Below are positions 1-40,903 of a DNA stretch of 40,903 nt, in pieces (position 1 is the first letter of the stretch; each line of letters opens with the position of its first letter). The stretch covers positions 1 through 40,903 of the forward strand of contig NIVC01003138.1 of assembly GCA_002269645.1 (NCBI GenBank). The letters are read 5' to 3'. The translations under genes and the position numbers were made by a program. This DNA is from Macrostomum lignano (taxonomy: Eukaryota). Under the pieces are notes generated by a model, which did no database searches, was not told the DNA's origin, and saw nothing but the letters and a program-made list of their open reading frames with translations.

Positions 1-120
1 ATTCTCTAATATCGTTTTTCTATCTAAAACATATTTCTCGAATATTCATAATTCTCGAGTGTCATGATCTCGAATGTCATAATCATACATGCGCAACCCC
101 CCCCCCCCTGATTTACACTG
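1..120. mobile_element. Possible right end of a hAT-like element truncated by the window edge
   Basis: Degenerate TCTCGAATGTCATAAT repeats, then C12-TGATTTACACTG, the same end architecture (C-run then ..CTG) as the other MITEs here. Confidence 0.25.
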
Positions 121-420
121 GCCGTGTGACTTACGAGTACTGTTTGACCAAAAATGCAACTTACCTGTGAAAGAAACCCTAGAGCAAAAATTAACGCAAT
201 TGTGGGTAAATGGCAGAAGTAACTATAATTGTCTTATTAAGGCTGAATACCTCGTCATCTAATTAGTACTACGCCAGTCGGCCATGTGTTGCGCATGTAT
301 GGTCATAATTCTTATAAGTATCACAATTCTCTATTATTACATTTTTTGAATGTCATAATTGTGAAGTTTCATGCCAGGTAAGTCACCATTTGTTATTGAA
401 CTGCAGTCTACATCAGATTC

Positions 421-490
421 CACCTGCTAAACGCCGCCCATCTCCCTCTGCCTCCCCGCCCCCGCTCGCCGCCCTGCACTCGTCAAGATG
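421..490 (+). other. Candidate first exon (5'UTR plus ATG only) of the importin-beta gene
   Basis: GC-rich leader ending CGTCAAG-ATG (488-490), followed immediately by a strong donor GTAAGC at 491. Phase 0 is compatible with the acceptor at 1642. Confidence 0.45.
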
Positions 491-1095
491 GTAAGCTGCG
501 GCTCTGTTAGGATTCTTCCTCTCCTTGCCCTTTGTTATCACAATATTGACATTTTATTTGCTTTCGATGGCTTGCAGTTTCAATAATTGATGCATTTACC
601 TGTCAATCACTGCGTGCTTGCTGGCCAGTTGACCAACTGCCAGCTGTAGTTTGGTAGCAGCTTAACAGTTAATCTCTAATCCCCAATTATGGCTATCCGA
701 CTTAAATCCCTTTCTCATTGCCGGCTGCAGTTTGCCTAATCTGACTGAATTGGCTTGCAATTTGTTTATTAATTATCATAATTCGGTTGCGTAGTGATCC
801 GATATCTGCTGATATTTATTTCTACTGCTGACTGCATACTCTGGTTCATTAAATCGGCCAGCTTATTCCAATATTAATCAATTATGTTGTCAACGGTCTT
901 AGAAATTGTCTCATTAGACTAGTTTTCATACTGTTTATTTAGCAATTTTACACAGCTATTTTTTGCATTGCCTTGCTGTTGTGCCTACCTGTCTGCTGCA
1001 TCTACCTGTCTGGGTGTGTCTGCCTGTCCACCTTAATTTAGACTGTCTACCCGCAGGAATCGCCCTCCCCCACCAGGTTCTCTCATCCTTCATCA

Positions 1096-1545
1096 GATCC
1101 TCCCCCATGGGAATCCCCCCGATCCTCCTTATGGGAATCCCCCTCGATCCTCCCCATGGGAATCCCCCCGATCCTCCCCATGGGAATCCCCCCCGATCCT
1201 CCTCATGGGAATCCCCCGATCCTTCTCATGGGAATCCCCCCGATCCTCCTCATGGGAATCCCCCTGATCCTCCCCATGGGAATCCCCGATCCTCCTCATG
1301 GGAATCCCCCCGATCCTCCCCATGGGAATCCCCCCGATCCTCCTCATGGGAATCCTCCCGATCCTCCCCATGGAAATCCCCCGATCCTCCCCACCCCATG
1401 GGAATCCCCCGATCCTCCTCATGGGAATCCTCCCGATCCTCCCCATGAGAATCCCCCGATCCTCCCCATGGGAATCCCCCGATCCTCATGGGAATCCCCC
1501 GATCCTCCCATAGGAATCCCCAAGATCCGATCCTCCCATGGAATC
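1096..1545. repeat. ~23-bp minisatellite (GATCCTCCCCATGGGAATCCCCC)n
   Basis: Direct reading; about 20 degenerate units. Confidence 0.95.
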
Positions 1546-1642
1546 GCCCTTAACAGATCCAACATGTGATCGACCCCTCAACAGATCTTCCACATGGAAT
1601 CGCCCAGTATCCCAGCTCCATCAAGCCGCCCCCGCACCCCAG

Positions 1643-4600
1643 GACCCGAACTTCCTGTCGGCGCAGAGCAACGAGATCCTCACGGCCATCGTGAACGGCA
1701 TGAAGAAGGAGGAGCAGAACAGCAACGTGCGGCTGGCGGCCACGCAGGCCCTGCTCAACAGCCTGGAGTTCACCAAGCAGAACTTCGACATTGACGCGGA
1801 GCGGCACTACATCATGCAGGTGGTGTGCGAGGCCACCAGTGCGCCGAGACCGGCATCAAAGTGGCCGCCCTGCAGTGCCTGGTCAAGATTATGAATCTGT
1901 ATTATCAGTACATGCCTATATGAACCAGGCCTTGTTTGCCGTGAGTACATTGGCTGCAATTATCTTAGCCGTATTCTTCTACTTATAGTAAGTAGTATTG
2001 CAATACAGTAAAATGTCATTTTGCAATCGGAGACTAAAAGAAGTGCCCCAGCCACCCGAGCAGTGCATCTGCGGCGCATGAAACCTGTCTCCTACATTAA
2101 AGCCATTTTGCTGCTTCTGCAGGCTGAGAACAACGGGGTTTTCCGCTGAGACTCTCATTTGTTATTCCCCGCTACTCTGACCTGCTACACGTTTTATTGT
2201 ATTCGTGTTTTATCTTTAAATTGCTAACATTCGCTTATCACATGGACTCTAAAAATCTGTCATTTTAAATTTTTAATTCAAACTCCAGTCTCAATTGAAT
2301 ATCCAGGGTCCAGTCCCAATTGAATATCCAGGGTCCAGTCCCAATTGAATATCCAGGGTCCAGTTTCAATTGAATATCCAGGGTCCAGTTTCAATTGAAT
2401 ATCCAGGGTCAGTCCCAATTGAATATCCAGGGTCCAGTCCCAATTGAATATCCAGGGTCCAGTCCCAATTGAATATCCAGGGTCCAGTCCCAATTGAATA
2501 TCCAGGGTCCAGTCCCAATTGAATATCCAGGGTCCAGTTTCAATTGAATATCCAGGGTCCAGTCCAATTGAATATCCAGGGTCCAGTCCCAATTGAATAT
2601 CCAGGGTCCAGTCCCAATTGAATATCCAGGGTCCAGTCCCAATTGAATATCCAGGGTCCAGTTTCAATTGAATATCCAGGGTCCAGTTTCAATTGAATAT
2701 CCAGGGTCCAGTTTCAATTGAATATCCAGGGTCCAGTCCCAATTAAACATCCAGGGTCCAAACCAATCGCTAAATCCCCCACACCTCAGATCACCTACGA
2801 GGCGATGAAGAGCGAGGTGGAAGAGGTGGCCTGCAGGGCATCGAGTTCTGGTCCACCGTGTGCGAGGAGGAGATCGACCTGGCCATCGACGAGCAGGAGA
2901 GCGAGGAGAAGGGCCTGCCGCCCACCGTCAGCAGCAAGCACTACGCCCGCGGCGCCCTGCCCTACCTGGTGCCCATTCTCACCGCCACCCTCACCAGGCA
3001 GGAGGAGCAGGACGACGAGGACGACTGGGGCCCGTGCAAGGCGGCCACGGTCTGCCTCATGCTGCTGGCCCAGTGCGCCGGCGATGCCATCGTGGGCGCC
3101 GTGTTGCCCTTCGTCAACGACCACATCCGGTCCGAGAACTGGCGCTTCCGGTGCGTGGCCTCCAGATGATCCTTGTGGACTAGGATAATCCCTGTGTTCT
3201 AGTGGGTATTCAGTGTGGTGTTGGGTTAATCCATGTTAGCTGGGGATTGTTGGTGGGCATAGGGATAATCCATGTGGATTGGGGATTGTTGGTGGGGCAT
3301 GGGGATAATCCATGTGGATTGGGGATTGTTGGTGGGGCATGGGGATAATACATGTGGGTTGGGGATTGTTGGTGGGGCATGGGGATAATCCATGTGGGTT
3401 GGGGATTGTTGGTGGGGCATGGGGATAATACATGTGGGTTGGGGATTGTTGGTGTGGCATGGGGATAATACATGTGGGTTGGGGATTGTTGGTGTGGCAT
3501 GGGGATAATCCATGTGGGTTGGGGATTGTTAGCGGGCATGGGGATAATCCATGTGGGTTGGGGATTGTTGGTGGGCATGGGGATAATCCACGTGGGTTGG
3601 GGATTGTTAGCGGGGCATGGGGATAATCCATGTGGGTTGGGGATTGTTAGCGGGGCATGGGGATAATCCACGTGGGTTGGAGATTGTTGGTGGGGCATGG
3701 GGATAATCCATGTGGGTTGGGGATTGTTAGCGGGCATGGGGATAATCCATGTGGGTTGGGGATTGTTAGCGGGGCATAGGGATAATCCACGTGGGTTGGA
3801 GATTGTTGGTGGGGCATGGGGATAATCCATGTGGGTTGGGGATTGTTAGCGGGGCATGGGGATAATCCATGTGGGTTGGGGATTGTTAGCGGGGCATAGG
3901 GATAATCCACGTGGGTTGGAGATTGTTGGTGGGGCATGGGGATAATCCATGTGGGTTGGGGATTGTTAGAGCGGCATGGGGATAATCCATGTGGGTTGGG
4001 GATTGTTGGTGGGGCATGGGGATAATCCATGTGGGTTGGGGATTGTTAGCGGGGCATGGGGATAATCCATGTGGTTTGGGGATTGTTGGTGTGGCATGGG
4101 GATAATCCATGTGGGTTGGAGATTGTTGGTGGGGCATGGGGATAATCCATGTGGGTTGGAGATTGTTGGTGGGGCATGGGGATAATCCATGTGGGTTGGA
4201 GATTGTTGGTGTGGCATGGGGATAATCCATGTGGGTTGGGGATTGTTAGCGGGGCATGGGGATAATCCATGTGGTTTGGGGATTGAAGCGGGGCATGGGG
4301 ATAATCCATGTGGGTTGGAGATTGTTGGTGGGGCATGGGGATAATCCATGTGGGTTGGAGATTGTTGGTGTGGCATGGGGATAATCCATGTGGGTTGGGG
4401 ATTGTTGGTGGGGCATGGGGATAATCCATGTGGTTTGGGGATTGTTAGCGGGGCATGGGGATAATACATGTGGTTTGGGGATTGTTAGCGGGGCATGGGG
4501 ATAATCCATGTGGGTTGGGGATTGTTAGCGGGGCATGGGGATAATCCACGTGGGTTGGAGATTGTTGGTGGGGCATGGGGATAATCCATGTGGGTTGGAG

Positions 4601-7600
4601 ATTGTTGGTGTGGCATGGGAATAATTCATGTGGGTTGGGGATTGTTGGTGGGGCATGGGGATAATCCATGTGGGTTGCATATTGTTAGCGGGGCATGGGG
4701 ATAATCCATGTGGGTTGGAGATTGTTGGTGTGGCATGGGGATAATCCATGTGGGTTGGGGATTGTTGGTGGGGCATGGGGATAATCCATGTGGTTTGGGG
4801 ATTGTTAGCGGGCATGGGGATAATACATGTGGTTTGGGGATTGTTAGCGGGGCATGGGGATAATCCATGTGGGTTGGAGATTGTTGGGGCATGGGGATAA
4901 TCCATGTGGTTTGGGGATTGTTAGCGGGGCATGGGATAATACATGTGGGTTGGGGAGTTTTTGAGGGGCATGGGGATAATCCATGTGGGTTGGGGATTGT
5001 TGGTGGGGCATGGGGATAATCCATGTGGGTTGGGGATTGTTGGTGGGGCATGGGGATAATCCATGTGGATTGGGGATTGTTAGCGGGGCATGGGGATAAT
5101 CCATGTGGGTTGGGGATTGTTGGTGGGGCATGGGGATAATCCATGTGGATTGGGGATTGTTAGCGGGCATGGGGATAATCCATGTGGATTGGGGATTGTA
5201 AGCCAGGCATGGGGATAATCCATGTTTGCTTTGGATTCTTAGAGCTCTCCACGCCGACACCACTATTTTACAGCGACGCCGCCGTGATGTCGTTCGGCTG
5301 CATCCTGGAGGGCCCGGACCCCGACAACCTGCGCAGCCTGGTTGAGAACGCCCTGCCCGTCATCATCGAGCTGCTGCGCGATCCGTCAAATGTTGTCCGC
5401 GACACCTCGGCCTGGACCATCGGCCGCGTGCTGGACACCCTGCCTGGCCTGGTGGTGCAGGAGAAGTTCCTCAACCCGCTGCTGCACGGCCTGGTGGAGG
5501 GCCTCGGAGCCGAGCCGCGGGTGGCTGCCAACGTCTGCTGGGCCTTCAGCAGCCTCGCCTCCGCCGCCTACGACCAGGCAGTCAGCCAGGTGAAGCGGCC
5601 CTGCTTGACTGAACCTCATTGTTTGCCACAATTCTCCCTCTGAATCTCACAGTTTGCCACAAATCTCCCCTGAATCTCACTGTTTGCCACAAATCTCCCC
5701 CTGAATCTCACAGTTTGCCACAAACGCCACCTGAATCTCACTGTTTGCCACAAACGCCACCTGAATCTCACTGTTTGCCACAAACGCCACCTGAATCTCA
5801 CTGTTTGCCACAAACGCCACCTGAATCTCACTGTTTGCCACAAACGCCACCTGAATCTCACTGTTTGCCACAAACGCCACCTGAATCTCACTGTTTGCCA
5901 CAAACGCCACCTGAATCTCACCACCAGGCCGGCACGTCGGACAACCGCAGCGCCCAGGTGGAGACCTACTGCCTGAGCGGCTTCTTCGAGCCGATCGTCG
6001 GCAAGCTGCTGGAGACGACGGACCGGCAGGAGGCAGGGCAGCACAACCTGCGCAACGCGGCCTACCACGCGCTGATGGAGATGCTGAAGCACTCGCCCAG
6101 GGACTGCTACGCCACCCTGCAGAAAACCACGCTTATTGTGATGCAGCGGCTCAAGAGCATTCAGGCAAGGCCAGCGAACATGATTAGCCCAGTGGCGGAT
6201 CTAGAGTTTCATTTTGGGGGGGCGGTCCAAGTTTGGGGCGCCAACACGAGTGTAAGGGGCGCCAATTTTTAAGCTAGGGGGCGCAAAAAATGCTTTTGGG
6301 GCGAAAAATCAAGCTTAGGGGCGCAAAAAAGGCGTTTGGGGGCAAAGAATCAAGTTTAGGGGGCACAATATGTTCGGTCAAGCTATTATTGGGGGGGGGG
6401 CGGTCGCCCCCCCCCCCTAAATCCGCCCCTGAGTATGCTGTGTTGCCCGTTGCAAACGTTATTGTGCCAGCAGTCGCTAAAGAGTCATTGCAAACTAACC
6501 ACTGACTCTAGCGACTCTGGTACGACTCGTGTGACTTTCCAACGACTCAAACGACTGGTAATATGATGGAGATGCGACTGTTGAGTCAGGAGCGCATCAA
6601 CGTGCTGAACTTTCTACTAACTCAAGTAGAATAAATAGAGTTGTTCATTAAGTGCCGCAGATGCGCTTTAGACACAATTCAGTGATTCTACGGCGACTCT
6701 GGCTCGCCTCAGATACGACTCCACGGCCCCAGAGTCATTACAACAGTATCGCCCCAGAGTCACTTGCGTCGCCATGACGACTTTTTGGCTCTTTTTACCG
6801 TGACGTTTTAGAGTCGTCAAGAGTCACTTCTTTTCTATTCACCCGCAACGATTCTGAAAGGACTCTGGCGAAGCAGGTGACCCTGGCAAATTTCTTGGCC
6901 TAGTTACCGTTTGCATCGGGTTGACTGGGTTCTGGGGAAAACAATTTCGCCGCGCTGCAAGTCCCAAACTGAGTGTTAGTCTGTTAAATTAAAATCGACT
7001 TGCATGTCGGAGTTTGTCTACTGATACGAGGTGAGTAGCAAGTATAGAGCGTGGCGCAAAAATCTTGCATGGCGGACAAAAAATTCTGTTCAGTCTAGCT
7101 AATGCTTGAAATTGGAATCTATATTAGGACAGAAAATGGTCCTGGCAGTGTCAACCGGGTTCGACTCCACTTTTGGCACACGGATAAACTTATTCAGCTT
7201 GAACCCAATCACCAACTACTTCAAGTAGCCAATCCAGTAGCAGCTATAAATATCATTGAATTGTGATTTTTCTCCAACCATCCGTATAGGACGTGGCCGA
7301 CAAGCTGCAGACCTCGCACGACCGGGCCCAGCTGAACGAGCTGCAGAGCATGCTGTGCGCCACCCTGCAGTCCGTGCTGCACAAGATCGACCGCAACGAT
7401 GCGCCCAACATTGCCGACGCTGTCATGGAGCTGCTGCTCCGGATGCTCACCCAGCAGCAGGTGCAGCAGCACCAGCCCGCCGACGATGAGGCTGAGCAGC
7501 AGAGCGGCGTGCAGGAGGACGCCCTGCTGGCCATGGCCGCCCTGGTGGACTGCCTTGGCGAGGACTTCATCAAGTACATGGAGGTCTTCAAGCCGGTGCT

Positions 7601-10600
7601 GCTCTCCTGCCTGCGCTCCGTTACTGAAACCCAGGTAGACGATTCAGCTCCCGTTTCTTGTGGCTTGCTGGCCAGTCAGCTGTGGAACTGCCAGTCTCCC
7701 AGATCCTCAGTTGCTGGGCCAGCCTCCCAGATCCTCAGTTGCTAGGCCAGCCTCCCAGATCCTCAGTTGCTAGGCCAGCCTCCAGATCCTCAGTTACTGG
7801 GCCAGGCTCCCAGATCCTCAGTTGCTGGGCCAGCCTCCCATATCCTCAGCTGCTAGGCCAGGCTCCCAGATCATCAGTTGCTGGGCCACCAGCCTCCCAT
7901 ATCCTCAGTTGCTAGGCCAGCCTCCCAGATCCTCAGTTGCTAGGCCAGCCTCCCAGATCCTCAGTTGCTAGGCCAGCCTCCCATATCCTCAGCTGCTAGG
8001 CCAGCCTCCCAGATCCTCAGTTGCCAGGCCAGCCTCCCAGATCCTCAGTTGCTGGGCCAGCCTCCCAGAGTGTCAGTTGCTGGGCCAGCCTCCCAGAACC
8101 TTAGTTGCTGGGCCAGCCTCCCATATCCTCAGTTGCTGGGCCACCAGCCTCCCAGAACCTTAGTTGCTGGGCCAGCCTCCCAGATCCTCAGTTGCTGGGC
8201 CAGCCTCCCATATCCTCAGTTGCTGGGCCACCAGCCTCCCAGAACCTTAGTTGCTGGGCCAGCCTCCCAGATCCTCAGTTGCTGGGCCACCAGCCTCCCA
8301 GATCCTCAGTTGCTGGGCCAGTCTCCCAGATCCTCAGTTGCTGGGCCAGCCTCCCAGATCCTCAGTTGCTAGGCCAGTCTCCCAGATCCTCAGTTGCCAG
8401 GCCAGCCTCCCATATCCTCAGCTGCTAGGCCAGCCTCCCAGATCATCAGTTGCTGGGCCACCAGCCTCCCATATCCTCAGTTGCTAGGCCAGCCTCCCAG
8501 ATCCTCAGTTGCTAGGCCAGCCTCCCATATCCTCAGCTGCTGGGCCAGCCTCCCAGATCCTTAGTTGCTAGGCCAGCCTCCCATATCCTCAGTTGCTGGG
8601 CCAGCCTCCCAGAACCTTAGTTGCTGGGCCAGCCTCCCAGATCCTCAGTTGCTAGGCCAGTCTCCCAGATCCTCAGTTGCTAGGCCAGCCTCCCAGATCC
8701 TCAGTTGCTAGGCCAGCCTCCCAGATCCTCAGTTTCCAGGCCAGCCTCCCATATCCTCAGCTGCTAGGCCAGCCTCCCAGATCATCAGTTGCTGGGCCAC
8801 CAGCCTCCCATATCCTCAGTTGCTAGGCCAGCCTCCCAGATCCTCAGTTGCTAGGCCAGCCTCCCAGATCCTCAGTTGCTAGGCCAGCCTCCCAGATCCT
8901 CAGTTGCCAGGCCAGCCTCCCATATCCTCAGCTGCTAGGCCAGCCTCCCAGATCATCAGTTGCTGGGCCACCAGCCTCCCATATCCTCAGTTGCTAGGCC
9001 AGCCTCCCAGATCCTCAGTTGCTAGGCCAGCCTCCCAGATCCTCAGCTGCTGGGCCAGCCTCCCAGATCCTTAGTTGCTAGGCCAGCCTCCCATATCCTC
9101 AGTTGCTGGGCCAGCCTCCCAGAACCTTAGTTGCTGGGCCAGCCTCCCAGATCCTCAGTTGCTAGGCCAGTCTCCCAGATCCTCAGTTGCTAGGCCAGCC
9201 TCCCAGATCCTCAGTTGCTAGGCCAGCCTCCCAGATCCTCAGTTGCCAGGCCAGCCTCCCATATCCTCAGCTGCTAGGCCAGCCTCCCAGATCATCAGTT
9301 GCTGGGCCACCAGCCTCCCATATCCTCAGTTGCTAGGCCAGCCTCCCAGATCCTCAGTTGCTAGGCCAGCCTCCCATATCCTCAGCTGCTAGGCCAGCCT
9401 CCCAGATCCTCAGTTGCCAGGCCAGCCTCCCATATCCTCAGTTGCTAGGCCAGTCTCCCAGATCCTCAGTTGCTGGGCCAGCCTCCCATATCCTCAGTTG
9501 CTGGGCCAGTCTCCCAGATCCTCAGTTGCTAGGCCAGTCTCCCAGATCCTCAGTTGCTAGGCCAGCCTCCCATATCCTCAGTTGCTGGGCCAGCCTCCCA
9601 GATCCTTAGTTGCTAGGCCAGCCTCCCATATCCTCAGTTGCTGGGCCAGCCTCCCAGAACCTTAGTTGCTGGGCCAGCCTCCCAGATCCTCAGTCGCTGG
9701 GCCACCAGCCTCCCAGAACCTTAGTTGCTGGGCCAGCCTCCTAAATCCTCATTTACTAGTCAATCTGAGTCACTTACTCGTGGATTAATGCTCTAAAGCT
9801 TAGTCCTGTAACGCATCTTTCGGGGGGGGGGCGTAGCCTAGTTGTCTAGCGTGGCATTCTGGTGTGCCAGCGTCCCAGGCTCGATTCCAAGTGCAGTCAT
9901 TAATTTGGGGCTAAATTTGAATCCCAAGGCACAATAAAGTGTACATACCTAACGACAAATAAAGTTACGGCCGCTGTACACTCATGTGAGTGCGTGCCTG
10001 TGCGTATCCGCGCACTTGTGTGCCTGCTCAGGGGAGTCGGTAGAATGGGCAGTAATGCCTCTCGCCGGCTGTGTCCTGTGTGACAATGTCGCTTAAAGAA
10101 TGCACCTCCGTCGCTGCCAGATCTGCATGAACGCAGTCGGCCTGCTTGGCGACCTCTGCCGCGCCCTCGGCGAGCGCATCGCTCCCTACACTGACGAGAT
10201 CTTCGTCATCCTGGTGGAGCTGCTCAGCTCGCAGGCCGTCGACCAGAGCGTGAAGCCCAGCGTGATCAGCGCCTTCTCCGACTTCTCCCTGGCTCTGGGC
10301 CCGGGCTTCTTCAAGTTCCTGGAGATCGTCATCAACACCCTGCAGCAGGCCAGCCAGGCCCAGGTGGACGTGAGCAACCCGGACCAGGTGGACTACCTGA
10401 ACGAGCTGCGCGAGGCCTGCCTGGAGGCCTACACCGGCATTGTGCAGGGCCTGAAGGGCAACGGGCCGACTCCGCACACTCAGGAGCTGCGCTCCATCCA
10501 GCCGGCTGTGCAGCCCATGCTGCACTTCATTGCCATGGTTGCCCGCGACCCCGTCTCCACTGACGAGGTGCTCGGCTGCGCCTGCGGCCTGCTGGGGTGA

Positions 10601-11158
10601 GACTTGAGCTGTTGAGAAATTTCCTGTTGGATAGAGGGGCTCTGTTCTGTCAGTTTCCTGACCTATATCTGGATCTCAGTAGATAAGCTAATATTGCCAG
10701 TAGATATTGCTCAGATTGTCAGTAGATAAGCTCAGATTGTCAGTAGATAAGCTCAGATTGTCAGTAGATAATCTCAGAGGCACATTGTCAGTAGATAAGC
10801 TTATATTGCCAGTAGGTAAGCTCATATTGCCAGTAGATAAGCTCATATTGCCAGTAGATAAGCTCAGATTGTCAGTAGGTAAGCTCAGCTTGTTTACACA
10901 GATAAGCTTGATTACACAGAAGATAAGCTGGTTTACTTTGCAACTCAGCGGCTGGTCTCAGTGAGCCTCAACTCCCCTGTCCGCCATCGCAGCGACCTGG
11001 TGACCGCCTACGGCGCCGACCTGCTGCCCGCCGTCAGCGAGGACGTTTTCAGCGCCATGCTGCAGAAGTGCCGCCGCAGCAAGGTGTCAAAGGCGAAGAC
11101 CCTGGCCGTGTGGACCACCAAGGAGATTCGCAAGCTGAAGAACCTGCAGACGGCCTGA
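1643..11158 (+). CDS. KPNB1: Importin subunit beta-1 (karyopherin beta-1), spliced. Exons 1643-1940, 2790-3150, 5274-5589, 5928-6164, 7290-7634, 10121-10596, 10993-11158; exons for the N-terminal ~160 aa not found
   Basis: Translations match importin-beta motifs: [120 protein letters not shown]. All junctions have AG acceptors, GT (one GC) donors and compatible phases. Apparent base-loss frameshifts at ~1836, ~1915 and ~2830. Confidence 0.95.
2283..2760. repeat. 25-bp minisatellite (AATTGAATATCCAGGGTCCAGTCCC)n
   Basis: About 19 units, intronic. Confidence 0.97.
3181..5224. repeat. 40-bp G-rich minisatellite (GGGGATAATCCATGTGGGTTGGGGATTGTTGGTGGGGCAT)n
   Basis: About 50 units filling the intron 3151-5273. 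Confidence 0.98.
5609..5921. repeat. 30-bp minisatellite (CTGAATCTCACTGTTTGCCACAAACGCCAC)n
   Basis: About 10 units; the last unit runs into the acceptor at 5927. Confidence 0.97.
6190..6431. mobile_element. hAT-like MITE
   Basis: 15-bp TIR CAGTGGCGGATCTAG vs reverse complement CAGGGGCGGATTTAG (13/15). Internal GGGGCGC(A)n repeats and a G10/C10 subterminal hairpin. No TSD recognisable. Confidence 0.65.
7690..9745. repeat. 28-bp minisatellite (GCTGGGCCAGCCTCCCAGATCCTCAGTT)n
   Basis: About 70 units with recurring variant blocks. Confidence 0.98.
9829..10098 (+). mobile_element. tRNA-derived SINE, full-length-looking copy
   Basis: A-box-like TAGCCTAGTTG, B-box-like GGCTCGATTCC and stem TGGCA/TGCCA, followed by a body shared with 34641-34836. 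Confidence 0.7.
10677..10890. repeat. 21-bp minisatellite (GTCAGTAGATAAGCTCAGATT)n
   Basis: About 10 units, intronic. Confidence 0.93.
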
Positions 11159-11167
11159 GCGCAGTTC

Positions 11168-11173
11168 AATAAA
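11168..11173 (+). promoter_or_regulatory. Candidate polyadenylation signal of the importin-beta gene
   Basis: AATAAA 10 nt after the stop codon. The pyrimidine-rich UTR-like sequence continues to ~11700, so a distal site may also be used. Confidence 0.35.
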
Positions 11174-11894
11174 AGTTCCTTTCGCACCCGACTTCAGTTA
11201 GCAGTGACTGCTCAGTCCAAGCCTTCCCGCTCGCGTCAGCCCCGTCTCCACCCCGCTGCTCAGTTATGCACCCGTTTAGCTGCTCTACAGTCTGAAAGCT
11301 TCCATTCACTGTTTCTGTCCCTGTCTGTGTCTGGTCTGCCTGTCCGTCTGTCTGCATTTATTACTGACTCAATTAGCGGCCCGTAGCCCCGCTGCCTGCC
11401 TGCCTGTGTGCCACCGTTCATCGCTCCGCCGCCCCCGCCTTTGCCGGCCAAGCACATTTTCTCTCTCTGAAAATGCCCATCTACTGGGTTTATTTTTATT
11501 TTCCGAGTTTGCGTCTTCGTTATTTTCTCGGTTTTTAGTACCCCGTTATTATTATATTATTAGTATAAATTGTTAGAAATCAGAAATAATTTTTCAATTC
11601 TGTTCTCTACTTCGAATCGAATCCAATTTGTCCTGAGCCGTCAGCACCGAATCCAGCTCGAATTTGCTGCGCCCTTGGTCTCTGCAAAAACTGAATAATA
11701 AATATAATTGCCTCCGCTTCTAATCAATAACAAATATTTAAGCGCGTATTTTGCTACAAAAATTAAAGTAACATCTCGTCATTCCCCAATTGAACTCCAG
11801 CTGCCTTGTGCGTGTCTGTTCAATTTTCCAGCTTTTCAACTTCGAGTCTTTTAATAAGCAGTTCTGCGCGTTCCGCTGGCTCCTGAGCACACGC

Positions 11895-11982
11895 GCCAAT
11901 ACTGTATACAGGCATGTACTCATGCACACGCTCACTCAGGGTGTACAGCAGCCCTGACTTTCTAATCCTCAGGCATGTGCAC
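11895..11982 (-). repeat. SINE-core-related fragment
   Basis: Reverse complement contains GATTAGAAAGTCAGGGCTGCTGTACACCCTGAGTGAGC, matching 20628-20700 and the SINE body. Confidence 0.55.
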
Positions 11983-12178
11983 TCTCTGAGATTTGGGGGC
12001 TGGCTTCTTTAAGTCGAAAACTTAAATAGCAGCCACTTTCACAAGGTCGAAACTTCATAACATTGAAAATTTAATATAACAAGAACCATGCAGTAGTTTT
12101 CGATGTTGTGAAATTTCGACCTTGTGAAAGAAGGTGCTTTTGACGTTGTGAAATTTCGAGTTTGTGAACCCCCCCCCC

Positions 12179-12788
12179 TGTGTGTATTGTGCATCTGTGT
12201 GTGTTGTGCATATCTGTGTGTGTTGTACATGTCTGTGTGTTTTGTGCATGTCTGTGTGTGTTGTGCATGTCTGTGTGTGTGTGTGTTGTGCATGTGTGTG
12301 TGTGTGTGTTGTACATGTCTGTGTGTTTTGTGCATGTCTGTGTGTTTTGTGCATGTCTGTGTGTGTTGTGCATGTCTGTGTGTGTGTGTGTTGTGCATGT
12401 GTGTGTGTGTGTGTTGTACATGTCTGTGTGTTTTGTGCATGTCTGTGTGTTTTGTGCATGTCTGTGTGTGTGTGTGTTGTGCATGTGTGTGTGTGTGTGT
12501 GTTGTACATGTCTGTGTGTGTGTGTGTTGTGCATGTGTGTGTGTGTGTGTGTTGTACATGTCTGTGTGTTTTGTACATGTCTGTGTGTTTTGTGCATGTC
12601 TGTGTGTGTTGTGCATGTCTGTGTGTGTGTGTGTTGTGCATGTCTGTGTGTGTGTGTGTTGTACATGTCTGTGTGTTTTGTGCATGTCTGTGTGTTTTGT
12701 GCATGTCTGTGTGTGTTGTGCATGTCTGTGTGTGTGTGTGTTGTACATGTCTGTGTGTCTGCGTGTGTTGTGCATGTGTGTGTGTGTC
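12179..12788. repeat. TG-rich compound repeat ((TG)nTTGTGCATGTC)n
   Basis: Direct reading. Confidence 0.95.
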
Positions 12789-14601
12789 TGAAGTCTGTGA
12801 TAAATAAACAGCGTAATCAGTGACAGCCAGACAGGCTCACCGAGTAGCCAGGAAGATTTCTGATGTGCTGGGTCCAAACTGCAAATCTTTCCCTTGGTCA
12901 ATGAGTTGATATTTGCCCCGTTTCAGAACTTCAGGCTTCAGAGTCAACAAAATATTGGAGAACATTCCAGTTCTCTGGGCTGTTCATTGGATAACGGGCA
13001 ATGGGATGCATTGCTGACTAAATTAATTAGGTATAAGCAGAGTTTCCATCCGTTCAGTCAGTTGGCTACTGAAAGTTGGCTCCACCTTGCTGTGCACACA
13101 CGGCTTGCCGATGAGGCAGCGCACCCCAGCAGTCTCGCAGCTCCGCACCAACAGCATGCGGAGCGGCGCCCGCCTTCCCCATTTGGCTGCTGCTTGGATG
13201 CATGACAGTTGCGTAACTCGGAGAGAAATGGCTCACTAGATCAGGGTGGATACTCTACAGTGTCCCTGAGTGTACTTTAATCCCCACTTGTTTTAATCCC
13301 AGTTACTTTTAGTCCAGTTGCTTTAATCCAAATTTATTTCTTCAAATTGTGAAAACTTGGCTTGAGGAACCGAAGATTAGCAGAGAGATTTCATATTTAC
13401 AAGATTTGCCGCACCGAGCCTATTGGACAGATAATGCTAACTATAGTAATAATACCGGTACGTGAGTGACTTCATAATGACCCTTATAATGACCTTAAAA
13501 TGACTGATAATAAAATATTAGAACTGGCTTGAGGTTTGCCCACTGTCGAGGCTTGATCAGCGAAACTCGAGAAATTTGCAACAGCGTGTCCATAGTCACC
13601 TGGTGTAATCTGTTGAAGGTCCCGATGGCGTCGGAGTGATGAAGGAATGCTTGAGAGACTAGTTGATGACGTCGAGCAGTCGAGGCTTGATCAGCGAAAC
13701 TAGAGAAATTCGCATCAGGGTGTTTTATACTAGTACGAGCGTATTCACCTGGTGCCACCTGTTGAAGGTCCAGAAGCTCCGCCTGGGTGAAGGCCAGTGA
13801 CCAACGAAGTCAGATCTGATGCAGACACGTGGTCGACGTTGTTAGAAAGTCAGCCCGTGTTCTTGGATTTCGTGTGCCTGCGTTACTCCGTTCCGGCGCA
13901 GCTCCGGCTCGGCGAGCTGTTCTACTGTTAAAGAAGATTAAATTGATGGGAGCATATTTGCATAATTATATATTCTATTGTTCAAGTTGAAATCTTCGAA
14001 TAAAAATTCGAGTACATGTGTACACGTGTTTCATTCTTTGAATGCAAGAAGCTATAGGACTAGCTGCTTTGCACTTGCTTTCGCTAATACGAGCGTGTAT
14101 TGTATCTGTTGTTGTCACAGAATTTTAGCGAGAAACAATTGAAGGTCCAAAGGCTAAACGGGTTTTTAATCCGCTTCAAGCTGATTTTTATAACGTTAAG
14201 ATAGTGTTAATATTAGCGAATATGCGTTTAGAGTGCACGTCTAAAGTGTGCGAGCATTCATTCACGGTCACGTACTACTATAAAGAATAAAAAGTGGTCA
14301 TGTTAACCACAAGATTAATTTTGATTCAGGTCATAATGATCGATTTTTGGAGTTCAGAATGAGTGCTGAGAGAGTCCTAAATAACATGCCACTGGTAATC
14401 AGTTCAATTAGCAAGAAAGTGGTGGTACAGTGTTACAGAAGAGCACTTTTATATAGGGAAATACGAGCTAAGTTTCATTATATCAATTAATTGCATGAAG
14501 ATAGAAATATTTAAACAGCATAAAACAACAGTACAAAAGAATCTGAATCGGTTTACATAATGCTGATTCTGTGCCAATCCCCGTGTTTAATCATGCTGAA
14601 G

Positions 14602-15419
14602 CAGGGGCGTCGCCACCGGGGGGAACAGGGGGGGTCAATGCTTTGTCCCCCCACCTTGTGACCCGTTATGGAAATCAATGATTTTGCTTCAGGGCGACAA
14701 AATATAGCGCCTGCGGCGCTAAAATGAGTGCATGGGGCGCTAAAATGAGTGCATGGGTCGCTAAAATGGAGTCTGCGGCGCTAAAATGAGTGCCTGGGGC
14801 GCTAAAATGGAGTCTGCGGCGCTAAAATGAGTGCATGGGGCGCTAAAATGAGTGCATGGGGCGCTAAAATGAGTGCATGGGGCGCTAAAATGGAGTCTGC
14901 GGCGCTAAAATGAGTGCCTGGGGCGCTAAAATGAGTGCATGGGGCGCTAAAATGAGTGCCTGGGGCGCTAAAATGAGTGCCTGGGGCGCTAAAATGAGTG
15001 CCTGGGGCGCTAAAATGAGTGCATGGGGCGCTAAAATGGAGTCTGCGGCGCTAAAATGAGTGCCTGGGGCGCTAAAATGAGTGCATGGGGCGCTAAAATG
15101 GAGTCTGCGGCGCTAAAATGAGTGCCTGGGGCGCTAAAATGAGTGCATGGGGCGCTAAAATGAGTGCCTGGGGCGCTAAAATGAGTGCCTGGGGCGCTAA
15201 AATGAGTGCCTGCGGCGCTAAAATGAGCGAATGCGGTGCCAAAATGAGTGCCTGCGGTGCCAAAATGAGTGAATGCGGGGCTAAAATGAGTTCCTGCGGC
15301 GCTAAAATGAGCGCTGACAACACCGATTCTGAAAATAATGTACATGTAGGAATTTAGTCATGTACCTGTAGAGTTCTTGGCTTTGTCCCCCCACCATAAA
15401 ATCCATGGCGACGCCCCTG
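14602..15419. mobile_element. hAT-like non-autonomous element carrying an internal 21-22 bp minisatellite
   Basis: Perfect 14-bp TIR CAGGGGCGTCGCCA. 8-bp TSD TGCTGAAG/CGCTGAAG (7/8). Confidence 0.85.
14712..15312. repeat. 21-22 bp minisatellite (GGGGCGCTAAAATGAGTGCCT)n inside the hAT element
   Basis: About 28 units. Confidence 0.97.
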
Positions 15420-15947
15420 CGCTGAAGTGTGCAGTCACTGAGCGCCCAGGCCTCCAACTCCTGTCAGATGGTCAGCCCCAAGGCAGTGGAGATATGACGA
15501 GCAGCAGGTCCCAGAGTTATGAAAAAGACAGCGATCAGAGAGAATTTGAAAGGTAGATACTAACTAATCCTGAGATTCCCTAATCAGCTGAGACCTGGCC
15601 TCTTTCGAAATCAAATTTTCGACTAGAAAGGGCTCTGAGCTGACCTGCCAGCCAAGTGTCTATTAGCTGCCCATTTCGAAGTCCTTGGCCAGTCTAAAGG
15701 TATCATGCAGGGACAGAAGAGGACCTTTTGCAAGTTTCTGCATGCATGTACCTCCGAATGAACTAATAAATTGTTAAAATCCCACAAACCATACGCACAT
15801 AAATGTATATGCATTTGCATGCTTTTGGATAATGCAGATCAGCTATCAGAACCTTCAAGTGATCCCAGACTAATAATTATCTGGAACTCAGGTGCGATTC
15901 TAAGATTAGAAAATTTGCGTCCTCATTCCAAGGACAACTTAAGTAGA

Positions 15948-16577
15948 AGGACGCAACACACGAAATCTATGGTAAATGTTTTGAAGGCAACTTTTCGCTG
16001 AAAAATACACAGAGATAGGAAATTTCACGATTTTCAACACTAAAACAGTGATTGGGTCTTTTAACAATGTCAGAGAAAGTACTAATCACATTATTTTGAG
16101 CCTCACATGCTGCTGTAACGACGCATTAATCGATTTTTCATGTTAAGTTGGTCTGTCACTTGAAAAAAAACGGTTAAAATAATGACAGAACAATTTAACA
16201 TGAAAAATCGATTAATGCGTCGTTATAGCAGCATGTGAGGCACAAAAATAATGTGATTTGTACTTTCTCTGAAACTCTTTGGAGACCCAATCACTGTTTT
16301 AGTGTTGAAAATCATGAAATTTCCTATCTCCGTAGTGTATTTTTCCGGTGAAACCTAGCTGCCTTTAAAACTATTTCTGAACGAAAAGCTTTATGAATAT
16401 CGATAGAGCAATAAGAAAGGCACAACATATCAAAAGATGAACACTGGATCTGCCTCCTATCAAAAGCAATAACAATTTCTGTGCTGAAAAAATTAAAACC
16501 TCCCATCTCTGTAGTGTATTTTTAAGCGAAAAGTTGCCTTCAAAACATTTACCACTAGATTTCGAGTGTAGCGTCCT
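15948..16577. mobile_element. Nested fold-back element (outer ~65-bp imperfect inverted repeats, inner ~135-bp palindrome arms)
   Basis: Outer arms 15948-16010 and ~16509-16577; inner arms 16012-16146 and 16195-16330. A partial homologue lies at ~28790-28990 in opposite orientation to 16370-16520. Confidence 0.7.
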
Positions 16578-16668
16578 ATATATATATATGATTAGTCCTT
16601 GCCTCATTCCAGCAGTGTCTGGATCTTCTCCAGCCAGGAGCCCCGGTGCGCGATCAGGTCCCGCTTGC

Positions 16669-19600
16669 TCACTCTGAAACGGCGCTTGGTCGACTCATCG
16701 GACAGATTTTTGGTCGCTTCATCCAGCAGATGCACGCGCACTTCCTCCTCTGGCTTGCGGTCACCTCCGGCTGGGGTTGCACTTTTGCAGACAACTTCTT
16801 GGCGGCTGTGTTTAGCCTGAGCGAGGCCAGCTGGGCCATGTTGATGACGAGCTCCAGCATCTCCGTCAGAGTGATGACTGAAACTCCGATCCACAGGCCT
16901 GCACAGGTGCAATGAAGTGACAGACTGTTGAAACCAACAAATCGCAGGGCATATCTTTACAACTAACCACCACAAATACTAAAAGGTGTCTATTCCGGTA
17001 GCAGCAGAATGCATGGATGTTACTTAACAAATGTTTTACGTCATCGAAATTTTTCAACGCCTGAAAACTGACGTGAAATTTCGATTTTATTTATTTAGGG
17101 GTCGATAGAGTTGCGCAATAGTTTGCTTTGGTGGATGCCCTAACCCCGTAAAATCCAATTGACTGCAACTCACCGAGAATGCCGCCAAAGTCGGAGAACA
17201 GATTCCGCAGCGGGTAGGCGAACGACTCGGTGAAGACGCTGGCCTGGGTGGACGCTGGATACACGTCCAGCACGCTGATGAAGTCCCTGGACGATGCCAG
17301 GTTTTGAGCGGTCAGGTTGACCACGGCTTGGCTGAGCGAAGCGTAGGTAAAGTTTTGCAATACCTCCAATCTTAGTGTTCGCAGGCCAGTGCCCCTGACC
17401 CGGGCGAGGATTTTGCTTGTGTAGCTCTTCAGGATTTCAATGGCTAGGGGCACGTCCTTTGGCCAGGAGGTCAGGGTGGCGACGGTTTTGTATTGCGTGT
17501 TACTGCAGCGGACTGGGCACTTGTCGACTCGAACGCCATCTGTTTTCTGCCTGCTCTCGACTCGGTGATAGCAGTCAACCAGCTTCTTGGTGTTGTTGAA
17601 CCAGTGCCAGTGATTCAGAACGTAGTCTGCGAGCGGCTCAATCCTAGAATTATTGAGCTTAATGATGTATTCCGTCATGTTGAACTTGTTCAGACGATGT
17701 TCTTGGTACTTTAGCAAATACTGTGAATAGAATTGGTCACACCGTAGCGCTGATTAGCAAATAATTTCACTTGGCAAAAGCGATTGAGCCTGAAGGAAAG
17801 CAAACGCTATGAACTCTCACATACCACCACATTTTACGAGCTACTTGCTTAATGCCAGATTTCATTCCCAGGAAAATTCTTCCTAGCCTCTGCTCGTAAA
17901 AAGTCAAGCAAGGTCTTGGGAAGTTCTATCCGGTCTCTGTCAAGACCTGAGCAACTGCTTAGAAGCAGATGTGCACATCCGGCTTTTGTTTTGATGAAGA
18001 GTAGCGAACGATGCCATGGCTAACGGTAGCAGTGACTAACGATGCTATGGCTAACGGTAGTAGTGACTAACGATCCCATAGCTAACGGTAGCAGTGACTA
18101 ACGATGCTGTGGCTAACGGTAGCAGTGACTAACGATGCCATAGCCTACGGTAGCAGTGACTAACGATGCTATGGCTAACGGTAGCAGTGACTAACGATGC
18201 CATAGCCTACGGTAGCAGTGACTAACGATGCCATGGCTAACGGTAGCAGTGACTAACGATGCCATGGCTAACGGTAGCAGTGACTAACGATGCTATGGCT
18301 AACGGTAGCAGTGACTAACGATGCTATGGCTAACGGTAGCAGTGACTAACGATGCCATGACTAACGGTAGCAGTGACTAACGATGCCATAGCTAACGGTA
18401 GCAGTGACTAACGATGCTATGGCTAACGGTAGCAGTGACTAACGATGCTATGGCTAACGGTAGCAGTGACTAACGATGCCATGACTAACGGTAGCAGTGA
18501 CTAACGATGCTATGGCTAACGGTAGCAGTGACTAACGATGCCATGGCTAACGGTAGCGTTAGTTTTTTGGTAGCATTTCTAACGTTACAATGGCTAGTGA
18601 CAGATAATCAAACTACCTGCATCGTCACTGCCATTGTCACTTACCGCTTGCCACTGTTGTGTCGCTGCTACTCAATTTTCTCGCCAACAGTCAGCTAAGA
18701 GTCTGCTTCCTTCCTGGCTAATTATCGCCGGTACATCTGATTGCGGTCTGGTTAATCAAGCTCTCCTCCTGTTTCTCTCCGCTCCTGAGCTACTGACTGG
18801 GGACCGAGGGTGTCACCGAGCCTTTGACCCTTATGAAGCTGCGACACCAAGCTTCCTAGAGTATTGCCATAGCTAGTGCTGGCAGTGGCTCATGGTGTAG
18901 TTGGCTTGGGATGTGGCCAACAGCACCAATGGCTATTTGTATTATCCACAATTTATGTATATTCAAGTGACAGCCGTTGCTGGATGGCAATTTTTGCCAG
19001 CAACCGCTTTTGAACATGTACCTCTTCCGGCAGGTCGTGACACATTTTCGTTCCATCCATGAGGTCGCTGGGCAGGGCCAGATTAGCGCTGAGGCAGCCG
19101 CACGTCTCCTTGAACTCCTCCTGCTTGAGCCGCGTTACGCAGTCCTCGGTGGTGCCGAAGAAGCTCTGGCTCTCCCAGTTTCCAGGCCACGAGTAGTCCA
19201 TCGTGTACGTGACGTTCGGCAGCTCATCGCTGCACGGCGAGCCTTTGCGGCTGACTTTGGTGACGGTCTCGGCCTTCACTTGCACGGAGGTCTTCTGGCC
19301 ATAAGGTGCGTTGAATCCCATGTTCAAGTCTGGCTTGAACCCTGCCGGTGTTTTGGAAAGATTTTTTCTCACCTGAAATCTTTCGAAATCTTGTTTTTCT
19401 CTGCACTCTGAGGGGAGAGTACTCGTAGGCTGAGGGGAGCGCACGGACACTCTGCACTCTGAGGGGAGAGTACTCGTAGGCTGAGGGGAGCGCACGGACA
19501 GTCTGCACTCTGAGGGGAGAGTACTCGTAGGCTGAGGGGAGCGCACGGACACTCTGCACTCTGAGGGGAGAGTACTCGTAGGCTGAGGGGAGCGCACGGA

Positions 19601-21107
19601 CACTCTGCACTCTGAGGGGAGAGTACTCGTAGGCTGAGGGAAGCGCACGGACAGTCTGCACTCTGAGGGGAGAGTACTCGTAGGCTGAGGGGAGCGCACG
19701 GACACTCTGCACTCTGAGGGGAGAGTACTCGTAGGCTGAGGGGAGCGCACGGACACTCTGCACTCTGAGGGGAGAGTACTCGTAGGCTGAGGGGAGCACA
19801 CGGACACCTGAGAACTGATACCGCATGCTCTTAATCTTTCTTCATAAGTTTTTCTTTTCGTGAACTCAGATTTTGACTCTGCATTGCTTATACGAGCGTA
19901 GTCTTGAATCTGTGCATATTTGCAAACTAGATGCTGTTACTGCATGAGGATCTGAGCAAGCAGCTCCTCACCGGCCTGATGGAGCACCACCCGAAAGCCG
20001 GGCATGTAGTCAACTTGCTGTTCGTAAGTGAGATAAGCACCTCCTCTCAGGTGAAGAACCAGGTAGAGCCCCTTGCCTTCGCCCACCTCGATGACTGTGT
20101 GATTCGACGGGTTGAAGGAGAAGCACCACCACCTGGAATGGAATTCGATCGAGGCTCATTTGATCCCCAATTTCTGTCCGATATTAAAGAAGTCCAATGT
20201 GGCAAGCATTTTGCAAGTACCTGTCCTCATCTTTATACTCGGTGAAGTTCTCAAAGGTGCAGTCCTCATTCTTGTACCTGCAGTAGATCACGGATTCGTA
20301 GGCCTGGGCGAACAGGTGACCGCGGTACACCATGGCTCGTATCGAGTTTTTTCCGTCCGGGTAGAACTCCACCGGATTCTTTGGCATTGAGGCGTTCCAG
20401 TCGGTCCGGTTGAGCAGAGAGAACAGGTAGGGAGAGCCTTTCATCATGGAAACCAAGCATTTATTCCACCCTGAGAGACAGGTACAACGTACGTGTGTTA
20501 CAAAAAGTAAATGTGACATCAAAGAGAGGCATTTCCCCCTGGTTTGGTTCCGTGTGCGGTCATGCGCATTAATTTCGGGCTTGTGAACAAAATATCGGCC
20601 GGGGCCAACCTCAAGCCGCGAACTGACGATTAGAAAGTCAAGACCGCTGTACACCCTGTGTGAGCATGTGTATGTGTGCGTGCCTGCGCATAGTACTGGC
20701 ACCTTTGTACATGCATGTGCTCCAGAGTCAGCAGAAAGTTGTGCTCTCTTCTCGAGTACCTGAAACAGAGTGGTTGCTGACTACGGCTGAGCACGCGTAG
20801 GCGAACATGTTGGTCGGGCAGATGGTCACAGACGGGAACTCGAAGTTCGCACCGTCTCTGGAGAACTCGGTGCTCACTGGGTAGCTCAGGTACCGCTGGA
20901 TGAGCTCTGCAAGGTTCAGGGAGAAGCCGACGAAGGCGCCCAGGATGGCCGGGCCCAGATGAAGCGGCGAAGCTGGGAGCCCTGCGTCAGGCGCACCAGG
21001 CCGTGCGCGGTGGTCTGCTGGGCGAAGGCGACGAGTGCCTTCTCGCGAAGCTGCCACATCAGGGAGCCGCCCGTCGGGGATTCCGTCTCTGAGTCACTCG
21101 ATGTCAT
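16669..21107 (-). CDS. DEG/ENaC (ASIC/FaNaC superfamily) amiloride-sensitive channel subunit. Exons 21107-20760, 20470-20221, 20132-19972, 19341-19022, 17720-17174, 16898-~16669; C-terminal tail unresolved
   Basis: HG motif FAQQTTAHG, TM1 (IW(AL)AILGAFVGFSLNL), RYLSYPV..FPSVTICPTN, WCFSFNP, GLYLVL, GFRVVLH, Cys-rich thumb (CGC, CPVRC) and TM2 SDFGGILGLWIGVSVITLTEMLEL. Splice phases are consistent. One base-loss frameshift at ~20950. Confidence 0.9.
18005..18557. repeat. 31-bp minisatellite (GCTAACGGTAGCAGTGACTAACGATGCCATG)n
   Basis: About 18 units in a DEG/ENaC intron. Confidence 0.97.
19401..19808. repeat. 51-bp minisatellite, 8 near-identical units
   Basis: CTGCACTCTGAGGGGAGAGTACTCGTAGGCTGAGGGGAGCGCACGGACACT, intronic. 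Confidence 0.97.
20628..20700 (+). repeat. SINE-core-related fragment in DEG/ENaC intron 1
   Basis: GATTAGAAAGTCAAGACCGCTGTACACCCTGTGTGAGC..TACTGGC. Confidence 0.55.
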
Positions 21108-21360
21108 CCTTGGCCACCAAGGGTCTCCGTTCTTGGGCTCAATGACAAACAGAGTGAAGGCCAGATAATTTTGAGCAGAATCTGGCTTATAAGCGCTGAC
21201 AAGAGTCAATTTAGCTTCTGATTTACGAAGTTATCTCTAAGTTGCCATGGACAAAAGCTGGGAGCCAATGAGATAAAGTCACTGAATATCCCAGAGCGCA
21301 ACTTTAATTGCAGACTGCGTCAGACAGTGCCTGAAGAGCGGCTTATGAAATAAACTCTGC

Positions 21361-21554
21361 TGGGAGTGCTTGTGGGAGTGCTTGTGGGAGTGCTTGTGGG
21401 AGTGCTTGTGGGAGTGCTAGTGGAAGTGCTAGTAGGAGTGCTTGTGGGAGTGCTTGTGGGAGTGCTAGTGGGAGTGCTTGTGGGAGTGCTAGCTAGTGGG
21501 AGTGCTTGTGGGAGTGCTTGTGGGAGTGCTTGTGGAAGTGCTTGTGGAAGTGCT
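21361..21554. repeat. 12-bp minisatellite (GGGAGTGCTTGT)n, left part
   Basis: Interrupted by the LINE. Confidence 0.95.
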
Positions 21555-21564
21555 GTTGTTGTTG

Positions 21565-24500
21565 TTAATTCCCGGCCGGGTTAATATCCGGGGGGCGGGT
21601 TTGCGCCCCTACCGCCTGGAGGAAGTGCAGTGCGCGCGGGCCGTCGTCGTGGAGGATGGCCAGCGTCGGGTTCTCGCCCAGAATTTGTCGTCTGGTCTCG
21701 GTCGTGGCGCGACATTCCAGGAGCAGGTGTTTGAGGTCCTCCGAGGCCTCCCCGCAGGCCGGGCAGGTGGCCTCCGGTTCCAGCCCGATGCGGTGCCGAT
21801 ACTGTCGGAGTATCGGGCAGTGGCCAGAGCGTAGTTGGGCTAGCAGGACTCTGTCCTTACGGTTCATGGAGGTTTGCTGTTTGGGTCGTCGGCCGTTGAT
21901 GCAGGTGCGGTGGGTGCTGCAGTGCTCGTTTGTCTCATACGATCGGATGAAGTCGTTGTGGGCCGTCGCCAGAATGGCAGAGCGTGCGCTGCGGTGATCC
22001 AGGGGTGCGTTGGTCTGATCAAGGGTGGCAGCAGCGCGGGCAGTGGCATCGGCGAGATCGTGCGACGAAGGTCGCAGTGGCCCGGGATCCATTGCAGGGT
22101 CACGTGATGGCCAGGCGGGAGGCGTCCCAAGATGCGCAGTATGTCGCAGCAGCAAGGGGAGAGCCGCGGGCTTGGGCCGCCTTTGAGGCAGCGGAGCAGG
22201 GCCTGGGAGTCGGTCGCGCAGCGCAGCTCGCGGTTTCCCGGCCACGGCAGTGCGTCAAAAGCTGCTTGGAGGCCGAGCCTAAGCGCGCATTCTTCCGCAC
22301 GGAAGGACGAGGTCAGGCTCCCCGCCGGAGCTCTCAGAAAGCGCGTCGACGAACCGCGGGTGTAGAGGACAGCTCCTGCTCCGCCGTTGGTGGTACCCCC
22401 TGCTGCCGACCCGTCCGTCCAGAGTTCCAGGTCAGCGGGGGGGAGCGACGCTAGGGTCTCCAGCGCCGCGGCCCTGCGAACATGCGGTGGGTCGTCGCGT
22501 GAGCACTTAACTATGAGGGCGTCTTGGATGTGAAAGCTGGTCGAGGATGACCACGGAGGCACCAGCTCGTTGTCGGTTTCGATTTGGAGCTCAGCCAGTC
22601 CGGCTCTGTGGGTCAGCTCTCTGGCACACCTGCGCCAACATCTGCGGAAGTTGCCGTTTCCGCCGTGAGCGCGGATGCGAGGAGTGACTTCTCTGTCAGC
22701 GATGTTGCGGAGCGGGGTGGCTTGGCGTTGGCGGAGCGTTTTGTCCAGGAGCGTCGCTGCCGCGGCCGCGGCCGCCGCACTGTGAGCCAGGGGTTGGAGT
22801 CCGGCTTCGATAAGGAGCGCGGCTGTTGGCGTAGATTTGCAGCATCCTGAGATGACACGGGCAGCCTCGTTGTGGGCAGATTCCACCAGTTGTCTGCAGG
22901 CGTCCGACGCGAAGTTTAACCAGGCTGCCGCGCCGTGAAGAGCAGCCGACTCAGCGTAGGTTCTGTAGAGTTGCGACAGGAGCCCAGGGTCCTGGCCCCA
23001 GTCACGCCCGGCTAGGCAGCGGAGAGCGTTGGTCCTCTTTTGGAGGTTTTGTTTTTGTACCGACGCATGGTGCCGGAACGTGAGCTGGGAGTCGAGGTGC
23101 ACGCCCAGGAGTCTTGGGTGAGGTTCGAACGGGGCCTGGACGTCGCCGAGCCTGATATTCGGTCTCGCTTTGCCATTTACCTCACGGGGATCGAGGGAGA
23201 AGAAGGAAACGACCGACTTGGACTTGTTGAGGTCCACCTTCCAGGTTTGGGACCAGGTAACAAGCCAATCGGCCGCTCTCTGCAGTCTCGACTCGCACTC
23301 TTTGAGGTTGTGGCCTTGGGCGCCGAAGGTGGTGTCGTCGGCGTAACCGACCGCCAGGACGTCTTCGGGGGCGTCGTCGAGCAGGTCGTCGATGTACACG
23401 TCCCAGAGCGTCGGGGCGAGAACGGATCCTTGCGGTAGGCCCTCGGTGAAGATTCGGACGCGGCTGCGGACCCCGTCCCAGGTGACGAGGGCACGGCGGT
23501 CGTTGATGAAGTTTTTAATCCACCGGTTCATACACGTGGGCGTCCCTTTTCTGTTTAGCTTGGCGATTTGGGCTTTACGCCACACGCGCTCGTACGCTCT
23601 GGAGAAGTCAGCTAAGAGTAGGGCGGTCCGCTTCGCTGGTTTCTGAGCTTGGAAGCCGTCGAAGATGTATTGGGTGACCGCCGTAATCTGCTCCTCAGTG
23701 GAGCGGTTCCGGCGGAATCCAGCTTGGGCTGCATTTAGCAGTTTATTCTCTTCCAGATGAAAGGCGAGGCCTTCGTTAACGAGCCGCTCGGCGATTTTAG
23801 CAGTACAAGAGAGAAGGCAGATAGGGCGGAAACTCGCCGTGATGCTGTGATCTTTTCCGGGTTTGGGGATCGGTCGAATGTCGCCCAGACGCCACGCAGC
23901 CGGGACTTCAGCGGTACGCCAGGAGATGTTGATGGCAAGCAGCATCAGCTCCAGGCCTTGGGTTGGCAGATTTTTGAGCATTAGGTTCGAAACGCCGTCG
24001 ATGCCCGGTGCCGATCTGCTGGGGATACCTCTGATGGCTCTGGTCAGAGCTTCCATCGGGAAGTCGGCGCACAGGCCCGTCCGGTGGTTTTGACAGCTGC
24101 AAATGTCCCGCACAGCTCTTCTGGATTCGTTTCGGATGTCTTTGTCGGCCGATTTGTCTTTCGGGATTTTGGCGACGTTGGCGTACTCTTGACAGAAAAG
24201 ATCGGCTTTCTGGCGGTTGGAGGTGGCGAAGCGGCCTTGTGGGTTTTGGATCGCCCCTGATGGGCGGGCGGCCGCGGTGCGGCCGTCGAGGACGCGGATG
24301 ATGCGCCACAGGTCAGTCGACTTGAGCTCGCTGGAGTTGTCGCTGATGAAGTCGCGCCACAGGGCTTCCTTGGCGTTGCGGATGGTGGCGGTGGCGTGCG
24401 CTGCCGCCTCCTGGAACGCCTGGGCGAGTTGGTCGTCGTTGGGGTTGGCTCGGAGGTCTTCAAGAGCCTGGCGCCTGGCTGCGCACGCTGCTTCAGCTTC

Positions 24501-26009
24501 TGGGCACCACCAAGCAATTGGGGCGCGGCGGGATCCCTGCGGTATCGCTTTGCGGGCCGCCTCCGTGATCGCGTCGGTGAGCTTGCTGGCAGCTCCAGTG
24601 GCAGTCTTTGGTGGTCTAGCGGTCCAGTTTTTAAGGCGCTCGCTGATGATAAGGCGGAATTTGTCCCAGTCTGCTTTGTGATAAGCCAAGCGAGTGTGCC
24701 TCTTTTTCCTGTCGTTTTTCACAGGGAGCGGGTTTAGGTTTATGACGTCAATAATGATGGGCAGGTGGTCAGATCCGATATGTTTGCCGGTGTTCCAATC
24801 TAGCTTGTCCTGCCAGCTGGCAGGGACGAAGGAGACCTCGGGGCTGCTGGTAGTGCCTCTGGCGTTGACTCTGGTCGGGCCGCCGTCGTTGAGGGCCACG
24901 TAATCATTGGTGGTGGCCCAGTCTTCGAAAGCGGAGCCTCGCTGGTCTTCGGAGTCGTAGTTATCCTCCCACATTCCGTGGTGTGCGTTTATGTCTCCGA
25001 GGATGAACACGTCCGGGCCGGTCGGGAGCCAGTCCGGGTCAAAGCCGTCAGGGCGCCCGTCGGCGGTTCGAACCGGCGGGAGGTAGAGGTTGATGATGTG
25101 AATTGGTCGAGGTAATCGTTTATCGTGGAGCGAGATGGCCGAGCCTTCAGCAGCAGTGCGGGTCACGTCTATATGCGGCAGACGGTACTCAGCGAAATCC
25201 ACACCTTCCTTAACAAGAAAGCAGACCCCTCCGTGGGGGGTGGCCGTTTCGTCGCCATCGCGGTTAATAGCGCGGTCCCTTCGGCCTGCAAGTTGCCAAC
25301 CGGGGAGGCGCGGGATCTGAGACGTGGGTGAAAGATTCGATTCCTGGATGCAGGCTATGTCCGCTTGGAGTTCTTCGAGGAAGCGGAGGAGTTCGAGGCG
25401 TCGAGCTCTGAGGCCGGCTGCATTGAGTTGAATGATGCGGAAGTTAGTGTTGTCTTTGTTTTTAACGTGCGGGGTTCCGTCGGTCGGATACGTGGCCATG
25501 TCTTCAGTCCGACGGTGGACCGGGGGAGGCGAGTTGGGCGGGCTAGGCGGGTCAGGCGGCGGCGTTGGGCTGTCCGTCTGTGCCGTCGGCTGACTGCAGT
25601 TTGTGCACCGCCAGGGTCTCCGGTCACGTCCGATGGTGTTGATTTCGGCTATGCTAAGGTTGCTGCAGCGACGGTGCCGCCAGCGAAGACAGGAGGAGCA
25701 GCGAGTGGAGTAGTCTTTGCGGGTGACATTCTGATTGCAGGCTCCGCACGGGAAGGTTGGTCCTGGGTTTTGTTCGATGTCTCCAGCCCGGATAAGAAGC
25801 TGACCGAGGTGGGCTGGTGAGCCAGGGCCAGCTTGGAAAAAGACGACCGACGCGGTAATGACGCGCCGAATGCGCGCTCTGCACTCTTCCCAGGGTCCGG
25901 GGTGTTGCTGCACTTTGCTGGGCGGGCGCCCAGTCGGTCCCACCACGAGAAGGTGGCAGCATTGGGAGGCGCGCCAGGCGCGCCCGGTAGTGGGTTGCCC
26001 CACCACCAC
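21565..26009 (-). CDS. LINE polyprotein (~1480 aa after repairing one frameshift at ~22060): 2A - PHD - APE endonuclease - reverse transcriptase - RNase H - CCHC knuckle
   Basis: APE: IIQLNAAG, CIQES, YLPP, GDINAH, SDHLPI. RT: FRPICLLS, QAGFR, GLPQGSVLAP, YADD. RNase H: WTDGS, RAE, TDSQ, WIPGH..(N)DLAD. Knuckle CPACGEASEDLKHLLLEC. Confidence 0.92.
25596..25748 (-). other. PHD finger coding segment in the LINE ORF
   Basis: CGAC..CSSC..HRRC..WRCTNC gives C4HC3 spacing with the conserved Trp before the last Cys pair. Confidence 0.85.
25758..25799 (-). other. 2A-like (StopGo) ribosomal skipping peptide LLIRAGDIEQNPG/P
   Basis: Exact D(V/I)ExNPGP consensus with upstream hydrophobic LLI, in frame with the RT ORF. 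Confidence 0.88.
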
Positions 26010-26010
26010 C
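25906..26010 (-). ncRNA. HDV-like self-cleaving ribozyme at the LINE 5' end
   Basis: P3 ACC/GGU, L3 UUCUCGU, P1.1 UC/GA, P4 CUGGGC/GCCCAG, J4/2 CAAA, P2 UGCUGC-C/G-(U)-GCAGCA. P1 GGU+CCC/GGGACC is interrupted by two hairpins. Confidence 0.8.
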
Positions 26011-26780
26011 AAGTGCTTGTGGGAATGCTTGTGGGAGTGCTTGTGGGAGTGCTAGCTAGTGGAAGTGCTTGTGGGAGTGCTTGTGAGAGTGCTTGTGGAA
26101 GTGCTTGTGGGAGTGCTTGTGGGAGTGCTAGTGGGAGTGCTTGTGGGAGTGCTTGTGAGAGTGCTTGTGGGAGTGCTTGTGGGAGTTCTTGTGGGAGTGC
26201 TAGTGGGAGTGCTAGTGGAAGTGCTTGTGGGAGTGCTTGTGGGAGTTCTTGTGGGATTGCTAGTGGGAGTGCTAGTGGAAGTGCTTGTGGGAATGCTTGT
26301 GGGAGTGCTTGTGGGAGTGCTAGTGGGAGTGCTAGTGGAAGTGCTTGTGGGAGTTCTTGTGGGAGTGCTAGTGGGAGTGCTAGTGGGAGTGCTTGTGGGA
26401 GTGCTAGTGGAAGTGCTAGTGGAAGTGCTTGTGGGAGTGCTTGTGGGAGTGCTTGTGAGTGCTAGTGGGAGTGCTTGTGGGAGTGCTTGTGGGAGTGCTT
26501 GTGGGAGTGCTAGTGGGAGTGCTAGTGGAAGTGCTTGTGGGAATGCTTGTGGAAGTGCTTGTGGGAGTGCTAATGGAAGTGCTTGTGGGAGTGCTTGTGG
26601 GAGTGCTTGTGGGAGTGCTAGTGGGAGTGCTTGTGGAAGTGCTTGTGGGAGTGCTAGTGGGAGTGCTTGTGGGAGTGCTTGTGGGAGTGCTAGTTGGGGT
26701 GCTACTGGGAGTGCTTGTGGGAGTGCTAGTTGGAGTGCTACTGGGAGTGCTATTGGAAGTGCTAGCGGGAGTGCTAGTAA
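26011..26780. repeat. 12-bp minisatellite (GGGAGTGCTTGT/GGGAGTGCTAGT)n, right part
   Basis: About 64 units continuing the array beyond the LINE. Confidence 0.97.
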
Positions 26781-27614
26781 TTAGTTCAGCCATTTTCAAG
26801 GAGATTATCAAGATATGGCTGCATGCTGAATGATGGTTATCGCAGGAGCACCTGTGCAGCTACCTGGCTGACAAAAACTGATACGATCAGATAATAGTTA
26901 ATGATAGAACCGCATCCCCATTTACTTTGTTTGAAAAAACTGCTTGCATGAAAAGCAATTAAACAAGACTAAACCATGCATGCAAGCTGGCTCAAGGACC
27001 ACTAGGAGCACTTGGTCTTGACAACCCGCACTGGCTAACTAGATAGAATCAATTATAAGCTTCTTTATAAAGCCAATATGAAGCCTCAGTTGCATTTTGG
27101 CTTGCGCCAAGTCTGATGAATTTTGCTAGAATTTCAATTAAGTCTCTATCTTCATGAGTTATTAGGTAAATTTATTTATCCTCTTCAGTAAGGTTTTTAA
27201 AATTCGAAACTTTATACCTAGATTTCCTGTTCAAATTTATCACGGGAAGCAACTATAAAAACTATAAAATTTCCAAATGCACTTGAGTGAACTTTGCTTT
27301 CTAACTTCTACATGGCACTTTTGGCAGGTCAAAGTAATCGATTCTTCAATCTGATCATCTTCAGCACTCATGTCGATTCTTGGTGCGCAATAATTGAAGA
27401 CTTATGCTGTACAATGAAAAAAGAAGATTAACTTTTTAAAAATGTATCTATATCTGACAAAAATCTGCCGAAATAGAATATCTTTGTTTCCCTTGAATTT
27501 CAAATTCAAAGGTCGCGTCACTTCGGGACGATTTTGGCCACAGGCGGTCTAAATTGAATTTCATCTGTTTCAATGGAATGAAACTTCGTTTAAATTGAAC
27601 TTCAGCAAGCGCTG

Positions 27615-28196
27615 GGCGGTGTTTTACGAACCAAAGTTCAATCTTAAGATCAAACTTAGGATTGAGTGTAGGATCGACGTGTTCTATGAAGATAAAAGTC
27701 GATCTTAGCTGTGATCCAACTAAGGTCTGACCTAATGGAAGATAAGATCGAACTTACGACTGGTGCGTTTTACCAAGAGAGACTGTCTATGACCAAAACT
27801 GTCATGGTCGGTCTTAACTTTAGGACACATCTAGAGTTGTCCTAAGTTTCAAGTCGCTATCTGAACAGCAAGAGCCGATCTGTTGGAATAAAATGTTTGC
27901 CGTTTTAATTGCTCGTCGTGCAACCGAGATGCAAAGGATTCCTCGGGTTTGGCGTCAACCCCTGGGGACGACGTTCATTTCTAAATCTCTTTCTGACTAA
28001 AATTAGGTCTTCTTTTATCAGCCATTCGAATGTGATTTGCAATGCAAAATTAACTCAATGAACAAGAAGTAATACAAGCCGTGACCGTGTCTCTGCTGGC
28101 TAAAATTTGTAAAACGCATTTACGGCTCAGTCTTAAGTTCGAGCGTAATTTGGAACTTAGGAGTCAGTCTTAAGACGCAGTTCGTAAAACAACGCC
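27615..28196. mobile_element. PIF/Harbinger-like non-autonomous element
   Basis: TIR GGCG(G/T)TGTTTTACGAAC (16/17), 3-bp TSD CTG on both sides, subterminal CTTAAG motifs, and a relic MADKRRPNFSQKEI on the minus strand. Confidence 0.75.
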
Positions 28197-28789
28197 CTGG
28201 GGTTTCTTTAAGTGTTTGAATTGAAGTCCTGCTGGTTTCAAACAAGAATTGTTCAAACTAGGAGGTAAAATGGAGTAATGAAGGCAGTCTGCCCAGCTCT
28301 GACTTCTAGCTGATATCAACATTTTGGCTGACTTGTAGAACTGCCTCGGGTAAATCAAGCACAGAATCGGTGGGGTGGGTGAGCGGTTGGAGATCATGCA
28401 ACCCCCGAGCCAGCAATCATTCATCATTTTCAAGAATCCACCTTCTAAATTAGCCATAAAAATTAGCAATTAATTAATTTTTTAATGCCAATTAGCGACT
28501 GGCTTGACGCAGGTGACAGGCAACTCTGCATCTCTCACCTGGCCTGGCATGGGGCGGCTACTGGCGAGTCAGTCAGACTGAGAGATGCATCCCGAAAGTC
28601 TAAAGTACTCGAACAAGGACGCACATAAGGACCGCTTACTGATTACTAATGCCGGTACTGTCAAACCGGCCTTTGAAACGATTAGTTTCCCAGCCCTGCC
28701 TGCCTGCCTGTCTCCAGGTCCCGCAGTCGGTAGTAGCGCAAGGACTACTCAAGTAGGACAGGAAACCTCGTTTTTGGAAAAAATTAGGA

Positions 28790-28990
28790 GGCAGGTTTTT
28801 CTGAAAAATACACTACGGAGATAGAAAGTTTTCATTTTTCAGCACAAAAATTGGTATTGCTTTCGATAGAAGCAGACCCAATGTTCATCTTATGTTTATG
28901 TTTTGTTTTGCATATACATGTCTGCTTTGATATGTTTTGCCTTTCTTATAGCTCCAGTGCTATTCATACAGCTTTTCGTTTAGACAATTT
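28790..28990. repeat. Dispersed partial copy of the 15948-16577 element family
   Basis: AAAAATACACTACGGAGAT..TTCAGCACA(A/G)AAATTG..GATATGTT(T/G)TGCCTTTCTTAT..GCTTTTCGTT matches the reverse complement of ~16370-16520. Confidence 0.7.
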
Positions 28991-29006
28991 TCTTATTCTA
29001 CGAGTA

Positions 29007-29899
29007 TGTGGAGTGAGCCATCAGTGGAGTGAGTCATCTAGGGTATACAGTATCTGTGGATTCAGCCATCTAGGGTATACAGTATCTGTGGATTCAGCCA
29101 TCTAGGGTATACAGTATCTGTGGAGTGAGTCATCTAGGGTATACAGTATCTGTGGAGTGAGCCATCTATTGGGTATACAGTATCTGTGGAGTGAGCCATC
29201 TAGGGTATACAGTATCTGTGGATTCAGCCATCTAGGGTATACAGTATCTGTGGAGTGAGCCATCTAGGGTATACAGTATCTGTGGAGTGAGCCATCTATT
29301 GGGTATACAGTATCTGTGGAGTGAGCCATCTAGGGTGTACAGTATCTGTGGAGTGAGCCATCTAGGGTGTACAGTATCTGTGGAGTGAGCCATCTAGGGT
29401 ATACAGTATCTGTGGAGTGAGCCATCTAGGGTATACAGTATCTGTGGAGTGAGCCATCTAGGGTGTACAGTATCTGTGGAGTGAGCCATCTAGGGTGTAC
29501 AGTATCTGTGGATTCAGCCATCTAGGGTATACAGTATCTGTGGAGTGAGCCATCTAGGGTATACAGTATCTGTGGAGTGAGCCATCTAGGGTATACAGTA
29601 TCTGTGGAGTGAGCCATCTAGGGTATACAGTATCTGTGGAGTGAGCCATCTATAGGGTATACAGTATCTATGGAGTGAGCCATCTAGGGTATACAGTATC
29701 TGTGGAGTGAGCCATCTAGGGTGTACAGTATCTGTGGAGTGAGCCATCTAGGGTGTACAGTATCTGTGGAGTGAGCCATCTAGGGTGTACAGTATCTGTG
29801 GAGTGAGCCATCTAGGGTATACAGTATCTGTGGAGTGAGCCATCTAGGGTATACAGTATCTGTGGAGTCAGCCATCTAGGGTATACAGTATCTGTGGTA
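29007..29899. repeat. 32-bp minisatellite (GTGGAGTGAGCCATCTAGGGTATACAGTATCT)n
   Basis: About 27 units, intergenic. Confidence 0.97.
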
Positions 29900-30212
29900 T
29901 TCGCTAGAACTTTCTTTATCACTTCAGCTTGAAAACACACGTGCTTTGAACGTGCTTCATTTGCAAGTTGGAAATCCGGGAGGTGAGATATCGCCAATGT
30001 TTTGGGCTAAACATGGAAAACTCCCAATCTTATAGCGAGTGCTGATTCTGTCTGCAGTGACGAGATGACAAACGGGAGAAACTTGCAGATTTCTCAGTGG
30101 TTGAGAAAATATTTGATTGGGTGTGAAAATACGGTTACAGACGTTGACAATGGTGCACATGCAGCAAGTGTTGAGAGTCTGTTTTCATTGTCCCATCTCC
30201 TGAATGGCTGCT

Positions 30213-32288
30213 TCAGCGGTGCAACTTGGCGGCCTGCTGCCTTTTCGCTGGCGGCGTCATGATGTACACGATTTGCGAGGCCTTGCTGTACAGCTGGTCG
30301 AGGTCCTCCTCGCGCATCAGCTCCTCGATGCGCGGCGACTGGGTGCCCTCGTAGCGGCCAGCGGGCGCGGCCGACTCCGCTGCTCGGTGCTCGCCCGCGG
30401 TGGCGGCTGCCGAAGTGGCCTGGGCTTCCTCGGTGGCCGGCTCGGACTCTGCGAGCTGGAATGGAGCAGGCGGGCACTGAGTTGACACCCCGGCAATTTA
30501 AAAAGGCTCATCAGAAATTGCACATCATTTCCACCAGCTCGAAACCTTGCGATTTCGTTGTTTTGAATCTTCGAGCCAGCCCTAGTGGCGCCAAAACATG
30601 GGACGGCAGCCCTAGTGTCTCCAAAACAATTCGGACGGCAGCCCTAGTGTCTCCAAAACAACGGACGGCAGCCCTAGTGGCGCCAAAACAAGGGACGACA
30701 GCCCTAGTGTCTCCAAAACATGGGACGACAGCCCTAGTGTCTCCAAAACATGGGACGGCAGCCCTAGTGTCTCCAAAACATGGGACGGCAGCCCTAGTGT
30801 CTCCAAAACATGGGACGGCAGCCCTAGTGTCTCCAAAACATGGGACGGCAGCCCTAGTGTCTCCAAAACATGGGACGACAGCCCTAGGGACACCAGCTCT
30901 AGTGACATCAACCCAAGTGGCGCCAACCCTAGTGACACCAGCCCTAGTGGCGCCAGCCCTAGTGGCGCCAACCCTAGTGGCGCCAGCCCTAGTGGCGCCA
31001 ACCCTAGTGGCGCCAACCCTAGAGGCGCCAGCCCTCGTGACACCAGCCCTAGTGGCGCCAGCCCTAGTGGCGCCAACCCTAGTGGCGCCAACCCTAGAGG
31101 CGCAAGCCCTCGTTACACCAGCCCTAGTGGCGCCAACCCTAGTGGCCCCCAACGCCTAGTGGCGTCAAATCGGGCAAAGAGCGTTGGCAAATGAGCTGCA
31201 CGCAAACTGCAAGACAGTCCGACGCCTCACCTTCTGAGTCTCCGCCGGCTCCGAGTGCGGCTGCCGCCCGGCCTCGTCCGCCTTCCGCTTTTTCTCCTCT
31301 TCGTACTCAGCCAGCTGAGGGCGGCAGGGTTGGTGGGTGCATTTATGCTTTGAGCCGATTCATGGACAGCTAATGTGAGAGGGAAGCTGCATGAGTTGCA
31401 CTGGTGGCCGCTTGCAGGACATTTTCAGCTTTCCGAAACTGCAGCTAAACTTTGCTGTCCACTCGGAATGGATTATTGAAATTCAGGTGCCAATCACATA
31501 TGGCTTGGTATCTGCATGCCGCACTGAACATCTGCTTCCCAGGTGTTCTTGAGACTTTCCTGAACTGAGCCACAAATTAAAAGAAAGGATTCTTTGCGGA
31601 GCCTCACCGTCTTGTACGGATTCGGCGGCCAGAACTCCTTCCATTCGGCGTCCCGGCCGCGGCGGCCCTCGCCGGCTGCAGCTGCGCCTTTGGCCTCGCC
31701 CGGCTCGATGACGCCATCCAGCACCAGCTTGCGGACCCGGCGGGACTCAGCCTCGGCCAGGCGGCGCTCCTTCTGCTGCTGCATCATCTTGATGGGGTTT
31801 TGTTGGAGCACTGGTCAGTAATTGAGTCTGATTGGGGTCTATATTCATCTGGTGGAAGGTCAAGTGACCAGTGGATGGTCAAGTCACCTAGTGGATGAAC
31901 AAGTGACCTAGTGGATGGTCGAGTGACCTAGTGGATGGTCGAGTGACCTAGTGGATGAACAAGTGACCTAGTGGATGGTCGAGTGACCTAGTGGATGGTC
32001 GAGTCACCTAGTGGATGGTCGAGTGACCTAGTGGATGTTCGAGTGACCTAGTGGATGGTCTAGTGGACCTGATTGAAGATCAGAATACCGATATCTCTGA
32101 CGTGACGTTTTCATGAACATGAAAGAGAAGCTGTACTCGGACAGACTCAAACAGGCAAGAAAACCGCTCACTCTTTGCTTATCTTCCAGCTTCTGCTGCA
32201 GCTCCTGCGCGAAACGCTTGTCGGTGATTTTGGGCTCTCGATCGCCCATCACCTGATCGTAGCGCCTTTGCCTGGGAATGGCTGGCAT
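30213..32288 (-). CDS. Uncharacterised ~215-aa charged/coiled-coil protein. Exons 32288-32172, 31810-31608, 31314-31231, 30455-30213
   Basis: GC-rich codon-like blocks with GTGAG donors and YAG acceptors: MPAIPRQRRYDQ..ELQQKLEDKQR / NPIKMMQQQKERR..EFWPPNPYKT / LAEYEEEKKRK.. / ..EEDLDQLYSKASQIVYIMTPP. Junction 1 needs one extra G (AGAG|GTGAG) to stay in frame. No family recognised. Confidence 0.7.
30579..31165. repeat. Compound array: 30-bp (GCCCTAGTGTCTCCAAAACATGGGACGGCA)n then 15-bp (GCCCTAGTGGCGCCA)n
   Basis: Lies within the intron 31230-30456 of the minus-strand gene. Confidence 0.95.
31864..32065. repeat. 20-bp minisatellite (GTGACCTAGTGGATGGTCGA)n
   Basis: About 10 units, intronic. Confidence 0.95.
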
Positions 32289-34640
32289 GCTTGGCCCTAG
32301 CGGAGACAGCGAGAGCTGCTCAAGTTGAAGAGTTTACCGGCCGTGTGGGTCAGCTCAGTTTTCAACCCTCCTCCATTTTTTAAATATCTTGCGCAGCGGA
32401 GAAATTCTCAGCATTCAAAGTAAGAAATTTAGAGGCTACTTGACCACAAGAACAATATGGGCCAGGAGAGGGACTTAGCGACTCGCCTGTCAGCTCGGAG
32501 CGGGCTTCGCAGTGTGAAAGACCGTTCCAGCTGAGTGCCCCGAGTGCTGCGCGTTGACCCAGGCGATCCGCGTGTGTCAACAATTAAGAGGGCGGGGGCT
32601 CCGCTCCATCCAGCGATAAAAAGGCTGCTTAAGGCAATCAAGAAAGCGCTGAGGCTTCACTGAGCTGCAGGGGCACGACTGTGGCGCCGGTCCAGACTTT
32701 TGTTTATCTTAGTGAGTTTTTTCACATCAACTCGACTGAACTTGCACGCGAGGAGCAAGAGTTTTGCTGAAGGCTAAGAAATTAGGGTGTCTTATAATCA
32801 AAGCTCAAAGTCTGTGCCCGAATGTTCAACTCGACTCAACTTCTCATGCATGACACCTAACGTAAATGCCTAGATGTACCTTTGCTGCTTGAGCATATGG
32901 ATAAAGACTGTAGATAGCAAAGCCGCGATGAGGCAAGCGACCATTCCGCTGACCCCTGAGCGGATGCGTACTACGCGAGTACGCGCTTACACATGGTGTA
33001 CATGCAGCAGCCTTGACTTTCTCGTTGCAGGAATGCCTTTGCTTGGCCCTTCTACGTCTTGTTAAGAATCGCCCAAGCCTTAGGCAAAATTTTGTGAACG
33101 AGCGCCCAGGTAATGTGGGCCTCGCAAGAATTCAAACCCGCTGGTGACTTTGGCCTTGGGGGGGGGGGGTCGGACTCTGGCCTGCTCAGCCCCACAAGCT
33201 GCTTGAAAAAAGAATTGGTATATTCTTGAAAATTACTTAGTAATCGCACCGAGGATCCCAGTGAAAGTAATGTTTGAAAGCAAACTACTTTAACGCATAA
33301 CGTTTAATACAAATTAAGCATAATTTTATTATCAGTGCGTATAGGATAGGGGCCGCGGGTGATGTAAATATATGACCCTGATTTGGAAACTGACATATGT
33401 GGGTTACGCAGCCAATTGGCGTTCCTATGCAGCAGCCAGCGATCAGTTCCGCTGTTCAAAAATTTTTCGAAAAATTCTGCGGCCTAAGCTTAGGATCAGG
33501 TTTAATCTGTATTAGACAACTGTTGTGACCGATAGGATGCACTAACTGTGCAGGAAAGCCTATTAACGTATGTTTTTCGCAGATGGCTACATCATATAGC
33601 CGGGCAAAAGCTTTTCTATTTGAAAATGAGGCGAGGCTGGTATTACAGCAAGTGGACATCGGCAACGCGGGAATTTAGGACATAGAATACGAGCTACAAT
33701 AGAACGCATAGGAACGCTTGGGCTTGAACACATACTAAATTACAACATCAGCTGCTGAAATCATTCTTTGTAGACCCATATGAATAAAATAATGGGTTGC
33801 AAGGAAAGCTTTCAAACATATCATCTGTGAGTTCAATGACCTAAGTTCATGTCAGGGTATAAGCTAGGTGTAGGAGATGCAGATGCCGAATCAAAAGACT
33901 GTGTAGTATCGGCAATAATAATAATCTGAGAGTTTTTCAATTCGTAGCAAGATAACTAACCAACTGCATGCATTTTCTAGCGCTTTTCGAAGAAAATATT
34001 TTTGGAGAAGTTTTGCTTGTGAGAAGAAGGTAACCTTATGGTGACTTATGATTATGAAGAAAAATCCGGTTGTTTTAAGCGAGCATTTTAATTTCAAAAC
34101 CAATAATAGCCAAATTGTATTTTTAAAAGTGAATGTAAAAAGTTTAAACAAAAAAAAATCAATAAAAAAACAAATCGACTTATACATTGAAACTATATAA
34201 GTTGATATGTCATGAATGTACATTTGAAAAAGTAAATCTAGACTTTTAATCAGCTCAATTTGTAGATTTTAGCATTTTGTACTTCTTTCAAAAGAACAAT
34301 TTTATGTCAACCAGGTGGCCGTCCCTCCCTCCGTGGGAATTTCTGGTGGGAACTGTCAGATTTTTCTGTTACGATCGTATTCAATATATTATATTAAATA
34401 AAAATTCATCATTATATTACCAGTGAATACATTTTCAAAATTCAGGTTGTTTTTCTTTTTTTCGAATTGTGACTATAAAGTCTGTACAGAGTAGTACAAG
34501 TAATGCACATAATTGTAATTGTGCCTTTTATTTTAGGAGCTAGGAGGCGTATAAACGCGGGAAACTTGACATTACCGCGCCGCTTAGTGTGTTAGCCAGT
34601 GGCTTAGGGGGCCGTAGCTTGAGAGCCTTGAGAGCCAACC

Positions 34641-34836
34641 CCCAAGGCACAGTGAAGTGTACATGCCTAATGATAAAATAAAGTTAGGGCCGCTGTACAC
34701 TCCTGTGTGAGTGTGTGCCTGCGTACATATCCGCGCGCTTATAGCCTATACTAGCTATAGGCCTATGCCTGCTCAGGGGAGTCAGTGGAGTGGGCAGTAT
34801 TGCCTCTCGCCGGTTGTATGTTGATGTCGCTTAAAG
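34641..34836 (+). mobile_element. Second copy (body and tail) of the SINE family
   Basis: CCCAAGGCAC..GTGTACAT.CCTAA..AAAGTTA.GGCCGCTGTACACTC..TGCCTGCTCAGGGGAGTC..TGCCTCTCGCCGG..ATGTCGCTTAAAG is shared with 9923-10098. Confidence 0.75.
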
Positions 34837-35697
34837 TGTGCCAGGGTGCACACAACCCCCCTGCCTCTAATAATAAATAGCCAGTAGCTTAGGTAGGAGT
34901 CCGTGAGCCTGGGCAAATTGGGGTAAGGCCTAGGCCTATTACAATTTCATGTAGCCCCTCCCCTATTCAAATTTGAACAAGTCAAGATTTCATACTTGTG
35001 CAATTAAAATAAAAATGATCAATATGTGGCAGTGAAATTGTTTTCCATAATTATATCTAGGCCTAGGCCTAGTCTAGGTTCAGGCATGCCACGCAATGGT
35101 AACACCAAGGCAAAATTTGATTTTTTGGATATAGAAGCCAAATGGCAAAACAACAAATATAGACATAGACCAAATGCTCTGATATAATTTCATTGATGTC
35201 ATTGAAATTTTGGGAAGGCAATGCTCATAGCTCTCTAAACAATTAAATTATTAGGCAGGCAATTGCCTAACTAGCTATCTTGCCCTCATGAATTCTAGCT
35301 CTATTGCATCTGCCTAGGTTATTAAACCTATAGGGATTAGTAACCCTTTAAATCCAAATTAATAGCCAAATTTTTCAAGGGCTTATGGGATAATAACATA
35401 AGTGAAAAACCTTATTTGCATGATGTCAGTCTAAACCAACAGTTTTTTGTTTGTTTTATTTGTTTCTGTTTTTCTGGGCTTTAAACACAATGGGAATAAG
35501 AAATATAAAAGAAAGACAAGAGATAAAAAGGTAAAATGAAAGGCGCATGACCAAAATGGCCAGATACCAAGATAGGCGCCTAGCTATAGCTCTATGTCTA
35601 AATAGATGATAATAAGCCTAGTTCTATATATTTCATTCATTTTCTATTGGTAGTAATTAGGGAAACAGATGCTATAAGATATTATATTGGAATTGTT

Positions 35698-36273
35698 GGC
35701 TATCCTGCAGAATCATTTATTAAATTCACTGAATGTATATTTTTTTAACTATTGACATGAAACTTTCCAAAAATGAATGTTTTCATTAGGTATGCCAACA
35801 TTTTAGAAATGTTTAGAAGTGTCCATATTTGTTAGTTCAAAGGCTAGACCTAGATGAACCTCTTGAGATGGCATAATCTATGTTAGGGTAGAAGGTTGTT
35901 TACCAGCCATTTTTAAGTAGAAAGCACTTTATTTGCAGTATTTGTAGCTTAGCAGCGTCCCTCTCCTTAAAGCCCCAGAGTTCATAACTAATTTTGGTCA
36001 TAGACATAATTTTTGCCAGTGACATCAGTGCATAAATTCAAAATTGCATAGGCCTAATTGTTAATAGTTGTTAAATTTTGGAAAAATCCAGAAAAAACCA
36101 AGAAATTGCCAAGAAACCAAGAATTTAAATTACAACCCCCACAAATAGAATTTTAATACTGAAACACTTCTAAAATGTTGGCATAATGAAAGTATTCATT
36201 TTTGGCAAGTTTCATGTCAATAGATAAAAAATATACATACAGTGAATTTAACAGACCATTCTGCAGGATAGCC
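35698..36273. mobile_element. Fold-back MITE with ~115-bp TIRs starting GGCTATCCTGCAG
   Basis: Arms 35698-35814 and 36162-36273. Flanking repeat GAATTGTT/AAATTGTT (7/8), or an exact 6-bp AATTGT if the TIR is taken 1 nt longer. Confidence 0.75.
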
Positions 36274-36807
36274 AAATTGTTAATTTTATTTTATTATAAT
36301 CATTTCCTTTGGCTTTAGCTTTTATTGTAGCCTGACCTATACTATATATAGATATTTATTCATTACATAAAGCAAGTAGCCTAGCACAAAATAAATACAC
36401 TTGTTGCATATTTATCTCAATTTTTACATAGAATTACAAGTAGCAATGGTATTATTCAGTAAATAACGAAAATCAAATAAAAGGATTGCTGTATTAGGCA
36501 TTTAAAAAGAAGGATGAAAATGGATGATAATAATTATAGATAAGAAAGGTATTCTACTTTGCTTAACTTCTTGAAGCTTTTATAGTATAAAATATTGACT
36601 TTAATGACTTGCATATACTAAATGGGGCCAAATTGGTAAAAGTAATTAAAGAAAAAGTGCAATTCACTTGATATATAGAAATTATGATAATGTAGGGCAA
36701 GCTGATACCTTATCAGAGTGATTTTGATGCTTACAGACATTTTTAAATTATAGTACGAGTAACCCTGCTCTATTGCATGCTCACAGCTGCTCAGCTCACA
36801 GCTACTC

Positions 36808-39800
36808 ATGTCTCAGAGCAGCGCCAACTCCAGACAGCCACAGGGCCCAGGCGGCGCTGGTGACGGCCAGAGGCGGCCAGCTGGGGACCGCGTTGCAATT
36901 GGCAGTGGCCGGGATGTGAACGAGCTGGTTGCCAAGCTGCTGCAGATTCGGGATTATCAGCGACAGGTGCGAATTTTCTCGCTTTTTGTGGCCTGTTGAA
37001 CTTTCTTTGCTGGGGTTCAAGTCACTGCTAGTGTAAGTCTACATAGTGAGTGTGAGAGTCTGCATAGTGAGTCACTGCTAGTGTGAGAATCTATATAATG
37101 AGTCACTCCTAGTGTGAGTCTGCATAGTGAGTCACTGCTAGTGTGAGTCTGAATAATGAGTCACTGCTAGTGTGAGTCTGCATAGTGACTGTGAGAGTCT
37201 GCATAGTGAGTCACTGCTAGTGTGAGAATCTATATGAGTCTGCTAGTGTGAGTCTGCATAGTGAGTGTGAGAGTCTGCATAGTGAGTCACTGCTAGTGTG
37301 AGAATCTATATGAGTCTGCTAGTGTGAGTCTGCATAGTGAGTGTGAGAGTCTGCATAGTGAGTCACTGCTAGTGTGAGAATCTATATGAGTCTGCTAGTG
37401 TGAGTCTGCATAGTGAGTGTGAGAGTCTGCATAGTGAGTCACTGCTAGTGTGAGAATCTATATGAGTCTGCTAGTGTGAGTCTGCATAGTGAGTGTGAGA
37501 GTCTGCATAGTGAGTCACTGCTAGTGTGAGAATCTATATGAGTCACTGCTAGTGTGAGAATCTATATGAGTCACTGCTAGTGTGAGTCTGCATAATGAGT
37601 CACTGCCGGTGTGAGAGTCTGCATAATGAGTCACTGCCGGTGTGAGAGTCTGCATGATGAATCACTATCTGTGTGTGAGCCTACTAAAATTTCTTTTTTT
37701 ATTGATGCCGCCTGGAACTTTAGACAAACGTTGACTACCCTACTTTAGGTAGCGAAAATAAATGTTGGGAATCGCTTTTAAACCACGCCATCGAGTCAAG
37801 CCGCAGCCAAAGCAGAATTTTTTAGCTCTATTTTACAGTTTTTTCTCACTACTCTACTGACAGTAGCAGCAGTAGCAATTTGTTAGATAAAAATGATAAC
37901 TTAAATAAGTAAACTTTCAACTATCCTACTTCAAATGGCAATAAAAGTATATTTGCTTCTGAATTTATTTTGAATCGCAACGCGAGACAATAAAACTTTC
38001 TCTTCCCCACAGGCCCAGGCCCTGCGCCGTTCCGTTGGCGGCGAACAGGGTAGGAATCTGGACAGCCTGATGCAGCAGCTGGCCGCCCAGGAGGAGGAGT
38101 ACATCAGCTTGCTAGGCCGTCTGCTTCCAGGCAGCGGCGACGTGCCGGAGGCCGCCGTGGCAGCGCCGCCCGCCTCTGGCGCCGAAGACGACGGCGACGA
38201 TGATGATGACGAATTTGATGGCGAAGGCGAGGAGACCGGCGGCTCCGAAGCACCGGTTGACGAGAGCGTCGAGCGAGAGCTGGCGGCGCTGCGGTCCGAG
38301 CAGGAGCGGATGCGGAAACTGCTGGCCGAGCGGCAGGCCTTGCAGGTCTGGCCCGGTCTGGGCTATAACTCATTGAGATCATGAAAGCTCCCCTGTTGCC
38401 TGGAAACCCCCATGTAGTCAGGAAGGCTTTTCTGGACTTAAAAAAAGGGTCTGAAAAGTATTTCTGAGGTTTACGAGCCTCTTGAAGTCTGGGGGACCTT
38501 TTTAAGGTCATGAAAGCTTTCCTAAGCCCTTTTTCTCTCTGAGTCCAGGGCACCCTGGATAGGTGATAGGTCAGTGACCTCAACAAGAGGTCAGTGACTC
38601 CCAAACCTGAGGTCAGTGACACCAGCCTGAGGTCAGTGACTCCCAAACCTGAGGTCATGACTCCCAAACCTGAGGTCAGTGACTCCCAAACCTGAGGTCA
38701 GTGACTCCCAAACCTGAGGTCAGTGACTCCCAAACCTGAGATCAGTGACACCAGCCTGAGGTCAGTGACACCAGCCTCAGGTCGGTGATAACTATTGTTG
38801 ATCAAGCTTAAGCTGAGAGTTTCAGAACCACGCCACTCCCTGTTGCTGTGCCTGTAGGCCGACGCTCAGGAGGCGCTGAGCAGCCGCCGGCGCGAGCTGG
38901 GCGAACTCCGCGAGCAGCGGGACAACCTGCGCGACATGCTGCTGCGCCAGGAGCGGCTGCGGGCCAAGCAGGGCCAGGCGGTGGCCGCCATGCAGGGCGA
39001 GCAGGCGGAGCAGCGGCGCCAGCTGCATCTGGCCAGGCAGCGTGAGACGATGCGCGCCGAGGCCGGCGCCAAGCTGGCCGGCCGGCTGGCCGCTGCTGCC
39101 GAAGCCGAGGATGACGAGGAAGAGGAGGATGACGACCAGCCGCCTCCGCCGCCGCCGCCGATGCGCGAGGACTCGGAGCTGGAGGAGCGCGAAACTGTGA
39201 CATCGGCGGCCGCTTCGTCCACCGCTGGCGCCTCGGCGGACCCGGAGGCGCGGCTGGCGCGCCGCCTGACTGACCTGGAGGCCAAGAAGGCGCGTCTGGA
39301 CGCGGCGCTTGGCGAACTGAGCGCCCTCAGGGCCGCTGGGGTGGAGGCGTCGACCACCAGCACGGAGCAACAGGTGGGAATCACCTTGACAGTGTATGCA
39401 CAGGCTGTAGTAGTCCTGCTGTTTCTGTAGCACAGGCTGTAGTAATCCTGCTGTTTCTGTAGCACATGCTGTAGTAGTCCTGCTGTTTCTGTAGCACAGG
39501 CTGTAGTAGTCCTGCTGTTTCTGTAGCAGGTTTTGTTCGATTATGCCTTCAGATGAAAGATGTATGCAGAAATACGAAGTAGTTCCGGGGATTGTAATTT
39601 AGCGCGTTTAAAACCTGCGGAAGGTTCGACCACAGCATTAAGCATTTAACGGTTTACTAGTCTCAAACCTTCCGCCATCTTTGCTGCCGCAGGCGCTCGC
39701 CAGCTCCCAGCGAGCCAGCAACACCGCCGGCGAGGCCGCCAACCTCCTTGGCGCCATGGACGCCCGCGCCCAGCTGGAGAAGCTGCGCTCCGTGCGGGAC

Positions 39801-40903
39801 CGCCTGAGCGGCATCCGGCAGCTGGTGTCCTACTATCAGGAAGCGGCCGACTTCATTCACGGCCAGGGTGGTCAGTCATTGGATTTATGATTTCTGACCT
39901 CTATTTGATCCCAAATCTCACTGACAGATCCCAAATCTCACTGACAGATCCCAAATCTCACTGACAGATCCCAAATCTCACTGACAGATCCCAAATCTCA
40001 CTGACAAATCCAAATCTCACTGACAATCCAAATCTCACTGACAGATCCCAAATCTCACTGACAGATCTCAAATCTCACTGACAAATCCCAAATCTCACTG
40101 AAAGATCCCCAATCTCTGATAGATTCCAAATCTCTCTGACTGATCCAGTCTCACCGTCCCCGATCCCAGTCTCACCGGCCCGGATCCCAGTCTCACCTGC
40201 CGAATCCTAGTCTCAACGTCCCGATCCCAGTCTCACCGGTCCGAATCCCAGTCTCACCGGCCCGGATCGCAGTCTCACCGGCCCAGATCCCAGTCTCACC
40301 GGCCCGGATCCCAGTCTCACCGGCCCGGATCCCTATAACTTGCCTAAAACTTAGCTGTGCCGTCTCGAGCTCTCTCAAATCCAAATCTCATCGGTCCGCA
40401 GACTCTGATGCCGCGTCCGATCGAGGAGCGCAGCGGCAGCCGCGGCTGCCAAATCGTCGCTGCCGGCGGCCCCGGCCTCGGCCACGTCGGGCCGCAGTTC
40501 CACCAGCGCCACGATGTCGCAGCAGGAGGATCGGGCGCGTCGCCGACTGTTGAACTACGGCAGCAGCCTGGACGGCGATGACGGCTCTGAAAGGGGCGCC
40601 GCTCCCGCTGCTGCCGCTGCTGCTGTCTCATCTGGAGGCTTCAAAGGCGGCGGCGCGTCCGCCTCCTCCGAGGCCGACAGCGGGCAGTGGGCGGATGCGG
40701 ACCCGCTGACCCAGCAGCGGGCGCTGCAGCTGCGGGACGCCAAGGCCAAGCTGGCCAGGCTGCAGTCCCTGCTGGAGGGCGTCTCCTCCCTTGGCGGCAT
40801 GGAGGCCCGGCCGACCTGCCGGAGCAGCAGCTGTACGACCTGGCCGTGCTGGAGCAGTCCCAGGAGCTGCGCAGCTCATGGAAGAGCGGCGAGCGCCTGT
40901 CGG
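36808..40903 (+). CDS. PCM1: Pericentriolar material 1-like protein, 5' part. Exons 36808-36966, 38013-38345, 38858-39373, 39693-39867/39870, 40402 to beyond 40903
   Basis: LVAKLLQIRDYQRQAQALR..LMQQLAAQEEEYISLLGRLL and KLRSVRDRLSGIRQLVSYYQEAAD resemble the remembered vertebrate PCM1 blocks IVSRLVQIRDYITKA..EQEKSYMKFL and LKEVRKRLNELRELVHYYEQTSD. Splice phases are consistent. Apparent base-loss frameshifts at ~40418 and ~40808. Confidence 0.75.
37021..37665. repeat. Compound minisatellite built from GTGAGTCACTGCTAGTGTGA and GAGTCTGCATA modules
   Basis: In a PCM1 intron; higher-order block repeated several times. Confidence 0.93.
38569..38790. repeat. 22-bp minisatellite (GAGGTCAGTGACTCCCAAACCT)n
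   Basis: About 10 units in a PCM1 intron. Confidence 0.95.
39403..39530. repeat. 32-bp minisatellite (GCTGTAGTAGTCCTGCTGTTTCTGTAGCACAG)n
   Basis: 4 units in a PCM1 intron. Confidence 0.9.
39907..40335. repeat. Two adjacent ~20-bp minisatellites (ATCCCAAATCTCACTGACAG)n and (ATCCCAGTCTCACCGGCCCGG)n
   Basis: Share an ATCCCA.TCTCAC core; in a PCM1 intron. Confidence 0.93.

Follow-up and report, generated by a model that had tools for sequence, protein, structure and literature searches.

R2, L1Tc, Baggins and RTE elements owe their 5′ ends to HDV-like ribozymes (PMC3185411, PMC3774820, PMC6765202). In retrotransposons these ribozymes have a 7-nt L3, a cytosine in J4/2 and a first P1 base that is also the start of the element, and they presumably serve to free the RNA of the element from a co-transcript (PMC3185411, PMC3774820, PMC6765202). 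In the members described so far, the 5′ strand of P1 is contiguous and about 6-7 nt long (PMC3774820, PMC4908430), and mismatches in P1 have been reported to impair these ribozymes (PMC3774820). Extra domains are known further downstream: the J1/2 domain of drz-Agam-2 (helix P1.2) “pinches” P1 and P2, and makes cleavage almost 1000-fold faster (PMC4908430). The locus reported here shares the 7-nt L3, the J4/2 cytosine, the position of the first P1 base and the presumed role, as well as the nested double pseudoknot of P1, P1.1, P2, P3 and P4 found in the 5′ ribozymes of R2, L1Tc/NARTc, Baggins, RTE, R4 and Dong. It differs in P1, the 5′ strand of which is in two parts, of 3 nt and of 3-4 nt, with 34-49 nt between them that fold as two hairpins.

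The structure lies in a window of 40,903 nt (the whole stretch of DNA that was analysed), where a non-LTR retrotransposon of 4.46 kb (4,457 bp, 21554 to 26010, minus strand) begins precisely with it, G1 (26010) being the first base of the element. The element was delimited from its ORF, Pfam domains, tail, flanks and further copies. The ORF list and Pfam give a reading frame that encodes a 2A sequence (25781-25758, motif DIEQNPGP), followed by a PHD-like finger and by the APE, RT and RNase H domains. At 21566-21554 stands the tail, (AAC)4A, and 7 further copies with 96-100% identity are present elsewhere in the genome. Judging from sequence and comparative evidence, this is probably a self-cleaving HDV-like ribozyme at a retrotransposon 5′ end, in which the 5′ strand of P1 is split between base pairs 3 and 4 by two hairpins, giving a four-way junction.

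Nucleotides are numbered from G1, nt n being window position 26011-n, and all features below are on the minus strand. Read off the sequence, nt 1-105 (26010→25906) contain an HDV-like set of pairings, in which every helix listed in the initial annotation was found. The P1 3′ strand, GGGACC (nt 70-75, 25936 to 25941), directly follows P3 and is complementary to two distant segments. G70-G72 pair with P1b, CCC at nt 45-47 (25964 to 25966), the distal half of the 5′ strand, and A73C74C75 pair with P1a, GGU at nt 1-3 (26008 to 26010), the cleavage-proximal half. Within the 5′ strand stand hairpin 1 (nt 4-25, 25986 to 26007), with 9 bp and a GCAA loop, and hairpin 2 (nt 26-44, 25967 to 25985), with 8 bp including its closing pair G26.U44, and a CUG loop. 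They are followed by J1/2, A48 A49 (25962 to 25963), and by the 5′ strand of P2 (nt 50-56, 25955 to 25961), which pairs with nt 98-105 (25906 to 25913): 50-55 with 100-105, plus C56-G98, U99 being bulged. P3 (57-59/67-69) has 3 bp and closes the L3 loop UUCUCGU at 60-66 (25942 to 25954), completing the P2/P1 pseudoknot organisation of the class. G76 A77 (25934 to 25935), just after the P1 3′ strand, form the two pairs of P1.1 with L3 (C62-G76 and U61-A77), where one or two are usual. The P4 hairpin follows (78-83/88-93, GCCC loop, 25918 to 25933), then J4/2, CAAA (25914 to 25917), which fits the C(N)AA motif and includes C94 (25917), the candidate catalytic cytosine by analogy with the HDV ribozyme. 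P1 has the 6-7 bp of HDV-like ribozymes (6 bp in the window, 7 bp in other clades) and a 3′ strand abutting P3, but its 5′ strand is not in one piece as in the described members and descriptors, being split 3+3 or 3+4. A contiguous 5′ strand is a convention of the descriptors rather than a stated catalytic requirement. Tolerance of a junction inside P1 has no known precedent.

The unconstrained MFE fold (-56.6 kcal/mol, z = -2.4) gave hairpins 1 and 2, P2, P3 and P4. P1 is a pseudoknot and therefore outside the reach of the MFE program; in an energy evaluation, it contributed -4.7 kcal/mol, and P2 -7.3 kcal/mol, when added to the hairpins alone. A tRNA-like reading of the cloverleaf-shaped junction was also considered, and ARAGORN found nothing. 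Since the sequence is GC-rich and the P1 segments are only 3 nt each, their pairing might be a chance complementarity beside two GC-rich palindromes, leaving only the core (nt 48-105) as a ribozyme remnant. Nucleotides 1-47 were shuffled 200,000 times with the positions of the P1 segments fixed: the segments were complementary in 0.29% of shuffles, and complementary with a junction devoid of unpaired bases in 0.0135%. The pairing moreover recurs with four sequence types in 11-12 families, and the covariation count given below practically refutes a chance origin, which we hold to be of negligible probability.

The families were collected by protein and DNA searches of the genome, and our own covariance model was run on the fetched loci. 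A first generic HDV descriptor, which returned hundreds of matches per locus, was too permissive and was discarded, and the spurious parses given by a restricted structure parser (L007/L012, L026, L058 and L068) were set aside by eye. In 11-12 families of the same genome (listed as A, B, C, G, H, I, J, K, L, M, N and Q), the 5′ end consists of 3 nt, two hairpins and 3-4 nt, and the two short segments jointly pair with the 6-7 nt directly after P3. Hairpin sequences are unrelated from one family to another, and a normal contiguous P1 was sought in these hairpin-bearing families, none of which offers one. Four P1 sequence types occur, GGU|CCC, CCG|GGUC, CCC|CUCC and CCC|CCCC, with all pairs Watson-Crick except one U.G; in copy L016, the P1 3′ strand reads GGGGCC and U3.G73 is retained.

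Covariation was counted over 25 pairs in 15 distinct ribozymes. Overall, 99.5% of the cells were paired and 23 of the 25 pairs showed double-sided changes, values reached by none of 500 shuffles, while slid controls were paired in 35-48% of cells. In P1, all cells were paired and 6 of the 7 pairs covaried (3/3 in P1a, 3/4 in P1b), P1 being invariant within families A-C, so that this is a comparison between clades. The P1a variants are GGU/ACC, CCG/CGG and CCC/GGG, and P1b reads GGUC/GACC, CUCC/GGAG and CCCC/GGGG in the other clades. The basal pairs of hairpins 1 and 2 all covaried (5/5 each), in an alignment that was cut out by structural position and leans towards the hairpins, but much less towards P1, because the element end, the hairpins and P3 fix its segments. 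All 5 counted pairs of P2 covaried, and 2 of the 3 in P3. Families B and C carry compensatory changes in hairpin 2 (G-C to A-U), in P3 (A-U to G-C) and in P4, a helix that is absent from family G. Among the 23 ribozymes examined, split and contiguous, C(N)AA is present at J4/2 in all, and the first pair of P1.1 is standard in all (C-G, U-A, A-U or U.G). The L3 of the window fits U(U/C)NNCG(U/C), the pattern of all relatives.

We conclude that the split 6-bp P1 proposed initially, GGU plus CCC against GGGACC, holds in both halves, and that nt 1-44 are kept in other copies and in diverged families, as structure rather than as sequence. Some details of the initial annotation were too specific. 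The four-way junction without unpaired bases (4H) is present in the window and is typical, but in families H and L the closing pairs are weak or mismatched. The GCAA tetraloop of hairpin 1 is replaced by GCAC in the sister subfamily and by a 6-nt loop in family B, which means that the GNRA loop is incidental. Similarly, U50-A105 closes P2 in the window, and is C.A in the sister subfamily.

The placement of G1 as first base inside the target site duplication (TSD) was right in the window and in other copies, but the window is a poor place to see it. The TSD found in the flanks is GCACTT, with its 5′ copy at 26011 to 26016 (minus strand) and its 3′ copy at 21553-21548. It is only 6 bp long because the insertion lies in a 12-mer minisatellite; both copies are inside (GCACTCCCACAA)n, so this length is only the minimum-consistent reading. 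The exact 5′ boundary is better shown by other copies. In the alignment of copies, which had been suggested as a check on covariation and shared 5′ ends, the start fell on G1 at 15/15 independent insertion sites in families A, B and C. Clean TSDs, of 12 to at least 20 nt, adjoin the first P1 base in families C, G, I, Q and K. One 5′-truncated copy (L010) starts at about nt 37. An alternative register including the flanking U(-1), UGG...UCCC/GGGACCG, was rejected because base -1 differs between copies.

It had been anticipated that standard models would miss this ribozyme, and this was so: none of the Rfam HDV families RF00094, RF00622, RF01787, RF01788 and RF02682 gave a match at gathering score over the whole window. 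The best relaxed match (E <= 10) was to RF02682, with 14.6 bits (gathering score 44) and E = 3.9, and its alignment forces a wrong 4-bp P1, with gaps and non-pairs. By setting P1 at 41-47, this cmscan alignment could nevertheless be taken to mean an active ribozyme with a short contiguous P1 (U44-C47/G70-A73), cutting near nt 43/44 and discarding nt 1-43 as a leader. Such a P1 would be shorter than the known 6-7 bp (PMC4908430, PMC3774820), full-length copies begin at nt 1 and not at 44/45 at all 15 sites, and changes in nt 1-3 are matched by changes at the 3′ end of the P1 3′ strand. Together with the poor score, this makes a short-P1 ribozyme very improbable.

We compared the split form with relatives, that is 2A-PHD-APE-RT elements of this genome and of metagenome contigs. 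A contiguous P1 of 6-7 bp was found at the same place in families D, E, F, O, R and S and in contigs L081, L083, L084 and L229, with 5′ strands GUCGUC, CUCGUCC, CCCACUC, GGAGAGC (which carries the classical G1.U wobble), GCCACC and GCGAUGC. As in the window, an AA linker leads to P2, e.g. GUCGUC-AA-P2 in family D and GCCACC-AA-P2 in L081. These relatives have the same 2A, PHD finger, APE, RT and usually RNase H, start at their first P1 base (in families D and R, TSDs likewise adjoin it), and have the same core, with L3 UUCNCGU or UCUUCGY, J1/2 AA and J4/2 C(N)AA, but no hairpins in P1. As an ordinary ribozyme occupies the same place in relatives, the hairpins sit inside a homologous P1. In an APE+RT tree, the split form falls in three separate clades, each sister to the ordinary form. 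Outside this genome, it was found in 0/15 external contigs (proteins 30-38% identical): every external relative with a readable 5′ end has a contiguous P1 (the four contigs above), the others of the 15 being unclear or truncated. A metagenome scan with the 14-mer GCCTCTTCGCGGCG gave at least 119 matches, essentially GC-rich chance hits, none with a credible P1/P2 context.

What the data show is the layout of the pairings, how it is conserved and covaries, and where the element begins; catalysis by a split-P1 ribozyme is our inference. We propose the following course, in which the order of folding, the stacking and any further role of the hairpins are conjectural. The element would be transcribed inside a longer upstream transcript. 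Folding would begin with the two local hairpins, which would place nt 1-3 beside nt 45-47; once nt 70-75 emerge, they would pair with both segments, so that the two halves of P1 stack coaxially and act as one continuous helix. P2, P3, P1.1 and P4 would then finish the nested double pseudoknot, and C94 of J4/2, with Mg2+, would catalyse scission 5′ of G1. The resulting 5′-OH RNA starting at G1 may serve as the reverse transcription template, which would explain why new copies begin exactly at G1. As to the geometry of the junction, the alternative stacking, with P1a on hairpin 1 and P1b on hairpin 2, would break P1.

A conserved 5′ end by itself does not prove cleavage: in L1Tc, the same 77 nt serve as promoter and as ribozyme, and transcription starts at the very site of cleavage (PMC3185411, PMC3383444). 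The structure could therefore be a relic or re-purposed HDV-like fold that no longer cleaves, with an internal promoter setting G1, and be kept as a 5′ UTR element, for instance one that allows translation without a cap or that binds the protein encoded by the element itself. HDV-like ribozymes have indeed been proposed to be IRES-like, the R2 protein binds to a structured insert of the R2 ribozyme (PMC6765202), and interruptions of P1 are not known to be tolerated (PMC3774820). Furthermore, the ORF is open from nt 1 with no in-frame Met ahead of residue 172, so that initiation must be unusual. However, a pure scaffold would not need the features of a catalytic core, and L3, a covarying P1.1, the C(N)AA of J4/2 and P1 pairing to nt 1 are all kept in three clades. 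The P1a pairing of the first three nt covaries, as a cleavage-site helix requires. Finally, many copies are inside microsatellites or immediately follow the tail of another element, positions in which it would be useful to be freed from read-through transcripts. We consider a non-cleaving relic unlikely, and favour the self-cleaving ribozyme with a split P1.

A broader and clearly more tentative reading is that the split-P1 junction represents an active, unrecognised structural class, arisen or repeatedly kept in three lineages of one genome, with the insert as a functional module. The module might be a folding clamp, or a junction switch or protein platform coupling 5′-end processing to translation or RNP assembly. 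If such a class exists, it has systematically escaped the structure-based censuses of HDV-like ribozymes. Searches by descriptors or covariance models assume a contiguous P1, and allowing the split variant would widen genome searches. If the split-P1 ribozyme is real, its conserved and covarying junction would show that the substrate helix can bear an interruption of its topology. It would also provide a natural test case for the tuning of the HDV fold by peripheral domains, extending the “pinch” idea (PMC4908430), and it suggests a new insertion position for aptamers or sensors in HDV-type ribozymes. The three split clades, each with an ordinary sister, form a system for studying convergent gain versus repeated loss of RNA insertions.

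As far as we found, the literature holds no earlier description of the split-P1 layout, which is a variant of a known ribozyme class. With L1Tc/ingi elements, the shared features are general ones: the 2A is N-terminal, there is only one ORF, and an HDV-like ribozyme stands at the 5′ end (PMC3185411, PMC3708506). The Pr77 hosts are trypanosomatids, unlike the 764-Mb genome studied here. The natural form of the hairpin ribozyme also uses a four-way junction to position helices in a self-cleaving RNA (PMC4908430), but its fold and active site are unrelated, and the likeness is limited to the junction as a scaffold. Other parallels are the large ribozymes drz-Agam-2 and R2, the J1/2 of R2 reaching up to hundreds of nt: in both, as here, a stable extra domain stands between the cleavage site and P2, and a stabilising role like that of the drz-Agam-2 domain is plausible for the two-hairpin insert. 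The drz-Agam-2 domain lies between a complete P1 and P2, whereas the insert described here comes after base pair 3, with 3-4 P1 pairs distal to it, which creates the four-way junction, and is still followed by a normal short J1/2 (AA).

The ribozyme-like fold forms the first 105 nt (26010 to 25906, minus strand; G1 = 26010) of a non-LTR retrotransposon that spans 4,457 bp, from 26010 to 21554 on the minus strand, and ends with an (AAC)4A tail. A single long frame stays open from base 1 of the element onwards, running straight through the ribozyme. It encodes a 2A motif, DIEQNPGP (25781-25758, minus strand; residues 78-85), a PHD-like zinc finger, an APE endonuclease, a reverse transcriptase and an RNase H. 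In this ORF (26012-21864, minus strand), no in-frame Met precedes residue 172, downstream of 2A, and therefore translation upstream of 2A must have an unusual start: a non-AUG codon, an internal start, or entry from an upstream frame. In contrast, a remoter family of the genome, D, has an AUG 32 codons ahead of 2A. The long ORF stops at 21864, and the C-terminal Cys-rich retrotransposon domain (…CPACGE…LKHLLLEC…; 21590-21870, minus strand) goes on in another frame to about 21600, meaning that the window copy is frameshifted at least once towards its 3′ end.

The insertion split a 12-mer minisatellite, (GCACTCCCACAA)n, found on both flanks (26012-26775 and 21361-21554, about 64 plus 16 units), upstream of an apparent exon 1 of a DEG/ENaC-type channel gene. 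Host gene fragments (amiloride-sensitive sodium channel PF00858; importin-beta-like TPR PF25574) are present at 17091-17753 and 20900-21100 on the minus strand, and at 5613-6272 on the plus strand; the channel family is a hint that the host is an animal. The assembly, of a eukaryotic genome, totals 764 Mb. It lacks mitochondrial COX1, apart from a 33-bit fragment interrupted by two in-frame stops. HSP90 has matches at over a dozen loci poor in introns, which may be uncollapsed haplotypes or true multi-copy genes.

All the pairings listed in the initial annotation are present in the minus-strand 105 nt. Unconstrained folding with ViennaRNA recovered P2, P3, P4 and the two hairpins inserted in P1 (nt 4-25 and 26-44), at −56.6 kcal/mol (z = −2.4). 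P1 itself cannot be predicted in this way, because it crosses P2; evaluated separately, P1 and P2 gained −4.7 and −7.3 kcal/mol, respectively, over the hairpin-only structure. When nt 1-47 were shuffled, the P1 segments were complementary at the same fixed positions in 0.29% of the trials, and complementarity plus a junction without unpaired bases, the perfect junction claimed for the window copy, was obtained in 0.0135%. The fold as observed is thus real, and chance falls far short of explaining it. The base preceding G1 (26011) is T, as at 5 of 6 independent sites of families A (that of the window element) and B; in the window copy, U(−1) could pair with G76, lengthening P1 and competing with P1.1. 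A flank effect of this kind has been reported for L1Tc (PMC3185411).

A DNA search of the genome yielded seven further copies (96-100% identity), and family B (82%), with one full-length and one 5′-truncated copy. A protein search added family C, at 52-61% amino-acid identity, and numerous families at a greater distance. With a covariance model of the core, the ribozyme was located at every A, B and C locus, and the 15 independent insertion sites all start exactly with GGT, so that the copies do share their 5′ ends. Some retrotransposon copies have identical flanks (loci L003 = L004 = L005; L006 = L007; L021 = L022 = L028). Pairing of hairpin 1 is kept in each family although its sequence differs: GGUGGUGGG-GCAA-CCCACUACC in A, GGUGG-GUCAAA-CCGCC in B, CGGGAGG-UUCCG-CCUCCCG in C. 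Between these families, hairpin 2 exchanges G-C for A-U, P3 A-U for G-C and the outer P2 pair U-A for G-C, and P4 shows compensatory steps. One copy has GGGGCC for GGGACC, retaining U3.G73.

The decisive evidence comes from the remoter families, whose elements, 30-37% identical, were examined at their 5′ regions. Several have an ordinary HDV-like ribozyme with contiguous P1 at the same place: GUCGUC/GGCGGC in D, where the same AA linker and P2 come next, CUCGUCC/GGAUGAG in E, CCCACUC/GAGUGGG in F, and GGAGAGC/GCCCUCU, with the classical G1.U wobble, in R. Others have a P1 interrupted by two hairpins: CCG and GGUC against GACCCGG in G, H, I and Q, CCC and CUCC against GGAGGGG in J, K and M, CCC and CCCC against GGGGGGG in L and N. 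The split falls after the third nucleotide in every split-P1 family, and the two-hairpin layout of nt 1-44 is kept despite differing sequences. An automatic parser recovered the split layout in these families and in no family with contiguous P1; the segment tables were checked as substrings of the loci, one flank excepted. The split-P1 ribozymes of G (L050/L052) and Q (L046) are essentially devoid of P4, with only 12 nt from the P1 3′ strand to the P2 3′ strand; some R2 ribozymes have a similarly minimal P4 (PMC3774820). In family O (L067/L102), P1 (CCCGUCC/GGACGGG) and P2 are intact and P3-L3 is apparently replaced or expanded (CCUAAACAUAGGGAUACUCGGC), so that the copy is either degenerate or yet another variant.

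Covariation was counted on 15 distinct ribozymes, cut into fixed fields (P1a, P1b and the P1 3′ strand, which are nt 1-3, 45-47 and 70-75 in the window copy; five basal pairs per hairpin; five P2 pairs; P3-L3-P3) and aligned without gaps, P1 being written as a pseudoknot. Standard pairs filled 99.5% of 369 cells (62.6% in shuffles, 35-48% in slid controls), two-sided changes affected 23 of 25 pairs, and the covariation score was 0.967 versus 0.245, counts in which the hairpins are favoured by fields defined by structural position. None of 500 shuffles attained any observed measure. The limits of the P1 segments are set by independent landmarks, namely the element 5′ end, the borders of the hairpins and the point where P3 ends; both halves are 100% paired and covary (P1a 3/3, P1b 3/4), which upholds the proposed pairing of G1G2U3 and C45C46C47 with nt 70-75.

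In a maximum-likelihood tree of APE+RT, split-P1 families fell into three clades, each with a bootstrap of 100: (A,(B,C)), whose sister group (L081,(S,D)) has contiguous P1; ((G,Q),(H,I)), with external contigs as sisters, one of them with contiguous P1; and (J,((L,N),(K,M))), whose sister group (E,(F,O)) also has contiguous P1. Core motifs follow the protein phylogeny, and thus the cores were inherited vertically: L3 UCUUCGY, J1/4 AG and J4/2 CGAA(G/C)A are common to the third clade and E/F, and its CCC|CUCC resembles CCCGUCC and CCCACUC of the contiguous relatives. The hairpin pair either arose on three occasions at one and the same position, or disappeared on at least four to five. In the public collection, the closest proteins lie on metagenome contigs and are only 30-38% identical. 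Among 15 external contigs, four (L081, L083, L084 and L229) have a clear contiguous-P1 HDV-like ribozyme before 2A and none has the split form, the remainder being truncated or ambiguous. A 14-mer scan of metagenomes gave chance matches only.

Clean target-site duplications (TSDs) show that the elements start at the first P1 base. In a split family C copy (L089), the 12-bp ACCTGTCTTCCG immediately precedes G1 and immediately follows the (AAC)n tail; TSDs are of 20 nt in I, 13 in G, 16 in Q and at least 20 in K, all split, and of 12 in D and 11 in R, both contiguous. The window TSD, legible only as GCACTT (26016-26011 and 21553-21548) because the element sits inside the minisatellite, adjoins 26010, G1 being the first base inside it as annotated. 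Most related families (loci L043-L068, L092-L105) adjoin a (CAG)n or (CAA)n microsatellite on its 3′ side, with (CAA)n tails of their own and TSDs composed of repeat. This suggests that insertion is targeted to microsatellites or primed by tails, and that there are tandem arrays whose neighbouring elements would be separated by a 5′ ribozyme (external example, L084).

Such 5′ ends are expected if ribozyme cleavage sets the start of the reverse-transcribed RNA, as in R2 and L1Tc (PMC3774820, PMC3185411). A transcription start at the first P1 base, reported for L1Tc at that same base (PMC3185411), would also fit, and the fold might then be a non-cleaving structural or promoter-linked derivative, which we consider unlikely. 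The first P1.1 pair is standard, in four pair types, and J4/2 has the C(N)AA motif in all 23 split and contiguous ribozymes. The proposed structure is supported by covariation in every helix, both P1 halves included, and by the element 5′ boundaries. It is probably an active ribozyme, with a predicted cut 5′ of G1.

Standard models miss the split P1, as anticipated: no Rfam family matched at gathering score, and relaxed searches returned only RF02682 (14.6 bits versus 44, E = 3.9), over nt 41-105 with a gapped 4-bp P1 forced. A full-text literature search, incomplete in coverage and thus giving absence of evidence only, found no natural HDV-like ribozyme with a four-way junction or P1 insertion. 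P1 is described as a 6-7-bp helix from a contiguous ∼7-nt segment, whose mismatches impair activity, and additional peripheral structure is described in J1/2 (P1.2 in drz-Agam-2; as much as hundreds of nt in R2) and P4 alone (PMC3774820, PMC4908430). The split-P1 fold belongs to a known ribozyme class and is not a new one, but its layout is new as far as the literature search reaches: whereas described HDV-like ribozymes carry their insertions in J1/2 or P4, the M. lignano form carries them inside P1.
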